From Acutalibacteraceae bacterium (lineage in GTDB: Bacteria; Bacillota; Clostridia; Oscillospirales; Acutalibacteraceae): 64,000 nucleotides of DNA. Both the position numbers and the translations under genes were made by a program. The notes beneath the pieces are model-generated. The model was not told where the DNA came from. It ran no database searches and was given only the letters and a program-made list of their open reading frames with translations. Shown one piece after another: positions 1 through 64,000 of this stretch. Positions within the stretch are counted from its first letter, which is position 1; every line of letters begins with the position of its first letter. Location: positions 164,842-228,841 of the forward strand of contig JAZQJD010000026.1 in the NCBI GenBank assembly GCA_045541435.1, read 5' to 3'.

Positions 1-10
1 GGGTGATTTT

Positions 11-1228
11 ATGTTACAAAAAGATTTCAAACCGGTTCTCAGATTTATGGTTACAAGCGACGTTCACATTAAAGATGAACCTTGCATTGAAGAAGAAAGA
101 CTTGAAAAAGCAATAAAGAGAGTTTATCAGCTTTGTGAAGAAAGCGAAACCTATAATAAACTTGATGCTTTCTATTCAGTTGGTGACTTTGCAAACAGCG
201 GTACTGAAAACCAGATGAGGAAATTCAAGGAAATTGTTGAGAAGAATCTCAAGCCCGAAACCCAGTATGCTCTCACAATGGCAAGCCACGAATACCACAG
301 CGAAGGTGTTGAGGCAGCACACGAAAAATTCGCAAGAGTTTTTGACACACCCGTTGACCAGCACAGAATTATAAACGGCTTCCACTTTATCAGCATTACT
401 TGCTCACAGAGCTGCAATTTCCACGCAGATAAAATAGCTTTTGCAGCAAAAGAGCTTAAAAAGGCAAGAGAAGCAGACCCCAAGAAGCCTATTTTTGTTT
501 TCCAGCATCCCCATATTACAGACACTGTTTACGGCAGCATGCTCTGGGGTGAAGACGAGCTTTATGCTACATATATGGATTACCCTCAGATAATTAATTT
601 CTCAGGTCACTCCCATGCACCGATTAACAATCCCCGTTCAATCCATCAGAAGCACTTCACCTCTCTCGGCACAGGCTCTCTTTCATACACAGAGCTTGAC
701 GAATTTGACAAATACTACGGAACTGTTCCGCCAATGAAACACAACTTCGCTCAGTTCCTTATTGTTGAAGCGGACAAGGACGGCAGAGTAAGAATTTACC
801 CCTATGATATTTTCACAGACAATTTCTTCCCCTATATCTGGGAAATTGATGAACCCTGGAATCCCGAAAGCTTCAAATACACTGACGACATCCGCTTCAA
901 AACTGCAGTTACTCCCTATTTCGCAGAGGATGCAAAAATCGAATTCGACGACCTTGACGATGACGGCTTCAGACTTAAATTCCCTCAGGCAAAAATCGAT
1001 GAGGACTATGTCAATGATTACAAGGTTGTTGTTATTGAAAAAGCAACCAACACAATTGTTAAGCAGACAGTTATGTGGTCAGAATATTATTTCTACAATA
1101 TGCCCGAACACCTTGAAATTGCATACACAGATTTGAACCCTGATACAGAATACATTGTTAAGATTTATGCAGGTAGCTTCTGGAAAACAACTTCTGCTCC
1201 ACTTTGTGCAGAAATCAAAACTTTATAA
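11..1228 (+). CDS. Calcineurin-like metallophosphoesterase with a C-terminal Fn3/PAP-like domain
   Basis: GDFANSG and GHSH metallophosphoesterase motifs in the 405-aa ORF. RBS GGGTGA sits upstream of the ATG at 11. No signal peptide. Confidence 0.7.
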   Translation: MLQKDFKPVLRFMVTSDVHIKDEPCIEEERLEKAIKRVYQLCEESETYNKLDAFYSVGDFANSGTENQMRKFKEIVEKNLKPETQYALTMASHEYHSEGVEAAHEKFARVFDTPVDQHRIINGFHFISITCSQSCNFHADKIAFAAKELKKAREADPKKPIFVFQHPHITDTVYGSMLWGEDELYATYMDYPQIINFSGHSHAPINNPRSIHQKHFTSLGTGSLSYTELDEFDKYYGTVPPMKHNFAQFLIVEADKDGRVRIYPYDIFTDNFFPYIWEIDEPWNPESFKYTDDIRFKTAVTPYFAEDAKIEFDDLDDDGFRLKFPQAKIDEDYVNDYKVVVIEKATNTIVKQTVMWSEYYFYNMPEHLEIAYTDLNPDTEYIVKIYAGSFWKTTSAPLCAEIKTL

Positions 1229-1260
1229 TCTAATTTTATTTAAATAAAGGAGGAACATAC

Positions 1261-2730
1261 ATGGACCAAATTAAAGTTTCCGGAATGAGATTCCTTGACG
1301 AACACGGCAGAGAACGAATCTTCAGCGGTATGAACGTTGTTGATAAAAAGGATTTTGATGAAAAAGACCCCGGCTACGGCTACAAGGTTGATAAATTTCC
1401 TTTTGAAGAATTCCGTGCAAGAGGTTACGATATAATCCGTTTAGGATTCACCTGGGGTGCTATGGAGCCGAAGCCCGGTCACTACAACGAAAAGCTTATT
1501 TCCGACCTTTGTGCATTTCTTGATAAGTGCGAGGAATACGGCATTTATGCTTACCTTGATTGCCATCAGGATGTTTACTCCCCTTATTGCTATGGTGATG
1601 GTGCACCACGTTGGGCAACCTTAACAGATAAATATGTTCCCAAAAAGCAAATTGCTGTCTGGGCAGAACCATATTTTTACGGCAAGGCTTGTTTCAGAGC
1701 GTTTGATAATTTCTGGAACAATGCTCAGTACAACCGCAAAGGCTTACAGGACTATTTTGCAGATATGTGGAAGCACGTTGCAGCGGCGGTTAAAGATAAG
1801 CCTGCTCTTTTCGGATTTGACTTTTTCAATGAACCTCATCCGGGTGAAGACGGCGGTAAAATTTTCAGGACACTTATTAAAGGTTTAGTCAAAACTTCTA
1901 TCACAGATAAAAGAGTTGACCTTATAGAAATGGCAAAAATCGGTCTCTTCAGCGATGAAAAACCGAAAGCACTTGACCAATATCACGGCGAGGTATTCAG
2001 AAAGCTCTCCTCGGGTTGTGATGAGCTTGTAAGAAATTTTGATGAAAACCGATATTCTCCCTTTATCAGCAAAATGGCAACTGCGATAAGAGAGGTTACC
2101 GATAAGGGTATAATGTTTATGGAAAATAACTATTATTCCAATATGGGTATCCCCTGCTGTAACAAGCCCGTTAATGTTAAGGGTGAAAGGGAAAGCCAAC
2201 AGGTTTTCGCTCCTCACGCCTATGACCTTATGGTTGATACCCCCGCTTATAAATATGCTAACAACTCCCGAGTTGGTATGATTTTTGATGAACACAGAAA
2301 CACTCAGGTAAGACTTCAGGTTCCTTGTGTTGTTGGCGAATGGGGGTCTTGTGCAGAGGGTGACGGCTGGTATCCTCATATAAGATTCTTGCAGGATAAA
2401 TTTGACTCTTACAAATGGAGCAACACCTATTGGTGCTATTTTGACGGAATTTTAGAACAGGATTTTATGAAAGTATTTACCCGACCTCGTCCCAAGGCTG
2501 TTACAGGTGAAATTATTTCCTATAAATATGACCACGATGACGGTGAATTCAAATTAAAATATAATCAGACAGAAAAATTTAAGGTTCCCACAGTTGTTTA
2601 TGTTGACCGCAAGCCTAAAGAAATCAAATGCGACGGTAAATATAAAATAATTGAGCTTCCCGGTAATATCGGCTATGATATAGAATTCAAAACCGATATC
2701 GGTGAACAGGAAATTGAAATCAAATTTTAA
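1261..2730 (+). CDS. Glycoside hydrolase family 5 protein (cytoplasmic, no signal peptide)
   Basis: 489-aa ORF. NEP acid/base motif (FDFFNEPH) and GEWG nucleophile region are typical of GH5. RBS AAGGAGG precedes the ATG. Confidence 0.75.
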   Translation: MDQIKVSGMRFLDEHGRERIFSGMNVVDKKDFDEKDPGYGYKVDKFPFEEFRARGYDIIRLGFTWGAMEPKPGHYNEKLISDLCAFLDKCEEYGIYAYLDCHQDVYSPYCYGDGAPRWATLTDKYVPKKQIAVWAEPYFYGKACFRAFDNFWNNAQYNRKGLQDYFADMWKHVAAAVKDKPALFGFDFFNEPHPGEDGGKIFRTLIKGLVKTSITDKRVDLIEMAKIGLFSDEKPKALDQYHGEVFRKLSSGCDELVRNFDENRYSPFISKMATAIREVTDKGIMFMENNYYSNMGIPCCNKPVNVKGERESQQVFAPHAYDLMVDTPAYKYANNSRVGMIFDEHRNTQVRLQVPCVVGEWGSCAEGDGWYPHIRFLQDKFDSYKWSNTYWCYFDGILEQDFMKVFTRPRPKAVTGEIISYKYDHDDGEFKLKYNQTEKFKVPTVVYVDRKPKEIKCDGKYKIIELPGNIGYDIEFKTDIGEQEIEIKF

Positions 2731-2831
2731 CAAATACTTAATATAATTATAATTTAATAATGGGTATAGCCAATTTTCAAAGAAAACTGACTATACCCAT
2801 TAAGACGTTTAAGCTTTAAAAGAACGGGGGC

Positions 2832-4238
2832 TTGACTGTGACTGACCTTAATAAAATTGCCGAGGATATTATAGACCAAGGGAAAAAAGCAGTCTGCCGT
2901 GAAATCCCACCTTTTATAAGAGCAATAAATGCTTTGACTTTTCAACCATCAGAAAACGAGTACAACTACACAAACGGTAATATTTTTTACTATTCTCCGG
3001 AAGATATATGCAACAAATATAAAGCTAATAAAAACAGTATTGCAAGACTGTTAATACATTCATTATTGCATTGTGCTTTGCTTCATATTTACAACATAGA
3101 TTTCAAAAACAAAAAGCTTTGGGATTTTGCTTGCGATATATGCGTTGAAAAAATTATTAATGATGCAAAACTCACCTGCTCTGAAACAGAAAAATCTGCA
3201 ACTCAGAACAACATAATAAAAAAACTTTCAGACAAAATAAAGAATTTCACCGCTGAAAATATATACTACTATCTTATAACGGAATTCAAGTCAACCAATG
3301 ATTCGGAGCTATACACAGACCTGTTTTATGCCGACAATCACAACAGCTGGTATAAAAATTCACTTTTCGGTATATATGATGACAATGAAACCATTGAAGT
3401 GGAAGCTCGTTCAATTTACCAAAAAGAAGATGACAGAAGCGGTGAATCCCAAAGCAACGGAAAAACCTTAAGTAAGTTTTCAGACTCCAAGACAGAAAAC
3501 GCTGAGGATGCTTGGCGGGAAATCACAAAGCAAATACTCCGTGATGCAGATATTTTTCCATCTCAAATGGGAACAAATGCAGGCAACATTCTTCAAAATC
3601 TTGAAGCTGTAACCCGAGAAGAATATGATTATTCCGAATTATTGAAAAATTTCATTAAGGCTGATGAAGCTCTTGAAATTAATGACGATGAATTCGACTA
3701 TATTTATTACACATACGGACTTAAGCTTTACGAAAACATACCTTTAATCGAACCGCTTGAATATTCGGAAAGCGGAAAAATCAAGAAGCTTGTTATCGCA
3801 ATCGACACCTCAGGCTCTGTAATGGGTGAAATTGTTGAGGGATTTATAAGAAAAACATATTCAATACTCAACACCACTGATTTTTTCAGAAGCAATTTTG
3901 AAATACATATTATTCAGTGCGATTCCGTTATACAAAATATAGCCGTTATGAAATCCACGGCAGAACTTGAAGATTATATGAAAAACCTTATTTTGCAGGG
4001 CTTTGGCGGTACGGACTTCACGCCGGTTTTCCAATATGTTGATGAGCTTTATGAAAGCTCATCTGAAAAAGAATTAAACGGACTCATCTACTTTACCGAT
4101 GGTGACGGTATTTACCCCGAAAAAACACCACAATACAAAAATGTTTTTGTAATTCACGATAACGGCTTCGACAAAAGTCAGATACCTGTATGGGCAACAC
4201 CTTTATATATTGATAAAAACAAATTAATAGCTTTATAA
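2832..4238 (+). CDS. DUF2201-type protein: N-terminal putative metallopeptidase-like domain plus C-terminal VWA-like domain
   Basis: HSLLHCALLH motif in the N-terminal part. MIDAS-like DTSGS (LVIAIDTSGSVMG) in the C-terminal part. TTG start with GGGGG RBS. Confidence 0.65.
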   Translation: MTVTDLNKIAEDIIDQGKKAVCREIPPFIRAINALTFQPSENEYNYTNGNIFYYSPEDICNKYKANKNSIARLLIHSLLHCALLHIYNIDFKNKKLWDFACDICVEKIINDAKLTCSETEKSATQNNIIKKLSDKIKNFTAENIYYYLITEFKSTNDSELYTDLFYADNHNSWYKNSLFGIYDDNETIEVEARSIYQKEDDRSGESQSNGKTLSKFSDSKTENAEDAWREITKQILRDADIFPSQMGTNAGNILQNLEAVTREEYDYSELLKNFIKADEALEINDDEFDYIYYTYGLKLYENIPLIEPLEYSESGKIKKLVIAIDTSGSVMGEIVEGFIRKTYSILNTTDFFRSNFEIHIIQCDSVIQNIAVMKSTAELEDYMKNLILQGFGGTDFTPVFQYVDELYESSSEKELNGLIYFTDGDGIYPEKTPQYKNVFVIHDNGFDKSQIPVWATPLYIDKNKLIAL

Positions 4239-4256
4239 ACTGAAAGGGAATCTATT

Positions 4257-5507
4257 TTGCAATCCGCAGATAAAACATTAAGAATCTTTTTACCTGTAAT
4301 AAAAACAGATAAATATGCCTTCAATTCACAAATTGAAGACGTAGAGATGCTTCATACCGTAAAAGCAGTAAAAAGCTCTGCATTCTGCAACTGTTCCTCA
4401 TTAAAGAACATTAAATTTTCCGAAAAGCTTACAGAAATACAGAATTTCGCTTTTTTGAACTGCTCTTCATTGGAAAATGTTTTGCTCCCCTCTTCAGTAA
4501 AAAGCTTAGGTGAAGGAGTTTTCAAAAGCTGTACAAACCTAAAAAAAATCCAATTACCCAAAAATTTAAAAGAACTCCCCGCTAACTTTTTTGAAAACTG
4601 CAGAGGGCTTGAAACTATAATTTTACCCGAAGGTCTTGAAAGTATCGGGGAAGAATGCTTCAACGGATGCATTAATTTAAAAGAAATTGTTTTACCTAAA
4701 TCATTAAAATCAATAAAAAAGAAAGCATTTAAGCGTTGCAAACGCCTTGAATCCATTGTTTTTCCCAAAGGTCTGAAATATATCGGTGATATGGCTTTTG
4801 AGGGGTGTAACGCTCTTACAAACATAGTTTTCAAAGGGTCTCCGGAAAATATCGGAGCATCTGCATTTCCCGAAACTCCGTGCGTTTTGCCGAATGTAAC
4901 CGGAACGATGTATTCTTCCAGCTTTATGCAAAAAAGCGAATACGGATTATGCCCGACAGTTACTGTTCCAAAAGATATAAAGAACTTGTGCTTAGGTTTT
5001 GAAAATACACTTACCTACAAGCAAACCTGCGAAAACAAAACCTGCTACAACCACATTCTTTCTTTAGAAAAATATAACGGACGGCTTTTTATAAGTGAAA
5101 ATTTTTATTCATACAATGACAGAACTGATGCACTTATAAAAAACGGCGAGTTCGATTTTATTAAATATGATTCTCAATTTGATAAATCAGAAGAAAAGGA
5201 AAAGCCTATTATTGCTGCTTTCAGACTTTCCTACCCAATTAAACTTCAAGAAAAAACGAAAGCAATTTATCATAACCATTTATTACAAACAGCAGAATAC
5301 GCTGCAATTTTTGCAACAGAAAAAAACGAAGAAAAGGTCTTAAAATATCTGCTGGATAGCTTTGATTTAGAGTCAGAATTTTGTTCATTCTTATATGAAA
5401 AAGCCTCAAAAAACAGCTTTTTAAATTTACAACAGATTTTATCACAAAAGAAGAAAAAAACAGGCTTTGAAGAAATTGAATTTTTATATAATGAAATTTT
5501 AGGGTGA
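4257..5507 (+). CDS. Cytosolic leucine-rich-repeat (BspA-type LRR) protein
   Basis: Repeated ~23-aa LRR units (C.sL..I.lP..L..IG..AF..C..L). No signal peptide. TTG start. Overlaps the next gene by 4 nt. Confidence 0.55.
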   Translation: MQSADKTLRIFLPVIKTDKYAFNSQIEDVEMLHTVKAVKSSAFCNCSSLKNIKFSEKLTEIQNFAFLNCSSLENVLLPSSVKSLGEGVFKSCTNLKKIQLPKNLKELPANFFENCRGLETIILPEGLESIGEECFNGCINLKEIVLPKSLKSIKKKAFKRCKRLESIVFPKGLKYIGDMAFEGCNALTNIVFKGSPENIGASAFPETPCVLPNVTGTMYSSSFMQKSEYGLCPTVTVPKDIKNLCLGFENTLTYKQTCENKTCYNHILSLEKYNGRLFISENFYSYNDRTDALIKNGEFDFIKYDSQFDKSEEKEKPIIAAFRLSYPIKLQEKTKAIYHNHLLQTAEYAAIFATEKNEEKVLKYLLDSFDLESEFCSFLYEKASKNSFLNLQQILSQKKKKTGFEEIEFLYNEILG

Positions 5508-6814
5508 AATTTATGAATATAAAAGAAGCAACAATGCACATTAAAAACACCGTTATTGCATACCTGGAAAAAAATGAGGACGGCTCATTTTTCATTCCCG
5601 TTGAAAAACAGCGTCCCGTTTTCCTTTACGGCCCTCCCGGTATAGGTAAAACTGCGGTTATGGAGCAAATTGCAAACGAACTTAATATAGGTATTGTTTC
5701 ATATTCCATGACCCATCACACAAGGCAGAGTGCAATCGGTCTTCCCTTTATTGCAAAGAAAAGCTTTGACAAAAAAGAATACAGCGTTTCCGAATACACA
5801 ATGAGTGAAATTCTTGCATCTGTTTATGACTACATTGAAGAAACAGGCAAAAAGGAAGGTATTTTATTTCTTGATGAAATCAACTGCGTTTCAGAAACTC
5901 TTGCTCCGTCAATGTTAAGATTCCTGCAGTATAAAACCTTCGGCTCTCACGAGGTTCCGAAGGGCTGGATTGTTGTTACCGCAGGTAACCCACCCGAATA
6001 CAATAAATCTGTAAGAGAATACGATATTGCAACTCTTGACAGAATTAAGAAAATCGATGTTGAAGCAAGCTATGATGTCTGGAAAGAATACGCCGTAAAC
6101 AACAATGTTCACCCTGCAATAGTTGCTTTTTTAGATATTAAAAAGGATTGTTTTTATTCTATTGAAAATACCCCGGCAGGAAAAAAATTTGTTACTGCTC
6201 GTGGTTGGGAGGATTTATCAAGAATTATGTGCCTTTATGAGAAGAAAAGTCTCATAATTGATGCTTCTTTGATTGAACAATATATTCAATCCCCCTCTAT
6301 TGCTCAGGATTTTTCAAGCTATTACTCCGCCTTCAAAAAGCTTAAGGATGTTTTTGATGCTGAAAAAATTCTTAGCGGTTGTTTTGACAATGCTGTTATT
6401 GAAGAAATCAAAAATTTAAGCATTTCGGAAAAATTAGGTTTAATTAATATATTAAGCGACTACATAACACTTGAAGCTAAAGCTGTTATCGCTAAAAGCA
6501 ACTCAATAAAAGAAGCACTTAAGCTTTTAAAAGATAAAGAAGCAACTGAAGATAAAAAAGCAAGTGTAAAAGCAGATATCGAACAGCTTAAAGACGAAAC
6601 AAAAAAGCTTCAAGAAAAGCTTTCAAATGTTGTTGAGTTTATGAAATCTGCATTCGGAAATTCTCCCGAAACTGAAATTTTCATTTCAAATATTTCTTTA
6701 AATAAATCTTCCGCAACATTTCTAATGTCTTTCGGCTGCGAAAGCTTTGCAAGGCTTTCCGACAGAAGCGAATATGAGAAAAAGATAATTGAAGAACTTG
6801 ATGCTCTGATATAA
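5504..6814 (+). CDS. AAA (AAA_5/MoxR-like) ATPase with a C-terminal coiled-coil extension
   Basis: Walker A LYGPPGIGKT and Walker B ILFLDEIN. Start codon overlaps the LRR gene stop. Followed by a hairpin terminator at 6820-6850. Confidence 0.7.
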   Translation: MKFMNIKEATMHIKNTVIAYLEKNEDGSFFIPVEKQRPVFLYGPPGIGKTAVMEQIANELNIGIVSYSMTHHTRQSAIGLPFIAKKSFDKKEYSVSEYTMSEILASVYDYIEETGKKEGILFLDEINCVSETLAPSMLRFLQYKTFGSHEVPKGWIVVTAGNPPEYNKSVREYDIATLDRIKKIDVEASYDVWKEYAVNNNVHPAIVAFLDIKKDCFYSIENTPAGKKFVTARGWEDLSRIMCLYEKKSLIIDASLIEQYIQSPSIAQDFSSYYSAFKKLKDVFDAEKILSGCFDNAVIEEIKNLSISEKLGLINILSDYITLEAKAVIAKSNSIKEALKLLKDKEATEDKKASVKADIEQLKDETKKLQEKLSNVVEFMKSAFGNSPETEIFISNISLNKSSATFLMSFGCESFARLSDRSEYEKKIIEELDALI

Positions 6815-6852
6815 AGTCAGCACCCCGAACCAAATTGATTCGGGGTGTTGTT

Positions 6853-7548
6853 TTATGCCGCAATAGGTTCTGTTACGTATTCATTCAATTCTTCATCATA
6901 ATACTCTTCATACACTTCATAGTCTTCATACACTTCATAGTCTTCGTAATTATACTCATATCGTGAGTTATCCCATTCATTATTGTTATATTTTTCAATA
7001 ACCTCGTCAACAGGCATTCCGTTAATATATACGTTAACTACTTTAAACCTATTTTTATAAATCTTGAATACTACATAAGCCTGAGTTCCAGGACCTTCGC
7101 AAATACCGTCTTGTATATTTTCTTTTTCGTTTATTTTATTGTATAACTCATAGTAATCATATTCATACTGTGCTTTTGTAACTTCACTTTTATATTTAAA
7201 ACACCAATCCTCTTGGTACCAGCTATACATTCTGTCACGACTTATATACAAAGCTGTATCAGATATTGTTTCTGTTTCTTCACAGGTGTAAAATCCATCA
7301 CCACTATCATAAAAAATAAGATAGTCTTTTCCACCAAAATCACTCATTTTATCCCGAAGTTCTGAAATCTGGAACTCCACCTGATGTTCATCATAGTCTG
7401 CGTAATCAAGAAGCATTTTTATTTCCTGCCCTTTCTCTTCCAATTCCTTATTCTTGAAGGTTTCATACCCCCAGACACCTAAAGGAATTATAAACTGAAC
7501 TGCAAGTATTATTGAAAGAATTATTGTACCTTTTTTATTTTTCATCAT
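6853..7548 (-). CDS. Hypothetical single-pass membrane protein with an acidic Tyr/Glu-rich repeat tail
   Basis: N-terminal TM after MMKNKKG. C-terminal EDYEVYEDYEVYEEYYDEE is encoded by a 21-bp tandem DNA repeat near 6895-6940. RBS GGTGGA. Overlaps the stop of the upstream gene. Confidence 0.5.
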   Translation of the reverse strand: MMKNKKGTIILSIILAVQFIIPLGVWGYETFKNKELEEKGQEIKMLLDYADYDEHQVEFQISELRDKMSDFGGKDYLIFYDSGDGFYTCEETETISDTALYISRDRMYSWYQEDWCFKYKSEVTKAQYEYDYYELYNKINEKENIQDGICEGPGTQAYVVFKIYKNRFKVVNVYINGMPVDEVIEKYNNNEWDNSRYEYNYEDYEVYEDYEVYEEYYDEELNEYVTEPIAA

Positions 7549-8989
7549 CTTCCACCGCCTTTTCCAATTCAAGCTGTTCTTTTTTGATTTTCCTTGAGAT
7601 ACAGAAGTTTGCACCGAAAAGAGATGCACCGCTGATTAAGAACATAAGGCCAACCGTTACCATATTCCAATCGAAAGCAGAAAGCACGAAGAACATCAAA
7701 ACAAGTAGCATTATAAGACCAACATTAAGGTTAAAGTAGTTCTTTTCACTTGCGCCTTTGATGAGCATTACAAGACCTTCTGCAAATGTGATTGCGAAAA
7801 GGATAAGACCTATCCACACTACTGATTCAAATGCCGGGCTGAATAAAGCAATTACCGCACCTGCTGCACCAAGATAGCAGAAAATTGACTGATATTTATT
7901 TTTATCAAGAGATTTTTCGCCGATGATAAAGCCGATTGCAAGAGTTGCAACTGTTAAAATTATTGTTATAATGCTTTCGGGTTTAATTAAGTTTAACCAT
8001 CTGTTGATGTCGCTGTATGAATAAATAACATCATCCTGCAAATGAAAATAGGTTGAAGCTATTGAGCCAAACGCAGTTCCTAAAATACCTATTGGGTAAA
8101 ACGGCATTGACCAACCGTCGTTTTTATTCAATGCGTAAATACAAACTGCAAGTGCCAATGGCAAGGAGAAATAACCCCAATCAAGAATAAACAAGCTTAT
8201 TGCAATTACCATAGCACAAGCGGCTATTACTGAAATCCATGAAGAATATTCATATCTTGCATCTGCCACATTCTTTCTGTTGAAGAAAGTGAAAAGAAGT
8301 CCTGCACCAACTAAAGTAACCATTAAAACAGTTGTTAAAATTTCATTTCTTGTATACTCCATAACACCTATTGAGCCTGCTATTGAAAAGCCGTAGTAGA
8401 ACACCAAGGGTGAAACGACCTTAAAGAAGCACAATATCGGAAGAATCAGAACCGCATCAATAAGTAAGCACATTAAAGCACCTAAATGAAGCTCTAAAAC
8501 CATACTTAAAAGACCAACTGTTGCGGTAACGCCTGCGGACCATAAAATTGATGCGCCCTCTCTCCAGGCGATGTTATCAAATTTTTTCTTATAGGTATAA
8601 ACTGCACCCGCCTGCCCTAAAAGCAATGGCAAGAATGAAACGGTTGCTTTCATAATATTAGGAAATTTGTCCCAAAGGGCAACCATAAGAATTATTACGC
8701 CTGCACCGACGAACAAGGAGCCTAAAATAGAGAAAACCATAAACAAGGTTTTACTTGTTCTGACGCTTTCCTCTAATTGAGTGTTACGTTTTTCACCATA
8801 TAGCAGCTCTTCAACCTCAACACCGAAAAGCTCAGCGATTTTCTGAATCATATCCAAATCCGGTTGAGTTCTGTTATTTTCCCAGGATGAAACTGCCTGG
8901 CGGGAAACAAAGAGCTTTTGCGCCAGCTCCTCTTGACTCATGTTCTCTAACATTCGTAAGCGTTTGATGTTTTTTGAAATTTTAGTCAT
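7535..8989 (-). CDS. XRE-family HTH regulator fused to a polytopic membrane domain
   Basis: N-terminal HTH_3 (LRMLENMSQEELAQKLFVSRQAVSSWENNRTQP) followed by about 10 predicted TM helices. GAGGTG RBS favours the start at MTKISK. Confidence 0.65.
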   Translation of the reverse strand: MTKISKNIKRLRMLENMSQEELAQKLFVSRQAVSSWENNRTQPDLDMIQKIAELFGVEVEELLYGEKRNTQLEESVRTSKTLFMVFSILGSLFVGAGVIILMVALWDKFPNIMKATVSFLPLLLGQAGAVYTYKKKFDNIAWREGASILWSAGVTATVGLLSMVLELHLGALMCLLIDAVLILPILCFFKVVSPLVFYYGFSIAGSIGVMEYTRNEILTTVLMVTLVGAGLLFTFFNRKNVADARYEYSSWISVIAACAMVIAISLFILDWGYFSLPLALAVCIYALNKNDGWSMPFYPIGILGTAFGSIASTYFHLQDDVIYSYSDINRWLNLIKPESIITIILTVATLAIGFIIGEKSLDKNKYQSIFCYLGAAGAVIALFSPAFESVVWIGLILFAITFAEGLVMLIKGASEKNYFNLNVGLIMLLVLMFFVLSAFDWNMVTVGLMFLISGASLFGANFCISRKIKKEQLELEKAVEDDEK

Positions 8990-9204
8990 TTTCATCACCT
9001 CTAAAACCATATTTACATTTTATTTTGAAAATGTCATCATTTTTTTGAAAAACAGTTCGGCTACATTTTGTTGCGCCTTTATTCTGCAAGGCTTTTAGCC
9101 TATCCGTTTTTCTTGACTTTAGTATAACTCCGAAAAATAAAAAAACTGTCCGAATGTAACTTTCGGGCAGTTTTTTGTAACTTTTGGGTATTTTTCTATA
9201 ATTT

Positions 9205-10551
9205 TTAGTGTTTACTCTTATCGTCACGCTCTCGGATTACGAATCTAACGGGAGTACCCTCAAGACCGTAAACCTCACGAATCTGATTTTCAAGGTAACG
9301 CTGATAGCTATAGTGAAATAAATCCGCACTGTTAACGAAGCAAACGAATGTTGGTGGTCTTGTTGAGGCTTGGGTCATATAATAAATTTTAAGACGTTTG
9401 CCTTTATCTGTTGGTGGCTGAACTCGGAGAGTTGCCGCTGCAAGAATTTCATTGAGCTGACCTGTTTTGATTCGCATTGCATTCTGAGTATCAACGAATT
9501 TAATAAGCTCATAAAGTCTGTCTACTCGTTGACCTGTTTTTGCCGAAATGAAAATGATAGGAGCAAAGGACATAAACGAAAAATCCTTCATTAACTGTTT
9601 GCGGTAGGAGTCCATTGTTTTGCCATCCTTTGCATAGGCATCCCATTTATTAACCGCAATAATGCAGCCCTTACCCTGCTCTAAGGCACGGCCTGCAACC
9701 TTGCTGTCCTGCTCAGTAAAGCCCTCAAGGGCATCTATCATAATAACGCAGACATTGGCTCTTTCAACTGCCATATCTGTTCTCAGAACGCTGTATTTTT
9801 CAACCGCATCCTCAACCTTTGATTTACGGCGAAGACCTGCAGTATCAATGAACATAAATTTACCGTGTTCATTCTCAACAAAGCTATCAGTAGCATCTCT
9901 GGTTGTTCCTGCAATATTGGAAACAATCATTCTTTCTTCACCGATAATCTTGTTAACAAGCGAGGATTTACCAACATTGGGTTTACCGATAACCGCAACC
10001 TTAATATAGTCATCCTCGTCATTATCCTCTGTAAGATATTCTTCGGGAAGATGCTTCAAAACCTCGTCAAGAAGGTCGCCTGTTCCGTGGCCGTGAACAG
10101 AAGATACGGGGAACGGGTCTCCAAGACCAAGGTTATAGAATTCATAAAGCTCAGGTGGTGGTGCACCTAAGCCATCGCATTTATTAACTGCTAAAACAAT
10201 AGGTTTACCGCTTTTCTGAAGCATAGTTGCAACCTCTTCATCAGTTGCCACAACACCGTCACGAACATCAGTAACTAAGATAATTACATTGGCACTATCA
10301 ATGGCAAGCTGTGCTTGACGACGCATCTGAGAAAGAATAACATCATTTGAGTAAGGCTCAATACCGCCTGTATCAACAAGAAGCATATTATGCCCCAGCC
10401 ACTCGCAATCACCAAAAAGGCGGTCACGGGTAACACCGGGAGTATTATCAACAATCGCAAGGCGGGTACCTGTAAGCTTGTTGAAAAGTGTAGATTTACC
10501 TACATTAGGTCTGCCGACAATGGCAACAACCGGTCTTGCCATATTAAGCAC
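9205..10551 (-). CDS. der: Ribosome biogenesis GTPase Der (EngA)
   Basis: Two tandem GTPase domains (GRPNVGKS and GKPNVGKS P-loops) and a KH-like C-terminus. Confidence 0.95.
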   Translation of the reverse strand: MLNMARPVVAIVGRPNVGKSTLFNKLTGTRLAIVDNTPGVTRDRLFGDCEWLGHNMLLVDTGGIEPYSNDVILSQMRRQAQLAIDSANVIILVTDVRDGVVATDEEVATMLQKSGKPIVLAVNKCDGLGAPPPELYEFYNLGLGDPFPVSSVHGHGTGDLLDEVLKHLPEEYLTEDNDEDDYIKVAVIGKPNVGKSSLVNKIIGEERMIVSNIAGTTRDATDSFVENEHGKFMFIDTAGLRRKSKVEDAVEKYSVLRTDMAVERANVCVIMIDALEGFTEQDSKVAGRALEQGKGCIIAVNKWDAYAKDGKTMDSYRKQLMKDFSFMSFAPIIFISAKTGQRVDRLYELIKFVDTQNAMRIKTGQLNEILAAATLRVQPPTDKGKRLKIYYMTQASTRPPTFVCFVNSADLFHYSYQRYLENQIREVYGLEGTPVRFVIRERDDKSKH

Positions 10552-11896
10552 CTCCGTTTATTATTGTATAAAGCAATACTGCACCATCGTTTTCAACGGG
10601 TGTAACTTTTATTTTTAAATCTTTCGAAAGTTCATCAATCGTAACATCATCGAGGAATTTATCACCCTCGTTTCTTAAAGAAACTCTGGGAATCAAAAGC
10701 TCTTCTCCTAAATTCAAGTCCTTTAACTGTGCCTTAAAATCTGCACCGGTTATAAGACCTGCAACAGTAACAGTATCACCGAAAAAGTCATTTTTAATTT
10801 TTATTACATTTATTTTCAAGCCTTGAAATTTTTCTTCTGCCTTTTTACATAGGCTTGAAATAAGACTATGAGCCGCATAACCTGTTGCAACGGTAATATT
10901 GCGGTTTACCTCCTTAACTTCTGCATCTTCAAGAGCGTCAAGGAATTCTTCTTTTAACAAAGCACACATACCCACACCGTTATCAAGCTGGGAAAACTCA
11001 CCGTAATAATCTGCATCGGGAAGCTCACGCTCTGCTATGAGATAGAATTCATCAGAAGCATAAGCAAGAGTTTTTCCTCCGTTATAGAAAGAAAAATGCG
11101 CATTAAATTCATCAATTATATCAATAACATTTGACGCTTCTTCTTTGGTATAGCTTCTCAAGGGGTAAAGACCATCACGGAATTTTGTAAGACCTACGGG
11201 AACTGCGGCTACACTTTTAACACTCGGAGAAAGCTTTGAAAGCTCTTCCAAGGAAAAGCGGAGCTCATCGCCATCATTTATACCGGGACATAGAACAAGC
11301 TGAGTGTTCATTTCGATTCCGTTTTCAGAAAATCTATCAAGAATTTTAAGACTATCCCCTGCAAAACGATTTTTCATCATTTCAACACGGAGCTTGGGAT
11401 TCATTGTGTGAACGGAAATATTAATGGGTGAAATGTGCATATCAATAATTCGTTGCACTTCTCTTTCACAAAGTCCTGTTAAGGTTATATAGTTACCGAA
11501 AAGAAAGGACATTCTTGAATCATCGTCTTTAAAATAAAGGGTATCTCTCATACCCTTTGGCATCTGGTCAACAAAGCAGAAAACACATTTGTTTTTGCAG
11601 GAATGCTGCTTATCCATAAGATATGTTTTGAATTCAAGGCCAATATCGGCGTATTCGTCACTTTTTCTTATATTGATAACTACCGTTTCGCCGTTTCTTA
11701 AAATTTCTAACTTAAGCTTACGACTTTGAATATAAAAGCGGTAATCGAGAACATCAAATACTTCATGGCTATTGATTTTAACAAGCTCATCCCCTGCTAA
11801 AGCTCCTGCTTTTTCGCCATAGGAATCGGGACACACTTTTTCAATAATAACAGACATTCTTTCACCACATTTCATATTTTGATTATTACAGTCCAA
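10544..11896 (-). CDS. DUF512 protein with an N-terminal PDZ domain
   Basis: PDZ-like N-terminus followed by a Cys-rich CKNKCVFCF region. Sits upstream of der and overlaps it, the conserved Clostridia arrangement. Confidence 0.8.
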   Translation of the reverse strand: MDCNNQNMKCGERMSVIIEKVCPDSYGEKAGALAGDELVKINSHEVFDVLDYRFYIQSRKLKLEILRNGETVVINIRKSDEYADIGLEFKTYLMDKQHSCKNKCVFCFVDQMPKGMRDTLYFKDDDSRMSFLFGNYITLTGLCEREVQRIIDMHISPINISVHTMNPKLRVEMMKNRFAGDSLKILDRFSENGIEMNTQLVLCPGINDGDELRFSLEELSKLSPSVKSVAAVPVGLTKFRDGLYPLRSYTKEEASNVIDIIDEFNAHFSFYNGGKTLAYASDEFYLIAERELPDADYYGEFSQLDNGVGMCALLKEEFLDALEDAEVKEVNRNITVATGYAAHSLISSLCKKAEEKFQGLKINVIKIKNDFFGDTVTVAGLITGADFKAQLKDLNLGEELLIPRVSLRNEGDKFLDDVTIDELSKDLKIKVTPVENDGAVLLYTIINGGA

Positions 11897-11955
11897 TAGG
11901 GCGGGGAGAATTTTCCCACCGCCCTTTTAATCAGAAATACTATTGCACTTACAGA

Positions 11956-12138
11956 TTATTCTGCTACTTCGATAACCTGTTTGCCGTTGTAATAGCCACA
12001 TGCTGTGCAAAGTCTGTGAGGTCTTTTGAACTCACCGCATTTGGGGCACTTTACAAGTGCTGCTGCGTCCATTTTCCAAACGTTGGATCTTCTTTTGTCA
12101 CGTCTTGCTTTAGAAACTCTTCTCTTAGGTACTGCCAT
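11956..12138 (-). CDS. rpmF: 50S ribosomal protein L32
   Basis: MAVPKRRVSKARRDKRR N-terminus and the CPKCG...CTACG zinc ribbon. Confidence 0.9.
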   Translation of the reverse strand: MAVPKRRVSKARRDKRRSNVWKMDAAALVKCPKCGEFKRPHRLCTACGYYNGKQVIEVAE

Positions 12139-12175
12139 TAGTACTACCTCCTATAGAATTTAAATAATTAATAAC

Positions 12176-12670
12176 TTAGTCATCCAAAAGCTGTAAAAGC
12201 ACTTCCATTCGCGGATCGATTGGGGCTTTACAGTCACATTGGGATTTGTTAAGGTTCTTGCCGCAAGTTGAGCAAAGACCTTTACAATTTTCGTTGCAAA
12301 GGTATTTTGAGGGAAGAGCGAGATTAACATCTTCCTCAACAAGCTCGTCAAGGTTAAGTCGCATATTGGGCACCTCGAGGAAATCGTCATTATCGCCACT
12401 TTCGAGTGTAACAACGAGAGTATGCTCAACAGGGAATGAGAACTGCGAAATTACATTCTCCGCACAACGATCGCAAGGAGCTTCGTATTTAAGTGCGGCA
12501 CTTGCCTTGAGATTAACGATTCCTGCTTTGTTTTCAACGAAACCGCTTACCTTTACAGGCTCGGTAATAGGAGAAAAGCCCGACACCTCAATAGAGCTTA
12601 AGGAAAGCTCATAATCAAAGGGAATTTTCAACCCATCCGTATTAAAAACAGATTCAAGTTCGATAATCAT
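12176..12670 (-). CDS. yceD: YceD/DUF177 family protein
   Basis: Cys-rich C-terminus (CDRC, CSTCG) and its conserved position immediately upstream of rpmF. Confidence 0.8.
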   Translation of the reverse strand: MIIELESVFNTDGLKIPFDYELSLSSIEVSGFSPITEPVKVSGFVENKAGIVNLKASAALKYEAPCDRCAENVISQFSFPVEHTLVVTLESGDNDDFLEVPNMRLNLDELVEEDVNLALPSKYLCNENCKGLCSTCGKNLNKSQCDCKAPIDPRMEVLLQLLDD

Positions 12671-12777
12671 ATACTATACCTCTCAACATACCCAAGTATT
12701 ATATTATCTAAATCACATTTTGTCAATAAGAAAAGCAAAAAAATTCCCCTCTTTTGCAGAGGGGATTAAAAATCTCA

Positions 12778-13194
12778 TCAGATTTTCTGTGCACTCTCAA
12801 AGAGAGCTGCAGGAAGATTTGCTTCATCTTCGGAAACTGTGAAAACGATATCAATTTCATTATCAGCAGATACTTTGCTAAGCTTGATAATAAGAGCTGC
12901 AAAAGCATCATAATCTCTACCCACAATTTTGAATGTTGCATCAACGAAAATTTCTGTAATATCATGGTCCTGAGCGATAATACCGCAAACCATACCATAG
13001 AAAGCATCGCAACCCTCTACGCCGAATCTTTCGGTTTCGATAAGTCTTGCTTTGTGAGTTACTTCGTAAGTAAGTAAGGGAGATTTTTCAATGCAAACTA
13101 CTGTTCCGTTGGATTTTTCAACCGCCTCGTTAATGAGATTGATGAGTCTCTTTGTTTTGCCGGAACCTTTGTTGCCGATAATAAGTTTAATCAT
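12778..13194 (-). CDS. Small P-loop NTPase-like protein of unknown function
   Basis: Walker A GNKGSGKT at the N-terminus of a 138-aa ORF. GGAGG RBS. Followed by a hairpin terminator at 12735-12765. Confidence 0.4.
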   Translation of the reverse strand: MIKLIIGNKGSGKTKRLINLINEAVEKSNGTVVCIEKSPLLTYEVTHKARLIETERFGVEGCDAFYGMVCGIIAQDHDITEIFVDATFKIVGRDYDAFAALIIKLSKVSADNEIDIVFTVSEDEANLPAALFESAQKI

Positions 13195-13273
13195 AATGAT
13201 TTACCTCCGTTGTTTATAATCTCGCCTAATGGCGATTTTTCCAAATTTTTATGTAGCAGGAAATTCCTGCCAA

Positions 13274-14614
13274 TTAAGAAAGTCTTGCTTCAAGAGCTTT
13301 CTTATGCTCCTCATAGCCGGGTTTGCCGAGAAGAGCGAACATATTCTTCTTATAGCTTTCAACACCGGGCTGATCAAAAGGATTGATTCCTAAGATATAA
13401 CCGGATACCGCACAAGCTTTTTCAAGGAAATAAACGAGATAACCGAAATCATATTCATTCATTTCTGAAATTTCAAGAACCATATTGGGAACCTTACCGT
13501 CTGTATGAGCAAGGATTGTTCCGAGGAAGGCCTTCTGATTAACATAGTTAACTGATTTTCCTGCAACAAAATTAAATCCATCGCCATTTTCGGGGTCAAG
13601 ACCAATGATAAGCTCTTGCTTAGGTTTATCAAAGGTAACAACTGTTTCAAACATTACCCTTTCACCCTCTTGAACATACTGACCGAGAGAATGAAGATCA
13701 GTTGAGAAAACTGCAGATGAGGGGTAAAGACCTTTGCCGTTTTTACCTTCACTTTCGCCGTAAAGCTGTTTGAACCATTCATTCATCATTGTGTAATCGG
13801 GCTCATAGGAAATCATCATTTCCACAGACTTGCCTTTACGATAAAGAATGTTTCGCATTGCGGCATATTTATAACAGTCGTTTGTGAAAACGTCGCCGTC
13901 TGCAAATTTTTCACGGGCATCTGCCGCACCCTGCATCATCGAATCAATATTGATTCCTGCAACTGCGATAGGAAGAAGGCCAACTGCTGTTAAAACCGAA
14001 TATCTGCCACCGACATCATCGGGAATAACGAAGGTTTCATAGCCCTCTCTGTCGGAAAGCTCTTTAAGAGTTCCTCTTGCTTTATCGGTTGTAGCATAAA
14101 TTCTTTTCGCAGCTTCTTCTTTGCCGTATTTTTTTTCGAGCATTTCTTTAAATACTCTGAATGCGATTGTGGGTTCAGTAGTAGTACCCGATTTTGAAAT
14201 AACATTTACTGAAAAATCCTTGCCCTCACAAAGAGCGATAGCTTCTGCAAGTGCTGAAGAGGAAAGAGTATTTCCTGCAAAAATAATCTGAGGTTTTTCA
14301 AGCAAGTTACGGTTTTGGGATTTGCAAAATTCGATTGCCGCTCTGGCACCTAAATAAGAACCTCCGATACCGATAACAACGAGAACGTCACTATCATTTC
14401 GGATTTTCTCTGCGGCTTTTTTTATACGTGTGAACTCTTCCTTATCGTAGTCAACAGGTAAATCCAACCAACCAAGGAAGTCATTTCCTGCACCTGTGCG
14501 GGAGTTAAGAAGTTCAACCGCAGCCGTTACCTCGGGAGAAATACCCTGGACATCGTTTTCGTTAACAAAGCCCTCAAGATAGCGTGTGTTGAGTTTTACT
14601 GACAAATGTTTCAT
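13274..14614 (-). CDS. pgi: Glucose-6-phosphate isomerase
   Basis: Full-length similarity to Firmicutes PGI (446 aa), including the GGRYS motif. Confidence 0.9.
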
Positions 14615-14755
14615 CTCCTAAAAATTAACTATTGCATTAGTGTATCAGACAATAGTTATATTTGCTAATATTCTACAATAAAACGCTGCCGTTTTCAATA
14701 GAATTTTAAGATTTTTACAAAAATTTCTTACTTTTTAAAATACCTTAATGCATTA

Positions 14756-14914
14756 TTAACGAATTACATTCTCGTTTATTGTTGCATTTACCGAATACAA
14801 ATTACTCTTACCTTTTTCGATAACCGTAATACTCGCTGCAACAACTGTTGTAAGGAGCATTATTATAATTGCAAGAACGGTAAAAATATTAAAAAGCTTG
14901 TTAAATTCTTTCAT
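14756..14914 (-). CDS. Unannotated 52-aa single-TM small protein (MKEFNKLFNIFTVLAIIIMLLTTVVAASITVIEKGKSNLYSVNATINENVIR)
   Basis: ATG overlaps the spoIIP TGA stop in an ATGA arrangement. AAGGA RBS lies 8-12 nt upstream. The hydrophobic core looks like a TM helix. Below the 60-aa cutoff of the ORF track. Confidence 0.35.
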   Translation of the reverse strand: MKEFNKLFNIFTVLAIIIMLLTTVVAASITVIEKGKSNLYSVNATINENVIR

Positions 14915-16068
14915 TTTTCCATTTCCTTATCTAACATTTCCGATACAGCTTTTCCGATTAAAGACGCAGAATAAACCGCCTCTTCCAAGGTGTTTGCATC
15001 TGTGCCGAATTCAAGTAAAAGCGAACAGGGAGTAACATGCATATTATATTTTCTGTTACAAAAGAAAACAGGACGCATCAAGCCGTCATAGTTTTCCTCG
15101 ACCGTGTTCTGCAAATGAAGAGCGAAGGTAAGATTATCTTTCCAATTCGGAAAATCCTCAACTCCGTCGCCCTCACATCCGCTTATAATCATAACCTGTG
15201 CGGCTTTTTTACCATTTATTTCCGCCGTCGGCTTACACTTCGTACCGTTATCATAATGAATTGCATCTCTGTGAACATCAAGAGTTAACACTATAGACGG
15301 ATACTTTTCCAGATATTTTTCTACACTTACAAGAGAACGGGAATAAGCACCGTTATAACTGCTGTCATAAACAGTTTTATCGTGAATAACCTTATACCCT
15401 GCTTTTTGGAGTTCTTTAACAAGCTCTTCCCCTACTCTTACCATATTTTTACGAGAGTCTTTGGTTCGTGAATTATATTGATTTGAATACCAGCCTAAAT
15501 CAAGAAGCTCGTAACCCTCGGTTGTATGGGTATGATAAACCAGAATATACGGCTCATCCTTTGTTATTTTCTTATACTGCGGAGTTTGGTTTAAAAGATT
15601 TTTAATACTAATATTTTCATCGGTTTTGTTATTGACAGAAACCGCACCAAAGGAAGTACCCGTTGCACTTGTACAGAATTGTTGCTCTTTGATATCCCCT
15701 GTTTTCTTCAAATTTTTATAAAATCCTTTTGCTTCCTCCATAAGCTCAAGAATATCTGACGGTGCACCATTTTTATAGGTAACAACATTATATCCCCCGC
15801 CGCCAAAGCCCGACGGAGAAAAGGTTGTACTACTGTTATTAAATGCATTATTCACTGATAAATCCGCACTTTGAAAATCACTTTTCAACGAAAGCAAATC
15901 AGTTGCAGCATTTATTAATTTACCGCTTATATAATCACCACCATATATTACAGAAAAAACGAGTGAAGCACAAATTAATAAACAAAGAAAGCTATTAATA
16001 AAACTATTTTTACGTTTCAACAAAACACCTCCCCATATAACGTATGAGAGCATTTTGGTTAATATCAC
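14911..16068 (-). CDS. spoIIP: Stage II sporulation protein P (SpoIIP family)
   Basis: N-terminal TM and YHTHTTEGY motif. Lies downstream of gpr and overlaps it, the conserved gpr-spoIIP order. Confidence 0.8.
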   Translation of the reverse strand: MILTKMLSYVIWGGVLLKRKNSFINSFLCLLICASLVFSVIYGGDYISGKLINAATDLLSLKSDFQSADLSVNNAFNNSSTTFSPSGFGGGGYNVVTYKNGAPSDILELMEEAKGFYKNLKKTGDIKEQQFCTSATGTSFGAVSVNNKTDENISIKNLLNQTPQYKKITKDEPYILVYHTHTTEGYELLDLGWYSNQYNSRTKDSRKNMVRVGEELVKELQKAGYKVIHDKTVYDSSYNGAYSRSLVSVEKYLEKYPSIVLTLDVHRDAIHYDNGTKCKPTAEINGKKAAQVMIISGCEGDGVEDFPNWKDNLTFALHLQNTVEENYDGLMRPVFFCNRKYNMHVTPCSLLLEFGTDANTLEEAVYSASLIGKAVSEMLDKEMEK

Positions 16069-16943
16069 ATAAGAGCGTACAATTCCTTAGGTGTTAATGT
16101 GGGTTGCAGGGCGCAATTTATTGAAAGAGCCAAAAGATAGGAAGCATTTTTTACAAGTAAATCAATATCTTTCGGAGCAACAATCATCCTTTCACCATTT
16201 AAAAGCTTTGATTTATCAAGCTTTTCGGGTGAAATCCCCGAAAGCTCCGACGAAAGAGAAATTGCATCAACAACAGTTGGAACTCCAATGGCAATTACGG
16301 GCACGTCTAAAAAAACCTCGTCAATTCTTGCTCTTGTGTTACCTATGCCCGAACCGGGAGCTATACCCGTATCGGACATCTGCACAGTTGTGCCGAGCCT
16401 TTCAACGCTACCTGCCGCAAGAGCATCAACAGTAATTACGCATTGGGGCTTAACAGTCTCGCAGATGCTTTTTATATACTCCCCCGACTCTATTCCCGTT
16501 TTACCTAAAACACCTGCAGAAACTGCGGCTACAGGACGCAAATCCTCCGAAAAGCCTGCGGCTTTCTGCACCTCCTCATTAATATGTCTTGTGGCAAAAA
16601 TCTGTGATGCAGTATTAGGTCCGAGAGCATCGGATGTAATATCTTCGTTTCCAACTCCTGCCACAAGAACGGCACCATCACCCTTGGGCAAAAGCTGTTT
16701 TATACTTTCGGTAATGGCATTAAGTCTTCCGTCACTAACTGCAGCTTCATCGGAAAATGCATTCATTTCAAGGGTAATATATTTTCCTACACCTTTCCCT
16801 AATCTTTTTGCTGCCTCTTCAGTTTTAATCTCAATTATAGTTGTTTTACATTCATCATTTTCCGTTTTTGAAACCACGACACCCTCAATATCTTCATTAA
16901 TCATTTCCCTGCGTTCAAGAGCAAGGTCTGTTCTGAAATCCAA
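16065..16943 (-). CDS. gpr: Germination protease (spore endopeptidase GPR)
   Basis: MDFRTDLALERRE N-terminus characteristic of GPR, 292 aa. Confidence 0.9.
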   Translation of the reverse strand: MDFRTDLALERREMINEDIEGVVVSKTENDECKTTIIEIKTEEAAKRLGKGVGKYITLEMNAFSDEAAVSDGRLNAITESIKQLLPKGDGAVLVAGVGNEDITSDALGPNTASQIFATRHINEEVQKAAGFSEDLRPVAAVSAGVLGKTGIESGEYIKSICETVKPQCVITVDALAAGSVERLGTTVQMSDTGIAPGSGIGNTRARIDEVFLDVPVIAIGVPTVVDAISLSSELSGISPEKLDKSKLLNGERMIVAPKDIDLLVKNASYLLALSINCALQPTLTPKELYALM

Positions 16944-17075
16944 ATAATCACCTCAAAAATAGTATTGGTATGTAATTCCTTACTATACAAAAATAATATT
17001 TATAAGTAAAATATTGAAATACATATTATAATGTGTTAAAATATTGGGCGATATTTTGAAAAGGAAGTTTAATAT

Positions 17076-18170
17076 ATGAAACTTGGTATTGTTGGTCTTC
17101 CCAACGTTGGTAAAAGTACACTTTTTAATGCACTTACAAATGCTGGTGCTCAAGCAGCTAACTACGCTTTCTGCACAATCGAGCCCAATGTGGGCGTTGT
17201 TGCAGTTCCCGATAAACGTCTTGATGCCCTCTGTGAAATGTATAATCCTGTTAAGGTTACACCTGCAACAATCGAATTTGTTGATATTGCAGGTCTTGTT
17301 AAGGGTGCTTCAAAGGGCGAAGGCTTAGGCAACAAATTCCTTTCTCACATCCGTGAGGTTGACGCAATTATTCACGTTGTTCGCTGCTTTGATAATGACG
17401 ATATTATGCACGTTGACGGGTCTGTTGACCCCCAGAGAGATATTGAAACAATTAACCTTGAGCTTATCCTCTCTGATGCTGAAATTCTCCAGAGAAGAAT
17501 TGACAGAACAACGAAGGCTATGAAGGGCGATAAAACTCTCGCCGCAGAGCTTTCAATTCTCGAAAAAGTTAGAGAGGCACTTGACAACGGTATATGTGCA
17601 AGAGCAGTTGAGCTTAGAGACGATGAAAAGGAAATCCTTGATTCAGTTGCATTACTTACATCAAAGCCCGTTATTTACGCTTGTAATATGAGCGAAGAGG
17701 ACTTTGCTTCAAAAATCGAGTCCAATGCCCGTTATAATGCAGTTAAAGCTCTTGCAGAAGAGGAAGGCAGCCAGGTTCTTCCCATTTGCGCAGAGCTTGA
17801 AGCACAGATTGCAGAGCTTGACCCGGAAGAAAAAGAAATGTTTCTTTCTGAGCTTGGCGTTTCGACAGGCGGTCTTGATTTACTTATCGAAAGAAGCTAT
17901 GACCTCCTCGGTCTTATGAGCTACCTTACTGCAGGTCAGCCCGAAGTAAGAGCCTGGACAATTAAGAAAGGCACAAAAGCTCCTCAAGCTGCCGGAAAAA
18001 TCCACTCTGACTTTGAAAGAGGCTTCATTCGTGCAGAGGTTGTTTCCTTTGACGTGCTTATGGAATGCGGTTCAATGGCAGTTGCAAAGGAAAAGGGTCT
18101 TGTTCGCTCCGAAGGCAAAGAATATGTAATGCAGGATGGAGATATTGTTCTCTTTAGATTTAATGTTTGA
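17076..18170 (+). CDS. ychF: Ribosome-binding ATPase YchF
   Basis: [10 protein letters not shown]-loop and a TGS C-terminus, 364 aa. Confidence 0.95.
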
Positions 18171-18226
18171 TTTATAACTAATGAACCCCTTAAAACTGAC
18201 ATTCAGTTTTAAGGGGTTCTAAAATT

Positions 18227-19090
18227 TTATTCAGCCAATTTATAGTGTCTTAAATAAACACCGACTGTTTTATCATAGTCAAGAACATGGATAAATGTGC
18301 CGTCTTCCATCGGGAATACTGTTACGCCCTCTGCCTCGTTACCTGCCATAGAGGGAAGGGAACGGGTGCAAAGCTCTTTAACAATACCGCTTTCAACATC
18401 AACAGTCATAATCTTATCGTCGTTACTATGCTCAATATCGGAAGAGAGATAAAGAATGCCGTCATAAACCTCGCCGCCTTGAATACGAACAACCTGCTCT
18501 GACAAAGGAATCACATGTGAAAACTCCATTGTATCAAGGTCAAATGCAAGAATTTCATTTACCTCGTTAAACTGTGAGCAATAGAGATATCCGTTTTCGC
18601 CGTCAACGCAGCACCACGGAATACCATCCGGAAGATTATCATTAGGCAATTCGAAAACATCAACAACATGGAGTGTGCGGGAATCATAGGTTATAACAAG
18701 AGGTAAATCCTCTGCTTCATTTTCAACTGCCGCATAGATTTTGCCGTCATAGTAGCTTATTCCGCCTACATGGTCGCTACCATAGTTATCAATATATTCC
18801 TGAGGAATTGGAGAATCATTTTTAACGAGAACCTCCATAGTTTCCGCATTCCATTTTGCAATACTTGTCATACCGAAAGCGGTAAGAGAGCCCGATGTAT
18901 AAAAATATTTACCGTCAGTTGTAACACCCTGTCCCGACTTGAAAGCATCAAGAAAAACAAGCTTATCTTCTCTTACAAGCTCAACCTCGGGGGTGGCTGT
19001 TGCCTCGCCTGAATCCATAACACCTGTGAGAAGCATACAAATAGTAACTAAAATGCTTAAAAAAGCATCAATAATATGTATTCCTGTCAT
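18227..19090 (-). CDS. Hypothetical secreted or membrane-anchored protein (beta-rich)
   Basis: N-terminal signal/TM segment. No recognisable catalytic motifs. Followed by a bidirectional hairpin terminator at 18185-18225. Confidence 0.4.
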   Translation of the reverse strand: MTGIHIIDAFLSILVTICMLLTGVMDSGEATATPEVELVREDKLVFLDAFKSGQGVTTDGKYFYTSGSLTAFGMTSIAKWNAETMEVLVKNDSPIPQEYIDNYGSDHVGGISYYDGKIYAAVENEAEDLPLVITYDSRTLHVVDVFELPNDNLPDGIPWCCVDGENGYLYCSQFNEVNEILAFDLDTMEFSHVIPLSEQVVRIQGGEVYDGILYLSSDIEHSNDDKIMTVDVESGIVKELCTRSLPSMAGNEAEGVTVFPMEDGTFIHVLDYDKTVGVYLRHYKLAE

Positions 19091-19228
19091 ATTATCTACT
19101 CCTTAATTCAATATGTTAATAGCATATACTAAATTTTGTCTTTTTTCAAGTGTTTTTATTTTTAACCATTGATTATTAAAGCTATTAAATGTATAATGTC
19201 AAAAGAATTTATTATTTAAGGTGCAAAT

Positions 19229-19894
19229 ATGGAATATAAATACGAAATACACGCTCATACAAATAACACAAGCTGGTGCGGTCAATTAGACGCTGAAGAG
19301 CTTGTAAAGAAATATAAAGAAGCAGGCTATTCGGGAATTGTTATAACCGACCACTATTCCCCTATGACCTTTCACATTTCCGAGTTTTTTAACAAGAAGA
19401 AGGCTATCGACCATTTCCTTGAGGGCTACAGGAAGGCAAAAAATTTCGAAACAGAAGATTTCTCTGTTCTTCTTGGTGTTGAATTAAGATTTTATGCAAC
19501 TGTTAATGATTATTTAATCTATGGTGTTACGGAAGAAATGCTTTATGAACTCCCCTTCTTGCTTTCACTTTATATTAGGAAAGCAAGCAAATTATTCAGA
19601 GAAAAAGGTTGTATTTTTATTCAAGCACACCCGTTTAGACAGTTTATAAGAAGAGCTAACCCCAAATATCTTGACGGAATTGAGGTGTTTAACGGTAAAG
19701 CAGATAAAGAAGCAAACGATAACTCTCTAAAATGGGCAGAAGAAATAAAAGCGAAAATCAAAACAAGCGGTAGTGACTGCCACAGAGAAACAGGCGTTGG
19801 CTTAGGCGGAATAATAACAGGAGAGCCGATAAAAACAAACGATGATTTATTAAGAATCCTCAAAAGCGGGAATTATAAGTTAATAAGAAATTAA
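19229..19894 (+). CDS. PHP-domain metal-dependent phosphoesterase
   Basis: HAHT and ITDH His motifs at the N-terminus, typical of the PHP family. Confidence 0.7.
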   Translation: MEYKYEIHAHTNNTSWCGQLDAEELVKKYKEAGYSGIVITDHYSPMTFHISEFFNKKKAIDHFLEGYRKAKNFETEDFSVLLGVELRFYATVNDYLIYGVTEEMLYELPFLLSLYIRKASKLFREKGCIFIQAHPFRQFIRRANPKYLDGIEVFNGKADKEANDNSLKWAEEIKAKIKTSGSDCHRETGVGLGGIITGEPIKTNDDLLRILKSGNYKLIRN

Positions 19895-19950
19895 ATTTAG
19901 AATCACCGTTACTTACCAAAAATGTAAGTAACGGTGATTTTGTTATAGAT

Positions 19951-21522
19951 TTATTTAATCATTGATTCTTCCCATGAAGCATAGGGTTCGATACCGAAGA
20001 TAGTTGCAACTGTGGGAGCAACGTTTGCAAGACCGAATGCACCGTCTTTAAGCTCATAAGAATTTTTGCTGTAAACGATGAAAGGAACTTCGTTAAGGGA
20101 GTGTGCTGTTCTGGGAGCAATGTTACCCTTTTTGTCCTTTTCAAGCATTTCGTCAGCGTTACCGTGGTCAGCAGTAATAAGAACTGTTACACCGCATTTA
20201 TCTGCTGCTTTGAGAACTCTTGCAAGACCAAGGTCAACTGCTTCAACTGCTGTGATTGTTGCATCAAGGTTACCTGTATGGCCAACCATATCACCATTAG
20301 GGTAGTTGCAACGAATGAAATCATATTTACCGCTTTCCATAGCTTCGATAACTGCATCTGTAACCTCTGCAGATTTCATCCAGGGTCTTTCGTCAAAGGA
20401 AACCTTATCGGAAGGAATTTCCATATATGTTTCGAGCTCTTCTGAGAATTTGTCGCTCTTGTTACCGTTCCAGAAATATGTTACATGACCGTATTTCTGT
20501 GTTTCGGAAACTGCAAACTGATTCATACCCTTTGAAACAAGAAGCTCTGAAAGAGTATCTTTAATTTCTGGAGGATTAACAAGGAATCTTGCGGGAAGCT
20601 TAAGGTCACCGTCATACTGAAGCATACCTGCGTAAACAACATCGGGCTTTGCACCTCTGTCAAATGCAGTGAATTCCTCGTTATCAAATGCCATTGAAAG
20701 CTCAATAGCACGGTCACCACGGAAGTTGAAGAGAACTACGCTGTCCCCATCCTTGATTGCTCCAACGGGTTCACCGTTTTCAGCAATAACAAAGGGAGGT
20801 AAATCCTGGTCGATAACGCCATCGTTTTCTGCACGATAGGTTTCAATAGCCTCAGTTGCGCTTGCAAACTGTCTGCCGATGCCCTTAACGTGAGTATCCC
20901 AACCAAGCTTAACCATATTCCAGTTAGCTTCGTAACGGTCCATTGTAATAACCATTCTGCCGCCGCCCGATGCGATTTTACCGCAGAAACTATCATCATT
21001 AAGCTCAGCAAGAGCCTTTTCAAGCTCTGCAACGTAAACAAGACCGGATGTTGCAGGAACATCACGACCGTCAAGAAGAATATGAGCACGAACGCTCTTT
21101 ACACCCTCTGCTTTTGCCTGTTTGAGCATTGCAATAAGGTGGGAAATATTTGAGTGAACATTACCATCGGAAAGAAGACCGATAAAATGAAGAGTTGAGT
21201 TTTGCTCAACACAGTTGCCTGCAACCTCTTTCCAAGCAGTTGATTCATAGATTTTGCCGGATTCGATAGACTCATTAACAAGCTTTGCGCCTTGAGAATA
21301 AACCTGACCGCAACCGAGAGCATTATGACCAACCTCGCTGTTACCCATATCGTCATCAGAGGGAAGACCTACTGCCGAGCCATGAGCTTTAAGGCGAGTG
21401 TTGGGACATTCTTTAAGAAGCTTGTCAAGAACGGGTGTGTTAGCAAGTGTAACAGCGTCACCAAGACCTGTTTTTGAGTAACCAACACCGTCCATAACAA
21501 CTAAAAGTACTTTTTCAGACAT
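19951..21522 (-). CDS. gpmI: 2,3-bisphosphoglycerate-independent phosphoglycerate mutase
   Basis: MSEKVLLVVMDGVGYS N-terminus and length (523 aa) match iPGM. Confidence 0.95.
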   Translation of the reverse strand: MSEKVLLVVMDGVGYSKTGLGDAVTLANTPVLDKLLKECPNTRLKAHGSAVGLPSDDDMGNSEVGHNALGCGQVYSQGAKLVNESIESGKIYESTAWKEVAGNCVEQNSTLHFIGLLSDGNVHSNISHLIAMLKQAKAEGVKSVRAHILLDGRDVPATSGLVYVAELEKALAELNDDSFCGKIASGGGRMVITMDRYEANWNMVKLGWDTHVKGIGRQFASATEAIETYRAENDGVIDQDLPPFVIAENGEPVGAIKDGDSVVLFNFRGDRAIELSMAFDNEEFTAFDRGAKPDVVYAGMLQYDGDLKLPARFLVNPPEIKDTLSELLVSKGMNQFAVSETQKYGHVTYFWNGNKSDKFSEELETYMEIPSDKVSFDERPWMKSAEVTDAVIEAMESGKYDFIRCNYPNGDMVGHTGNLDATITAVEAVDLGLARVLKAADKCGVTVLITADHGNADEMLEKDKKGNIAPRTAHSLNEVPFIVYSKNSYELKDGAFGLANVAPTVATIFGIEPYASWEESMIK

Positions 21523-21578
21523 TTTATATCACCTTTATAAAAGGGCAGACATAAGGTCTGCCCTGCTTTTTATTTTAA

Positions 21579-22346
21579 TTAAACGCTTGCTGCTTTAACA
21601 ATTACAGAGAAATCTGCTGCTTTAAGAGATGCACCGCCGATAAGACCGCCGTCAACATCAACCTGAGCTAAAAGCTCTGCTGCGTTACCTGCATTCATAG
21701 AACCGCCATACTGAATTGTTACGCGGCTTGCACATTTGGGGCAATAGATTTCACCAAGAACCTCACGGATTGCATGGTTAACTTCATTTGCCTGCTCTGC
21801 TGTTGCAGTTTCGCCTGTACCAATAGCCCAAACGGGTTCGTAAGCGATGATAATTCTGTCAAGCTCTTCAGCTAAAACGCCTTGAAGAGCGATTTTTGTC
21901 TGAGAACGAACAACTTCCATTGTAACGCCTTTTTTACGTTCATCGAGAAGCTCGCCAACGCAAAGGATTACTGTAAGACCGCTGTCAAGAGCTGCTCTTA
22001 CTCTCTTATTAACTGTTTCATCAGTTTCGCCGAAATACTGTCTTCTTTCGGAGTGACCGATAATAACATATTCAACACCGATAGCTTTAAGCATGGGAGC
22101 AGAAACTTCACCTGTGAAAGCACCGCTTTCTGCCCAGTGGCAATTTTCTGCACCAATTTTGATATTGGAGCCTGCAGCTGCTTCCTGTGCTGCAAAAATG
22201 TCGATATAAGGAACGCAGAGAACTACGTCGCAATCAGCATCTGCAACAAGGGGTTTCATTTCGTTGATGATAGCTTTTGCTTCATCGGGAGTTTTGTTCA
22301 TTTTCCAGTTACCTGCGATAACTGCTTTACGAAGTGATTTATCCAT
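21579..22346 (-). CDS. tpiA: Triosephosphate isomerase
   Basis: AGNWKMN motif. Start moved to MDKSLRK, where an AAAGG RBS sits 9 nt upstream. Confidence 0.95.
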   Translation of the reverse strand: MDKSLRKAVIAGNWKMNKTPDEAKAIINEMKPLVADADCDVVLCVPYIDIFAAQEAAAGSNIKIGAENCHWAESGAFTGEVSAPMLKAIGVEYVIIGHSERRQYFGETDETVNKRVRAALDSGLTVILCVGELLDERKKGVTMEVVRSQTKIALQGVLAEELDRIIIAYEPVWAIGTGETATAEQANEVNHAIREVLGEIYCPKCASRVTIQYGGSMNAGNAAELLAQVDVDGGLIGGASLKAADFSVIVKAASV

Positions 22347-22547
22347 ATCAATTAAACCTTTCACTAAAAATTCGAAATTCGGAATTCGAAATTCGGAATT
22401 ATGTGGCTAAGCCATAATTAAAAGTATTTATTAAACTAACTGAGCAGTGATAAATAATAGAGTGCGCATAATGTGCTTTTTAGGCACCCCGAAGCGTATA
22501 AAGATACGCGAGTTCGGGTGACTAAAATGCGCAGGATGTGTGCTATA

Positions 22548-23759
22548 TTATTTATCGTTAACTGCTTCGATACCGGGAAGTGCTTTACCCTCAAGGAATT
22601 CGAGAGATGCGCCGCCACCTGTTGAGATGTGAGTCATCTTAGCACCGAAGCCGAGAGTGTTAACTGCTGCTGCAGAGTCGCCACCACCGATAATTGTAAC
22701 TGCATCTGTTTCAGCAAGAGATTTAGCAACTGCAATAGTACCTTTTGCAAGAACGGGGTTTTCGAAAACGCCCATAGGTCCGTTCCAAACAACTGTTTTT
22801 GCAGCTTTAACTGCTTCTGCATAAAGCTCTGCTGTTTTTGTACCGATATCAAGACCCATCATATCAGCAGGAATCTTGTCAGCATCGCAAACAGAAACTT
22901 CAATTTCAGCATCGATAGGATTGGGGAAATCCTTTGCGATTGTAACATCAACAGGAAGAAGAATCTGAACGCCTTTTTCCTCTGCTTTAGCAAGCATATC
23001 TTTACAATAGTCAATCTTTGTTTCATCAAGGAGAGATGTACCTACGCCATAGCCTTTAGCTGCAAGGAATGTGTAAGCCATACCGCCACCGATAATAAGA
23101 GTATCTGCTTTGTTAAGAAGATTCTCGATAACATTGAGCTTATCAGCAACCTTTGCACCACCGAGAATTGTAACGAAAGGTCTCTGAGGATCTTCAACAG
23201 CATTGCCAAGGTATTTGAGCTCTTTACCCATAAGGTAACCAACTGCAGCTTCTTCAACGAAGGAAGCAACACCAACTGTTGAGCAGTGTGCTCTGTGAGC
23301 AGCACCGAAAGCATCGTTTACATAGATATCGCAAAGAGAAGCAAGTTCTTTTGAGAATGCTTCACCATTCTTTGTTTCTTCGGGACGGAAACGAGTGTTC
23401 TGAAGAAGAACAACATCGCCATCTTTCATTTCTGCTACTGCCTTTTTAGCATTTTCGCCAACAACAACATCGTCTGCTGCGAAAACAACGTCCTTACCGA
23501 GAAGCTCGGAAAGTCTTTTTGCTACCGGAGCAAGGCTTTCTTTTTCATTGGGGCCGTTTTTAACTTTGCCGAGGTGAGAGCAAAGGATAACTTGAGCACC
23601 ATCATCGAGAAGCTTTTTGATTGTGGGGAGAGCGGCTGTAATACGGTTTTCGTCTGTAATAACGCCATCTTTAAGCGGAACGTTAAAATCGCAACGAACA
23701 AGTACCTTTTTGCCTTTTGCGTTGATATCATCAACTGTTTTCTTGTTTAAAAGACCCAT
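22548..23759 (-). CDS. pgk: Phosphoglycerate kinase
   Basis: RCDFNVP motif and length (403 aa). Confidence 0.95.
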
Positions 23760-23915
23760 TTTTGATTACTCCTTTTAACATTTTTATATTGTTAATTTTT
23801 TACCGAATATATTTTATACTAATTCCCCTATTTTTTCAAGAGAATTTCTCATTTTTCGACCTATCATTTTTAACATTCTTTTATAAGCTTGAACCCATAT
23901 TTTTGTTATGTTAGG

Positions 23916-24575
23916 CTAAACGGTCATTTTTTCTCTTATTTCTTTTAAAATTTTCTTTTCTCTTCTTGAAACCTGCACCTGTGACATTCCTAATTTACAG
24001 GCTACTTCCGTCTGAGTTTTTGACATAAAATATCGCAGTTCAATGAGCTTTCTGTCTTTTTCGTTAAGTTCATTTATACACTTATCAAGGGTTAATTTTT
24101 CATTGATTTTTTCTTCCTCGCTATCAACAGGTATCTCAAACTGTTTTTCATCATTTTCACTGTCACCCGAGGTAAGCGAAATAACAGGCTGAGATGCCAG
24201 TAAAAGCTCACTTGTTTCATAAACGCTCAGCCCTACTCTTTCCGCAATTTCTGTTAAAGTCGGTTCATACCCCTTTTCATTTTCGAGCCTTTCTTTTTCC
24301 AGCCAGATTTCTCTTGAACGCTCTTTTATTGACCGACTGACTTTAACAGCTCCTCCATCACGAAAAATTCGTTTCATTTCACCTAATATGGCAGGTACTG
24401 CATAGGTTGAAAAAACGAATCCAAGACTTTCATCGAATCCATCCGCTGCCTTAATAAGACCTACGCAACCCGCTTGAAACAAATCATCATACTCTACGCC
24501 CCGATTTTTAAACCTTTGAGCACAGGAATGAACAAGACCTAAATTATCATTTATTCTTTTTTCTCTTGGGGTCAT
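23916..24575 (-). CDS. sigF: Sporulation sigma factor SigF
   Basis: Sigma-70 regions 2-4. ATGA overlap with spoIIAB. Third gene of the spoIIA operon. Confidence 0.8.
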   Translation of the reverse strand: MTPREKRINDNLGLVHSCAQRFKNRGVEYDDLFQAGCVGLIKAADGFDESLGFVFSTYAVPAILGEMKRIFRDGGAVKVSRSIKERSREIWLEKERLENEKGYEPTLTEIAERVGLSVYETSELLLASQPVISLTSGDSENDEKQFEIPVDSEEEKINEKLTLDKCINELNEKDRKLIELRYFMSKTQTEVACKLGMSQVQVSRREKKILKEIREKMTV

Positions 24576-25006
24576 TTTGTTTTACCGCAAATTCTTTTCT
24601 CGATTGTTACTGTTGTGCCCACTCCCACCTTTGAGCGAACCCGAAGCTTATCGGAAAAGCTTTCCATAACAGAAAAGCCCAAGCCCGAGCGATCACCGCC
24701 AACGCTTGTATAAAGAGGCTCCCTCGCCTTTTCAACATCTTCAATTCCGCAACCTTTGTCACGAACAGTTATACGGACAATTCCCTCTTCAAAAACTGAA
24801 CAGGTTATGTAGATTTTTCCTATTGTGTTTTTATAGGCGTGAACAATGCAATTTGTTACCGCCTCGCTTACAACAGTTTTAATATCACCTAATTCTTCAA
24901 CTGTCATATCAAGCTGAGATGAAAAGGCTGAAACTGCCATACGGGAAAAGCTTTCATTAACAGAACGACTGTCGAACACCATTTTCAATTCATTTATCTT
25001 CTTCAT
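24572..25006 (-). CDS. spoIIAB: Anti-sigma F factor (Ser kinase) SpoIIAB
   Basis: GHKL ATPase motifs (GLGF) in a 144-aa ORF. Confidence 0.85.
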   Translation of the reverse strand: MKKINELKMVFDSRSVNESFSRMAVSAFSSQLDMTVEELGDIKTVVSEAVTNCIVHAYKNTIGKIYITCSVFEEGIVRITVRDKGCGIEDVEKAREPLYTSVGGDRSGLGFSVMESFSDKLRVRSKVGVGTTVTIEKRICGKTK

Positions 25007-25332
25007 ATATACACCTCATTTTTCATATTAATTTCGGCCAATTTTTCTATTCCGGACATTTTCATAATGGTGTAATCTCTTTTTGAAAGATTATTAACTT
25101 TCAATTTTTTACCCCTACCCGAAGCAAGACGATACCGCCCCATAACAAGACCTACTCCCGAGCTATCCATAAAGGTTACATCATAAAAATCGAGAACAAG
25201 AGCATTGATATTTTCAACGCTCACAAAGGCATCATCAATTTCATCTCTTATTCCCGGTACTGTATGGTGGTCTATTTCACCCTTAATAAATGCAGTTAAT
25301 GTGCCGTTTCTGTTTTTAAAAGTTACAGGCAT
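25003..25332 (-). CDS. spoIIAA: Anti-sigma F factor antagonist SpoIIAA (STAS domain)
   Basis: STAS domain with the phosphorylatable Ser region (FMDSSGVG). Confidence 0.8.
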   Translation of the reverse strand: MPVTFKNRNGTLTAFIKGEIDHHTVPGIRDEIDDAFVSVENINALVLDFYDVTFMDSSGVGLVMGRYRLASGRGKKLKVNNLSKRDYTIMKMSGIEKLAEINMKNEVYI

Positions 25333-25463
25333 ATTTACTCCTCCTTTTGAATATATTTTAAGTTTAACTTTTTACTACAGAGAAAATTGTCACATAAAGA
25401 CGAGAAAATAAAAAAAGAATTGTGTTACTCACTGATAACACAATTCTTTATAGTTATTAGGTT

Positions 25464-28400
25464 TTAGATAATTCCGTCTTCCTTCAAGAATTTGATAAGA
25501 CGCTCTGTATTCTTTCCGTCACGGAAATTAACAAGCTTTGAATACTTATTTTTCTGTTCTTCAGTCTGAAGATTGTTATAGTTTTTCTCAATAATCTCAC
25601 CGAGATTTTCATCGTTATAGGCAAAATCGCCGTAAACGTTTTCTTCATTAAGCATAAGAACAGTTGATGGACCATACTGCATCATACAATAATCTTTTTC
25701 TTCCCAATAGAATATTACTCTTGCACCACGATAGAAGGCATCATATGCTATTGAAGAATAGTCTGTAATAAGAACGGCGGTATCTTTAAGAATATCGTCA
25801 TATCTTGCATCAAGAACTATTTTCTTGGTAAGAGTTTCAGAAAGCTTACTGAGTTCATTCACAATAAGCGGATGAGGAAGAATTATAACCTTTTCTTTAA
25901 GCTGCTCGGGAACTGCATCATAAAGCTTCATAAGCATTTTAAAGTACGGAGTCTGAGTGAAGTCTGTTCTTGCTTCATTGATTTCCCACGGTCTCCAGGT
26001 AGGCATAATAACAATTTTGTCTGCATTTTCGTTATGAGTGTTACGGTCAAATTTAGGAAGACCGGTTATATAAATATCCTCGTCGTAGTGTCTTCCTAAT
26101 GTTGTAAAATGGTCAGCCTCTGCCTGAGATGAAACGACAACTCTGTATTTTCCGTTTAAATTTTTTCTCTTAAACATTTTTCGTGACTCGGAATTTAGAG
26201 AAACCATATACATAACACCATGCTGCAAGAATACATAGTTCAGATTTTTACTTGCAATTTTCTTCAAGGCAAGAAGATTGAAGGTTTTAAGATCAATCGA
26301 GTGGGCGATTGCCTCTGTACCTATGAATGTTTTGGATTTAAAGAAATACAAATAGTGCTTAAACGAATATTTATAAATAATATTGCTCAAGTATCTCTCC
26401 GGAATTCTGTCAAAAAACTCATAATCCTTAGTTACGATGAAATATGCATTTTTATAGCCCGAATCAATAAGGTTTTCAAAAAGCACGCTCGCACTTTCTT
26501 CATATTTTGAAGAGTTTTTCTCATAAAGAAGAACAAGCTTCTTTGCTTTTTCAGAATGCCATAAAAGTGACAGCCCATAAGCCACAACCTGCTTTACTCT
26601 GTGAGAAATTTTATCAGTAACATTAACTGAACGAACATAAATATTAAGTCTTTGCTTCTGAGATTGTCTGAAAATTGCAACAGTTGAGCTTTCTTTATCA
26701 ATATTCATCGGCCCACGAAGGCCAAGGAACATTTTAAGCAATGACCAATATATAATATGGCATTGAACAATAAAACCGTATTGGTCCTTATATTCAAGTG
26801 CAACCATATTTGTTGCAGGAAGATTTATAACATCCGACATAGGAACGCTGAAAGAATAAATACCAAAATGAGATTTTTTTGCTTTCTTTTTGGAAGCAAA
26901 ATACTTTGGCTTATAACGATTTTCGCCAACATAAATAACTGTATCTTTTAAAGCTACGGGTTTTGGAGTTGTAAGCCGGAACAAGCTGATGCATTTAAGC
27001 TTCCCTGCTTTATTATAATACAAGGGAAGGATATTCTTCATTCGGGATTTTTTCCTTAAACTCGCATGTGCCTCACCGGTTTCATTGTTCTCAACATAAG
27101 CCTTATTTTCTGCTTCAAAAAGGTCAACAGTTACAAAATTGTTTATCTTTTCGAACTTATAAACGAAATCATTAATTTTCTTCGTTTTGTTTGCAACTGC
27201 GAAGAAATCACCATGCTTTACATTTTTCTTTTCACCTTTAAGTTTATTGAGAAGTCCCGCAATAATTACATTACCGCAAGAAAAATCAACTACCATATTA
27301 GGCTCGAAGGAATAGAACATCCTCTTGGCTTCTCTTTCAAAGAAAGCTGAAAGAGTTTCACCGCAAACAACTTTACCAAATAATCTGAAAACAAGGAATA
27401 CAAAAAACTCCTTAAATGTGAATTGGAATGCATTTAATAATCCATAAAGTGTTATAGCAGGGTCAATAGCCTCTATTGCATCCTTTTTCTTCTGAGAAAG
27501 ATTACGACGATACGCAACAATATACTTATACTCCGGATTTTGCTCTTTAAAAATCCTCAAGCCATCAAAATGGGCATCGGGAAGCACACCTGCATAAACG
27601 AGGCAGATTTTCTTGTTTTCGGGATTTGTGGTTTCAATTTTATAAACTTCACTCTCCCCTGTTACAAGCATTTCAAAGAGTTTTTCGCAGCTATCTATAC
27701 TGCCGTTGGGACAATATTCATCCAAAAATTCTTGAGAAACCTCATAAGGCTTCTGCATTTCTTTGACTACATCTTCAACCTTTTCCACGATGGCAAAAGG
27801 CAAATCCTCAAAGGGCATATAGGTTCCGCGGGTGCTGAGATATTTTTCTTTATCATAAGCAAAAAGAATAACTTTTTTACCTGTAATAGCAAAATCGAAA
27901 AAAACGCTTGAATAGTCTGTAACAAGTCCGTCACAGGCATTCAAAATTTCATAGGTATCATAATCGCCGCTGAAATACTCAACATGCTTATATTTATCGC
28001 AATTAATTTCTGAAGACAAAAGAAAATGCAAATTCACAAGAAGAACGGAAGAATCATCCAGCTTTTCATCAAATTCTCTGAGAATTTCCTCTGTTTCCTT
28101 GATGCTTGCCGCCTTTTGAGTATCGTTTGCCGCATCTCTCCATGTGGGCATATATGCATAGATTTTCTTACCTTCGTAACCAAGCTTTTTCTTCATTTCC
28201 ACGCCTGCTTGAGCATCATAGAAAATATAGTTTCTCGGGTAATTGGCAATAAGACTTTTACCTTTGTAAATATCACGAAGATAATAGTCATCCATAAACA
28301 CGTTTCTTGTAAACTCGTTCGGAAAAAGTGCATAGTCACTCATAAGATAGTTTTTCTGAACATTACCGATTGAGCTAAGGCTTGATTTATTGGCTTTACC

Positions 28401-28817
28401 TAAAGTTTTCAAGGGTGTTCCATGCCATGTGTTAAAGAAAATCTGCTCTTCCCTTTTATTAAAATAAGGCGGAAATGAGTTATCTGTCATAACATATTTT
28501 GCTGTTGCAAGATGTTTAAGATATTGCTTTGAGTTTCTAACAGAGAGAATAACATCCTTAAAGCCATAAAACGCCATACGTTTTTTAGCCTTTTCGATGG
28601 TATCTTCCGTTACAACAAAGGCACAGGTATACTCAGCCCATCTGGGATTTGTTTTCAGCTCTTTAAGCATAGAAAACATATTACCGTTAATATTTGAGCC
28701 TTGTCCACCTTCTAAAAGAACAAGCTTTTCATCAATGGGCAATTTGCAATATTCAATATATGCGGGCTCACAATTATTCTTAAAGCTTTTTAATCTTTTG
28801 ATAATCTTTTTTACCAT
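25464..28817 (-). CDS. Tandem-domain CDP-glycerol glycerophosphotransferase (two TagF-like domains)
   Basis: Two TagF-type DYSS motif regions (LVTDYSSVFFDF and LITDYSSIAYDAF) in a 1117-aa ORF. Confidence 0.75.
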   Translation of the reverse strand: MVKKIIKRLKSFKNNCEPAYIEYCKLPIDEKLVLLEGGQGSNINGNMFSMLKELKTNPRWAEYTCAFVVTEDTIEKAKKRMAFYGFKDVILSVRNSKQYLKHLATAKYVMTDNSFPPYFNKREEQIFFNTWHGTPLKTLGKANKSSLSSIGNVQKNYLMSDYALFPNEFTRNVFMDDYYLRDIYKGKSLIANYPRNYIFYDAQAGVEMKKKLGYEGKKIYAYMPTWRDAANDTQKAASIKETEEILREFDEKLDDSSVLLVNLHFLLSSEINCDKYKHVEYFSGDYDTYEILNACDGLVTDYSSVFFDFAITGKKVILFAYDKEKYLSTRGTYMPFEDLPFAIVEKVEDVVKEMQKPYEVSQEFLDEYCPNGSIDSCEKLFEMLVTGESEVYKIETTNPENKKICLVYAGVLPDAHFDGLRIFKEQNPEYKYIVAYRRNLSQKKKDAIEAIDPAITLYGLLNAFQFTFKEFFVFLVFRLFGKVVCGETLSAFFEREAKRMFYSFEPNMVVDFSCGNVIIAGLLNKLKGEKKNVKHGDFFAVANKTKKINDFVYKFEKINNFVTVDLFEAENKAYVENNETGEAHASLRKKSRMKNILPLYYNKAGKLKCISLFRLTTPKPVALKDTVIYVGENRYKPKYFASKKKAKKSHFGIYSFSVPMSDVINLPATNMVALEYKDQYGFIVQCHIIYWSLLKMFLGLRGPMNIDKESSTVAIFRQSQKQRLNIYVRSVNVTDKISHRVKQVVAYGLSLLWHSEKAKKLVLLYEKNSSKYEESASVLFENLIDSGYKNAYFIVTKDYEFFDRIPERYLSNIIYKYSFKHYLYFFKSKTFIGTEAIAHSIDLKTFNLLALKKIASKNLNYVFLQHGVMYMVSLNSESRKMFKRKNLNGKYRVVVSSQAEADHFTTLGRHYDEDIYITGLPKFDRNTHNENADKIVIMPTWRPWEINEARTDFTQTPYFKMLMKLYDAVPEQLKEKVIILPHPLIVNELSKLSETLTKKIVLDARYDDILKDTAVLITDYSSIAYDAFYRGARVIFYWEEKDYCMMQYGPSTVLMLNEENVYGDFAYNDENLGEIIEKNYNNLQTEEQKNKYSKLVNFRDGKNTERLIKFLKEDGII

Positions 28818-28852
28818 TTCTAAACTCCATCAGATACAATGAAATATTTCAA

Positions 28853-29284
28853 TTATGTTCTCGGAACCTGGTCAACCCCATCAACAGTTTCTTGGAGCTG
28901 AAGGTCATTTTTAATCATTGTTGTTGAAACACCGGGGGTTCTTTCAAGGAATTTAACCTCGCAATATTCTTTAAGATAGTCAAATTTATCGCTACCTGCC
29001 CAGTCATCCCCCATAACAACGACATCAATTTTATAATCCTTAATATCTTGAATTTTCTGTTCCCAGTTATTTTCGGGAATAACAAGGTCAACATATCTGA
29101 TTGCTTCAAGCATTTTTTTGCGGGTTTCATAGCTATGGTATGCTTTTTTACCCTTTGTAGCGTTGAATTCATCCGTCGAAAGAGCAACAACAAGATAGTC
29201 ACCTAACTCTTTTGCTCTTTTCAAAATTCTGATATGTCCGTAATGCAATAAATCAAATGTACCATAGGTTAAAATTCTTTTCAT
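28853..29284 (-). CDS. tagD: Glycerol-3-phosphate cytidylyltransferase
   Basis: YGTFDLLHYGHIRIL nucleotidyltransferase motif in a 143-aa ORF. Confidence 0.9.
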   Translation of the reverse strand: MKRILTYGTFDLLHYGHIRILKRAKELGDYLVVALSTDEFNATKGKKAYHSYETRKKMLEAIRYVDLVIPENNWEQKIQDIKDYKIDVVVMGDDWAGSDKFDYLKEYCEVKFLERTPGVSTTMIKNDLQLQETVDGVDQVPRT

Positions 29285-29299
29285 TTTAATACCCCTCTA

Positions 29300-30397
29300 T
29301 CACAATTTGTTGCAAATAATACCTGCTAATTTTTTGGTATTATCTGTACCTTTATTTTCAACATATTTATCTGAAAACCTTTTAAGGTTATCAAAATCAT
29401 AATCATCATTCTGAATTGAGTTAATTAACTCATTTTCTTTTTCAAAACAAGCATCTGAAAATTCATTTTTTATTTCAATATTCAAGCCCTTTTCTGCTTT
29501 ATACTTCTCATAATCGGGAACATAAAACCACAATGGCTTATCCAACAACGAACACTCAATAGCAGTTGCAGAATAATCAGAAATTATACCATCTGAAAGC
29601 TTCGCCAAATCATAGGTTGAAAAACTGCCGTTAAATGCATATTCCTGTGAAGTTTTTGTTGCGGGATGGGGCGAAACTACCAAAGCATATTCTTCGTTAT
29701 TCTTAAAAGCATCAAAAAGGTTTTTGATATAAAAAGTATCATCATCTCGGAATGTAGGCAGATATACGATTATCTTTTTATTTCTATACTGAGGATTAAG
29801 CTCAATAAACTCTTCATTGCGAGAATTGCCATCCAGAATAACATCAACTCTCGGGAGAGATGCAATTAAAATTTGATTTTCCGTGCAACCAAATGCCTCA
29901 CAATAAAACCCACCGGTTTTCTTTGATGGTGCAATTACAAAATCATAGTTTTTATGCATAGACATTGCTTTTGCAACACCCAAATCCCTGCCTTGTGCTT
30001 TTCCGGCAGACTGCAGGCTGAATTTTTTAACCGCACCTAAAGCGTGCCATATCTGAAATACGGTTAGACTTTCTTTATGATTGAGGCAAGAAACGGGAAT
30101 TGAATAAGTATCTGTTACAGCTACTTTAGCAGATGCTATTTCCCACATATCTCTTAAAATAAAGAAAATATAAGAAACAGAAAGACCACTTTCATTTTCA
30201 AGACGACGAAGTCTGAAAACCTGCTTTGTTTCAGGTGAAATTTTTGAAATTTCATCCGAAAGCATTTTCATATCCTCGGATTTTTCGTTGCTTTGACGAG
30301 AAAGCCAGACTATTTTATTTTCTGTTTTTCTGAGTTTCATAAAGGCATAAAGAGCTCTTATGAAAACAACAAAAAGTTTTATAATTATCAATTTCAT
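29300..30397 (-). CDS. CDP-glycerol glycerophosphotransferase (TagB/TagF family)
   Basis: Single TagF-like domain with an ISDYSAT motif. Confidence 0.75.
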   Translation of the reverse strand: MKLIIIKLFVVFIRALYAFMKLRKTENKIVWLSRQSNEKSEDMKMLSDEISKISPETKQVFRLRRLENESGLSVSYIFFILRDMWEIASAKVAVTDTYSIPVSCLNHKESLTVFQIWHALGAVKKFSLQSAGKAQGRDLGVAKAMSMHKNYDFVIAPSKKTGGFYCEAFGCTENQILIASLPRVDVILDGNSRNEEFIELNPQYRNKKIIVYLPTFRDDDTFYIKNLFDAFKNNEEYALVVSPHPATKTSQEYAFNGSFSTYDLAKLSDGIISDYSATAIECSLLDKPLWFYVPDYEKYKAEKGLNIEIKNEFSDACFEKENELINSIQNDDYDFDNLKRFSDKYVENKGTDNTKKLAGIICNKL

Positions 30398-30496
30398 AAA
30401 ACACCTTACAAAATCATATATAGTCTATTATATTTTATTCTAATTATATCGGTTTGTCAAGGTAACACAATGTATTGAAAAAAAGAAAGCTGTATG

Positions 30497-30700
30497 ATAG
30501 AATAGCTTTGTTATCAGGGGAAACAGGTGAAAATCCTGTACGAGCCCGTCGCCGTGAGGTGCATTATTGTTTTTATTCTACCTGTTGCCGCAAAGCAGGG
30601 ACAAGCCATTGGATTTTTCCGAGAAGGCGAATTAAAACGCACTAAGTCGAAATACCCGTTAACGCTAACTCTTTTAAAGACATTGTCTTGACTGCGAGTG
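30497..30700 (+). ncRNA. Cobalamin (B12) riboswitch
   Basis: GGGAAACAGGTGAAAATCC...GCCCGTCGCCGTGA core, a downstream GCCATTGG...GAGAAGGC segment and an AGTCGAAATACC B12-box-like segment. Located in the 5' leader of a DUF4430/ECF-S operon. Confidence 0.7.
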
Positions 30701-30746
30701 CCGGTTTTAACCAAAAGAGGAATATTTTTATAAAGGAGTTTTCAAA

Positions 30747-31214
30747 ATGAAAATGACACGCAGTAAAAAAGCGTTGTCGTTCATCCTTTGTATCGTGCTT
30801 ATTGCGGCTATTGCACTGTTTACAACTGCATGTAACGACAACAAAACAGACGATACTACCTCCACAACAAACGATGCGGTATCAACAACAGAAAGTCCTG
30901 AAGCAACCGTTCTTGGCAAGGGTGAAACCAAATTCACCTTCACAGTGACAGACCTTGAGGGCAAGGAAACAGTTTTTGAAATCAACACAGATAAGAAAAC
31001 TGTTGGCGAAGCACTTTTAGAGCTTGAGCTTATTGCAGGTGAGCAAGGTAATCCTGGACTTCTGGTAAATACCGTAAACGGCAAAACACTCGACTACAAC
31101 AAAGACGGTGCTTACTGGGCGTTTTATATTGATGGCGAATATGCAACAAACGGTGTTGACACAACCGAAATAGTTGCAGGAACTACTTATACATTCAAGG
31201 CTGAAAAAGCATGA
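30747..31214 (+). CDS. DUF4430 lipoprotein (B12-binding accessory, BtuG-like)
   Basis: Lipobox (TTAC) followed by a low-complexity linker and a DUF4430-like C-terminus. Sits downstream of the riboswitch. Confidence 0.7.
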   Translation: MKMTRSKKALSFILCIVLIAAIALFTTACNDNKTDDTTSTTNDAVSTTESPEATVLGKGETKFTFTVTDLEGKETVFEINTDKKTVGEALLELELIAGEQGNPGLLVNTVNGKTLDYNKDGAYWAFYIDGEYATNGVDTTEIVAGTTYTFKAEKA

Positions 31215-31732
31215 AACTAAAGCTTAAAGAGGCGGTAATTTTTGGTATGCTGGGTGCGGTTATGTATGCATCAAAGGTGTTACTTGATGTTTTACCCAAC
31301 ATTCATCTAATAGGTACTTTTATCGTAGCAATAACTATTGTTTACAGAAAAAAAGCCCTATACCCTATTTACATTTTTGTGTTCCTTACAGGGCTTCTTG
31401 GTGGCTTTAATATGTGGTGGATTCCCTACTTATACATCTGGGCACTCCTTTGGGGCGTGGTAATACTTTTACCCAAAAAACTCCCACCGAAAGCAGCACC
31501 GATTATATATGCGGTCGTTTGCTCCTTGCACGGTTTTTTATATGGCGTTATTTATGCACCTGCACAAGCTCTGATGTTCGGGCTTGATTTTAAAGGAATG
31601 ATTGCTTGGATTGCAGCAGGTCTTCCATTCGATTTAATTCACGGTGTAAGTAATTTCATAAGCGGATTGCTTTTGATTGTGCCTATTATTTCAGTTCTGA
31701 AAGTTGCAGAAAAAACTGCAAGAAAAACATAA
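31211..31732 (+). CDS. ECF transporter S-component (putative cobalamin-specific, CbrT-like)
   Basis: Small ORF with about 5 TM helices that overlaps the DUF4430 gene stop. Followed by a terminator. Confidence 0.65.
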   Translation: MKLKLKEAVIFGMLGAVMYASKVLLDVLPNIHLIGTFIVAITIVYRKKALYPIYIFVFLTGLLGGFNMWWIPYLYIWALLWGVVILLPKKLPPKAAPIIYAVVCSLHGFLYGVIYAPAQALMFGLDFKGMIAWIAAGLPFDLIHGVSNFISGLLLIVPIISVLKVAEKTARKT

Positions 31733-31735
31733 AAA

Positions 31736-31780
31736 ACGACTGTTTCTAATTACAGATTAGAAACAGTCGTTATTCTTATT
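31736..31780 (+). terminator. Rho-independent terminator
   Basis: Hairpin ACGACTGTTTCTAAT...ATTAGAAACAGTCGT followed by a T-rich tail. Confidence 0.7.
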
Positions 31781-31920
31781 AATAATCATCTATACGGGCT
31801 GTTAGATTTAGATGCAGAAGCCGTTTTCTCGCTTCGAAGGTGTATACAGATACTCCGAGTGAGCAAAAAACGGCTAAAAAGATTTTAATCTTTTGTTCTG
31901 CGCTAAATATAGCAGTCCGA

Positions 31921-32571
31921 TTATACCATTTTTTCTTGTTTGACTTTGTGGTCGATTACGTGTCTTGATTTAAGCTCATTCATTATATCATCAACTGAAA
32001 TACCCATTTCAATCATAAGAACAAGAACATGATACATAAGGTCGGAAATCTCATAAATTGTTTCTGCTTTATCATCTGCTTTACCTGCGATGATAACCTC
32101 AGTACATTCTTCGCCAACCTTTTTGAGAATTTTATCAATCCCCTTTTCAAAAAGGTAGGTTGTATAAGAACCTTCCTTTGGATCAAGCTTTCTGCCCTCA
32201 ATAGTTTCAACAAGGCTCTGAACGCTGAATGCAGGTGATATTTCTTCGTTTTCAAAAACCGTATTGAAGAAGCAGCTTTCCTCGCCTGTGTGACAAGCAG
32301 GACCATCCTTTTTAACTCTTACTGTAAGAGCATCCATATCGCAGTCTGCGGTAATGCTTACAATATGCTGATAGTTTCCGCTTGTTTCACCTTTGAGCCA
32401 AAGCTCCTGCCTTGAACGGCTCCAGAAGCAAGTCCTTTTCTTTTCGAGAGAAATCATAAGGCTTTCCTTATTCATATATGCAAGAGTGAGAACCTCACTT
32501 GTTTCATCATCTACAACTATTGCAGGAATAAGACCTTTTTCATCAAATTTAAGCTTTTCTATATCAAACAT
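31921..32571 (-). CDS. hisIE: Bifunctional phosphoribosyl-AMP cyclohydrolase / phosphoribosyl-ATP pyrophosphatase
   Basis: HisI-like N-terminal half and HisE-like C-terminal half in a 216-aa ORF. Confidence 0.9.
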
Positions 32572-32572
32572 A

Positions 32573-33331
32573 TTATAACCTCACTGTTATGTTATTCTCG
32601 TTAAGAGTTTTCTTTAAATCGTCTATTGTTACTTCGCCATAGTGGAAAATTGATGCCGCAAGACCTGCGCTCACATCGGGAACAGTATTGAACAAATCAA
32701 CAAAATCCTGCTTCCCCCCTGCACCGCCCGATGCAATTACGGGTACATTCACAATATCGCAAACTGCCTTGAGCATTTCGATATCGAAGCCTTTTTTAAC
32801 ACCGTCGGTATCAATAGAGTTTACAACAATTTCACCGGCACCGTTATTCACGCCACGTTTAATCCATTCAAGTGCATCAAGGCCTGTGTTTTCTCTTCCG
32901 CCCTTGGCAAAGACCTTAAACTGTCCGTCAACCCTTTTCACGTCAACTGAAAGAACAACACACTGATCGCCGTATTTTTCAGCTGCTGCATGAATTAAAT
33001 CGGGATTTCTTATAGCACCCGAGTTAACGCTGACTTTATCTGCACCGCATTTTAAAACTCTGTCAAAATCATCGAGAGTATTAATACCGCCGCCAACTGT
33101 TAAAGGTATAAAAACCTTTGAAGCGGTTTGGGTAAGAATATCTGTAAAAAGCTTTCTTCCGTCAGAGGAAGCTGTTATGTCATAGAAAACAAGCTCGTCT
33201 GCTCCGTGAGAGCTGTAATATTCTGCCAACTGAACAGGTGAAGAAATCTCATTTAAATCTTTAAAATTTGTACCTTTAACAACGGTTCCGTTTCTTACAT
33301 CAAGGCATGGAATAATTCTTTTTGTAATCAT
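32573..33331 (-). CDS. hisF: Imidazole glycerol phosphate synthase cyclase subunit
   Basis: RIIPCLDV N-terminus in a 252-aa ORF. Confidence 0.95.
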
Positions 33332-34041
33332 TTTACTGCCTCCAAAGCCTCTCTTATTTTAATTGCGCCTGTGTAATAGGCTTTGCCGATAATTGCTCCG
33401 AAAAGGTTCATTTTATTAAGAGCGATTATATCATCAAGAGTTGAAACTCCGCCCGATGCAATTATATTAACGCTGAACTTTTCCGAAAGCTCTTTATAAA
33501 GCTCTCTGTTAGTACCCTGCATTGCACCGTCCTTGGAAATATCCGTGCAAATAACAGTTGAAACACCGATTTTCTGGAGCTTTTCAAAGAACTCAAATGT
33601 GCCGTATTCGGATTTTTCAACCCAACCTTTAATGGCAACCTTACCGTCTTTTATATCTGCACCAACTGCAATTTTATCACCGTAGGTTGCAACAGCAGTT
33701 TTAAGAAACTCTTCATCAGTTACTGCTGCCGTACCCAAAATAACACGGGTAACTCCTGCATCAAGATAGGCTTTAACGGTTTCCATTGAACGAATACCGC
33801 CACCAACCTCAACATTCAAGGATGTATTTTCAACAAAACTTTTTATTATATCAATATTGGGTGTTCCGCCGTCACGAGCGCCCTCAAGGTCAACTGTGTG
33901 AAGCTCGGTTGCACCTTGACTTTCAAAATCCTTTGCAATTTCAATAGGATTTTCGGAGTAGACTGTTAAATCATTATAGTTACCCTTTAAAAGCCTGACA
34001 GCCTTACCCTCATATAAATCTATTGCGGGAAAAATTTTCAT
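33328..34041 (-). CDS. hisA: ProFAR isomerase
   Basis: IFPAIDL N-terminus in a 237-aa ORF. Confidence 0.9.
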   Translation of the reverse strand: MKIFPAIDLYEGKAVRLLKGNYNDLTVYSENPIEIAKDFESQGATELHTVDLEGARDGGTPNIDIIKSFVENTSLNVEVGGGIRSMETVKAYLDAGVTRVILGTAAVTDEEFLKTAVATYGDKIAVGADIKDGKVAIKGWVEKSEYGTFEFFEKLQKIGVSTVICTDISKDGAMQGTNRELYKELSEKFSVNIIASGGVSTLDDIIALNKMNLFGAIIGKAYYTGAIKIREALEAVK

Positions 34042-34050
34042 TGTATTACC

Positions 34051-34662
34051 TCATATTTCACAGAATGCTTTCAAAATTGAAAGACCTACATCCCCACTCT
34101 TTTCGGGATGGAACTGACAACCAAAAATGTTGCCCTTGCCAACTGCCGCAGTTACAGGAATACCATATTCGGAAGTAGCAATAACGGATTCGTCACAATC
34201 GGTTGCATAATAAGAATGAACAAAATAAACGAAGTCCCCATCATTTATGTATTTGAAAATCGGGCTTTTCTCTCCTACAAAATCAAGAGCATTCCAACCC
34301 ATATGGGGAATGTTAAGGTTTTCGGGAATTTTATTTTCTAAAGGAATCACATTCCCCTTAAGAAAGCCTAAACCCTCATACTCACCATATTCAAAGCCTT
34401 TCTCAAAAAGCAGCTGCATACCAAGGCAAATCCCTAAAAATGGCTTTCCTTTTTCAGCTTCCTCTGTGATAAGCTCAACTAAACCCGATGAACGAAGCTT
34501 TTTAGCCGCATCACCAAATGCACCAACACCGGGAAGAATGATTCTGTCTGCCTCTTTTATTACATTTTCATCACTTGTTACAACTGCTTCAACACCTATT
34601 TTCTTTAATGAGCATTGGAGAGAGAACAAATTACCGACACCATAGTCAATTATTGCAACCAT
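34051..34662 (-). CDS. hisH: Imidazole glycerol phosphate synthase glutamine amidotransferase subunit
   Basis: Class I glutamine amidotransferase motif GICLGMQ. Confidence 0.9.
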   Translation of the reverse strand: MVAIIDYGVGNLFSLQCSLKKIGVEAVVTSDENVIKEADRIILPGVGAFGDAAKKLRSSGLVELITEEAEKGKPFLGICLGMQLLFEKGFEYGEYEGLGFLKGNVIPLENKIPENLNIPHMGWNALDFVGEKSPIFKYINDGDFVYFVHSYYATDCDESVIATSEYGIPVTAAVGKGNIFGCQFHPEKSGDVGLSILKAFCEI

Positions 34663-35249
34663 TATAAAACTCCTTTGGATGAGGGTATCTCATTTTTCAT
34701 TGTTTCGTCAATAGCAACTGCCTTTTTAAGAGTACGGGCAACGGATTTAAATGCACCCTCAATCAAGTGATGAGAGTTAACTCCGTCAAGCTGTTTGATA
34801 TGAAGAGTTATTGCACTATTGAATGCAAATGCCACGAAAAACTCTCTTAAAAGCTCGGTATCAAAATCTCCTACCATTGGTGCAGGAATATTCATATAAT
34901 ACTGAAGATATGCTCTGCCGGAAATATCAACCGCAGAAAGAATGAGAGCTTCATCCATAGGAAGAATTGTGCTTCCGTAGCGATGAATACCTCTTTTATC
35001 GCCTATAGCTTCCTTAAAAGCCTGACCGAGAGCAATTCCGATATCTTCTGTTGTATGGTGTCCGTCAACCCAGATATCACCGCAACATTTAACGGTTAAA
35101 TCAAACCTTGAATGCTTAGCAAAAAGAATAAGCATATGGTCAAAAAAGCCGATACCCGAATCAATATCGCACTGACCTGTTCCGTCAAGGTTAAGCTTTA
35201 CATATATATCTGTTTCTGCAGTTTTTCTTTTAATTTCTGCTATGCGCAT
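34662..35249 (-). CDS. hisB: Imidazoleglycerol-phosphate dehydratase
   Basis: 195-aa IGPD fold with conserved His/Glu residues. Confidence 0.9.
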   Translation of the reverse strand: MRIAEIKRKTAETDIYVKLNLDGTGQCDIDSGIGFFDHMLILFAKHSRFDLTVKCCGDIWVDGHHTTEDIGIALGQAFKEAIGDKRGIHRYGSTILPMDEALILSAVDISGRAYLQYYMNIPAPMVGDFDTELLREFFVAFAFNSAITLHIKQLDGVNSHHLIEGAFKSVARTLKKAVAIDETMKNEIPSSKGVL

Positions 35250-36314
35250 TTAAACTGCCTCCATAATTTCTTTGATTTTTTCAATAAGAATTTGCATTTC
35301 CTCGAGAGTACCGATAGTTATGCGGTTAAAATCCTTAATTCTTTCTTTTGTGAAATGACGAACAAGAACGCCTTTGTCCTTAAGCTTTAAATAAAGCTCT
35401 TCACCATCAATTTTTTCTGACTTTGCAAAAACGAAGTTTGCTTTTGATGGTAACACCTCAAAACCAAGGGCTTCAAGCTCTTTCGTTGTGTAATCTCTTG
35501 TTTCAATAATCTTTTTGCAATTATCTGTATAATAACTCTGAGAATCTATTGCCGCCGCACCTAAAGAAAGAGTAAGGCGGTTTATGTTATAAGGGTTGGT
35601 TGAATAACGAAGCTTGTGCAAATCATTGATAATTTCTTTACTACCGATAGCAAAGCCTAAACGAGCACCCGCCATTGAGCGTGATTTTGAGAATGTTTGA
35701 ACAACTAAAAGGTTATCGTATTTCTTAATAAGATTTACTGCACTTTCTGCACCGAAATCCACATAAGCCTCATCAATTACAACAACATAATCGGGATTTG
35801 ATTTAATAACCTTTTCAATTTCTTCGAGGCTCAGTGCAAGTCCTGTTGGTGCATTGGGGTTTGCAATAAAAACGCCACCGACAACACCGCAGAAATTTTC
35901 GTAATCAATAGAGAAATCCTCTTCCAAGGGAATTTCTGTATAATCAGAGCCGTGAAGATTTGCAAAAACGCTGTAAAAGCCATAGGTTATATCTGCAAAA
36001 TACGACTTTCTGCCGTTGGCACAATATGCCATAAATGCAAAGTTCAGAATATCATCTGAGCCGTTTGCAAGGAAAACATTTTCTGTTTCCACGCCATAAA
36101 GGTCAGCAAGCTTTTTAGTAAGAATTTTACCGTCGGGGTCGGGGTAAAGTCTTAAAAGCTCTGCTTCGCCTTTATTTGCCTGCGCAAGTGTTTCGGGACT
36201 TGGCGGATATGGTGACTCATTAGTATTGAGTTTTATATATTTTTTATCCTGTGGCTGTTCACCGGGAACATAAGCCGCCAGGGAATTATATCTTTCGTCA
36301 AGGAATTTACTCAT
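35250..36314 (-). CDS. hisC: Histidinol-phosphate aminotransferase
   Basis: Start set at MSKFLDERY, where a GGGGGAAGAG RBS lies upstream. The longer ORF in the track runs through the structured intergenic insert. Confidence 0.85.
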   Translation of the reverse strand: MSKFLDERYNSLAAYVPGEQPQDKKYIKLNTNESPYPPSPETLAQANKGEAELLRLYPDPDGKILTKKLADLYGVETENVFLANGSDDILNFAFMAYCANGRKSYFADITYGFYSVFANLHGSDYTEIPLEEDFSIDYENFCGVVGGVFIANPNAPTGLALSLEEIEKVIKSNPDYVVVIDEAYVDFGAESAVNLIKKYDNLLVVQTFSKSRSMAGARLGFAIGSKEIINDLHKLRYSTNPYNINRLTLSLGAAAIDSQSYYTDNCKKIIETRDYTTKELEALGFEVLPSKANFVFAKSEKIDGEELYLKLKDKGVLVRHFTKERIKDFNRITIGTLEEMQILIEKIKEIMEAV

Positions 36315-36332
36315 TGGATTACTCTTCCCCCT

Positions 36333-36607
36333 GGGGTGAGTGAAACCGAACCAAATAAGCCTAAAATGTCCGATTTTACGCACCTTTGTAATTTTTTTGT
36401 CTCGTAATACGCCAGTATTACTTCGCCAAAGGAAATCCCAAATGCACGCAAACTCGGGCATTTTAGGTTCTGCGAAGTTTAATACTTGGCAATTTTTTCT
36501 GTAACAAGGCAAAACTCGCAGGAAGGCTTTCTCCTTTCAAGAGTTTTAACGATGTTACAGGGAAAAGTGACTGTATTAAACCTTGTTTGGTTCAGTTTCA
36601 CTCACCC
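36333..36607. repeat. Inverted-repeat-bounded structured element between hisD and hisC
   Basis: 19-20-bp terminal inverted repeats (GGGGTGAGTGAAACCGAACC at 36333-36352 and GGTTCAGTTTCACTCACCC at 36589-36607). Nested internal inverted repeats are also present. Confidence 0.6.
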
Positions 36608-37865
36608 TTATACTTACACTCTTTGCGTGAGCGTGAAGTCCTTCTTCAGTAGCAAAGCGAACCACTTTATCGCCCACCTCTTTAAGAGCTTCTCTGCTGA
36701 AATATGAAAACTGAGTTTTCTTAACAAAATCATCAACTGAAAGAGGGCTTGAAAATCTTGCAGTACCGCTTGTGGGTAATGTGTGGTTAGGACCTGCAAA
36801 ATAGTCACCGAGAGCCTCGGGACAGTTTTTTCCTAGAAACACAGAGCCTGCATTTTTAACATAACCCAAATATTCAAATGGATTATCAACACAGATTTCA
36901 AGGTGCTCCGGAGCTAAAATATTTGAGGTTTCCATAGCTTCAACAAGAGAATCTGTAATAATAATTTTGCCGTTTGTATCAATGGAGCAACGGGCAATTT
37001 CTGCTCTTGGGAGCAAAGGAATCTGAATTTCAAGCTGTTCGCTTACTTTATTTGCAAATTCTTCGCAATCTGTGATAAGAACTGCGGTTGCCATTTTATC
37101 GTGCTCTGCCTGTGAAAGTAAATCTGCCGCAATATGAGCAGGATTGTTTGTTCCGTCAGCAACAACAAGAATTTCACTTGGTCCTGCAATCATATCAATA
37201 TCAACTGTGCCGAAAACCTGCTTTTTAGCTTCTGCAACAAAAGCGTTACCGGGACCAACAATTTTATCAACCTTGGGCACACTTTCTGTTCCGTATGCAA
37301 GAGCAGCAACTGCCTGAGCACCACCGATTTTGAATATTCTGTCAACCCCTGCGATACTTGCAGCCGCAAGAATTACAGGCTTGATTTTACCTTCTTTTGC
37401 AGGTGTTACCATAACAATTTCAGAGCAACCTGCAATTTTAGCGGGAACGCAGTTCATAAGAACTGATGATGGGTAAGAAGCTGTACCACCGGGAACATAA
37501 AGACCAACCTTTTCAATGGGTAACACCTTCTGACCGATTATAACCCCAGCATTATCGTTTATAACAAAGGAGTTGCGAACCTGCCTTGAATGGAAAGCGG
37601 TAATATTCTCTTTAGCCTGCTTTAAGATTTCGATAAGTTCAGCATCGACTTGATTTAAAGCAGCTTCAATTTCTTCTTTGGTTACTTCAATAACATCATC
37701 AACCGCACCATCGAATTTCTTGCTGTATTCAACAAGAGCTTTATCGCCGTTTTCACGGACATTTTTTATTATATCAGCAACAATACCCTCAACATCAATG
37801 GTCTGCTCGCTTCTTTCAAGAATTTCTTCTGTTGAGATTTCGCTACGCTTGTATATTTTAATCAC
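36576..37865 (-). CDS. hisD: Histidinol dehydrogenase
   Basis: 429-aa ORF with full-length HisD similarity. Confidence 0.95.
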
Positions 37866-39454
37866 TGTTTTTCCCTCACAATTTCGTCTAATGAAGCTTT
37901 AAGTTTATCTATAATTTCAGATTTAAATTTATAGCTTGCTTTGTTTGAAATAAGCCTTGCGCTTATTGCCACAATAGTTTCTTTAGGCTCAAGACCGTTT
38001 TCAAGAAGAGTTGCACCTGTTTCAACAATATCGACAATAACATCGGAAAGGCCAAGAATGGGTGCAATTTCGATGGAGCCGTTAAGCTTTATAATATCAA
38101 TATCACGGCATTTATCTGCATAATAGCTTTTTGCAATATTGGTAAACTTTGTTGCAACTCTCAAGGTGCTTGTGCCGTTATCGGTAAACTCTTTTTTACC
38201 TGCAACACACATTCTGCATTTGCCCATATCCAAATCAAGAAGCTCATAAACATCGGGAGCATATTCAAGAAGAATATCCTTACCTGCAACGCCTATATCT
38301 GCCGCACCACGTTCAACATAAATTGCAACGTCAGAGGGCTTAACCCAGAAATAGCGAACCTTTTTCTCCGCATTTTCAAAGATAAGTCGGCGGTTTTTCT
38401 CGTGAATCTGAGGGCATTCAAACCCTGCACTTTCAAACATAGAATAAACCTTTTCACCCAGTCTTCCTTTAGGAAGAGCCACATTAAGCCAACCGTCGTC
38501 TGCAGTTTCTTCAACTTCTTCCTTATTTTCAAGAAGTCGGTCAACTTCATCAAGATAAACCGCAAAGCCGATTGCACCGGCTTTTTTATTAACTCGTTCC
38601 ATAAGCTTATCATATCTTCCGCCGGAAAGAACACTTGCGGGAACACCGTGAATAAAGCCTTTGAAAGCAATTCCGTTATAATAGTTCATATCATTAACCA
38701 ATGAACAATCAATATTGATATTATCTTCATAGCCTGCACCAATAAGCTTTTCACAAACCTTTGAAAGCTCGTTGAATGCATTCTGCATTTCGGAATTGAC
38801 AGCAACCGCACCGATTTTTTTGAGAACCTCAGAGGGCTTACCGCAGGCATTAACGATTTCGAGAAGCATATTAACAAGTGCTTCACCGATACCAAAGCTT
38901 TCGCAAAGTGTTTTTATAGCACCTGCATTTTTCTCTGCAATAGCAGAAAGTATCTCTGCTTTATTGCTCTCATTGAGCTCCATAGCATTAAAAATACCGC
39001 TTAAAAGACCTAAATGAGAAATATCAAGAACATAATTTTCGCTTATGGCATAAAGACTGCGGGCGGCAAGAATAATAACATCGCAAACATCGTTATCGGT
39101 AATGTCACCCATACATTCAATACCCGTTTGCATAATCTCACTGAAGCCACCTGCTTTTTTACTTTCACGGTAAACATTTTCATTGTAATAAACCTTTTGA
39201 ACTCCTTTAACGGAATCGTCAAGGTTTTTGATAATTGAAAAAGTTACGTCAGGCTTGAGAGCAAGGAGTCTGCCGTCTGTATCGGTAAAGGTAATACAAT
39301 TACCGCTTACAAGGAAGTCCTTGTTACTGCCATATAAATCATATTCCTCAAACTTGCTCATTTTGAAAGGCTTATAACCGAACTTTGTATAAAGAGAACG
39401 AAGCTCGAATATAATTCTTTCGGTGGGATTGAGAACAGAAGCATCAAAACTCAT
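37862..39454 (-). CDS. hisZG: Fused ATP phosphoribosyltransferase: HisZ regulatory subunit (N) plus HisG short form (C)
   Basis: The first ~315 aa are HisRS-paralog-like (HisZ). The last ~210 aa are HisG-short (LNVALPKGRL...). Read as a single uninterrupted ORF. Confidence 0.8.
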   Translation of the reverse strand: MSFDASVLNPTERIIFELRSLYTKFGYKPFKMSKFEEYDLYGSNKDFLVSGNCITFTDTDGRLLALKPDVTFSIIKNLDDSVKGVQKVYYNENVYRESKKAGGFSEIMQTGIECMGDITDNDVCDVIILAARSLYAISENYVLDISHLGLLSGIFNAMELNESNKAEILSAIAEKNAGAIKTLCESFGIGEALVNMLLEIVNACGKPSEVLKKIGAVAVNSEMQNAFNELSKVCEKLIGAGYEDNINIDCSLVNDMNYYNGIAFKGFIHGVPASVLSGGRYDKLMERVNKKAGAIGFAVYLDEVDRLLENKEEVEETADDGWLNVALPKGRLGEKVYSMFESAGFECPQIHEKNRRLIFENAEKKVRYFWVKPSDVAIYVERGAADIGVAGKDILLEYAPDVYELLDLDMGKCRMCVAGKKEFTDNGTSTLRVATKFTNIAKSYYADKCRDIDIIKLNGSIEIAPILGLSDVIVDIVETGATLLENGLEPKETIVAISARLISNKASYKFKSEIIDKLKASLDEIVREKQ

Positions 39455-39747
39455 TTTTCTTCTCCCCCTTTGAGCTTTTCGATTATCTTTTTATAACCAC
39501 CGTTACCATAGGAAAGGCAACGGTTAACCCTGCCGATTGTAGCAGAGCTTGCACCTGTTTCAGCAGTAATAGTTGAAAAGGTTTTACCCTCGTCAAGCTT
39601 CTTGGCAACACTAAGGCGTTGAGAAAGGGAAACAATTTCATTAATGGTGCATAAGTCCTCAAAAAACAAAGCACATTCCTCTTCATTTTCGAGGCTTAAT
39701 ATTGCTCTGTAAAGCTCGGTAACATCATTATTTTTTAAAGGTGTCAT
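39451..39747 (-). CDS. YerC/YecD-family TrpR-like DNA-binding protein (candidate his operon regulator)
   Basis: 98-aa TrpR-like HTH. Overlaps the hisZG start by 4 nt. First gene of the his transcription unit. Confidence 0.8.
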   Translation of the reverse strand: MTPLKNNDVTELYRAILSLENEEECALFFEDLCTINEIVSLSQRLSVAKKLDEGKTFSTITAETGASSATIGRVNRCLSYGNGGYKKIIEKLKGGEEK

Positions 39748-39962
39748 ATCTAAGACCTACGGCATTTTCTTAAAAGAAAAGCCCTTCCTTTCTGAAAAGT
39801 CTCATTTTTAAAAACGTGTTCATATGGTAGCACACTAAAGTGCTAAAGTCAATAGTCAAACACCATTATTTTTTCTGAAATTGAAATTTGTTAAAATGAA
39901 TAAAAACACTTGAAAAAATCAAGGGTTTTATATATAATACTAATTGCATTTTTAATATTTTT

Positions 39963-40038
39963 GCTGGAATAGCTCAGTTGGTAGAGCAGCTCATTCGTAA
40001 TGAGCAGGTCGCGTGTTCGAGTCACGTTTCCAGCTCCA
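39963..40038 (+). tRNA. tRNA-Thr (anticodon CGU)
   Basis: Cloverleaf folds by hand. 7-bp acceptor stem, D and T arms, anticodon loop TTCGTAA, and an encoded CCA. Confidence 0.9.
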
Positions 40039-40068
40039 AAAAAGACAGTCCTCGGACTGTCTTTTTTT
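40039..40068 (+). terminator. Rho-independent terminator after tRNA-Thr
   Basis: GACAGTCC-TCG-GACTGTC hairpin followed by TTTTTTT. Confidence 0.8.
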
Positions 40069-40071
40069 ATC

Positions 40072-40240
40072 CATTGCGAAAGCAATGGTATATCATCACA
40101 CTTTAGTGTGTATATCATCGCCAAAGGCGTATATCATCAACCACAGGTTGCATAATCTTTCGCAATGATGATATACAAAGCGTTGCTTTGGTGATATGCA
40201 ATTTCTGCAAAATTGATGATATACACACCTACGGTGTGAT
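40072..40240. repeat. Iteron-like array of 9-mer TATATCATC boxes, each beside a short hairpin
   Basis: Direct boxes at 40089, 40111 and 40130, with a degenerate fourth at ~40151. Exact inverted boxes GATGATATA at 40167 and 40215, plus a variant GTGATATGC near 40191. Each box abuts a different 4-6-bp-stem hairpin. Confidence 0.6.
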
Positions 40241-40475
40241 TTTTCTTACAAGAACTCAATGCAAGAATCCTGAACGAGCTCATTGAGAAAATTGTGGTAT
40301 CAGAAAAGGAAATTATAGACGGTGAAAAATATCAATGCGTGCATATATACTACAAGTTCGTAGGGTTGATGAGTATATAAAAAGAAGCTGATAAAATCAG
40401 CTCCTTGTTTATAAATTTATATATTGCTTTTATTTCAAAACAAAAAATTGTTTTGCACTTATTTTTTGTATAAAT

Positions 40476-41180
40476 TTAAACTTCTTCTGCTTCGTTCTTT
40501 TCGTTTTCAGCACCAAGAAAATCAATTTCGCCATTTTTATAAGCTTTTATAATTTTATTTAAAAGACTCCTTTTCAAAAAAACACTCTCAACCCAAAATC
40601 TTACAAATCTCCATTTTATGCCTTCTTCAGAAAACATCTTATAACTAGGTCTATTTATCTTTTTGGTAATATGTTTATCTATTCGCTTTTGCCACTTTTG
40701 AATATCTCCAATTAGCATCAAACCTACAAATTCATAGTTTGTTTCTCCAGTTTCATTCATAAATAATAGCAAGCACAATGTATATCTGTTCATAGCATAT
40801 AGATATGCTGATGTTGTTAAATCAAGATACCTTTCATGTTCTTCTCTACAATTTTGTATACCATCTAAAAATTCAATAAAAGTCTCCCTGCTTTCCATAA
40901 TTTCAGGATAATAAATATTATTAGAAAAAGTAGCATCCTCTGGCGTCTCTATATCATCACCAAACGAAAATATATCGATCGCAGCCGCTTTTAATTCCAC
41001 CTTTTTTACTTCTTCATACGCAGAAAAAATTTTTTCTCCCAATTTTTCTCTATAATTGATTTTTGTTTGTTTTTTTATTTTATGTAATTCAGCGATATGT
41101 GTAAGCAAAGCAGTAATTACAATAATTATCACTTTTTCTACTATGTCTTCTGTAAAAAAATCTTTTATAAGTTCAATCAT
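40476..41180 (-). CDS. Hypothetical protein (island cargo, no recognisable domain)
   Basis: 234-aa ORF. Second gene of a two-gene unit between the tRNA-Thr and its duplicated 3' end. Confidence 0.4.
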   Translation of the reverse strand: MIELIKDFFTEDIVEKVIIIVITALLTHIAELHKIKKQTKINYREKLGEKIFSAYEEVKKVELKAAAIDIFSFGDDIETPEDATFSNNIYYPEIMESRETFIEFLDGIQNCREEHERYLDLTTSAYLYAMNRYTLCLLLFMNETGETNYEFVGLMLIGDIQKWQKRIDKHITKKINRPSYKMFSEEGIKWRFVRFWVESVFLKRSLLNKIIKAYKNGEIDFLGAENEKNEAEEV

Positions 41181-41186
41181 ACTTAT

Positions 41187-41801
41187 TCACCTCAACTTAA
41201 CCTTAATTTCCGGACCAAAATTGAGTGGCTCAAAATCATCGTTAACTTCCCACAAATAACTATACAAATACAAGATATGTGTAGCATTGGATGGGTCGGT
41301 TTTGTATTGGCGATAATTAGCACAACTTGTCCAGAATTGTTCTGCAGTAAATCGTTCGGGAAGTGCTGATATAACTCTTGAAAAAGCTTCAACTTGTTCA
41401 TCCGAGAGCTTCATCCATACACTATTAACTGAAGGATTCGGCAAATCAGGTGCACTATCGAATTTCTGTTTAAGTTTTGGATTTTCAGCAAAGACTGTTT
41501 CAATGGATTGAAGGACATCATCTGCAACAAGTTTGCACCATTGTGCATCTACGAACTCACAACCATTGCTTGGTTTCATTTTTGCAGAAAATCCTTTTTT
41601 CAATATAATCCAATCACTAAGATGGTCACCTTTTTTCCATGATATTCCGTTATATGAGTAATCTTCATCTGCATATTTAGGGAAAACACCTACAACTTTC
41701 CAATAGCCTGAACTATATTGGGTAACCCAATCACCAACTTTAAAGGTTGAATATGTGTCATTTGTTTTTTCTTTCTTGTGGAATATATCAAACAAACCCA
41801 T
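41187..41801 (-). CDS. Hypothetical protein (island cargo, no recognisable domain)
   Basis: 204-aa ORF. A 6-nt gap separates it from the downstream ORF. Confidence 0.4.
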   Translation of the reverse strand: MGLFDIFHKKEKTNDTYSTFKVGDWVTQYSSGYWKVVGVFPKYADEDYSYNGISWKKGDHLSDWIILKKGFSAKMKPSNGCEFVDAQWCKLVADDVLQSIETVFAENPKLKQKFDSAPDLPNPSVNSVWMKLSDEQVEAFSRVISALPERFTAEQFWTSCANYRQYKTDPSNATHILYLYSYLWEVNDDFEPLNFGPEIKVKLR

Positions 41802-41896
41802 AAATATGCTCCTTAAAAACTATATTATATGTAGTAATTATATCACATACCATCTAACATTTCCATAGCCAATTAATATATCCTTAACTACAAGCA

Positions 41897-41930
41897 CAGG
41901 TCGCGTGTTCGAGTCCCGTTTCCAGCTACA
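41897..41930 (+). repeat. Duplicated 3' portion of tRNA-Thr (attR-like direct repeat)
   Basis: CAGGTCGCGTGTTCGAGTCcCGTTTCCAGCT matches tRNA positions 40008-40038 at 30 of 31 nt. Followed by the hairpin terminator CCGCACACGAAAGTGTACGGG plus T-run. Confidence 0.75.
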
Positions 41931-42085
41931 AAAATGCCGCACACGAAAGTGTACGGGATTTTTACTTATTCACTAATAATATTGATATTAAAATCTTAAA
42001 TATTTCTTAAGATTCTATCGATTTGTTGTTTTCTGTTCTTTTTACTGCTAAAATTGTGATATAGCAAGCTGAAAGGAGCGGTTTT

Positions 42086-42781
42086 ATGGCAAAGTTCAAA
42101 TCAAATAAGAAAATAATAAAAATACTTATAATTGTTGCAGTAATTCTTATCGTGGCAAGTGTTCTTTTAAACGGCATTAACTTAGTACCATTCAGATACA
42201 GAAATGTACCTGTTTCTTTCTTAACTCCTGATTTAACATGGAACAGTAAGCCGAGTGATATTATTTTAAAATATGATTTACCCGAAGATATCGGCGAAGT
42301 AAATGACATAACAGGTGAACGCACTTTCAAATTTAAGTTAAATTATGATGAAAAAGAAGTATCTTTATCAGCTGATAACAGAGGTGCTCTTAATAGCGAA
42401 CTCCACCGCTATTATTTCACTATAGATTGCAAAACACCCGAAGAAGCAAACAAATACTTTGACGAATGTCATAAAAAGATGATGGATTTATATAAAAATG
42501 AGCCGGATTTTAAGTTTGAAGGCACAGAAACTGAAACTGATTATGAATTCAAAGATGGTTCACCCTGCTCTTATTCCTCTTCATATAAAAACGGGAAAGA
42601 AGAAATTCTGATTATAGACGATGACGGAAACGAAATTCCGGTTGAAGAAGCAGATAATGTTATACAAGTGAAAACAAAGGTAAACAGCTATGATATGAGT
42701 AATACAGTAGGTGTCAACTGGTGGCTTTCTTATTCCGAAGGGGATTCTTCAGTTTATTTACAGGCTGAAATTATGTATTAA
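42086..42781 (+). CDS. Hypothetical N-terminally anchored membrane protein
   Basis: N-terminal TM (IIKILIIVAVILIVASVLL). Acidic extracytoplasmic domain. Confidence 0.4.
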   Translation: MAKFKSNKKIIKILIIVAVILIVASVLLNGINLVPFRYRNVPVSFLTPDLTWNSKPSDIILKYDLPEDIGEVNDITGERTFKFKLNYDEKEVSLSADNRGALNSELHRYYFTIDCKTPEEANKYFDECHKKMMDLYKNEPDFKFEGTETETDYEFKDGSPCSYSSSYKNGKEEILIIDDDGNEIPVEEADNVIQVKTKVNSYDMSNTVGVNWWLSYSEGDSSVYLQAEIMY

Positions 42782-42793
42782 GCTTATAATTCA

Positions 42794-42835
42794 AACCACT
42801 CCGTTTAACAGATTTTTCTGCTAAACGGAGTGGTT
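42794..42835. repeat. Conserved hairpin family, copy 1 (bidirectional terminator)
   Basis: CCGTTTAACAGA-TTTT-TCTGCTAAACGG core with a conserved A/C mismatch in the stem. Confidence 0.6.
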
Positions 42836-42846
42836 TGTTTCTTGAA

Positions 42847-43842
42847 TTATTTAATCACTGCATATTTAAAAATCTCTTGAGCTTCTTCTTTGGTAAAGCC
42901 TGCGAGCTTGATTGCGTAAATCTTGCTTAAATCTTCTTTTGACTGGAAATACAAAAGATAGGTTTCAGTATTTTCTTCTGAGAGAATATAATGTCCCTGT
43001 GCCACTGCCCTATTATTTTCGGAAACAATATAATGGGAGTTACCGTTACCCATCGGCAATACTGATATTGCCATACTTGAATAATAGGCGCACGCCTTTG
43101 TATAATTCTCAAATGAACATAAAAGCTTTGCTTCGGGCGGGTCGCTTGAAATAAAATCTTTTAGCATTTTATAATTATAAGGAACTGCAACCTCTGTACT
43201 GTACCCATAATTCTCTATACCCTTTTTAGCAATGGCATAAACTATCGGATATTTTAAAGATTGATTAAAATATTTTTTATGTTCATCCAATGTAGGAATC
43301 GGCACACCTTGATTTTCATCGTAAATAACAATATTTTTACCTTTACCAAAATCAAGAATGTAAGTTCTTTCTATCTTCTTTTCCTTGTATTCACCAATTT
43401 CTGCATCTATATATAAATTAAAGTATTCGTTACTGTAATTACTCCTTGTATTGTCACCACTTTCAAAAACCTGGCAGGTATCCGTAACACCGCTATAGCG
43501 ACCCTTATCAAATTCGATTTTATATAACATCAACGGCACTTTAAGAAACGCAAATACGCCCAACAAAACAAGCACAACTAAAAATACTGATACGGTTTTG
43601 ATTATTGCTTTTTTCTTATCCTTTTTAAACATATTACCAACTCCTTTTATCAATTCTGTTGAATCATTGTTTAAAGCTTTAATTTCGGGTTGATTTGTTA
43701 ACTGCTCATATTCCTTTCTGCAGGATGGGCAAATATCCAAATGATTTTTTATAATTTCCGTTGATTCCTTACTGCAAAGGTCATCTATATACAGAGGCAA
43801 TAAATCCTTTATTAAGGAACAGCTTTCTTTATTCACCTTCAC
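42847..43842 (-). CDS. Anti-sigma factor (zf-HC2 zinc finger, single TM, extracytoplasmic domain)
   Basis: CSLIKDLLPLYIDDLC...HLDICPSCRKEY zinc-finger anti-sigma motif, then a TM and a 230-aa external domain. Overlaps the sigma gene. Confidence 0.65.
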   Translation of the reverse strand: MKVNKESCSLIKDLLPLYIDDLCSKESTEIIKNHLDICPSCRKEYEQLTNQPEIKALNNDSTELIKGVGNMFKKDKKKAIIKTVSVFLVVLVLLGVFAFLKVPLMLYKIEFDKGRYSGVTDTCQVFESGDNTRSNYSNEYFNLYIDAEIGEYKEKKIERTYILDFGKGKNIVIYDENQGVPIPTLDEHKKYFNQSLKYPIVYAIAKKGIENYGYSTEVAVPYNYKMLKDFISSDPPEAKLLCSFENYTKACAYYSSMAISVLPMGNGNSHYIVSENNRAVAQGHYILSEENTETYLLYFQSKEDLSKIYAIKLAGFTKEEAQEIFKYAVIK

Positions 43843-44329
43843 TCATCCTTTCTTCGATTTGTTTTTTTGCTCTGAAATATGTTACTCTCGCCCAGTTTTC
43901 TGTTTTATCGAAAACATCGGCAATAGTGGAATATGGCATATCTCCCAGGATTTTCATATAAAAAACTTCCTTATAGGGAGTTTCCAATTTAACGGCTTCA
44001 GTTAGAATTCTTTTAACATTTTCATTTTTAATTGCATTTTCTTCGGGGGTATTGTCTGCAACTAAATTGGGGTAATCTGAAATACTTTCCGCTTGCTTTT
44101 TCCTTTTGGAATTAAGAAAAATATTTCTTGCAATACTGCAAAGCCAGGTTTCGATTTTGCAGTCGTTTTTAAATGTATCAATCTTTTTAATTGCGTTATA
44201 AAAGGTTTCCTGCGTTATATCTTCCGCCAAAGCTTCATTAAGGCATAAAGACAAGGCATAGCTTTTCACATATTTATAATGCAAATTACACATTTTTTCT
44301 AAATCATCCAAAGCCGTCCCCCCTTTCAT
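43829..44329 (-). CDS. ECF-subfamily sigma-70 factor
   Basis: Sigma region 2 and region 4 motifs in a 166-aa ORF. Translationally coupled to the anti-sigma gene. Confidence 0.75.
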   Translation of the reverse strand: MKGGTALDDLEKMCNLHYKYVKSYALSLCLNEALAEDITQETFYNAIKKIDTFKNDCKIETWLCSIARNIFLNSKRKKQAESISDYPNLVADNTPEENAIKNENVKRILTEAVKLETPYKEVFYMKILGDMPYSTIADVFDKTENWARVTYFRAKKQIEERMSEGE

Positions 44330-44447
44330 TTTTATTTTATATGTAACAAATCCGCTTCAACCTTTTTGATTTTCAACTATTAGAAACATAAAAAGGCATT
44401 TCATTACAAAAATTTTTAAATATTTTTCATTTTTATTGTAACATAAA

Positions 44448-44484
44448 AATCCGCTTAACAGAATATTATCTGCTAAACGGATTT
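44448..44484. repeat. Conserved hairpin family, copy 2 (terminator of the SPFH gene)
   Basis: CCGCTTAACAGA-ATATTA-TCTGCTAAACGG followed by a T-run. Confidence 0.6.
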
Positions 44485-44524
44485 GTTTTTATCATCAACT
44501 AATTATTTATATCCAAATGAATGA

Positions 44525-45916
44525 TTAAAGCTTTTCGCCACATTCAAGGCAGAATTTTGCACCTGTTGGAATTTCTGCACCGCATTTTGCACATTTAATA
44601 ATCAAGGATGCGCCACATTCCATACAGAACTTGCCTTTGGATGTCTTTTTACCACAAACAGGGCAAATCATTTCATTTTCTGCAAGGTTTTCTACCTTTG
44701 CACCACATTCAAGGCAGAATTTTGCATTAGCAGGTAAGGTATTGCCACATTTAGCGCATTTAATACTGCTTTCTGGAGTCTGGACGCTACCTGCAAAACC
44801 ATTGAAAACCTCACCTAACTGACCGCTCATTGCACCTGCTGCCTGAAGACCAACACCTAAGCCGACGATATCGCCCATCATACTGCCACCGGCACCATCG
44901 CCCCCCATATTGCCAAGACCTTCTGCAAATGCTTTCTGAACATCCGCCTGAACATATTCTTTTTCAGTAATACCTTTAGCAGCCATAATTTCAGCTTCTG
45001 CAAAGCCTGCCATTTTTGCTGCCTGTGCTTCTGTTTGCGCTTTAATAAGCTCACGCTCTGCTTCGCGTTTAGCGACCTCTGTTTCGGTTGTCTGTCGCTC
45101 AAGCTCAATCTGTCTCTGAGCTGCAGTAACCTCCGCCTCCGCCTCTGCTTTTGCAGTTCGGATTTCAGTTTCTGCCTCAACCATTCTCTTCTGGAATGAA
45201 ATTGTATGTAATTCTCGAATTTTCTTGAAGTTGAGGTCATCTTCGGGCAAAACAATTGTTGTCACATAAAGCTGAGGAATTGTTAAACCATATTCTTCAA
45301 AGCCGGGTATAAGTTCTTCTTTAAGAACTCCTGAAAGGTCTTCAAGTCTCTCATCTATTTCAAGAATATCTATTTCCCCCTGCTTGATAGCGATTGGAAG
45401 ATTCGCTTTAACTGCAGTTGAAATGAAAGGTCTGAAGCAGTCGTTAAGACTCTTTGTAAAGCCTTCCCTGCTATCGCCCCAGGCAATGCCGTTTGCAGTA
45501 CCAACAAGCTTTATAAGAAGCTTACGGGAATCGGAAACCTGAAGATTCATTTCACCGCTGGCACCTAACTCAAGGGGAACACCTGTAAGAGAATCAATAA
45601 AACGAACCTTACTGTCTGTGCCCCATTTAACAGACATCTGAACAGTTTTGTTAATGAAATAAACTTCGCAATGGAAAGGTGATTCCCCACCTGTTGCAAG
45701 GTTAAGAAGATTGCTGAGTAAGGGAATATTCTGTGTGGTGAGAGTATATCTTCCGGGTCCGAAAGAATCAAGTGCCTGACCGTTTTTAAAGAAAATTGCC
45801 TCCTGACTTTCGTGAACAATCAACTGTGAAAGAATATTAAAATCCTCTGCAGGATGCTTCCAGATAAATGTACTGTTATCGCCTTCATATTTAATAACAT
45901 CTATAATCTTTGCCAT
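44525..45916 (-). CDS. SPFH/band-7 (PF13421-like) protein with a coiled coil and three C-terminal zinc ribbons
   Basis: SPFH-like N-terminal domain, an Ala/Glu-rich coiled coil, and three CxxC...CxxCG ribbons (CAKCGNTL..FCLECG, CPVCGKK..FCMECG, CAKCGAEI..FCLECG). Confidence 0.65.
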   Translation of the reverse strand: MAKIIDVIKYEGDNSTFIWKHPAEDFNILSQLIVHESQEAIFFKNGQALDSFGPGRYTLTTQNIPLLSNLLNLATGGESPFHCEVYFINKTVQMSVKWGTDSKVRFIDSLTGVPLELGASGEMNLQVSDSRKLLIKLVGTANGIAWGDSREGFTKSLNDCFRPFISTAVKANLPIAIKQGEIDILEIDERLEDLSGVLKEELIPGFEEYGLTIPQLYVTTIVLPEDDLNFKKIRELHTISFQKRMVEAETEIRTAKAEAEAEVTAAQRQIELERQTTETEVAKREAERELIKAQTEAQAAKMAGFAEAEIMAAKGITEKEYVQADVQKAFAEGLGNMGGDGAGGSMMGDIVGLGVGLQAAGAMSGQLGEVFNGFAGSVQTPESSIKCAKCGNTLPANAKFCLECGAKVENLAENEMICPVCGKKTSKGKFCMECGASLIIKCAKCGAEIPTGAKFCLECGEKL

Positions 45917-45952
45917 ATTAAAGACCTCCTATTAATTTATGTCAATATATTT

Positions 45953-47689
45953 TTAATTAATTTTACTAACCAAAGCCCACAAAACTAGAATTAAGGAAAG
46001 AACCGCTACACCAATTAAAATTTTGGAGTAATGTTTTTTGTTTTTGTTATTATTCTTTCGTTCTTCTTCGGCTTTTTGGCGTTCAATACGCTCTTCCTCA
46101 GCCTTGTGTTCTCGCGCTATTCTGTCTGCTTGTTCCTTTGCTTTGATTTCTTCGATTCTTTTCTTACAAGCAATGATTTTTTCATCAGCATCTTTCCAAC
46201 CGGGAATTTCTTCAAGAAGCGCAATGGCGTTCACATACTTTGCGGTATTTGAGCCGGTCATATTCGCCTCAGCCTCAGAAAGAATTGTATCCTTTCTTGC
46301 AATCTCACCTTTTTCAAAGCATTCCTGAGATTTTTCCTTTGCATCGGCATAGTCCATAACCTCAATGAACATATATCCTGCATTTTCAAACATCTGCTCA
46401 GTTGTAGCACTTTCCATTATTTCAAGGGCGTTTTCATATAAATCCTTTTTACGAGCATCATCTAAACGCCTTGCAATAATTTTATTGCAGTTTTTAACTT
46501 TTTCTTTCAATTCGCTATCAGCAAACCGCATTATTTTTTCATAATTTTTATTATCGCTGAACGTTGTATAAAAGCTACTAAGATTTTCAAATTTTGAGAT
46601 TTCCAAATCAGCAAAAAGTTTACCTAAATATGCACTTGCGTTTTTAGGGTCTTGATTAAGTACAGCTTCAAAAAATTCATCCGCATTATCCCAATCCTGA
46701 TCTTCAAGAAAATGAAAGCCTCTCTCCAAAAGTGGTGCAACATCAACATTATCGTTATTCAAAACAATTTTTTCTTTTGAGGCTTTAACACGGGTTTTAT
46801 CAATAATGTGCTCGATACTTTCCATAAGGCTTCCGAAGAAAGTCACATCACCCATATCAAGAGCCTGCATATTTTTAAACTCTTTAGGAATGTCGTAGGC
46901 ATCCATATTCTTATAGCAAGGTATAAGCACCTTAGAAGAATTGTCGCCCATCATTGATATAAAACGAGACCACTCGTTTTTAACCCATACTGCATTGTAA
47001 TAATCGTGCTTTGTACCTATGGCAAGCATAATTTTTGCACTTGAAAGAGCCGCATAAATATATGGTTCATATTCCGTACCGGCAATCTCACGAAGAGAAG
47101 CTCTTGAAAAGAAAACTCGGTAACCGGCTCTCAAAAGCTCGGTATAAATATCCTGAGCTATAAGGCTATCCTCAGTTCGTGAACCGGTAATATCATCAAT
47201 TTCTTTATAACAAATGAAAATATCATAAGGTTCTTCATTTAAGGCTATATCAAGTATTTTCTTTTGAATTTTATCAATTGCTTTGGCTTCGTCACGGTAG
47301 ATGTTTTTTGCAGTTATATCAGCATACTCGCAAGCCTGCTGAAAATCATCATCTTCCATAATGGCAACAGGCAAGGTACGATGGCAGGTAGGAACCTTAC
47401 TTCCATTTCCGTCATCTACATATTCAATACCATACTTGCAAAGCACCAGCCCCCAATAGGCTTCAGCTTCATCACGAAATTCTGCAATAATACTTTCATA
47501 TATTCCGGCAGCTTTATCAAATTCACTTTTTATGCGAAGGTTATTGGCGCGAGAAAAAAGCGCAAGCTTTTTCTCATCATCCAATTTTGGCAGAGTCTGC
47601 TGTGTGCCACAATATTCGCAAGTGGCAACAGATTGATTATCCGAAATCTCCAACGCTCCCCCGCACATTTTACATTTAAAAATTGCCAT
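45953..47689 (-). CDS. Zinc-ribbon plus TIR-domain protein with TPR-like/coiled-coil regions and a C-terminal TM anchor
   Basis: N-terminal CKMCG...CEYCG ribbon. TIR motifs DIFICYKEID and WVKNEW (putative catalytic Glu). C-terminal coiled coil plus hydrophobic tail ILIGVAVLSLILVLWALV. Confidence 0.65.
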   Translation of the reverse strand: MAIFKCKMCGGALEISDNQSVATCEYCGTQQTLPKLDDEKKLALFSRANNLRIKSEFDKAAGIYESIIAEFRDEAEAYWGLVLCKYGIEYVDDGNGSKVPTCHRTLPVAIMEDDDFQQACEYADITAKNIYRDEAKAIDKIQKKILDIALNEEPYDIFICYKEIDDITGSRTEDSLIAQDIYTELLRAGYRVFFSRASLREIAGTEYEPYIYAALSSAKIMLAIGTKHDYYNAVWVKNEWSRFISMMGDNSSKVLIPCYKNMDAYDIPKEFKNMQALDMGDVTFFGSLMESIEHIIDKTRVKASKEKIVLNNDNVDVAPLLERGFHFLEDQDWDNADEFFEAVLNQDPKNASAYLGKLFADLEISKFENLSSFYTTFSDNKNYEKIMRFADSELKEKVKNCNKIIARRLDDARKKDLYENALEIMESATTEQMFENAGYMFIEVMDYADAKEKSQECFEKGEIARKDTILSEAEANMTGSNTAKYVNAIALLEEIPGWKDADEKIIACKKRIEEIKAKEQADRIAREHKAEEERIERQKAEEERKNNNKNKKHYSKILIGVAVLSLILVLWALVSKIN

Positions 47690-47833
47690 AAAATTACCTA
47701 CTTAAATCACAGTTTAAATATTACATTAAGATACAAGTATACATAATAATTATGAACTTTTCTGAATTTTATTTCTATTCGCATTTACTACAAAATTCGA
47801 CACTATTTTTTGACATTACAGAATTATATATAA

Positions 47834-47871
47834 AAACCCGTTTAACAGAATATACTCTGCTAAACAGGTTT
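47834..47871. repeat. Conserved hairpin family, copy 3 (terminator of the BlaR1-like gene)
   Basis: CCGTTTAACAGA-ATATAC-TCTGCTAAACAGG followed by a T-run. Confidence 0.6.
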
Positions 47872-47886
47872 ATATTTTTTATATAA

Positions 47887-50784
47887 TTATTTATCAAACA
47901 ACAACACTTTATAATTACTTGAAACTAATGATTCACTCTCTTCAAAAACGAAGCTTTGAACATTTTCTTTTTCATAATGCGGAACAAGTATGAAATACAA
48001 TTTATTTTCAATTTGATAAGTTTGAGGCGTTAAATCGTGGGGCTTTGATGAGGAAATAAATTTATTGTTTTTCTCTTGTAAATAAGTAACGCCTGAATTT
48101 GCATTAGCTACATATTCCACATATTTTTCTTCATCCATAGTTAAAAGATAATATTCCGGTTGAGGTTCGGTTTTATCTATGTTCTTGGTTTGAAGAATAG
48201 AAAGCTCTGTTTTTTCAATAATCTCATCTATTGTCTGCATCCTGCCGTCATTTTTAGGATTATATTCAGAGAGTAAAACTATTTCTTCGTTAATCACATT
48301 GAAAAAAGCGGTATTATCGAAAGTAATAATAATATTTCCTTCAATCCAGAAATCCTCATTTGCTTTTGTTCCGTTATATACCCAGACATTAAATATGGCA
48401 TCTTCAATATTGCCTGTTGGTGTATATCTGATTCTGAAATTCTTGACCAATATATTTTCAAAATCAGTATTTAATGTAAATTTAATGTTGGATAAAATTT
48501 CATCAAATTGAGTCTTATCTGCAGGAATATCATTTTTTGAAATTTCATCATAAGTGCTGTTATCAGTTTTTATTGCAAGATATACTGTTTCTCTGTTGTT
48601 TTGGGTCTCTTCAGTTTCTCCCCATCTATCAGCTTTACAATATATTTTTCCATCCTGCACTAATTCAATTCTTTCAATTTCATAGTTTTGATTGGATGAA
48701 TATATACCGTTTGCATAAACTGTAACCCTAAAATCACTGTTTAAGCCTATGCTTTTCAATCTGCCGTTGCTTGTATAAAACAGTTTCTCATCATGAACAA
48801 CAAATTGTGGTGTTTTTGTTCCTATTCTATCAACTAAAACAGGTCCATCCGAGTACGTTTTATCATTATAGCACAGCCCATAAAACTGTAATTCACTTGT
48901 AGCATCTATAATGGCATAATAATAGTTTCCATAAATATGCTTTAAATCACCCGTATTTTCATAATATAAATTCAAGCCTAAAAGCGAACTGATATTTATA
49001 GCATCATATTCACTTTCATCACCGATATAACTTGATAAAACATGCTGAAATGGTTTAACAGTAATTTCTTCATTAGCAAGATTATATGATGAAAGTATCA
49101 GCTTCATTTCCTCAATACTTGCAAACTTATTAAAGTGTAATATTTTTTGAGGATCTATTGATTTTGAAGTAAGGTAACATTCAAAATTATCTTGACTTAG
49201 CTTTGTAACATAAACTGTAACGCCGTTTTCTGTATTCAAGCCAAAGAAATGAGGATACTTTTCTTGTAATTTTTCAATTTCTTTTTCTGTGCTTTCATCT
49301 GAAACGATAATCGAGGTAGGTCCGTCTGCTCCGCCGATTATGCCTATTGAGGAGCTGCTGCCTTTATTTTGAGATTTTTCATAAACAACCTCAAGCACAT
49401 CAAATTCAACTTCAATTTTGGTGTCTCGTCTATTCTTAAACCATTTTTTCGGAACAGAGAATACAAATTCTGTACCCGGACCTTTTGAATGGCAATATGA
49501 AGAATAGTGGCTGAAATCACCTGTTGCATCATATACATCTATTTTTTCGCCTAATTCCAGACCACCTTCAAATTGTTTTGCTTCTAACACATAAATCGTA
49601 CCCTCATTAGGTATATCTTTGTAAGTTACATCAAAAGTCAAGGTAAACATATCTTCATGACTGTACACTTCTTTAAAATTAAATTCTACAAAATCGTTAT
49701 AAGTATCCCGACCCTTAACTTTATAAACTCCATCCTGTTCAAACATTTCATCAGTTAACAGTCCCGTAACAAAAAAGATAGAAAAATCCTTTTCATTTGC
49801 ACTAATAACATCAAAGCCATCTTCATTTAAAATCCTATTCACCTTATCGTTTACAGGGTTGCTGATAAAGCAAATTGCTAAAACAAAGCTTATTATTACC
49901 GCAATTAAAACAACCCAGAATGCAGGTTTTTTGTAGTTTAAAACGGACTTGATTCTGTCTTTAACTCCAACCTCACCGAATGCAACAGGACACGCCATAA
50001 TCATTCTTCTGTTTGCACTGCAATTTAATAATGCAGTAGAATAAAGCTTTTTAAAGTCTGTATCGTAATTTTTAATTACTTTTTCATCACAAGCAGATTC
50101 AATATCTCTGCAAAGGAAAATATACCACAGCCATATCGCAGGGTTAAACCAATAAATTGACAGAATCAAAAATGAAATTGGTTTTATGATATGGTCTTTA
50201 CGCTTCAAATGTGATTTTTCATGCTCCAAAACAAATTCCAAATCTTCTTCATTCAAGCCTGACGGAACATAGATTTTAGGTTTAATTATTCCTAAAATAA
50301 AGGGTGTTTCAATATTATCGCAATAATAGATATTATCTTTATAAAGAACCGATACAGATACCTTTCTCTTTAAAATCACAAAAGAAACAAGGCTGTAAAG
50401 TACCATCAGAATTAAACCTATAACCCATATATATGATGCTATGCCAACCGCAACCATTAAGGGATTCACACTATAGCTCGGGTAAGGTGCAACAGCATTT
50501 GAAATTACAGGATTCACAACGTTATTAACAATATCAACGCCCGTATCTATTTGCGGATTGCTTGAAACGGTAATATTAGTGGGAATCGTTTCTGCTGACG
50601 GAACAAGGCTTAAAACACTTTCAAAGCTAAAAGGAAGACAAAGCCTTAAACCAACAACACCCCATAACAGACAATTTACCCATTTAGGAACCTTCTTTAA
50701 AAGTGGTCGCAGAATGGTAAATGCCAAGACTGCCCAAGTAGCAGTAATGCTCATATTAACAAGGGTTAAAAATAAATCATTCAT
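47887..50784 (-). CDS. BlaR1/MecR1-like M56 peptidase signal transducer with a ~650-aa C-terminal sensor domain
   Basis: N-terminal 4-TM M56 domain with the HEKSHLKRKDH zinc motif. A large extracytoplasmic domain of unknown fold follows. Confidence 0.7.
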   Translation of the reverse strand: MNDLFLTLVNMSITATWAVLAFTILRPLLKKVPKWVNCLLWGVVGLRLCLPFSFESVLSLVPSAETIPTNITVSSNPQIDTGVDIVNNVVNPVISNAVAPYPSYSVNPLMVAVGIASYIWVIGLILMVLYSLVSFVILKRKVSVSVLYKDNIYYCDNIETPFILGIIKPKIYVPSGLNEEDLEFVLEHEKSHLKRKDHIIKPISFLILSIYWFNPAIWLWYIFLCRDIESACDEKVIKNYDTDFKKLYSTALLNCSANRRMIMACPVAFGEVGVKDRIKSVLNYKKPAFWVVLIAVIISFVLAICFISNPVNDKVNRILNEDGFDVISANEKDFSIFFVTGLLTDEMFEQDGVYKVKGRDTYNDFVEFNFKEVYSHEDMFTLTFDVTYKDIPNEGTIYVLEAKQFEGGLELGEKIDVYDATGDFSHYSSYCHSKGPGTEFVFSVPKKWFKNRRDTKIEVEFDVLEVVYEKSQNKGSSSSIGIIGGADGPTSIIVSDESTEKEIEKLQEKYPHFFGLNTENGVTVYVTKLSQDNFECYLTSKSIDPQKILHFNKFASIEEMKLILSSYNLANEEITVKPFQHVLSSYIGDESEYDAINISSLLGLNLYYENTGDLKHIYGNYYYAIIDATSELQFYGLCYNDKTYSDGPVLVDRIGTKTPQFVVHDEKLFYTSNGRLKSIGLNSDFRVTVYANGIYSSNQNYEIERIELVQDGKIYCKADRWGETEETQNNRETVYLAIKTDNSTYDEISKNDIPADKTQFDEILSNIKFTLNTDFENILVKNFRIRYTPTGNIEDAIFNVWVYNGTKANEDFWIEGNIIITFDNTAFFNVINEEIVLLSEYNPKNDGRMQTIDEIIEKTELSILQTKNIDKTEPQPEYYLLTMDEEKYVEYVANANSGVTYLQEKNNKFISSSKPHDLTPQTYQIENKLYFILVPHYEKENVQSFVFEESESLVSSNYKVLLFDK

Positions 50785-50798
50785 ATTTCGCCCACCTT

Positions 50799-51152
50799 TT
50801 AAAACTTGTCAATCATTCTTTTTATTTCTTCAATTTCTTTTTCACTGGGCTTTTTCCTTGAAGTAAACGCAGCAACAAACGCAGGCAACGAACCCGCAAA
50901 TGCTTCATCAACAAATTTCTCACTCTGAATTGCATAAAATTCATTTTTTGAAATAAGAGCTGTAACAATACTGTTTTCTGTTTTAAAAATACCTCTTTCA
51001 CAAAGCTTTTTTAAAACTGTGTATGTAGTTGTTCTTTTCCATTTAAGCTCCTTTTCGCAAAATGCAACAAGCTCCTTTGTTGTTAATGGTTCATTCTCCC
51101 AAACAATATCTGCAAAACGAGCCTCAACCATACCTAATTTAATTTCTGCCAT
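50799..51152 (-). CDS. BlaI/MecI/CopY-family transcriptional repressor
   Basis: Winged-helix N-terminus (TTKELV...TTYTVLKKLCERG), 117 aa. Operator-like dyads lie upstream at 51165-51215. Confidence 0.85.
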   Translation of the reverse strand: MAEIKLGMVEARFADIVWENEPLTTKELVAFCEKELKWKRTTTYTVLKKLCERGIFKTENSIVTALISKNEFYAIQSEKFVDEAFAGSLPAFVAAFTSRKKPSEKEIEEIKRMIDKF

Positions 51153-51300
51153 AAAAGAACCTCCCTTTGCTGTCTATTTACTATAGACTGCATTTATAGT
51201 CTATCACCGATAGACTGTTTTGTCAATAGTTAAATAAAACGAAAAAGAAACCGAAAGCAAATTACACTTTCGATTTCTTTACTTCTTAACTATTAACTGT

Positions 51301-53124
51301 TTATTTATGTCCGAACTGCTGTTTCATACGTTTTTCTTTTGAAAGGATTCTCTTTCTCAAACGAATGCTTTCGGGTGTTACTTCAAGGAGTTCGTCGTCA
51401 CCGATAAATTCCATTGACTGTTCAAGGGAAAGAACTGTATGGGGAACGAGGCGGAGTGCATCATCACTACCTGAAGCACGAGTGTTGGTCATCTGCTTTT
51501 TCTTACAAACGTTGCAGACAATATCTTCATTCTTTGCACATTCGCCAACTATCATACCCTCATAAACGGGAACACCGGGACCAACGAAAAGACGTCCTCT
51601 GTCCTGTGTATTGAAAAGACCGTAGCCTGTGGTTTCACCTGCTTCGTGAACAACGATTGAGCCACGCTCACGCATTTGAATATCGCCCTTATATTCCTCA
51701 TAACCTGCGAAGAGGTTATTCATAATACCGTTACCGTTTGTATCGGTCATAAACTCTGAGCGATAACCGATAAGGCCACGTGCGGGAATTTTGAATTCGA
51801 TATGAGTTGAGCCGCCGTCACGAACATCCATATTTTCAAGCTCGCCCTTACGAGAACCGATTTTCTCCATAACCGCACCGACATAGCTTTCGGGCACTTC
51901 AACAATAAGAAGCTCCATAGGCTCTAAAAGCTCACCGTTAGGGCCTTTTTTATAAATAACCTGAGGACGAGAAACCTGGAATTCATAACCTTGACGGCGC
52001 ATTGTTTCAATAAGAATTGAAAGGTGCAATTCACCACGACCGCTGACCTTGAAGGAATCGGTTGTATCGGTTTCTTCAACTCTCATACTAACATTGGTTT
52101 CAACCTCTTTGAAAAGGCGGGCACGGATGTTACGGGATGTAACAAATTTACCCTCCTGCCCTGCAAAGGGGCTATCGTTAACCATAAAGTTCATTGAAAT
52201 TGTGGGTTCATCAATTTCAACAAAGGGAAGTGCTTCGGGGTAATCCTTATCGCAAGCAGTTTCACCGATATTAAGCTCATTTATACCCGAAACTGCAACT
52301 AAATCGCCCATTTTTGCTTCCTGGCATTCAACTCTTGCGAGACCTTCAAATGTATAAAGCTTAACTATTTTAGCATTGGTCTGACCGCCATCCTTATTGC
52401 AAAGAACAACCTGCTGACCGACCTTAACAGAGCCTCTTTCAACTCTGCCCACACCGATTCTTCCGAGATAATCGTCATAATCAAGGCTTGAGAATAGAAG
52501 CTGTAAGGGTCCGTCAATATCGCCCTCGGGAGCATCAATGTTTTCGAGAATAGAATCAAGAAGAGGACGCATATCCCCCTCTCGAACATCAGCATCAAGA
52601 GAAGCGTAACCATCACGGCCGGAAGCAAAAACAACAGGAAATTCAATTTGGTCGTCATTTGCGCCAAGCTCAATAAACAAGTCAAGAACCTCGTCAATAA
52701 CCTCCATGGGTCTTGCACCGGGACGGTCAACTTTATTTATAACAACAATGGCTTTTTTGCCGAGAGCAAGTGCTTTTTTAAGAACAAAACGAGTCTGAGG
52801 CATACAGCCCTCAAATGCGTCTACAAGTAAAAGAACACCGTCAACCATCATCATAATACGCTCAACCTCTCCGCCGAAGTCAGCGTGGCCGGGAGTGTCA
52901 ACAATATTGATTTTAACACCCTTATAATGAATACCTGTATTCTTTGAAAGAATTGTTATTCCTCTTTCTTTTTCAAGGTCGTTGGAGTCCATAACCCTTT
53001 CATCAACCTGCTCATTGGAACGGAAAATACCGCTTTGATGAAGAAGCTGGTCAACAAGAGTTGTTTTACCGTGGTCAACGTGAGCAATAATTGCTATATT
53101 CCTTATATCTTCTCTTTTCTGCAC
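51301..53124 (-). CDS. typA: Translational GTPase TypA/BipA
   Basis: [11 protein letters not shown]1 motif and EF-G-like domains. GTG start with a GAAGGTGA RBS. The upstream ATG extension in the track is rejected. Confidence 0.95.
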
Positions 53125-53317
53125 CTTTTTCACCTTCAGATAACTTGAGTTTTTAACTATAGAATTATACCACTCAAGAAAGCTATAATCAAGTTTTTTA
53201 GTATTCTTAATCATAGAAATTCGACAAAAGAATGGTAAAACTATTATATATTTTGCCAAAAGGCATGCAATTATTGAAAAATAAGATTAATTTTGGTAAA
53301 ATAAATGCGGTGATAAA

Positions 53318-54112
53318 ATGAAATTTAAAAATGTGCTTATTGCAAGTGATTTTGACGGAACCTTGAAAAATGATGAGGGTATCATTACCCCCGATGTTAT
53401 AGAAAAAATACAATATTTTATTGAAAATGGTGGATTTTTTACCGTTTGTACAGGAAGAATTCACCAAGGCTTTCATTTATACAGTCCCGAATATATCAAT
53501 GCACCTGTTCTTTTGGGAAACGGTGCTATGGCACTTGATTATGAAAAGAATGAAGTAATTTTCAATGATGCAATAGGTTGTGAGGGGTTACCGGCAATAA
53601 ACGATGTTTTAAAAGCGTTTCCCGATATTTCAATAGAATTTTACAATTTTAATAAAGTCTGTGCAATAAACTTAAACTCACATTCAGAACAGCATTTTAC
53701 AAGTCAAGGTATTAATTTTGAAACTATAAATATTCCCGAGGAAGCCCCTCTCCCCTGGACAAAGGTTATGATTGCCGCCCACGGTTGTTCAAAAGAGGTT
53801 CAAGAAATACTTGATAAGCACCCGGAAATCAATTACCTTAAAACAACGGGAAATTATGTTGAAATTCTCAAAAAAGGCGTTGATAAAGGCACAGGTCTTT
53901 TAAAATTGGCAAAAGCCTTAGGTTGCAAGCCAAATGACACCTATGCCGCAGGTGATGGCTATAATGATGTTGAAATGCTAATTGCTTCAAATGGTGGATT
54001 TGTTCCCGAAAACGCTTCAGAAGAAGCACTTTCAGTTGCAAAATATGTAACAAGGTCAAATAACAACGGATGCATAGCGAATGCTATTGAGATATTAGAT
54101 GAACTATATTGA
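53318..54112 (+). CDS. Cof-type HAD-IIB hydrolase
   Basis: DFDGTL motif I and GDGYNDVEM motif III. Confidence 0.8.
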   Translation: MKFKNVLIASDFDGTLKNDEGIITPDVIEKIQYFIENGGFFTVCTGRIHQGFHLYSPEYINAPVLLGNGAMALDYEKNEVIFNDAIGCEGLPAINDVLKAFPDISIEFYNFNKVCAINLNSHSEQHFTSQGINFETINIPEEAPLPWTKVMIAAHGCSKEVQEILDKHPEINYLKTTGNYVEILKKGVDKGTGLLKLAKALGCKPNDTYAAGDGYNDVEMLIASNGGFVPENASEEALSVAKYVTRSNNNGCIANAIEILDELY

Positions 54113-54497
54113 TAACAGCAGATGGAATTCACTTTTCCATCTGCTGTTATTATTAATCTACTTTAATTTTGAGTCTTTACCACCACTCATAAAATCTCCG
54201 TTAACTACAAAAATGCCGAGCAGCAAAATCCCCACTTTAAATCTCTGATACAAGAGAATTCTTAAAAATTTCTTGCATTTCAACATATTTTTTCTGTATT
54301 TTGATTTTGGGGGTTGAAAATTCTTATCAATAGCAACTAAAATTCCAAGTAAAGAATTGTACCTATAAAGAATAGTGCAAACTAATAAGGTGGTATTTTT
54401 ATGAAAATTTGAATAATAATATAGCTTTCGAAGTTAGACCGGCTATTTTTATTTTGAAGCCAAAATATAATAAGCAAAAACCACAAGGGGGATTATT

Positions 54498-57400
54498 GTG
54501 AAAAAGTTACTTTGTTTTATTTTATGCTTGATTCTTGCTTTTTCAAGTGTATCAGTTTTTGCACAGGCTTATGAGATTAATAACAACTCTCTTTCACCAC
54601 TTGAAGCCTTCACCCAAAAGCTCACCCAACTTACAAAGGAATATAATTCTAACAGTGATATTTCAGTTTTTTCATCGTATACACTTGATGAAAACGAGAT
54701 TGCTCATAATGACTCAACAAAACGTCTGATTGTTAAAGCAAAAGGTAAAATAGACGCTCTTAACGCAGTTGAGCATATTGAGGGCTACAACGATTTACAT
54801 ATTCTTCAATTCGATTCTTATGGTGATATGGAAAGTGCTTTAGCCTTTTACGAAAACTGCGAAAATGTTATTTATGTTCAAGAGGATTGCGTCAACAAAA
54901 CTGCTGAATATGAAATAATTGAAGAAAATGTGCCCTTTACCGAAAACTCAAATAACGAAAACTCCGCTAATGAAGTTACTAATCCTATGCAGGACTGTGC
55001 TGATGCACAAGGCTTTACTGCTTTAAGAAAAAAACTTGCTGATGAGAATAAAGTTTATGAACAAGAAATCACTGTGGCTGTTATTGATACAGGCGTTGAA
55101 GCAGAGCACGAGCTTTTAGCAGGAAGAGTTGAGCCCACGGGCTTTGACTCTATTGATGGTGTTTCCTGCGCTGACAAGGAAGGTCACGGTACACATGTTG
55201 CAGGTATAATAGCTTCAAACACACTTGATAATGTAACAATAAGACCATACAGAGTTTTAAATGAAGATGGTGAGGGTACAGATGCTCAAGTAGTTTTAGG
55301 TATTGAAGTCGCTATAGAAGATGGTGTCGATGTAATAAATATGAGCCTTGGAAGACGGGGCGAAAGTGCTCTTATGGATGAGGCGATAAAGAAGGCAAAT
55401 GATGCAGGCATTGTAGTAGTTGTTGCAGCCGGTAACGAAGGCTTTTGTATGGATGCCATTCCTTGCACTCCCGCTTGTTGTGAAAATGTAATTACTGTTA
55501 CCGCATGTCATAAAAATATGTCTGTTACTATGCCTTTTTCAAACTTCGGTTCAATGTGTGAAACAGGTGCTATAGGTAATAGTGTGAAAAGCTCGTATCT
55601 TAATAATACCTATGCATATTTGTCAGGCACCTCTATGGCAGCACCGTTTGTTGCAGCCGGAGTAACTTACCTGTTGCTTGATAATCCGAATTTGACTTAT
55701 GAAGAGATTGTAGATACTATAGATAAATTTGAGTATAATACTTTTCTGTTCCTTGAATACATTCTTGAAGATGATATTGTACAATTACCCGAACCTGAGT
55801 TTAGTGTTGTGGGTGGTGACTTTACAGAGGAATTTTATTTAGAGCTTACCTGCGAGGATGAAACTGCAACTATTTACTATACTCGTGGTTCTTTTGATAA
55901 ATTCCAGGGACAAATTTATAGCGAACCATTGAAAATAAAATACAACACTACTATTACAGCATATACCGCAAAGCGTGGTGCAAAATCAAGCGAAAAGGTA
56001 ACACAGACATTCACAAGAGCATTTCCGACAGATGAATATATGTATGAAATCACCGAAGATGGAGTAATTACCGAATATCTGGGTCCATGCACCGCTGATG
56101 ATAAGGAGTTAATTATACCTGATACAATTAAAGGGATAACCCCAACAACAATAGGCATTAATGCATTCAAGGGAAAGCAATTTTTTGAATATATTACAGT
56201 ACCGGATACCGTAACCAAACTTGATAGTTGTGCTTTTCAAGGGTGTTACAACCTTAAATTCTTTACAGGTAAAGGTGTAACTGTTGTGGGCAGCGGAGCC
56301 TTTGAAGGATGTTACGACCTAATTGATTTTATAGGTGGCGAACTTGAGGAGATTGGTGGTAACGGTTTTAAAAATTGCGAATCTTTAAGATTTATTGACA
56401 CAAGAAATCTTACAAGAATAGAAGGAGGTGCATTCAGGGAATCAAGTGCAATACAAACACTTGTTTCAGATAAACTTACTTATATCGGTCCTCAAGCTTT
56501 TTACGCAACCGATATAAACACTGTAGAATGTCCCAATGTCACCGAAATAGGTTTGGCGGCTTTTTCAGAATGTGAAAATCTAGAAACTGTATTTATTCCC
56601 AAAGTTACGGAACTCTCCGATGAACTTTTCGGCCCAAATATAAAAGAGGTTTATGCACCTTTAGTTGAACGAATAGGTGCATTCACCTTTGCTTATTCGA
56701 CAAACCTTAAAGAAGTGAATTTTCCTTTGGTAACCTATATATCTTGGAGTGCTTTTAAGGGGTGCGACCAAATAAAATCGTTTGATTTTCCGTTATTAAC
56801 ATATATAGGCGAAGAGGCTTTTAGAGATTGTACTGCACTCGAAAGCATTAACGCCCATTCGGTGACACATCTGGATAATTATGCTTTTATGAATTGTTCT
56901 TCATTAAAAGAGTTTGATTGTTCCTTGGTAACTGACTTTGGTATGAATGTTTTCAAGGGTTGCTCTTCACTTAAGGAGCTTGAGTTCGATTCTAATTTAA
57001 TCATTTATCGGGATACCTTTTATGATGAAATTACTGTAAACAAGGTTATTTTTAATAATCCTAAAAAAATTGTTGCATTTCCCTCCAATGTTCCCGTAGC
57101 TCTGCCGTCATCCCTTACGGATATTGTTGAGGATGACCCTGAAAATGTAATAATTTACGGAACAAAGGGCAGTTACGCCGAGGATTGGGCTTCTGACTAT
57201 GACCAGACTTTTATAGAAATAACTCCTCAGAGTGCAATATTTAATGATATCGAACCTTATTTCTTACCGGGTGATGAACCTCTTTATTTTGATGTGATAG
57301 GCCTTAACAGAACATATCAATGGTATGGTAATAATGAAAAATCCACCTCGAACGGTACTGCTATAAAAGGTGCTACAAACAGTAAATTTTCCCCGGCGGA

Positions 57401-57905
57401 TTATGATACAAAGTATAATTATTATTACTGTGTTGCAACAAGCAAAGATGGTGCGAACGATACTGTTTATATAACAAGCGACCTTTGCACATATTGCCAT
57501 ATTCCAATAAAGCCCAAAGTAAATACAACAATAAACTTTGAAAATTCGATGCTTTTTACATCTGAAACCGCAAAAACACTTCTTACCGACCTCGTTACCT
57601 TCGGTGAAGTTGGAAAAAATATACCCATCCCCTCTTACACATCAGGAACAAATGATTATTTCGGCACCGGCTCATATTTCATAATTTATTCAAACGGCAC
57701 GCCAAAATACACCTTCAATATTGTGGTCTACGGTGATTTAAATGGCGATAGTATTTGCGATGTAATTGATTGTTCCGAAGTAGCAAGAGCTGTTAATGGT
57801 CATAAGGAATTATCCGGCTTATATCATAATGCCGCCGATACTGACTCGAACGGTGAAATTGATATTTCAGACTATCAGTATATTGTTAACAGAGCATTAA
57901 AATAA
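54498..57905 (+). CDS. Secreted S8 subtilisin-like protease with BspA-type LRRs and a C-terminal type-I dockerin
   Basis: Signal peptide. Asp/His/Ser triad motifs (DTGV, HGTHVAG, GTSMAAP). LRR units in the middle. C-terminal GDLNGDSICDVID...DTDSNGEIDISD Ca-binding dockerin repeats. GTG start with AAGGGGGA RBS. Confidence 0.8.
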   Translation: MKKLLCFILCLILAFSSVSVFAQAYEINNNSLSPLEAFTQKLTQLTKEYNSNSDISVFSSYTLDENEIAHNDSTKRLIVKAKGKIDALNAVEHIEGYNDLHILQFDSYGDMESALAFYENCENVIYVQEDCVNKTAEYEIIEENVPFTENSNNENSANEVTNPMQDCADAQGFTALRKKLADENKVYEQEITVAVIDTGVEAEHELLAGRVEPTGFDSIDGVSCADKEGHGTHVAGIIASNTLDNVTIRPYRVLNEDGEGTDAQVVLGIEVAIEDGVDVINMSLGRRGESALMDEAIKKANDAGIVVVVAAGNEGFCMDAIPCTPACCENVITVTACHKNMSVTMPFSNFGSMCETGAIGNSVKSSYLNNTYAYLSGTSMAAPFVAAGVTYLLLDNPNLTYEEIVDTIDKFEYNTFLFLEYILEDDIVQLPEPEFSVVGGDFTEEFYLELTCEDETATIYYTRGSFDKFQGQIYSEPLKIKYNTTITAYTAKRGAKSSEKVTQTFTRAFPTDEYMYEITEDGVITEYLGPCTADDKELIIPDTIKGITPTTIGINAFKGKQFFEYITVPDTVTKLDSCAFQGCYNLKFFTGKGVTVVGSGAFEGCYDLIDFIGGELEEIGGNGFKNCESLRFIDTRNLTRIEGGAFRESSAIQTLVSDKLTYIGPQAFYATDINTVECPNVTEIGLAAFSECENLETVFIPKVTELSDELFGPNIKEVYAPLVERIGAFTFAYSTNLKEVNFPLVTYISWSAFKGCDQIKSFDFPLLTYIGEEAFRDCTALESINAHSVTHLDNYAFMNCSSLKEFDCSLVTDFGMNVFKGCSSLKELEFDSNLIIYRDTFYDEITVNKVIFNNPKKIVAFPSNVPVALPSSLTDIVEDDPENVIIYGTKGSYAEDWASDYDQTFIEITPQSAIFNDIEPYFLPGDEPLYFDVIGLNRTYQWYGNNEKSTSNGTAIKGATNSKFSPADYDTKYNYYYCVATSKDGANDTVYITSDLCTYCHIPIKPKVNTTINFENSMLFTSETAKTLLTDLVTFGEVGKNIPIPSYTSGTNDYFGTGSYFIIYSNGTPKYTFNIVVYGDLNGDSICDVIDCSEVARAVNGHKELSGLYHNAADTDSNGEIDISDYQYIVNRALK

Positions 57906-57970
57906 TTTTTTAAAATAAATAAAACATCGGACAGTTACAATTCAAGATTGTAACTGTCCGAGTTTTAATA

Positions 57971-60382
57971 TTAGTACTTATCTGTTATTGCTTTTGCATT
58001 GGAATATGCACTATAGGTTTTGCTCTTATAAGCTTTTATCTTGTAGGTGTATTTCTTACCCTTCTTTGCAGATTTATCTGTGTAAGTTACCTTTGTTAAA
58101 CCTTTTACAGTTGCTATTCTTGAATAAGAGCCTGTACCTGTTTTGCGGTAAACCATATAACCTTCAGAACCTGTTACCTTACTCCAAGTAAGCTTAACGC
58201 CACTCTTTGTGCTTGATGGTGTTTTTAAGGTTGGGTCTGCAAGGTAATATTTTGAAAGTGAGCTTGAAAGTGAAGAGTTACCTGCTTCATTCTGTGATTT
58301 TACTGCATAATAATATTTAGTTCCGGATTTTGCAGTTTTATCGGTATAATAGGTTTTGCTTGTAGTACCGATATATTTCCAATCACTCTTACTTGTTTTA
58401 CGGTAAACTCTGTATTTGTCAGCACCGGTTACCTTACTCCATTTTGTTAAAACACCGTATTCGGTGTTAGAAATAGATTTAAGCTTAGGTTTTGCTGCTT
58501 TAAGCTGCGGAATTTCAGCAGTTTTAATTGTTTTGCCGCAAAGCTTACATTCTTTATGTTTTTTACCTGCACTATTTACAGTTGCCTTTTTATCTGTAAT
58601 CCATGATGATGAAACGTGATTATGAATCAATTCCTTAATATCGGGAACATCAGTTGTTGAAATAGTTTCCCATGAAATAAATTTCACATCGGTTCCGTCA
58701 AATTCAACAGTAATTTTAAGACACTTAAGTATTTCACCTGCATAACCATCGTTCATAACATAATCTACGCCTTCAACTGCTCCGGCAGGCTTTTCATAAG
58801 CCATTTCAAGAGTGTAGCCGTATATCTCGTATAAACCGTTTCCGAGATTCTTATAGCCTTTTGTTGCGTAGGTAATGCTATCGCCGAATCCACCAGCATC
58901 AGGCATATCGTATGTATTGGTTTCCGTGTGGTAAACAGGTTCGTGATCAGTATCATTTCTTAATACATTTATATCACTAATATTAAAGTGCTTTAATGCT
59001 TCTGCTTCATAAACCTCGGCAGGAATTGCAAAATAACGAATGGTATATGAACCGGACCCATAATCTTTTTCTATTTCATATGAATCATAATCATAGATAT
59101 TGAGCTTATCTGTTGTGTACCATTTTATATGCTTGGGAGAAAATTCATAGATATTATCTTCACCATTGAAAGCAACTGACCACCAAAGCTTGAACATTTC
59201 TGAGTGGAAAACATCGGTAAAGTTTTTGCCAAGAGCAGGAATTACTGTTAAATCTTTTCTGTCACCACATCCGGAACAGAGGTGAGATTTTCTGCCGTCT
59301 TCGTCCTCAGTTGCTCTCCAATCAATAACCCAATCTGTTGAATAGTTATGCTCTGTTTTTTCAATAGTCTCAGTTTCGCAAGTAAAGCCACAAATTGAGC
59401 AAACTTTAATTCTCGAGCCTTCTCTCTTACAATTAGCTTCTTTTTCAATAATCCAATCAGATGGTGTATGAGTGTGATTTTCTTCAACAAATGCGATATT
59501 ACTATTTTTAGCAAATCTTTCAGCTGTTGAACCTTTTTTTCCATAAACGGTGAGAATATCTGAACTAACCACTCTACCCTCATCATTCTCCCAATAACCA
59601 AATGCATTTTCATAAATGTTTGTGCTTTCGTTATAAACTGTAACGGAAGTGATATTCTTACAGTTATAAAAGCATTCAGTATCAATTTCTTCCACGCTAT
59701 AAGGGAAAACAAGAGAAGTCAATGCTTCACATCTATGGAAAGCCATATAACCAATATATTCTAATCCATTGTTAAATGTAACGTTAGCAAGGTTGAGGCA
59801 CTGATTAAAAGCATAATCTTGAATCCTTGTTACACTTGCAGGAATAGTAATTCCGGATAACGCTTTGCAGCAGAAGAACGCATATCTTCCAATACTGGAA
59901 ATATTGTTACCTAAAACTACAGTTTCAAGCTTATCGCAACTATAAAATGTATTTTCATGGATTCCATTTACATTATTACCGATAACAGCGCTCCGGAGAT
60001 TATCGCAATCATAAAAAACCTCTTCTCCCATATATACAACATTATCGGGAATCGTAACTGAGGTAAGATTATCACATTGATTAAAAGCACCCTCATCAAT
60101 ACTTTTAACTGTATCAGGTATCACAACTGAAGTTATATCCGAATTAGAAAAAGCATACTCACCTATACGTGTAACAGGATAACCGTTATATGTAGCCGGA
60201 ATAACAACTTCCCCATCAGAATTGCCTAAATACTCTACTAAAGTATAGTCTTCATCGCCACCGTCATAGTACAAATAAAAATCTTCTGCATCGGCAGCGC
60301 CTACTGTTACGGGTATGCCGGATACCATACCCAGAACAATTACTAATGATAAAAATAATCCTAAAATTCTTTTCATATGCAT
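57971..60382 (-). CDS. Secreted BspA-type LRR protein with C-terminal Fn3-like repeats
   Basis: Signal peptide, many LRR units, and two Fn3-like Tyr/Lys-rich modules at the C-terminus. Confidence 0.55.
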   Translation of the reverse strand: MHMKRILGLFLSLVIVLGMVSGIPVTVGAADAEDFYLYYDGGDEDYTLVEYLGNSDGEVVIPATYNGYPVTRIGEYAFSNSDITSVVIPDTVKSIDEGAFNQCDNLTSVTIPDNVVYMGEEVFYDCDNLRSAVIGNNVNGIHENTFYSCDKLETVVLGNNISSIGRYAFFCCKALSGITIPASVTRIQDYAFNQCLNLANVTFNNGLEYIGYMAFHRCEALTSLVFPYSVEEIDTECFYNCKNITSVTVYNESTNIYENAFGYWENDEGRVVSSDILTVYGKKGSTAERFAKNSNIAFVEENHTHTPSDWIIEKEANCKREGSRIKVCSICGFTCETETIEKTEHNYSTDWVIDWRATEDEDGRKSHLCSGCGDRKDLTVIPALGKNFTDVFHSEMFKLWWSVAFNGEDNIYEFSPKHIKWYTTDKLNIYDYDSYEIEKDYGSGSYTIRYFAIPAEVYEAEALKHFNISDINVLRNDTDHEPVYHTETNTYDMPDAGGFGDSITYATKGYKNLGNGLYEIYGYTLEMAYEKPAGAVEGVDYVMNDGYAGEILKCLKITVEFDGTDVKFISWETISTTDVPDIKELIHNHVSSSWITDKKATVNSAGKKHKECKLCGKTIKTAEIPQLKAAKPKLKSISNTEYGVLTKWSKVTGADKYRVYRKTSKSDWKYIGTTSKTYYTDKTAKSGTKYYYAVKSQNEAGNSSLSSSLSKYYLADPTLKTPSSTKSGVKLTWSKVTGSEGYMVYRKTGTGSYSRIATVKGLTKVTYTDKSAKKGKKYTYKIKAYKSKTYSAYSNAKAITDKY

Positions 60383-60465
60383 CCTCCTTTAATTTATCAT
60401 AATAATATTATATCACAAATCCGTTCTAAGTCAATAGAATTTCTTGCACTTTACTAAATATCAAT

Positions 60466-61749
60466 CTACTGTTTTCTTAGTATCATAACAGTAGTAATAA
60501 ACTCTTTATTTTCTTCATCATATTCCCAGCTATAATCACCTTCATATTTTTCCAAAGCATTTTTAACACTTTTTATTCCCAGGCCGTGAAAACGCTTATT
60601 GTCTTTTGTTGTTTTTAAAAGCTCACCTTTTGAATTAGGCTTTGTATCGCAACTATTTTTCACCACAATTACATCATAGGTATTTCTATAATCCGTAGTA
60701 AGCTCTATATTTTTCAAAACTGACTTTTCTGCCGATTCAACAGCATTATCAAGAATGTTGCCTAAAATAGTCACCAAGTCGTACATTTCTATACTTTTTA
60801 GATTAGATAAACGCACATCATGAGTAAAATTTATCTTTTTAATCTCGCATTCAGTAATATATTTATTTATTATTACATCAAGATGATGGTTTCCGCTTGA
60901 AGAAAGCTTACTATATTCATTCAGCCCATCTGTAAGCTTTTGGAGATATTCGGCTATTTCTTCGTTATCAGTAAGATTTTTTATTGCTGAAAGGTGTTTC
61001 TTTGTGTCGTGAGCATAAATCATTAAATTATTATTTTGATACTCTAACAATTCATAATATTTATTATCACTTTCTCGTTCTTGGTTTATAATCCTCAGTT
61101 CTTCAAGCTCTTGCTCTTTACTGCTTGACTGTTGCTGATAAATGCAAATAACAATAATTGATATTAACATAACAAAACCTGTAAAAGATACCAGCAGCTT
61201 AAAAGCATTTGACATTTGTAAGTTGCTTCCCATAAGAACAAAAACTCCGCTGTTTATAAAAATTGAGATAATAAGGGATACTAAAATTGAACTACTTTTA
61301 CCGAAATTCGTTTTACTGAATATTGAAGTCAGAATTTTTATTGAAAGGAAAAGAATAGTCTTTGAGCATATAATCAGAAGCATATATGAGTATGGGTCCT
61401 GCGTAAAGAACATCAGATTTCCCTTTGTTATAGCCGAAAGCAACGCAACTGTAGCATATTCACTGACAGAGACTAAAGCTACAAATATTAAGGCAATCCA
61501 TAAAGATATAGTGTTTTTTTGCTTATATAAGAATTTACCAAAAAAGAATTGGAACAAAAACAAAGTCACACAGTTAATAAAAAAATTATAATCAAATCCA
61601 AGATTTATGACACCCATAACTATATAACTTATGCTGATTATTATAAACTTTTTCATTTTTTTATTAGAAGGATTCAGACTTTCGTACATTATAAAAGATA
61701 TTAAACCTTCAATAATTTGTAATATAAAATGTAAAATTGTTGTACTCAT
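60466..61749 (-). CDS. AgrC/HPK10-like membrane sensor histidine kinase
   Basis: About 6 N-terminal TM helices and a C-terminal GHKL ATPase (HGLGIKSVKNALEKYEG). Confidence 0.7.
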   Translation of the reverse strand: MSTTILHFILQIIEGLISFIMYESLNPSNKKMKKFIIISISYIVMGVINLGFDYNFFINCVTLFLFQFFFGKFLYKQKNTISLWIALIFVALVSVSEYATVALLSAITKGNLMFFTQDPYSYMLLIICSKTILFLSIKILTSIFSKTNFGKSSSILVSLIISIFINSGVFVLMGSNLQMSNAFKLLVSFTGFVMLISIIVICIYQQQSSSKEQELEELRIINQERESDNKYYELLEYQNNNLMIYAHDTKKHLSAIKNLTDNEEIAEYLQKLTDGLNEYSKLSSSGNHHLDVIINKYITECEIKKINFTHDVRLSNLKSIEMYDLVTILGNILDNAVESAEKSVLKNIELTTDYRNTYDVIVVKNSCDTKPNSKGELLKTTKDNKRFHGLGIKSVKNALEKYEGDYSWEYDEENKEFITTVMILRKQ

Positions 61750-62445
61750 TTATTTTCCTCTTAAATAATTAAACCAATATTTTCTAAAGTCTGCCTGCTT
61801 GCGTGTAGCTATGGAAATTCTATCTTTATTCACAAGCAACTCAGTATAAGAATATTTAGTTACATAATTCAAATTAACAAAAAAACTATTATGAACGAGA
61901 TAAAAGTAAGTTTGCGGTAATTTTTCAATCCAATTATCAAGATTACCGCTTGTTTCATAAACCTTATTTTTGGTTACTATATATAACTTACGATTTTCTC
62001 TTTTTACATAACAAATATCATTAACAAATACTTTTACCTGCTCCTTTCCATCTTTTAAGTAAATATCAACCATATTTGTGTTAAGATAGGTCATCGCTTT
62101 ATCTAAACCGGCATAAACTCTTTCCTCGTCAAAGGGTTTATTAAAGAACCGGAAAACCCTTAAATCCATAGCGTCATCTTGAAACTCATTGTGGTTCGTA
62201 ACAAAAAATAATATTATATTTTCATTTCGTTTTTTTAAGGTTTCTGCTAATTTTAAGCCGTCAACCTTTTCCATTTGTATGTCTAAAAATGCTAAATCAT
62301 AAATTTCTTCATTCTCAATAACGGATTTTGAAGATGTTGTTGATACTATTAAGTATTTAAACATTTTATTTTTCATATAGTTTTCAACTGTAACAGTTAA
62401 CTTATCTAAAGAAGCTTTATCATCATCGCACAGTAAAATTTTCAA
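61750..62445 (-). CDS. LytTR-family response regulator
   Basis: Receiver domain (LLCDDD...LDIQM) plus a LytTR DNA-binding domain. TTG start with GAAGGTGA RBS. A TTGACT-17-TATTAT promoter lies upstream. Confidence 0.85.
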   Translation of the reverse strand: MKILLCDDDKASLDKLTVTVENYMKNKMFKYLIVSTTSSKSVIENEEIYDLAFLDIQMEKVDGLKLAETLKKRNENIILFFVTNHNEFQDDAMDLRVFRFFNKPFDEERVYAGLDKAMTYLNTNMVDIYLKDGKEQVKVFVNDICYVKRENRKLYIVTKNKVYETSGNLDNWIEKLPQTYFYLVHNSFFVNLNYVTKYSYTELLVNKDRISIATRKQADFRKYWFNYLRGK

Positions 62446-62620
62446 GTAATCACCTTCTTTTACTCTTTATAAAAATAATACCATCATACTAATATCAAGT
62501 CAATTAAATAAATAATGTAACATATTCCCGAGAAAATGTATCTGTTTTTACAAAATGCAAGAAAAATCGGTTAAAACGCAAGAAAACAGGTGGTCAAAAA
62601 GATTTGACCACCTAAAAAGA

Positions 62621-63451
62621 TTAATCTGCTTTAATTTTTGCTTCTTTTCCGTCTTTAAGAAGTTGTTTAAGGGTTTCTGCATCGTCATTTTTCATAGCAT
62701 CGCTGTATTTTTGAAGCTCAGCAATAATATTATCGAGCTCAAAAATAAGGTTATCTTTGTTATCAAGGAAAAGCTCAGTCCACATATTTTCATTAAGGTA
62801 TGCAACACGGGTCAAATCCTTGTAGCTACCTGCAGAAATACCTTTTCTTTCAATAGCTGAGGGGCTTTTAACGAAAGCATTTGAAACAACGTGAGCAAGC
62901 TGAGAGGTGAAAGCTATAAGCTTATCGTGCTTTTGAGGTGTCATAACAGAAACTCGTCCGAACCCTAATTGCATTATAACCTCTCTGGCATTGGCAAGAG
63001 TTAAAATATCTTCATTTTCTTTTGGAGTTAAAACAAAGGGAGCATTATAAAACATTGTATCCTTTGAATTTTCAAAGCCGGAAAATTGTGTACCTGCCAT
63101 TGGATGACCACCAACAAATGAGAAATTATGCTTGTCTGCTATCTCAAAGCATTTTTCACAAACGGAACGCTTAACACCTGCGCAGTCAATAACTGTTGCA
63201 CCATCTTTGAAAACAGATGCATTTTTCTCAACAAATTCAATTACTGCTTCGGGGTAGAGAGGAATAAATATGTAATCACAAATTGCTATTCTTTTTTCAG
63301 TCAACTCTCCGTCAATACTCTTTTCTGAAATTGCGTTTTTTACGGTTTTCGGGTCAATATCATAGCCATATACCTTAAACTTTGTGTTCTTCTTTGCAGA
63401 TTTTGCAATAGAACCACCAATTAGACCAAGACCAACAACACCAATATTCAT
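62621..63451 (-). CDS. tyrA: Prephenate dehydrogenase
   Basis: NAD-binding VVGLGLIGGS motif. Start at MNIGVVG with a GGGAGG RBS. Terminator hairpin AGGTGGTCAAA...TTTGACCACCT lies downstream. Confidence 0.85.
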   Translation of the reverse strand: MNIGVVGLGLIGGSIAKSAKKNTKFKVYGYDIDPKTVKNAISEKSIDGELTEKRIAICDYIFIPLYPEAVIEFVEKNASVFKDGATVIDCAGVKRSVCEKCFEIADKHNFSFVGGHPMAGTQFSGFENSKDTMFYNAPFVLTPKENEDILTLANAREVIMQLGFGRVSVMTPQKHDKLIAFTSQLAHVVSNAFVKSPSAIERKGISAGSYKDLTRVAYLNENMWTELFLDNKDNLIFELDNIIAELQKYSDAMKNDDAETLKQLLKDGKEAKIKAD

Positions 63452-63765
63452 AATATTTCCTCCCAAGAATTAAAAAATCAAAATAAAAACAAAAATCCCT
63501 TGCAGTGATTATACTGCAAGGGAAAATAAACGATAAAAAACAGCAGCACAAATCACTATTACTTATTAAACAAAGTAATAGTAATAATAGTATGTAACTG
63601 CATTAAACTGTTTCATAACCGTTTTTCCTCTCATTTTTTCTAAATAGTAGCACTAAAAAGTATATTTGTCAATGTTTTTATTTAAATAAAAATAAAAAAG
63701 TCGGAACTTAATCCGACTTTGGTTTTTATATACCCTGAAAACTGAATAAAGAGAAAGCGAAGAAA

Positions 63766-64000
63766 CAAACGAAATGGTCAAGCCCTCGACCTATTAGTAC
63801 TGCTTAGCTGAACACGTCACCGTGCTTACACACGCAGCCTATCAACCTCATAGTCCATAAGGGGTCTTACTAACTTAAGTTATGGGAAATCTAATCTTGG
63901 AGATGGCTTCACGCTTAGATGCTTTCAGCGTTTATCCAATCCGCACATAGCTACTCGGCCGTGCCACTGGCGTGACAACCGATGCACCAGCGGTGCGTCC
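63766..64000 (-). rRNA. rrl: 23S rRNA, 3' end (partial, runs off the window)
   Basis: The reverse complement contains the conserved domain-VI sequence GGATAAACGCTGAAAGCATCTAAGCGTGAAGCC and the GTACTAATAGGTCGAGGGCTTGACC 3' terminus. Confidence 0.85.

Follow-up and report, generated by a model that had tools for sequence, protein, structure and literature searches.

The closest described relative of the array studied here is the Gut-1 RNA motif (Rfam RF01706), which its discoverers rated 'RNA? Y' and for which they gave no function (Weinberg et al. 2010, PMC2864571). Since 2010 it has stood in Rfam as an orphan 'RNA' from uncultivated gut bacteria, with neither a context nor a function attached to it. 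A literature search on the box sequence described below, on Gut-1 after 2010 and on repeats downstream of tRNA genes returned nothing relevant. More partial likenesses are to the attachment sites of lambda-like phages, to the REP/BIME (REPIN) and pneumococcal BOX repeats, and to iterons and paired ssi sites. In lambda-type attP sites, short boxes of both orientations accompany a tRNA-3' core, and paired ssi sites present mirrored hairpin sets on opposite strands.

The window, by which we mean the whole 64-kb stretch of DNA that was analysed, contains an array of short boxes and small hairpins behind a tRNA-Thr gene (Table 1). The module to which the array belongs starts at the first base past the CCA of tRNA-Thr(CGT), and a gap of 4 nt separates the T-run of the terminator from the array. 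A small hairpin flanks each box and separates it from the next, with seven hairpins in all, and the conserved unit in the window is the 11-mer G-TATATCATC-A/G rather than the 9-mer. Box starts are spaced by 22 and 19 bp in the first half, and then by 23 and 25 bp in the second. Exact copies of TATATCATC or GATGATATA number 8 in the 64 kb, where 0.57 +/- 0.76 are expected. Not one of 100 shuffles gave that many, which rules out chance clustering; five of the eight, together with one variant copy, fall within 135 bp. The first-pass annotation had placed the boxes correctly, the three direct copies as well as the two inverted ones and their variant, and the enrichment of its 9-mer holds against shuffled sequence. 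All five of the small palindromes that it had named beside the boxes are present, but its list was incomplete, with CAAAGCGTTGCTTTG and CAATTTCTGCAAAATTG missed, and the 'degenerate CATAATC' that it had read as a further box at 40151 is the variable centre spacer, not a conserved box.

Also missed was an 11-bp inverted repeat, CATTGCGAAAG (40072-40082) and CTTTCGCAATG (40157-40167), which brackets the first half. Its left copy, segment A, consists of the 5' arm and loop of hairpin 1, and has the centre segment A* as an alternative pairing partner. The A:A* pairing is predicted to close the proximal half into a cloverleaf-like domain; folded as single-stranded DNA, this half gives an 11-bp closing helix with three hairpins (z = -5.5), and folding z-scores for the array are -7.4 and -6.4. 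No promoter was found beside the array on either strand in the window.

Table 1. Features of the array and of the surrounding insert, in coordinates of the window.
Feature	Position	Strand	Basis
tRNA-Thr (anticodon CGT)	39963..40038	+	ARAGORN; Rfam tRNA 68.8 bits
Bidirectional intrinsic terminator (A-run, 8-bp G+C stem, T-run)	40038..40067	.	perfect 14-nt inverted repeat
Hairpin 1, CCATTGC-GAAA-GCAATGG	40071..40088	+	
Proximal half: three boxes TATATCATC at 40089, 40111 and 40130	40089..40138	+	
Proximal-half hairpins between boxes: CACACTTTAGTGTG; CGCCAAAGGCG	40097-40110; 40119-40129	+	
Hairpin 4 CAACCACAGGTTG (40138-40150), then variable centre spacer CATAAT	40138..40156	+	
Segment A*, CTTTCGCAATG	40157..40167	+	11/11 complementary to CATTGCGAAAG at 40072-40082
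Distal half: inverted boxes GATGATATA at 40167 and 40215, variant GGTGATATG at 40190-40198	40167..40238	+	
Distal-half hairpins: CAAAGCGTTGCTTTG; CAATTTCTGCAAAATTG; CACACCTACGGTGTG	40176-40190; 40199-40215; 40224-40238	+	
Large serine recombinase, C-terminal remnant, 46 codons	40247..40380	+	Pfam DUF4368, E = 2e-14
Two cargo ORFs, 234 and 204 aa	40476..41801	-	ORF list
Right end of insert: element-end motif CCTTAACTACAAG, tRNA-Thr 3' copy, decayed terminator	41884..41965	+	

Related arrays were retrieved from at least 120 loci in species-representative genomes with a stricter pattern, and from at least 120 in metagenomes with a different signature, so that the search for further box clusters proposed in the first-pass annotation yielded at least 240 relatives. 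A simple two-box pattern, applied to viral contigs, matched mostly coding tandem repeats, and the only true relatives among its matches were loci L058, L072 and L075. The hosts among the species-representative matches listed are nearly all metagenome-assembled genomes (MAGs) of uncultivated gut and rumen Clostridia (Acutalibacteraceae, Oscillospiraceae, 'Eubacteriales' and Christensenellaceae). The non-redundant set used below comprises 167 arrays. Three boxes followed by three inverted boxes make up the commonest layout (95 arrays), 3+2 and 2+3 being also common; measured between the outermost boxes, the arrays have a median length of 145 bp, and the module without cargo measures about 200-260 bp.

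The arrays share a common plan. The left end runs from the CCA end of a tRNA through an A-run, a G+C hairpin, a T-run and ATCC to hairpin 1. The proximal half follows, with three repeats of box and hairpin and then a short variable centre, which is often A-rich and which in the relatives opens with a truncated box only (G-YAT). The distal half opens with a segment whose complement is the 5' arm plus loop of hairpin 1, after which inverted boxes alternate with hairpins, up to a final hairpin and ATT at the right end. The array edges (...TTTAT and ATTT...), which we looked at for a MITE-type target-site duplication, belong to the mirror symmetry (ATC/GAT). An A-run, terminator and T-run lie immediately upstream in 81 of 81 oriented arrays. 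Ahead of the terminator stands a tRNA CCA end; where it does not, most loci have a tRNA-like 3' fragment ending in CCA, and a few of the 81 have other short conserved sequences. An intact tRNA is located 51-63 bp upstream of about half of the arrays (47 and 50 arrays), with at least 25 anticodons represented, and one array stands behind a tmRNA.

Throughout this family the boxes are kept as sequence and the hairpins as structure: 520 hairpins comprise 107 stem sequences, and 88% of the stems are perfect. In 140 of the 167 arrays, at least 10 of the 11 positions of A and A*, which take the form of 41 distinct 11-mers, can pair, whereas A* compared with the A of other loci gives a mode of 6-7 of 11; the A:A* pairing covaries. 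Palindromes that vary in sequence but keep their pairing point to a nucleic-acid structure and not to a sequence-specific site for a dimer. The proposal that the array forms operators for a dimeric protein therefore finds no footing in the 107 stem sequences, nor in the neighbouring genes, among which no regulator is consistent. Over 152 arrays, box spacing peaks at 23 bp within a continuous range of 19-31 bp, and thus shows no helical phasing. Together with the mirrored box sets and the lack of a consistent rep gene nearby, this unphased spacing speaks against the iterons that had also been suggested.

The loops of the hairpins have a marked polarity. Read on the tRNA strand, proximal-half loops are of the G..A rather than the T..C form in a ratio of 133:7 (GAA, GCA, GTA, GTCA and GTTA, closed by C-G), and distal-half loops are of the T..C rather than the G..A form in a ratio of 194:0, that is, they are G..A on the opposite strand. 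A 'C-G..A-G hairpin + TATATCATC' is thus carried by the top strand in one half and by the bottom strand in the other. Stem mismatches counted on this 'sense' strand are G:T versus A:C in a ratio of 30:9, and of 24:15 if a single strand is assumed throughout, both being counts from related, non-independent sequences; G:T pairs amount to 0.7% of 3297 pairs. DNA hairpins would fit the mirrored polarity and the rarity of G:T better than one transcript does. The minimum-energy fold of the array, a long rod in which left boxes pair with right boxes, was rejected as a conserved structure because box variants on one side are uncompensated on the other (for example, 3 of 93).

The sole Rfam match of the array in the window is to Gut-1, at 40085-40160 on the minus strand (23.2 bits, E = 0.015, full model). 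This lies below the Gut-1 gathering score (23.2 vs 50 bits), and a search of 19 related loci at the gathering score gave no Gut-1 match; the array of Gut-1 type that neighbours the one in L142 scores 50.7 bits. The window array has the Gut-1 trait of at least three short covarying hairpins with a conserved single-stranded linker, here of 9 nt and different in sequence from GUGAAAU. Read with their flanks, the Gut-1 seeds BAAZ01025322 and BAAZ01000095 show the same wider context as the window family: a tRNA-Arg and a terminator come first, then the initial hairpin and a series of GTGATAT boxes and hairpins, and, past a centre that is complementary to the start, ATATCAC boxes. Arrays of the Gut-1 type and of the TATATCATC type lie side by side in the contigs of L083 (its second array) and L142.

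In both kinds of array, short hairpins with covarying stems are set apart by a conserved linker of 7-9 nt, and both come from uncultivated gut bacteria. Both stand behind the terminator of a tRNA (or of a gene), with the 5' side of the first hairpin pairing with the centre and with inverted boxes beyond it, and on the strand with the G..A loops the box core is ATATCA(T)C here and ATATCAC/ATTTCAC in Gut-1. They differ in the box itself, TATATCATC/GATGATATA against GUGAAAU/GUGAUAU, and in the polarity of the units relative to the terminator, which is reversed while the proximal closure A:A* is kept in both. The Rfam model, moreover, spans only three hairpins of one half. Taken together, the window array is kin to Gut-1, its nearest known relative.

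The main rival to the DNA reading favoured below is that the array is a structured non-coding RNA, a divergent Gut-1 member made either as a read-through trailer of the tRNA operon on the plus strand or as a minus-strand RNA that ends at the bidirectional terminator. Hairpins and A:A* would in that case be folds of the RNA, with the 9-nt linkers as binding sites for a protein or a second RNA (a sponge or scaffold). The Gut-1 match (23.2 bits, E = 0.015) and the seeds that follow the same plan are in line with this, as are the 'RNA? Y' rating of Gut-1 (Weinberg et al. 2010, PMC2864571), the covariation of the stems and of A:A* and the strongly negative z-scores (-7.4 and -6.4), and constant coupling to a terminator competent on the minus strand is what one would expect of an sRNA gene. 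We nevertheless hold an RNA to be rather unlikely. No promoter is conserved on either side of the arrays (a leftward promoter-like site occurs in 1 of 74 right flanks), and on the plus strand a terminator stands 4 nt ahead of the array. Since loops and mismatches change polarity from one half to the other, a single transcript could not have all units in one sense, and in Gut-1-type arrays the units point the opposite way with respect to the terminator. Pairs of the G:U type are few (0.7% of 3297), the loops are C-GNA-G and not GNRA or UUCG, and the low-energy rod is not conserved, left and right boxes failing to covary. Finally, a unit that starts exactly behind the CCA of more than 25 tRNAs has the look of an insertion and not of an ordinary gene.

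Comparison of loci on different tRNAs defines the boundaries of the module. The unit of terminator and array, which covers 200-230 nt past the CCA, is 90-97% identical on unrelated tRNAs, for example 97% between Gln-CTG and Met-CAT and 94% between Thr-GGT and Leu-CAG. Over 16 pairs of unrelated tRNAs, identity in the acceptor arm is at the tRNA background and is 0.99 from the first nucleotide past the CCA. L258 (Gln) and L304 (Met) have 1.06 kb in common at 98.4% from the CCA onward, and then diverge. High identity that starts right after the CCA of unrelated tRNAs indicates that the unit behaves as a mobile module, and that the terminator travels with the array. Since the same terminator sequences recur behind unrelated tRNAs, again at an identity of 0.99 from the first nucleotide after the CCA, the terminator in the window is likewise part of the module and not of the tRNA locus. 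Simple insertion after the CCA, with the native terminator retained behind the array, was considered and rejected: a second terminator is not enriched there (7/128 vs 7/128 in the control window), so the unit terminator replaces the native one.

Inserts bounded by direct repeats of the tRNA 3' end measure 1.86 kb in the window, 1.3 kb in L087, 0.8 kb in L143, 2.6 kb in L258 and 0.26 kb in L080, the last being little beyond the unit itself. Such a repeat is detectable in only 5 of 70 tRNA-adjacent arrays, and has, where present, a variable length of 22-37 nt. No empty site was recovered among the loci examined, and strain comparison through exact-protein matches led to contigs that stop before the tRNA or to a protein without a record. 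Mobility is thus deduced from sequence identity, by which the array module is apparently mobile.

Several of these properties would also be expected from a host-domesticated repeat of the REP/BIME or BOX kind, placed behind busy tRNA operons where it insulates transcription, protects 3' ends or binds a nucleoid or topoisomerase protein, and spread by a REP-associated HUH transposase or by gene conversion. Like REP/BIME (REPIN) and pneumococcal BOX elements, the arrays are multicopy and extragenic, consist of modular palindromes in inverted clusters near terminators, vary in unit number and have no gene of their own. Their downstream neighbours are often ordinary chromosomal genes (LigA, LeuA and transporters lie within about 1 kb downstream in many loci), and the replacement of the native terminator by that of the unit is also in keeping with such a repeat. 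In REPs, however, it is the stem that is conserved, whereas here the stems differ even inside one array and the linker is conserved, the reverse arrangement. The address is equally unlike that of a REP, since copies are confined to tRNA/tmRNA 3' ends and fragments of them and are not intergenic genome-wide, and at least five loci have the array clearly within an insert. Inspection of the 8-kb blocks around the arrays revealed no RAYT-like gene, and we know of no RAYT partner for them. A domesticated repeat therefore seems a distinctly doubtful account of the family.

In the window, the array represents the tRNA-proximal end of a decayed 1.86-kb insert in tRNA-Thr, with direct repeats of the tRNA-Thr 3' end bounding both sides. 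The last 35 nt of the tRNA are repeated at 41897-41931 with 3 mismatches and are followed there by a decayed terminator; this copy is the displaced original end of the tRNA, and is attR-like. An end motif of the CCTTAACTACAAG type is found beside tRNA-Thr fragments in L131, L319 and L320 as well. Between the repeats lie the terminator, the array, a recombinase remnant and two ORFs without assigned function, the latter (234 and 204 aa) giving no Pfam match and no PADLOC defence-system match. A blastn search with 40060-40400 revealed no similarity to phages or plasmids. The first-pass annotation had located the array at the boundary of an element integrated into the tRNA and had suspected this element to be decayed. 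Both views agree with the 35-nt copy of the tRNA end and with the 46-aa serine recombinase remnant that joins the array directly, right behind its last hairpin; no recombinase or rep gene was found among the 51 ORFs of the window.

The same joint between array and remnant is present in L131, where an intact gene for a 543-aa serine recombinase lies just upstream, and the window remnant is 92.5% identical to the 3' end of that gene. The L131 recombinase belongs to a family of abundant mobilisable elements with a relaxase, a small protein and a recombinase, and elements of this type are integrated in tRNA-Thr and carry the end motif CC(C/T)TTAAMTACAAC. The array as the left end of such elements was a candidate, which is ruled out as a rule by L320, an intact member of the L131-type family that is located in tRNA-Thr(CGT) with a plain terminator and no array. 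As a rule, then, the array does not belong to the serine-recombinase element, and its joint with the remnant in the window is a secondary one. The L320 locus also weakens the first-pass suggestion of integrase arm-type sites, because the recombinase family whose remnant is found here can integrate at tRNA-Thr without an array.

The boxes could instead be duplex binding sites for a tyrosine integrase, in an arm derived from an attP, or repressor operators for a promoter at the distal end, the palindromes being spacers or bending elements. As in lambda-type attP, direct and inverted boxes of 9-11 bp are found no further than about 200 bp from a tRNA-3' core, unit and core together are attP-sized (the minimal insert, in L080, being 0.26 kb), and direct repeats of the tRNA end flank the insert in some loci (the window, L080, L087, L143 and L258, with none detectable in 65 of 70 tRNA-adjacent arrays). 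About a quarter of the loci have an outward promoter with an extended -10, whose -35 (TTGATT) is provided by the last hairpin. Unlike in attP, all boxes lie on one side of the core: ahead of the downstream tRNA copy, the inserts inspected in L087 and L143 carry none, and that of the window has just two weak box-like 6-mers. The 158 flanking ORFs gave a single Phage_integrase match and no cognate tyrosine integrase, near-identical units occur on unrelated tRNAs, and the spacing of 19-31 bp is unphased. The outward promoter is missing from most loci and from the window. Duplex sites would also leave the covarying palindromes, the long-range A:A* pairing and the loop polarity unexplained, and we regard them as improbable.

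Clustering of 542 ORFs around the arrays revealed no conserved neighbour gene, the largest family, a 114-aa four-helix-bundle protein, being present at 10 of 81 loci. A Pfam scan of the 158 flanking ORFs (110 downstream, 48 upstream) gave a heterogeneous picture, with no consistent rep, integrase or regulator, and no trans-acting partner protein was found among them. Genes for a rep/initiator protein, a helicase or a primase were found neither among these 158 ORFs nor among the 51 of the window. The absence of such genes nearby bears on the idea that the array is a replication origin, with iterons around a melting centre or with paired ssi signals; a related idea is a DNA-inversion switch flanked by the 11-bp segments A and A*. 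Direct and inverted repeats around a short, often A-rich centre and mirrored hairpin sets on opposite strands do recall iterons and paired ssi sites such as ssiA/ssiB of RSF1010, and the A/A* inverted repeats (11 bp, at least 10/11 in 140/167) bracket the proximal half as the borders of a switch might. In contrast to those systems, the arrays have no rep gene, are unphased, occupy chromosomal tRNA-end loci and carry many units per strand instead of one. In metagenome contigs, a signature of the flipped state gave 0 matches, against at least 120 for an equally specific control for the normal state, and it was likewise absent from the array loci collected, so that inversion between A and A* is largely refuted. 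An origin or a switch is, on the whole, very improbable.

The tRNA-end address, the sharp boundary, the identity on unrelated tRNAs and the mirrored polarity argue for a cis-acting DNA element. In the reading that we favour, and hold tentatively, a small mobile module has the array as its conserved non-coding core and sits flush with the 3' CCA ends of tRNAs and tmRNA in gut Clostridia; it would work in cis and as DNA rather than RNA, as a strand-symmetric platform of hairpins and boxes that is read when single-stranded or extruded. The boxes of 9-11 nt would be sequence-specific contacts, likely for a protein, and the hairpins, mostly closed by C-G and with G..A loops, would form in single-stranded or extruded DNA. 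Owing to the mirror symmetry of the halves, both DNA strands would present the same 'hairpin + TATATCATC' units 5' of the centre. A protein encoded elsewhere, whether a recombinase, a transposase or an accessory factor, might use this platform to move or maintain the module, whose purpose would then be mobility, and the module terminator would stand in for the one displaced from the tRNA gene, making the insertion harmless to the tRNA. Stems of 4-7 bp would not be stable when extruded from a duplex, and the platform therefore presupposes a single-stranded state. The DNA platform is also opposed by the lack of a trans-acting protein among the 158 flanking ORFs, which include housekeeping genes such as LigA and LeuA, by tRNA 3' repeats in only 5 of 70 tRNA-adjacent arrays, by the RNA rating that the Gut-1 discoverers gave, by read-through from a strong tRNA promoter, which could transcribe the array, and by the fact that one unit abuts more than 25 acceptor stems while some inserts carry tRNA repeats of 22-37 nt.

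A bolder extension of the DNA platform, speculative and in our view unlikely as it stands, would make Gut-1 and the window array the visible cores of non-autonomous mobile elements of a class so far unrecognised, whose target would be the exact 3' end of any tRNA or tmRNA with an encoded CCA, each bringing its own terminator. Such elements would be recognised on single-stranded DNA, through 'minihairpin + box' units on both strands, by a kind of enzyme not yet tied to tRNA targeting, for example an HUH-type nuclease or one that acts by tRNA-primed copying. The A-run that is always found behind the CCA would, on this extension, mirror the U-tail of a terminated minus-strand transcript.

For Gut-1, the comparison places the three-hairpin motif as half of a larger mirrored element, seen in the window and in at least 240 relatives. 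This element has a strict address, flush with tRNA/tmRNA 3' ends, and comes with a bidirectional terminator of its own; its build is modular, it is apparently mobile among many Oscillospirales species, and its polarity rules make an explanation by a single transcript awkward. With these features, the question shifts from the role of an RNA to the machinery that places or reads hairpin-box arrays at tRNA ends. If the array is a mobile module, it would represent a new way to colonise tRNA loci, where genomic islands of the gut microbiome mainly land. In practice, the arrays are expected to impede the assembly of tRNA loci from short reads, and they are easily taken for iterons or att arms.

Unit number changes through tandem duplication, as seen in the 11 left units of L157 and the 6 right units of L165, and units stand in tandem in L058, L083 and L131. 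Several MAGs carry two or more arrays, and some 8-kb blocks contain two.

The recombinase remnant that adjoins the array is a member of a family of large serine recombinases of about 540 aa. The family is very abundant, its homologues numbering in the thousands at about 75% identity. Carriers of this family are mobilisable elements comprising HTH_36, a PF03432 relaxase, an 80-aa ORF and the recombinase. These elements are integrated at tRNA-Thr, and the displaced tRNA fragment is adjoined by a conserved element-end motif, CC(C/T)TTAAMTACAAC.

The A-run that starts the terminator of the module normally lies directly after the tRNA CCA end. In some units without a preceding tRNA end, the A-run instead follows directly on a conserved short sequence, either CTGTAAACAC or GTTCAAACTACCC, and these may be other attachment sequences.

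At L083, a terminator and an TATATCATC-type array stand after tmRNA (ssrA); next come a decayed tRNA-like fragment, a second terminator and finally an array of the type of the orphan RNA motif Gut-1, with ATGAAAT/ATTTCAT boxes. This single site looks to have been occupied in succession by two array types. Arrays at L157 and L165 were expanded by tandem duplication of hairpin and box units. The L142 array, which is cut by the contig end, comprises hairpins with ATGATATC/GATGATATA boxes, all direct, followed by a conserved CGCTACGCGTATGTCGGTGTG, and is a further architectural variant.

The gene that most commonly comes first after the arrays (10 of 81 loci) encodes a 114-aa four-helix-bundle protein, which we take to resemble the 23S rRNA intervening-sequence protein family. 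A promoter-like site precedes this gene in many of its loci, and its -35 (TTGATT) falls within the last hairpin in several of them.

Features of the window and of related loci (L numbers)
Feature	Location	Strand	Remarks
Cobalamin riboswitch aptamer	window 30480-30673	+	48.8 bits
Histidine-biosynthesis cluster	window 31924-39454	-	fused hisZ/hisG-like ORF; hisD-, hisC-, hisB-like ORFs; His_biosynth-family ORFs
TrpR/YerC-like gene	window 39451-39747	-	98 aa
tRNA-Thr promoter	window 39910-39938		TTGAAA-17-TATAAT
Recombinase-family loci	window 40247-40380; L131 3064-4695; L319; L320 1075-13600
ECF-type sigma factor and zf-HC2 anti-sigma factor	within window 42847-47689	-	beyond insert
SPFH-domain protein with several zinc ribbons	within window 42847-47689	-	beyond insert
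TIR-domain/TPR protein	within window 42847-47689	-	578 aa; beyond insert
23S rRNA gene, 3' end	window 63774-64000	-	extends past window edge
114-aa protein gene	L087, L094, L119, L121, L122, L129 and others		directly after array
CTGTAAACAC or GTTCAAACTACCC upstream of array	L114, L121, L129, L185; L124, L145
Stacked arrays	L083 1-480	-
Expanded array	L157 19-386		11 proximal units
Expanded array	L165 2083-2285		6 distal units
All-direct array	L142 1-260		50.7 bits as Gut-1

Beyond the insert, the gene content of window 42847-47689 looks island-like; a PADLOC search of this content gave zero matches. Upstream of the tRNA, the TrpR/YerC-like gene heads the histidine-biosynthesis cluster and is divergent from the tRNA-Thr promoter.

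What the first reader, a model, noticed from the sequence alone, without database searches (positions are those of the whole stretch)
42794..47878. Three copies of one conserved terminator-hairpin family inside the accessory island
Copies at 42794-42835, 44448-44484 and 47834-47871 share the core CG(T/C)TTAACAGA-[5-7 A/T]-TCTGCTAAAC(G/A)G. All three keep the same A/C mismatch in the stem (ACAGA opposite TCTGC), and each is followed by a T-run. Each sits at the 3' end of a transcription unit: the gene at 42086-42781, the SPFH gene, and the BlaR1-like gene. Independent terminators would not share 25 or more nucleotides including a conserved mismatch. This points to a dispersed REP/MITE-like element or a protein-recognised terminator restricted to this region.
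Basis: seen in the sequence. Interest (0 to 1): 0.5.

Follow-up and report, generated by a model that had tools for sequence, protein, structure and literature searches.

The report
Related terminator hairpins punctuating a variable island
Three nearly identical hairpins in a gut Clostridia chromosome are related copies of one transcription-terminator stem-loop found only in one variable region, where they mark the joints at which two-gene modules are present or absent in relatives; this is real and tidy but fairly ordinary.

Summary
Three hairpins (42792-42837, 44447-44484, 47834-47871) share the core TTAACAGA-N-TCTGCTAAAC, which no shuffle reproduces.

All three lie in one orientation, just downstream of minus-strand genes: anti-sigma, SPFH and BlaR1. 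On that strand the "conserved A/C mismatch" is a G.U wobble, and the RNA hairpin is more stable in 23 of 24 copies.

Relatives are Acutalibacteraceae-like MAGs. They carry the same hairpin only in the syntenic variable region between BipA and tRNA-Thr, behind at least six different upstream genes.

Copies retrieved through protein homologs, not through the motif, show compensatory stem changes. The wobble becomes A-U or G-C in some, and one copy has decayed. So the structure is conserved rather than a recognised sequence.

The TIR-SPFH and ECF sigma/anti-sigma modules are each present between two hairpins or absent with one hairpin left.

Best reading (about 0.6): paralogous intrinsic terminators, related by descent and confined to one island, whose direct repeats are the joints of module gain or loss.

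REP/MITE, attC, dif and serine-recombinase att readings failed the features I could test. A site-specific cassette mechanism remains possible at about 0.12-0.15.

The parts
42792..42837 (-). Hairpin copy 1 (HP1). It is a 21-bp stem with a 4-nt loop, lying between the stop codon of the anti-sigma gene (42847) and the stop codon of the convergent plus-strand gene (42781).
   Evidence: 63.5 bits; -34.7 kcal/mol on the minus strand, z = -11.
44447..44484 (-). Hairpin copy 2 (HP2). It has 16 pairs, including two G.U pairs, and a 6-nt loop followed by UUUUUAU. It lies 40 nt after the SPFH stop codon and upstream of the ECF sigma gene.
   Evidence: 65.7 bits; -22.0 kcal/mol on the minus strand against -12.9 on the plus strand.
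47834..47871 (-). Hairpin copy 3 (HP3). It has 17 pairs, including two G.U pairs, followed by UUUUUAU. It lies 15 nt after the BlaR1-like stop codon and upstream of the TIR-TPR gene.
   Evidence: 62.4 bits; -22.3 kcal/mol on the minus strand against -13.1 on the plus strand.
47887..51152 (-). Module 1: BlaI-like repressor (50799-51152) and BlaR1/M56-like sensor (47887-50784). It is terminated by HP3.
   Evidence: Pfam. Orthologous modules followed by the hairpin occur in L194, L226, L185 and L244. A decayed hairpin follows the module in L245.
44525..47689 (-). Module 2: TIR-TPR protein (45953-47689) and SPFH/zinc-ribbon protein (44525-45916). It is flanked by HP3 and HP2.
   Evidence: Pfam. 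The module is absent, with a single hairpin left, in L194/L244 and L201/L240. It is present between two hairpins in L251/L254.
42847..44329 (-). Module 3: ECF sigma factor (43829-44329) and zf-HC2 anti-sigma factor (42847-43842). It is flanked by HP2 and HP1.
   Evidence: Pfam and NCBIfam. The module is present between two hairpins in L247 and absent with one hairpin in L256.
51301..53259 (-). BipA/TypA, the core gene that bounds the variable region on one side. In this window it is followed by an unrelated hairpin at 51244-51280. In L201, L240 and L251 it is followed directly by the family hairpin.
39963..40038 (+). tRNA-Thr(CGU), the core boundary on the other side, with TrpR-like and his operon genes beyond it. 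A duplicated 3' fragment of the tRNA lies at 41897-41933.
40382..40406 (-). A terminator hairpin outside the family, after the unknown gene 40476-41180. Relatives L125, L154, L185, L188 and L239 have the family hairpin at this orthologous position, so the terminator has been replaced in one lineage or the other.

Best explanation
The three hairpins are paralogous copies of one Rho-independent terminator stem-loop. They are related by common descent.

The family is specific to a small lineage of Acutalibacteraceae-like gut Clostridia. In those genomes it is confined to the variable region between the core gene bipA and tRNA-Thr.

Each copy ends a one- or two-gene module transcribed on the minus strand. 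The stem is optimised for that RNA strand, because its irregular pairs are G.U pairs. The A-rich and U-rich flanks let it also work in the other direction, as at the convergent pair around HP1.

Selection keeps the hairpin structure rather than a specific sequence. The copies look nearly identical because the genomes are closely related and because the copies arose by local duplication.

The roughly 40-bp direct repeats formed by the hairpins are the joints at which modules are lost, and possibly gained. This most likely happens by recombination or replication slippage between two copies, which leaves one copy behind.

Shown here: homology, orientation, strand asymmetry, compensatory changes, restriction to the locus, and module presence/absence bounded by hairpins.

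Inferred: actual termination, and the recombination mechanism and its direction.
For: Motif statistics and position:
- The motif occurs 3 times in the window and 0 times in shuffles.
- Each copy lies 11-40 nt after a minus-strand stop codon. HP3 and HP2 are the two top-ranked terminator-like sites in the minus-strand scan.
- The sense-strand RNA is more stable in 23 of 24 copies, with means of -24.4 against -19.8 kcal/mol.

Structure is conserved:
- In 24 copies, 94% of cells are paired and 9 of 18 pairs show compensatory changes. No shuffle out of 500 reaches this.
- Copies retrieved through BlaR1 and SPFH homologs, not through the motif, show U-A to C-G double changes. The wobble is replaced by A-U (L247) or G-C (L241). 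The copy next to a 69%-identical BlaR1 has decayed.

Restriction to the locus:
- All 10 family loci in the genome scan and all 3 in the metagenome scan map to the same neighbourhood.
- In protein-retrieved loci plus the window there are 9 copies in about 40 kb of variable region and 0 in about 78 kb outside. Under a uniform density this has P of about 5.5e-5.
- There are no copies in viral contigs, plasmids or phages.

The hairpin sits at module joints:
- Alternative contexts share only the hairpin.
- TIR-SPFH lies between two hairpins in the window and L251. It is absent with one hairpin left in L194/L244 and L201/L240.
- ECF sigma/anti-sigma lies between two hairpins in the window and L247. 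It is absent with one hairpin left in L256.
- TIR-SPFH in another genomic context (L248-250, L257-259) has no family hairpin, so the hairpin belongs to the locus and not to the cassette.
Against: - There are no transcript 3'-end data.
- The U-tract of HP1 on the minus strand is weak (UUUG).
- The origin of six or more paralogous copies behind different genes is not explained by deletion alone. Some duplicative process must have created them.
- The G.U wobble is kept in 20 of 23 distinct copies. This is more than a neutral stem position might show, although most of these copies were found with a motif that fixes the neighbouring bases.
No complete genome of the lineage could be scanned, so a few copies elsewhere cannot be excluded.
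Confidence: 0.6

Rival explanations
1. The hairpins are site-specific recombination sites. In this reading they are att cores left by tandem accretion of integrative elements that have since lost their integrases (CIME-like). Alternatively they are attC-like sites of an integron-like cassette array. Modules would then be inserted and excised by a recombinase acting in trans.
For: - The modules are co-oriented, and each carries one hairpin at its 3' end.
- Presence/absence polymorphisms are bounded exactly by hairpin copies in three comparisons.
- The region is an integration hotspot. It holds a duplicated tRNA-Thr 3' fragment and a serine-recombinase remnant.
- The two hairpins flanking TIR-SPFH in L251 share the derived outer stem CTCC/GGAG.
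- The CIME/accretion model is established for streptococcal islands (PMC5704250).
Against: - No integrase or transposase lies in the 64 kb window, and none was seen among the genes examined in the variable regions of relatives, apart from one large serine recombinase. Some ORFs in those loci were not annotated.
- The element carrying that serine recombinase ends at the recombinase stop codon, about 60 nt from the hairpin.
- The distance between the arms varies from 3 to 6 nt, and the arms evolve by compensatory change. This fits a folded hairpin, not a fixed double-stranded core site.
- The attC features are absent: extrahelical bases, an unpaired central spacer, and the order 5'-RYYYAAC...GTTRRRY-3' (PMC5027507).
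- The BlaI-BlaR1 module is not flanked by two family hairpins.
Confidence: 0.14
2. The hairpin is a small mobile palindromic element (REP/REPIN- or MITE-like) that spreads to intergenic sites throughout the genome.
For: - It is a roughly 40-nt extragenic imperfect palindrome found behind at least six different genes, and only the hairpin is shared between contexts.
- Families of stem-loop repeats are known in bacteria (PMC2267715).
Against: - Every copy found lies in one locus. None lies in 53 kb of window outside it or in the core flanks of relatives.
- The family made up only 10 of the 120 rows in a loose scan of 185,579 species genomes. A strict scan found 3 hits in metagenome contigs and 0 in viral contigs.
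- There are no terminal inverted repeats beyond the stem and no target-site duplications.
- No RAYT or transposase gene is present in the window.
Confidence: 0.05
3. The hairpin is an RNA or DNA element recognised sequence-specifically by a protein encoded in or near the island. Possible roles are regulated termination or antitermination, RNA stabilisation, or operator function. Its terminator-like look would then be secondary.
For: - The 12-bp core and the G.U wobble are identical in most copies, while the loops and the outer stem vary.
- The island encodes regulators: BlaI, an ECF sigma factor and a TrpR-like protein.
Against: - The apparent invariance of the core is largely an ascertainment effect, because the motif searches required it.
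- Copies found through proteins show compensatory changes inside the core and loss of the wobble.
- No Rfam family matches.
- The BlaI operators upstream of blaI are different palindromes.
Confidence: 0.05
4. The three are independent terminators that resemble each other by chance or by convergence.
For: AT-rich genomes have many A-stem-T hairpins. Loose matches to the arms occur by chance in large collections, and most hits are of this kind.
Against: - No shuffle reproduces even one exact match.
- The 24-28 nt identity includes an asymmetric position.
- The same sequence occurs at syntenic sites in at least 12 other assemblies.
Confidence: 0.01

Closest known systems
Rho-independent (intrinsic), partly bidirectional transcription terminators
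   Same: A stable stem-loop lies 10-40 nt after stop codons and is followed by a U-rich tract. It has an A-rich 5' flank, sits between convergent genes (HP1), and evolves by compensatory stem changes.
   Different: Terminators of different genes normally share no sequence. Here at least six gene contexts share one homologous stem, and only within one genomic region.
Families of stem-loop-containing repeats (REP/BIME, ERIC, and the families catalogued in PMC2267715)
   Same: They are short extragenic palindromes at gene 3' ends, repeated within a genome.
   Different: REP-type families are high-copy and genome-wide and are linked to RAYT transposases. This family has about 1-3 copies per genome, all in one locus, and no associated transposase was seen.
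Tandem accretion of integrative elements with repeated att sites (CIMEs; ICESt1-type islands; PMC5704250)
   Same: The hotspot lies next to a core gene and a tRNA. It holds decayed modules separated by direct repeats, a duplicated tRNA 3' fragment and a recombinase remnant.
   Different: The repeats are folded hairpins with variable loop length, not a fixed core sequence. No cognate integrase is present, and the only recombinase in relatives acts about 60 nt away.
Integron cassette arrays with attC sites
   Same: Co-oriented cassettes each end in an imperfect palindrome with conserved stem bases and a variable centre. Cassette content varies between relatives.
   Different: There is no intI, attI or Pc. 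The hairpin is 38-46 nt and lacks extrahelical bases and an unpaired central spacer. The order of the GTT and AAC triplets is reversed. Each module appears to carry its own regulatory region.
DNA uptake sequences as inverted pairs in terminators (Neisseria DUS, Pasteurellaceae USS; from my own knowledge, with context in PMC2397512)
   Same: Both are specific-sequence terminator hairpins shared by many unrelated genes.
   Different: DUS/USS occur hundreds to thousands of times per genome. This family is confined to one locus, and its two arms differ systematically (G against A).

Membership tests
Intrinsic terminator | A stable G+C-containing stem-loop on the transcribed strand | tested here: met
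   Minus-strand RNA folds at -22 to -35 kcal/mol, with z from -8 to -11. The sense strand is more stable in 23 of 24 copies.
Intrinsic terminator | A U-rich tract immediately 3' of the stem | tested here: met
   HP2 and HP3 are followed by UUUUUAU. Relatives have GGAUUUCUUUGUU and similar tails. HP1 is weaker, with UUUG.
Intrinsic terminator | Location just downstream of a stop codon, at the end of a transcription unit | tested here: met
   The hairpins lie 11-40 nt after the stop codons of anti-sigma, SPFH and BlaR1. The same holds for BipA, Fic and unkA in relatives.
Intrinsic terminator | Transcript 3' ends map to the U-tract | not testable with these tools
   No RNA-seq or Term-seq data are available.
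REP/REPIN | Tens to hundreds of copies dispersed over the genome | tested here: not met
   There are 3 copies in 5 kb and none in the other 59 kb of the window. All copies in relatives lie in the same locus. A complete genome was not scanned.
REP/REPIN | An associated RAYT (IS200/IS605-like TnpA) gene and a conserved 5' GT(A/G)G head | tested here: inconclusive
   No such gene was found among the window ORFs examined. The hairpins have no GTAG head. The rest of the genome was not available.
MITE | Terminal inverted repeats flanking an internal sequence, with target-site duplications | tested here: not met
   The shared sequence is only the roughly 40-nt hairpin. The flanks differ right at the stem base, and there are no duplications.
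Integron attC site | 5'-RYYYAAC...GTTRRRY-3' boxes, extrahelical bases, an unpaired central spacer, and a length of about 57-141 nt | tested here: not met
   The stem is fully paired on the sense strand. GTT lies in the 5' arm and AAC in the 3' arm, which is the reverse order. The length is 38-46 nt. The defining features are taken from PMC5027507.
Integron attC site | An adjacent intI integrase with attI | tested here: not met
   No tyrosine recombinase was found in the window or among the genes examined in the variable regions of relatives.
dif / XerCD site (IMEX, pdif modules) | Two 11-bp arms around a fixed 6-bp centre (8 bp in some systems) | tested here: not met
   The 3' arm TTCTGTTAAAC resembles the E. 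coli XerD arm TTATGTTAAAT, recalled from memory, at 9 of 11 positions. However, the centre varies from 3 to 6 nt among copies.
dif / XerCD site (IMEX, pdif modules) | Location at the replication terminus (GC-skew switch) | tested here: not met
   The cumulative GC skew falls almost steadily across the window, apart from a small local rise near 52-58 kb that matches a plus-strand gene. There is no turning point in the island.
Large serine recombinase att site | The crossover lies within the repeated sequence at the element end | tested here: not met
   The same recombinase (98-100% identity) in L241, L242 and L243 has different DNA immediately after its stop codon. The element boundary is therefore about 60 nt from the hairpin.
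DUS/USS terminator pairs | A genome-wide over-represented 10-12-mer | tested here: not met
   The arm TCTGCTAAAC with up to 1 mismatch gives 8 hits against 5.2 expected in the window. Exact copies occur only in the three hairpins.

The most novel reading that the evidence does not exclude
The hairpins are the recombination joints of a previously undescribed cassette system in Clostridia, in which the hairpin punctuates the array. One- or two-gene modules (TIR-SPFH, ECF sigma/anti-sigma, BlaI/BlaR1, Fic and unknown genes), each carrying the hairpin at its 3' end, would be inserted and excised at the bipA-to-tRNA-Thr hotspot. This would happen by recombination on the folded hairpin, or by insertion that duplicates it, using an enzyme encoded elsewhere. 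Functionally this would resemble an integron without sharing its parts.
Probability: 0.12. Interest if true: 0.7.

Novelty: new member of a known kind. Interest (0 to 1): 0.35.

Why it matters
The finding is a clean natural example of terminators being inherited and duplicated as units. It also shows that short hairpin direct repeats can define the break points of module gain and loss in an integration hotspot of uncultured gut Clostridia.

In practice the hairpin model is a marker for this variable region. It shows which genes in it behave as swappable two-gene modules, namely TIR-SPFH, ECF sigma/anti-sigma, BlaI/BlaR1 and Fic.

It also carries a lesson for reading raw sequence. A 'conserved mismatch' in a hairpin can simply be a G.U pair on the other strand, and that reveals which strand is transcribed.

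If the minority reading of site-specific cassette exchange were true, it would be an integron-like system in a phylum where, as far as I recall, integrons have not been reported.

Tried and rejected
- **Rfam.** An E-value-mode search over 41.5-48.5 kb gave only meaningless sub-threshold miRNA/snoRNA hits on the hairpins.
- **Loose motif scan of viral contigs.** It returned 118 stretches, essentially chance matches with no extension of the stem.
- **Loose motif scan of genome contigs.** It still yielded 10 true family loci.
- **Strict motif scans.** There were 0 hits in viral contigs and 3 in metagenome contigs.
- **blastn of the consensus.** Nothing relevant was found in plasmids or phages.
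- **dif/Xer idea.** Rejected on variable centre length and on GC skew.
- **Serine-recombinase att idea.** Rejected because the element boundary lies at the recombinase stop codon.
- **attC idea.** Rejected on structure.
- **Defence-system annotation.** PADLOC gave no hits for TIR-TPR, SPFH or the three unknown proteins. NCBIfam gave only a far sub-threshold Thoeris-like TIR hit.
- **Source genome look-up.** Looking up the exact BlaR1 protein failed because it is not indexed. The rest of the 228,841-bp contig listed for the identical protein could therefore not be scanned.
- **Flank sharing between copies.** Only short A/T-rich strings are shared beyond the hairpin: ATAAATAATTA, and AGTTGATGATAAAAA between HP2 and the unkA-type flank. 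I treat these as weak.
- **Automated tail counting.** The count after the MFE stem was uninformative, because the A- and U-tracts pair in the fold.


Full report
**Observation**

The exact core TTAACAGA-N3-9-TCTGCTAAAC occurs three times in the 64 kb window and never in 100 dinucleotide-preserving shuffles. A single arm with one mismatch is not enriched, at 8 hits against 5.2 expected. The signal is therefore the paired arrangement at these three places. A covariance model built from the family (R1) finds no other copy in the window. Rfam has no matching family.

**Anatomy and strand**

All island genes next to the hairpins are on the minus strand:
- BlaI (50799-51152) and BlaR1/M56 (47887-50784), followed by HP3.
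- TIR-TPR (45953-47689) and SPFH/zinc-ribbon (44525-45916), followed by HP2.
- ECF sigma (43829-44329) and zf-HC2 anti-sigma (42847-43842), followed by HP1.

HP1 also faces the convergent plus-strand gene 42086-42781. All three hairpins have the same orientation.

Read on the minus strand, the arms are GTTTAGCAGA and TCTGTTAAAC. As RNA, the minus strand folds at -34.7, -22.0 and -22.3 kcal/mol, against -30.9, -12.9 and -13.1 for the plus strand. The terminator scan ranks HP3 and HP2 first on the minus strand. T-rich runs follow the stem on both strands, as in bidirectional terminators.

**Where else the hairpin occurs**

Ten loci carried the full hairpin, AATCCGTTTAGCAGA-loop-TCTGTTAAACGGATT, with the same asymmetry. 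They come from MAGs labelled Acutalibacteraceae, Oscillospiraceae, Eubacteriales or Clostridia.

A strict motif scan left the wobble position free (R/Y). It found 3 metagenome contigs and no viral contigs. All the copies found were of the G.U type. Plasmid and phage collections have nothing.

These loci are 77-97% identical to the window in neighbouring genes. All of them map to the same neighbourhood. On one side lie the his operon, a TrpR-like gene and tRNA-Thr (window 31.9-40.0 kb). On the other side lies BipA (51301-53259). The 11 kb between these anchors is variable.

The family is therefore small, restricted to one lineage and restricted to one locus. The upstream gene differs between copies:
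- An unknown gene like window 40476-41180 (L125, L154, L185, L188, L239).
- A Fic/DOC gene (L170, L204, L222, L241).
- BipA itself (L201, L240).
- BlaR1 (L194, L226, L185 and the window).
- SPFH and anti-sigma (the window).

Homology between alternative contexts begins and ends at the base of the stem.

**Removing the ascertainment bias**

Motif searches force the core to be invariant. I therefore retrieved loci through protein homologs of BlaR1 and SPFH instead (contigs).
- L244 (BlaR1 86% identical) has the family hairpin.
- L245/L246 (69% identical) have a decayed copy with three U.U mismatches.
- L247 covers the whole region from BipA to the his operon. It reads BipA, an unrelated hairpin, TIR, SPFH, a hairpin variant, ECF sigma, anti-sigma, a hairpin, then a tRNA-Thr 3' fragment. 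The variant is CCGCCTAACAG...CTGTTAGGCGG, with two compensatory pairs and the wobble turned into A-U.
- L251/L254/L255 read BipA, a hairpin variant (one compensatory U-A to C-G change), TIR, SPFH, a hairpin, then ECF sigma.
- L241 has a short variant after the anti-sigma ortholog, with G-C at the wobble position.

On the 24-copy alignment, 94% of cells pair and 9 of 18 pairs show changes on both sides. No shuffle out of 500 reaches the observed covariation. The wobble pair is G.U in 20 rows, A-U in 1, G-C in 1 and unpaired in 1.

The hairpin is therefore conserved as a structure. This fits a terminator and weakens the idea of a sequence read by a protein.

In the window plus the protein-retrieved loci, 9 copies lie in about 40 kb of variable region and none in about 78 kb outside it. 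Under a uniform density this has P of about 5.5e-5.

**Modules and joints**

- **TIR-SPFH.** It lies between two hairpins in the window and in L251. In L194/L244 (BlaR1, hairpin, ECF sigma) and in L201/L240 (BipA followed directly by the hairpin, with ECF sigma next in L201) it is absent and a single hairpin remains.
- **ECF sigma/anti-sigma.** It lies between two hairpins in the window and in L247. In L256 the order is SPFH, one hairpin, a tRNA-like fragment, with the module absent.
- **TIR-SPFH in another context.** The pair also exists at 87% identity between spoIVB-like and spo0A genes, or beside extra TIR paralogs, and has no family hairpin there (L248-250, L257-259). The hairpin therefore belongs to the locus and not to the cassette.
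- **Terminator turnover.** At some orthologous positions the family hairpin is replaced by an unrelated one. In the window this is seen after BipA (51244-51280) and after gene 40476-41180 (40382-40406), as shown.

The simplest mechanism for the presence/absence pattern is recombination or slippage between two direct hairpin copies, which leaves one copy. Insertion with duplication of the hairpin cannot be excluded. Some duplicative process must have made the paralogs in the first place.

**Alternatives tested**

- **REP/MITE.** The copy number and distribution do not fit. There are no terminal repeats or target duplications, and no transposase in the window.
- **attC.** There are no extrahelical bases and no unpaired spacer. 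The triplet order is reversed, the site is too short, and there is no integrase.
- **dif/Xer.** One arm resembles a XerD arm. However, the centre length varies from 3 to 6 nt and GC skew shows no terminus.
- **Serine recombinase.** A TndX-like gene is intact in L239/L241. A 53-codon C-terminal remnant lies at window 40225-40383. The same recombinase in L242/L243 has unrelated DNA right after its stop codon. Its crossover is therefore about 60 nt from the hairpin, which is chromosomal flank.
- **Site-specific cassette or CIME-like accretion** (PMC5704250). This remains the main rival at about 0.14. The region is an integration hotspot, and three indels are bounded by the hairpins.

**Verdict**

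It is partly wrong on three points. The feature is not a mismatch, the family is not a dispersed REP/MITE, and there is no evidence for protein recognition.

The family is best seen as paralogous intrinsic terminators that punctuate a variable island and serve as its recombination joints. I rate it a new member of a known kind, of moderate interest (0.35).

Noticed in passing
window 40088-40225: There are three copies of GTATATCATCA and three inverted copies of TGATGATATAC at 19-25 nt spacing, separated by small hairpins. They lie between tRNA-Thr and the recombinase remnant. L185 has the same architecture with a different 9-10-mer (TATGTAATC / GATTACATA). The array looks like a set of arm-type or iteron-like protein-binding sites.
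   Followed up: partly
window 40225-40383 (+): A 53-codon C-terminal (DUF4368-type) remnant of a TndX-like large serine recombinase, 89-96% identical to L185, L239 and L241. The full 543-aa gene is intact in L239/L241 at the same place. The element carrying it ends exactly at its stop codon.
   Followed up: yes
window 41897-41933: A duplicated 3' fragment of tRNA-Thr, about 1.9 kb from the intact gene (39963-40038). It brackets two unknown genes (40476-41801) and is typical of a decayed integrated element. Similar tRNA fragments sit directly after family hairpins in L247, L241 and L256. In L222 the intact tRNA-Thr itself follows the hairpin after about 12 nt.
   Followed up: partly
window about 51160-51226 (minus strand): Two palindromes, AGTCTATCGGTGATAGACT and AGTCTATAGTAAATAGAC, overlap a TTGACA promoter-like site upstream of blaI. 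They are conserved in L194, L226, L244 and L245 and are probably BlaI operators.
   Followed up: no
window 44525-47689; L248-L250, L257-L259: The TIR-TPR plus SPFH/double-zinc-ribbon gene pair is very widespread in Clostridia, with at least 7,983 SPFH homologs at E<=1e-60 among the 8,000 candidates scored. In other genomes it sits between spoIVB-like and spo0A genes, or beside up to three TIR paralogs. It is not in PADLOC, and NCBIfam gave only a far sub-threshold Thoeris-like TIR hit.
   Followed up: partly
L155:1319-1346 (Ferruginibacter MAG); L023/L084 and L024 (viral contigs): Unrelated organisms have hairpins with the same 10-nt arms and the same G.U position, for example AAACGTTTAGCAGAAAATTTTCTGTTAAACGGAGG. 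The L155 hit scores 29.9 bits with R1. Given the size of the collections this is probably chance, but I did not examine it further.
   Followed up: no
window 51244-51280 and 40382-40406; L170, L204, L247 after BipA: Terminators turn over at orthologous positions. Downstream of the same core gene, bipA, relatives carry at least four unrelated hairpins in addition to the family hairpin.
   Followed up: partly

What the first reader, a model, noticed from the sequence alone, without database searches (positions are those of the whole stretch)
44525..47689. Candidate new defence module: zinc-ribbon/TIR tail-anchored protein plus SPFH protein with triple zinc ribbons
Two co-oriented genes 36 nt apart form an operon in the tRNA-adjacent accessory island. 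The upstream product has an N-terminal CxxC...CxxC ribbon, a TIR domain (DIFICYKEID motif and a WVKNEW putative catalytic Glu), TPR-like and coiled-coil segments, and a C-terminal TM anchor. The downstream product is an SPFH/band-7 scaffold with a long coiled coil and three C-terminal zinc ribbons. TIR domains are NADase or signal-generating effectors in Thoeris, CBASS and Pycsar-type immunity. SPFH proteins build membrane microdomains. I do not recognise this pairing (membrane-tethered TIR plus SPFH-zinc-ribbon) as a described system. The unit is bracketed by two copies of a conserved hairpin terminator family and sits next to an ECF sigma/anti-sigma pair.
Basis: partly seen in the sequence, partly recalled or inferred. 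Interest (0 to 1): 0.75.

Follow-up and report, generated by a model that had tools for sequence, protein, structure and literature searches.

The report
Membrane TIR protein with SPFH scaffold
These two genes are a cut-down copy of a widespread gut-Clostridia gene module that no source searched describes, pairing membrane proteins carrying an immune-type TIR enzyme domain with a flotillin-like scaffold; it may be a new membrane-based immune or damage-sensing system, but its function is untested.

Summary
Two intact co-oriented genes lie 36 nt apart with no terminator between them and a strong hairpin terminator on each side.

- **T** (45953-47689, minus strand): N-terminal zinc ribbon, TIR_2 domain, helical repeats and a C-terminal membrane anchor.
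- **S** (44525-45916, minus strand): Band_7_1 SPFH domain, long helix, Gly-rich linker and three zinc ribbons.

The pairing is not chance. With 5 kb or more of flank, 37 of 42 S loci carry 1-4 T genes. Of 16 T loci with adequate flank, 14 carry S. Only one other gene family is conserved around S: a 4-TM protein of about 232 aa (M), present in 40 of 42 loci but absent from this window.

The putative catalytic Glu (E239) is kept in 174 of 175 TIR domains. On a nearly identical cytoplasmic core, T swaps its C-terminus between a bare anchor (here), anchor plus DUF6273, LRR or RCC1 ectodomains, or a zinc ribbon.

S resembles B. subtilis YdjI/SamI. PADLOC, NCBIfam and the literature searched hold no matching system.

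A defence role is plausible but unproven. Flanking genes are mostly housekeeping, although two phages carry the module.

Verdict: a real, undescribed module and a new variant of TIR-based systems; function open.

The parts
45953..47689 (-). T gene: 578-aa zinc-ribbon / TIR / helical-repeat / tail-anchored membrane protein
   Evidence: ORF. Pfam TIR_2 E=5.8e-11. At least 8000 homologous protein clusters. dN/dS 0.07-0.18 against L171 and L174.
47240..47689 (-). T residues 1-150: N-terminal CxxC...CxxC zinc ribbon (C6, C9, C24, C27) plus a conserved alpha/beta domain with no family match. Proposed docking element for S/M.
   Evidence: Invariant columns in A3. AF2 pLDDT 70-90. This is the only part shared with the TIR-less partners found next to S-M.
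46805..47239 (-). T residues 151-295: TIR domain. The beta-A motif D156-I-F-I-C-Y-K-E and the W235-V-K-N-E239-W motif are present. The E239 codon is 46973-46975.
   Evidence: Pfam. A family profile hits TLR15/TLR2, L6 and 7uxr TIR structures, with E239 aligned to the catalytic Glu. E239 is kept in 174 of 175 and W235 in 174 of 175 unique domains.
46055..46804 (-). T residues 296-545: TPR-like helical repeat region ending in a long charged helix
   Evidence: Weak TPR Pfam hits. AF2 pLDDT above 90 over residues 320-520. Foldseek returns TPR superhelices only.
45965..46021 (-). T residues 557-575: single C-terminal transmembrane anchor with 3 residues outside. Homologues have an ectodomain or a zinc ribbon at this position.
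   Evidence: Hydropathy 2.83, preceded by a KNNNKNKKHYSK stretch. Homologues with 86-91% identical cores carry RCC1 or DUF6273 ectodomains; the zinc-ribbon-tailed ones share 78-82%.
45917..45952 (-). 36-nt T-S spacer holding the S ribosome-binding site AGGAGG (45925-45930); no terminator
   Evidence: Sequence. Terminator scan.
44525..45916 (-). S gene: 463-aa cytoplasmic SPFH (Band_7_1) scaffold with a long helix, Gly-rich linker and three C-terminal zinc ribbons
   Evidence: Pfam Band_7_1 E=2.4e-37, Zn_Ribbon_1 and DZR. Foldseek matches flotillin, stomatin, HflK/C and prohibitin cages. dN/dS 0.05-0.10.
44528..44767 (-). S residues 384-463: three CxxC...CxxC zinc ribbons
   Evidence: Invariant Cys pairs 387/390, 401/404, 418/421, 431/434; Cys 442/445, 456/459 nearly invariant.
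44447..44484 (-). Intrinsic terminator after S
   Evidence: 16-bp stem followed by a T-run. dG -21.9 kcal/mol, z -7.5.
47834..47871 (-). Intrinsic terminator of the upstream blaR1-like gene. It is a near-identical copy of the hairpin after S and marks the 5' boundary of the T-S unit.
42847..44329 (-). Context only: ECF sigma (43829-44329) and zf-HC2 anti-sigma (42847-43842) occupy the position where M sits in most other genomes
   Evidence: Pfam. The same arrangement occurs in L171-L174. In L008 the pair lies upstream of T instead. It is not conserved in the other loci.

Best explanation
T and S are a reduced form of a conserved Clostridial membrane module. The full module holds one to four T genes, S, and usually the 4-TM protein M.

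**Shown.**
- The operon structure, the domain content and the conserved three-family gene neighbourhood.
- Conservation of the TIR glutamate at the catalytic position.
- Swapping of T's C-terminal module on a conserved cytoplasmic core.
- Purifying selection on both genes.

**Inferred mechanism.**
- S is a soluble YdjI/SamI-type SPFH protein. It probably forms a large ring or cage on the inner face of the membrane, as other SPFH proteins do.
- S is held there by its membrane partners. The N-terminal zinc-ribbon domain of T is the likely docking element, because it is the one feature shared by every variable partner gene found next to S-M.
- T is the only component with a catalytic domain. Its TIR domain faces the cytoplasm and is the output.
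- Something changes how T molecules are held in the S assembly. In most paralogues this could be ligand binding to the extracellular DUF6273, LRR or RCC1 domains. In tail-anchored forms like this one it could be perturbation of the membrane or of the scaffold.
- The TIR domains then self-associate and cleave NAD+, depleting it or making a nucleotide signal, and growth stops.

**Most likely role.** Surveillance of the cell envelope against attack, with phage the leading candidate, in the manner of abortive infection.
For: **Gene linkage.**
- Operon: 36-nt gap, ribosome-binding site, no internal terminator, terminators on both sides.
- Of 42 S loci with 5 kb or more on both sides, 37 have T and 40 have M. 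T is always co-directional with S.
- Of 16 T-anchored metagenome loci with adequate flanks, 14 have S.
- No other neighbouring gene family occurs in more than 8 loci.

**TIR domain.** It passes Pfam gathering. E239 aligns with the catalytic Glu of L6 and the matching Glu of 7uxr. It is kept in 174 of 175 domains.

**Receptor-like architecture.**
- There is no TM helix before the TIR domain, and one follows it in most members scored (100 of 120 homologues; 53 of 91 locus T genes by a crude hydropathy threshold). The C-terminal extension runs from 0 to 1929 aa.
- Of 40 ectodomains scanned, 14 match DUF6273, 8 LRR_5, 7 RCC1 and 3 Flg_new.
- The window's cytoplasmic core is 91% identical to homologues carrying RCC1 ectodomains and 86% to one carrying DUF6273.
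- Paralogues within a locus are old lineages: 41 of 47 are closer to a T in another locus.

**S as a scaffold.**
- Band_7_1 match. The fold matches flotillin, stomatin, HflK/C and prohibitin cage subunits.
- No TM segment was identified in S (no hydropathy scan was run on S).
[quoted passage not shown] It is recruited by the membrane proteins YdjG and YdjH; YdjG has N-terminal zinc ribbons (PMC8581546; PMC11237479; bioRxiv 10.64898/2026.02.06.704340).

**Zinc ribbon as the shared feature.** TIR-less partners next to S-M still start with a zinc ribbon.

**Conflict-type signals.**
- Copy number and C-terminal modules vary.
- The locus differs between genomes whose TypA is 97.7% identical.
- Two bona fide phages carry an invertase-S-M-partner cassette; the partner is a TIR-bearing T in L086 and a TIR-less zinc-ribbon protein in L089.
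- 7 of the 148 flanking genes are integrases.

**Maintenance without M.** The M-less two-gene form is under purifying selection, with dN/dS 0.05-0.18.
Against: - There are no experimental data of any kind.
- No enrichment of known defence genes was seen. The 148 flanking genes are mostly housekeeping (Sua5/CoaE, M18 peptidase, SpoIVB, Spo0A, MatE). Their PADLOC hits are few and mostly generic HTH models.
- T, S and M match no PADLOC model at a meaningful level; one T paralogue gave only a weak PDC-S66 hit at E=8e-4.
- S and the T cytoplasmic core are unusually well conserved for defence genes. S is 53-88% identical across several Clostridial families. The median TIR identity to the window is 54%.
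- Only 5 S loci were found in 2.9 million viral contigs.
- A Glu at this position also occurs in non-enzymatic animal TLR TIR domains, which are the best structural-sequence match. Its presence is therefore necessary for NADase activity but not sufficient.
- AF2 modelled the TIR region poorly, with pLDDT 50-70 and below 50 at residues 226-239.
- This window's T has no ectodomain and M is absent, so outside-in sensing cannot apply to this copy.
- T-S contact, cage formation and the role of the zinc ribbons are all inferred by analogy.
Confidence: 0.4

Rival explanations
1. The module is a non-immune envelope-stress or membrane-homeostasis system, a Clostridial counterpart of B. subtilis SamGHI (YdjGHI). 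S stabilises or reports on membrane state. T and M are its membrane receptors. The TIR domain acts as a regulatory or signalling element that tunes physiology under membrane stress, not as an anti-phage suicide switch.
For: - S belongs to Band_7_1, the Pfam family I recall YdjI/SamI belonging to (the papers read say only Band 7/SPFH), and has the same architecture: SPFH, low-complexity segment, C-terminal Zn finger.
- Its partners are membrane proteins with N-terminal zinc ribbons, as YdjG is.
- The module is strongly conserved and widespread in gut Clostridia, in housekeeping neighbourhoods.
- In the window's lineage it sits next to an ECF sigma/anti-sigma pair, a typical envelope-stress regulator.
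- One S is fused to a Ser/Thr kinase.
Against: - No PspA, TPM-domain (YdjH-like) or NfeD gene appears among the 25 commonest Pfam families of 148 flanking genes. None of these is conserved next to S.
- A catalytic-type TIR with an invariant Glu has no known housekeeping role in bacteria.
- Swapping of ectodomains, variable copy number and carriage by phages fit a conflict system better.
- The sigma/anti-sigma linkage is lineage-specific.
Confidence: 0.3
2. The module is a Thoeris-like signalling system. T proteins are sensors whose TIR domain makes a nucleotide signal. A non-TIR partner, either M (4 TM plus a cytoplasmic helical domain with a conserved YEAxRYSDPMS motif) or S, is the effector that damages the membrane on binding the signal.
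For: - The layout resembles Thoeris: several divergent TIR genes around one conserved non-TIR partner.
- Membrane-spanning effectors are common among newly described Thoeris types (bioRxiv 10.64898/2025.12.03.692087).
- M is linked to S more tightly than T is, in 40 of 42 loci.
Against: - The window's lineage keeps T and S under purifying selection without any M in 64 kb or in the related loci.
- M and S have no recognisable nucleotide-binding domain such as SLOG, Macro, SAVED or CARF.
- The NCBIfam Thoeris model scores 20 bits against a cutoff of 220, and PADLOC gives no ThsB hit.
- The 2025 survey of TIR signalling systems lists no SPFH or Band-7 partner in its text or supplements.
- S-M pairs also occur with TIR-less zinc-ribbon partners.
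Confidence: 0.15
3. T proteins are cell-surface adhesion or recognition receptors for host glycans, fibre or other bacteria. Their TIR domain is a non-enzymatic protein-interaction module. S-M merely organises them into membrane microdomains.
For: - The ectodomains (LRR_5/BspA, RCC1, Flg_new, DUF6273) are typical Firmicute surface-protein repeats.
- They are shared with a dockerin-bearing subtilase in the same window.
- The closest TIR structures by profile are animal TLR TIR domains, which act as scaffolds.
- Every source whose title names a habitat is gut or rumen.
Against: - Near-absolute conservation of W235, N238 and E239 argues for catalysis or at least a precise active-site-like pocket.
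- Many family members, including this window's T, have no ectodomain or have a zinc ribbon instead of a TM anchor. They cannot bind anything outside the cell.
- No downstream TIR adaptor partner is encoded nearby.
Confidence: 0.1

Closest known systems
B. subtilis YdjI/SamI with YdjG and YdjH (pspA-ydjGHI = pspA-samGHI operon)
   Same: - S falls in Pfam Band_7_1, which I recall as YdjI's family too; the papers read say only Band 7/SPFH.
- The architecture matches: soluble SPFH, low-complexity linker, C-terminal Zn finger.
- The partner genes encode membrane proteins that begin with zinc ribbons.
- Membrane recruitment of the SPFH protein by those partners was shown for YdjI (PMC8581546, PMC11237479).
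   Different: - No pspA gene, no TPM-domain YdjH and no YpeB/NTF2-like domain were seen.
- The partner here carries a TIR domain and often a large extracellular domain.
- The conserved 4-TM partner M has no family assignment.
- S has three zinc ribbons, and some lineages add more at the N-terminus.
- Direct sequence comparison with YdjI could not be run.
Thoeris (types I-XI) and other TIR-based anti-phage systems
   Same: - A TIR domain with a Glu at the catalytic position.
- Several divergent TIR genes per locus beside a conserved non-TIR partner.
- Variable sensor-like regions fused to the TIR domain.
   Different: - No ThsA-type or other known effector or signal-binding domain is present.
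- No HMM membership: PADLOC gives none, and NCBIfam ThcB4 scores 20 bits against a cutoff of 220.
- The TIR proteins are membrane-anchored and their cytoplasmic parts are highly conserved.
- No defence-island context was seen.
Cage-forming SPFH complexes (HflK/C-FtsH, flotillin, stomatin, prohibitin, erlin)
   Same: The SPFH core plus long wall helix of the S model superposes on these subunits (Foldseek E about 1e-5). In HflK/C-FtsH the cage encloses a membrane client enzyme (my own knowledge, plus the PDB titles).
   Different: - S has no identified TM segment or hairpin of its own.
- No NfeD or FtsH partner is encoded nearby.
- The proposed client is a TIR protein.
- Oligomeric state is unknown, and the S model is of low overall confidence (pLDDT 59).
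Animal Toll-like receptors (LRR ectodomain - TM - TIR)
   Same: Some T paralogues combine an extracellular LRR domain, one TM helix and a cytoplasmic TIR domain. TLR15/TLR2 TIR is the best PDB match to the family profile (E=1.5e-5).
   Different: - The topology is inverted: TIR at the N-terminus, ectodomain at the C-terminus.
- The LRRs are BspA-type LRR_5.
- T has an extra zinc-ribbon domain and helical repeats.
- This is convergent architecture, with no evidence of orthology.
- The window's own T has no ectodomain at all.

Membership tests
TIR domain superfamily (Pfam TIR_2, PF13676) | HMM match above the curated gathering score | tested here: met
   43.4 bits against a cutoff of 28, E=5.8e-11, residues 157-280.
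TIR domain superfamily (Pfam TIR_2, PF13676) | Glu four residues after the conserved Trp (W-x-x-x-E), at the position of the catalytic Glu of NADase TIRs | tested here: met
   W235-V-K-N-E239 aligns with KWCLMEL of L6 and NWTEYEL of 7uxr. E239 is kept in 174 of 175 unique domains.
TIR domain superfamily (Pfam TIR_2, PF13676) | NAD+ glycohydrolase or cyclase activity | not testable with these tools
   This needs biochemistry. Non-enzymatic TLR TIR domains also carry this Glu.
Thoeris anti-phage systems | TIR protein recognised by ThsB/Thoeris family models | tested here: not met
   PADLOC gives no hit at E<=0.1. NCBIfam Thoeris type III ThcB4 scores 20 bits against a cutoff of 220.
Thoeris anti-phage systems | Adjacent effector with a signal-binding domain (SLOG, Macro or other described ThsA-L types) | tested here: not met
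   The only conserved neighbours are S (Band_7_1 plus zinc ribbons) and M (no family). No SPFH or Band-7 partner appears in the 2025 survey text or supplements.
Thoeris anti-phage systems | Enrichment next to known defence genes | tested here: inconclusive
   Among 148 flanking genes, PADLOC hits are few and mostly generic, and Pfam content is mostly housekeeping. No genome-wide background was available for a formal test.
SPFH / Band 7 superfamily, Band_7_1 (PF13421; YdjI/SamI-like) | HMM match above the gathering score, and an SPFH fold | tested here: met
   129 bits against a cutoff of 24. Foldseek matches stomatin, flotillin, HflK/C and prohibitin.
PspA-YdjGHI (SamGHI) envelope-stress operon | Soluble Band_7_1 protein with a low-complexity region and C-terminal Zn finger | tested here: met
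   S domain map, compared with the published description of YdjI.
PspA-YdjGHI (SamGHI) envelope-stress operon | Linked pspA and a TPM-domain YdjH gene | tested here: not met
   Neither is in the window neighbourhood, nor among the conserved neighbour families or the 25 commonest Pfam families of 148 flanking genes.
PspA-YdjGHI (SamGHI) envelope-stress operon | YdjG-type partner (two zinc ribbons, a YpeB/NTF2-like domain and a TM helix) | tested here: inconclusive
   T shares the N-terminal zinc ribbon and a TM helix. It has a TIR domain and helical repeats instead. No YdjG sequence was available for comparison.
SPFH-NfeD operons | Adjacent NfeD-family membrane protein | tested here: not met
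   M has no NfeD match. NfeD is not among the commonest neighbour families.
Toll-like receptor architecture | Extracellular LRR, single TM helix and cytoplasmic TIR in one chain | tested here: not met
   Some paralogues elsewhere meet this with inverted topology. The window protein has only 3 residues outside the membrane.

The most novel reading that the evidence does not exclude
The T family would be bacterial transmembrane TIR receptors. Interchangeable extracellular domains (DUF6273, LRR, RCC1) detect something outside the cell, such as adsorbing phage particles or cell-wall attack. They transmit this across the membrane to a cytoplasmic TIR enzyme held in an SPFH cage. This would be an outside-in innate immune receptor system in bacteria, convergent with Toll-like receptors, and the first case of an SPFH scaffold gating an immune effector. 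The tail-anchored form in this window would be the ligand-independent, membrane-integrity-sensing member.
Probability: 0.2. Interest if true: 0.9.

Novelty: new variant of a known kind. Interest (0 to 1): 0.68.

Why it matters
- **Abundance without description.** The module is abundant in gut and rumen Clostridia. No resource or paper searched describes it.
- **A new pairing.** It joins two well-studied protein classes that were not found linked in the literature searched: TIR domains, which act as immune NADases or signal generators, and SPFH scaffolds, which form membrane cages.
- **If T is an active NADase controlled by an SPFH assembly.** That would give SPFH proteins a concrete client and function in bacteria. 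It would also add a membrane-based branch to TIR immunity.
- **If the ectodomains sense extracellular ligands.** That would be a rare case of bacteria detecting a threat before it enters the cell.
- **If it is an envelope-stress device instead.** It would still assign a role to a TIR domain outside immunity and extend the SamGHI paradigm to anaerobes.
- **Testability.** An isolate, Ruminococcus flavefaciens MC2020, carries a related T-T-S locus, so experiments are feasible.

Tried and rejected
- **PADLOC** on T, S, three M proteins, two other T variants and three hypothetical window genes gave nothing beyond one weak PDC-S66 hit at E=8e-4.
- **NCBIfam** gave only sub-threshold hits.
- **Single-sequence PDB search with T** found only designed TPR proteins. 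A family profile was needed to reach TIR structures.
- **Foldseek of the full T model** returned generic TPR superhelices and said nothing about the N-terminal domain.
- **AF2 models** were mediocre: T pLDDT 77 with a poor TIR region, and S pLDDT 59. Both alignments were shallow and closely related.
- **M in the window:** an HMM of 73 M sequences found no ORF at E<=10. The 231-aa gene at 42086-42781 is unrelated.
- **A fourth conserved gene:** the ~155-aa ORF between M and T in the phage loci occurs in only 6 loci, so I rejected it as a core part.
- **The hairpin 'family':** it has two copies in the window and none in the 170 loci held at that point. Similarity does not extend beyond the hairpin.
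- **Source contig:** exact look-up of the window's T found nothing on record.
- **Literature:** searches for TIR with SPFH, Band-7 or flotillin found no relevant paper.
- **Chance adjacency** is rejected by the two-way co-occurrence counts.

Full report
**1. What is in the sequence**

On the minus strand, ORF T (45953-47689, 578 aa) is followed after 36 nt by ORF S (44525-45916, 463 aa). AGGAGG lies 8 nt before the S start codon.

A consensus scan finds only two terminator-like sites on this strand between 44200 and 48000. One follows the upstream blaR1-like gene (47834-47871) and one follows S (44447-44484). None lies between T and S. Both hairpins fold at about -22 kcal/mol, with z-scores of -7.5 and -7.8. 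T-S is therefore one transcription unit.

T domain map:
- Pfam places a TIR_2 domain at residues 157-280 (E=5.8e-11, above gathering). Weak TPR signals lie at 320-357.
- The four Cys of the N-terminal ribbon (C6, C9, C24, C27) are invariant in 49 homologues.
- The only hydrophobic helix is at 557-575. It follows a Lys-rich stretch and leaves three residues beyond it, so T is tail-anchored with the N-terminus inside.

S domain map:
- Band_7_1 at residues 29-226 (E=2.4e-37).
- A long helix at 228-313, then a Gly-rich linker.
- Three CxxC...CxxC ribbons.

Neighbours are an ECF sigma factor and a zf-HC2 anti-sigma factor downstream. Upstream lie a BlaR1/BlaI pair and then TypA/BipA. tRNA-Thr is at 39963-40038.

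**2. The pairing is conserved and has a third member**

Both proteins have very large families, with at least 8000 clusters each, mostly from Clostridia MAGs.

I called ORFs myself, built domain HMMs and clustered all neighbours. Only three gene families recur:
- S itself.
- T-like proteins: 94 genes in 60 loci.
- M, a protein of about 232 aa with four TM helices, a cytoplasmic helical domain and a YEAxRYSDPMS motif. It has no Pfam, NCBIfam or PADLOC match.

Every other neighbour family occurs in 8 loci or fewer.

Among 42 loci with 5 kb or more on both sides of S, 37 (88%) contain one to four T genes and 40 (95%) contain M. M nearly always lies just downstream of S (directly after it in most loci), and all three families are co-directional.

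The reverse test anchored on T in metagenome contigs. Of 80 loci, 49 held S and 62 held S or M. Of the 16 with 2.5 kb or more on both sides of the T block, 14 held S.

The window has no M. An HMM of 73 M sequences finds nothing at E<=10. This is not a one-off loss. The same T-S-sigma-anti-sigma arrangement without M occurs in four related loci from other samples. Both genes there are under purifying selection, with dN/dS 0.07-0.18 for T and 0.05-0.10 for S.

**3. The TIR protein family**

A profile of the family's TIR domain matches solved TIR structures: TLR15/TLR2 at 1.5e-5, then flax L6 and the bacterial 7uxr. E239 of the W235-V-K-N-E239-W motif aligns with the catalytic Glu of L6 and the matching Glu of 7uxr. 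Across 175 unique TIR domains from all fetched loci, E239, W235 and the beta-A Asp are each kept in 174, and N238 in all 175.

The cytoplasmic part is strongly conserved, but the C-terminus is modular:
- a bare TM anchor, as here;
- a TM helix plus 200-1900 aa of extracellular repeats. Of 40 scanned, 14 match DUF6273, 8 LRR_5, 7 RCC1 and 3 Flg_new;
- a C-terminal zinc ribbon with no TM helix.

The window's core (N-terminal domain plus TIR) is 91% identical to homologues with RCC1 ectodomains and 86% to one with DUF6273. The swap is therefore recent relative to the divergence of the core.

Paralogues within a locus are old lineages, since 41 of 47 are closer to a T in another locus.

Where S-M lacks a TIR gene, its neighbours are still membrane proteins that begin with a zinc ribbon: ZnR-TM2, ZnR-2TM and ZnR-TPR-TM-RCC1/DUF6273. 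The N-terminal ribbon domain is thus the feature common to every S-M partner.

**4. The SPFH protein**

Band_7_1 is, from my own recollection, the Pfam family of B. subtilis YdjI/SamI; the papers read call it a Band 7/SPFH protein, and I could not compare the sequences directly. [quoted passage not shown] The membrane proteins YdjG and YdjH bring it to the membrane, and YdjG has N-terminal zinc ribbons (PMC8581546, PMC11237479, bioRxiv 10.64898/2026.02.06.704340).

The S model is poor overall (pLDDT 59). Its SPFH core and long helix nonetheless match subunits of the flotillin, stomatin, HflK/C and prohibitin cages.

Differences from the YdjGHI system are clear. No pspA, TPM-domain or NfeD gene is linked.

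**5. Is it a defence system?**

For:
- a TIR domain of catalytic type;
- several variable sensor-like T genes around conserved partners, a Thoeris-like layout;
- swapping of C-terminal modules;
- locus rearrangement between genomes whose TypA is 97.7% identical;
- two genuine phage genomes that carry an invertase-S-M-partner cassette (a TIR-bearing T in L086, a TIR-less zinc-ribbon protein in L089), confirmed by PHROG matches to endolysin, terminase, portal and major head proteins.

Against:
- T, S and M match no PADLOC model meaningfully; the only hit is a weak PDC-S66 match (E=8e-4) for one T paralogue;
- the 148 flanking genes are mostly housekeeping, and the few PADLOC hits are mostly generic HTH models;
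- S and the T core are unusually conserved for defence genes;
- a 2025 systematic survey of TIR defence systems, which relied on defence-island enrichment, mentions no SPFH or Band-7 partner in its text or supplements.

The defence reading is therefore plausible but unproven. An envelope-stress reading is a serious rival.

**6. Most likely mechanism (inferred)**

- S assembles on the inner membrane face and is held there by M and/or T.
- The T N-terminal zinc-ribbon domain docks T to this assembly.
- T's TIR domain is the only catalytic element and so must be the output.
- A change in T clustering lets the TIR domains associate and cleave NAD+. The trigger could be ligand binding to ectodomains in long paralogues, or membrane or scaffold perturbation in tail-anchored ones such as this.

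I put about 0.4 on this surveillance/abortive-type model, 0.3 on a non-immune SamGHI-like stress module, 0.15 on a Thoeris-like signal-and-effector scheme, and 0.1 on adhesion receptors with a scaffold TIR.

**7. Novelty**

No source I could search describes a TIR-SPFH module. Subscription-only literature and current DefenseFinder models could not be checked.

I class it as a new variant of a known kind, namely TIR-based systems and SPFH scaffold-partner systems. The most novel reading still open is a bacterial outside-in TIR receptor gated by an SPFH cage.

Noticed in passing
window 54498-57905 (+): A 1135-aa protein combines a subtilase S8 domain, CHB_HEX_C/Fn3-associated domains, four LRR_5 blocks and a dockerin. 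Its LRR repeats are homologous to the extracellular domains of T paralogues in other genomes (L026, L028, L029, L017).
   Followed up: partly
window 47887-51152 (-): A BlaR1-like M56 sensor (965 aa, with a long unannotated C-terminal half) and a BlaI repressor lie between TypA and T. The pair is present in L171-L173 but absent in L174, where TypA directly precedes T. It therefore looks like a recent insertion.
   Followed up: partly
window 44447-44484 and 47834-47871 (-): Two near-identical 38-nt hairpin terminators in direct orientation bracket the T-S unit. They are the only copies in the window, and none occurs in the 170 loci held when the search was run. Similarity stops at the hairpin. 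They may be a footprint of the rearrangement that produced this gene order.
   Followed up: partly
L048 8666-11356: In one MAG the S gene reads as a single 896-aa ORF with an N-terminal Hanks-type Ser/Thr kinase domain fused to the SPFH-zinc-ribbon protein. This could be a real fusion or an assembly artefact.
   Followed up: no
L065 9620-11569, L076 9809-11437, L079 9620-11518: Ruminococcus-type S proteins carry several additional zinc ribbons at the N-terminus as well as at the C-terminus. L076 comes from the isolate Ruminococcus flavefaciens MC2020 and has T-T-S without M.
   Followed up: partly
L086 8817-15046; L089 7083-11443: Two genuine phage contigs carry a cassette of DNA invertase, S, M, a ~155-aa protein and a T or zinc-ribbon protein. 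In L089 it sits between the portal and major head genes, which suggests a mobile cargo cassette.
   Followed up: partly
window 40476-41180 (-), 41187-41801 (-), 42086-42781 (+): Three hypothetical genes between tRNA-Thr and the anti-sigma gene have no Pfam or PADLOC match. Only the 231-aa one has a homologue in the related locus L008.
   Followed up: no
L087 286-8818 and 18321-20597: A distant S-M-zinc-ribbon module (S 43% identical) on a 73-kb viral-classified contig is flanked by genes that look, by eye, like SbcCD-type and AAA-ATPase genes, plus a serine recombinase.
   Followed up: no
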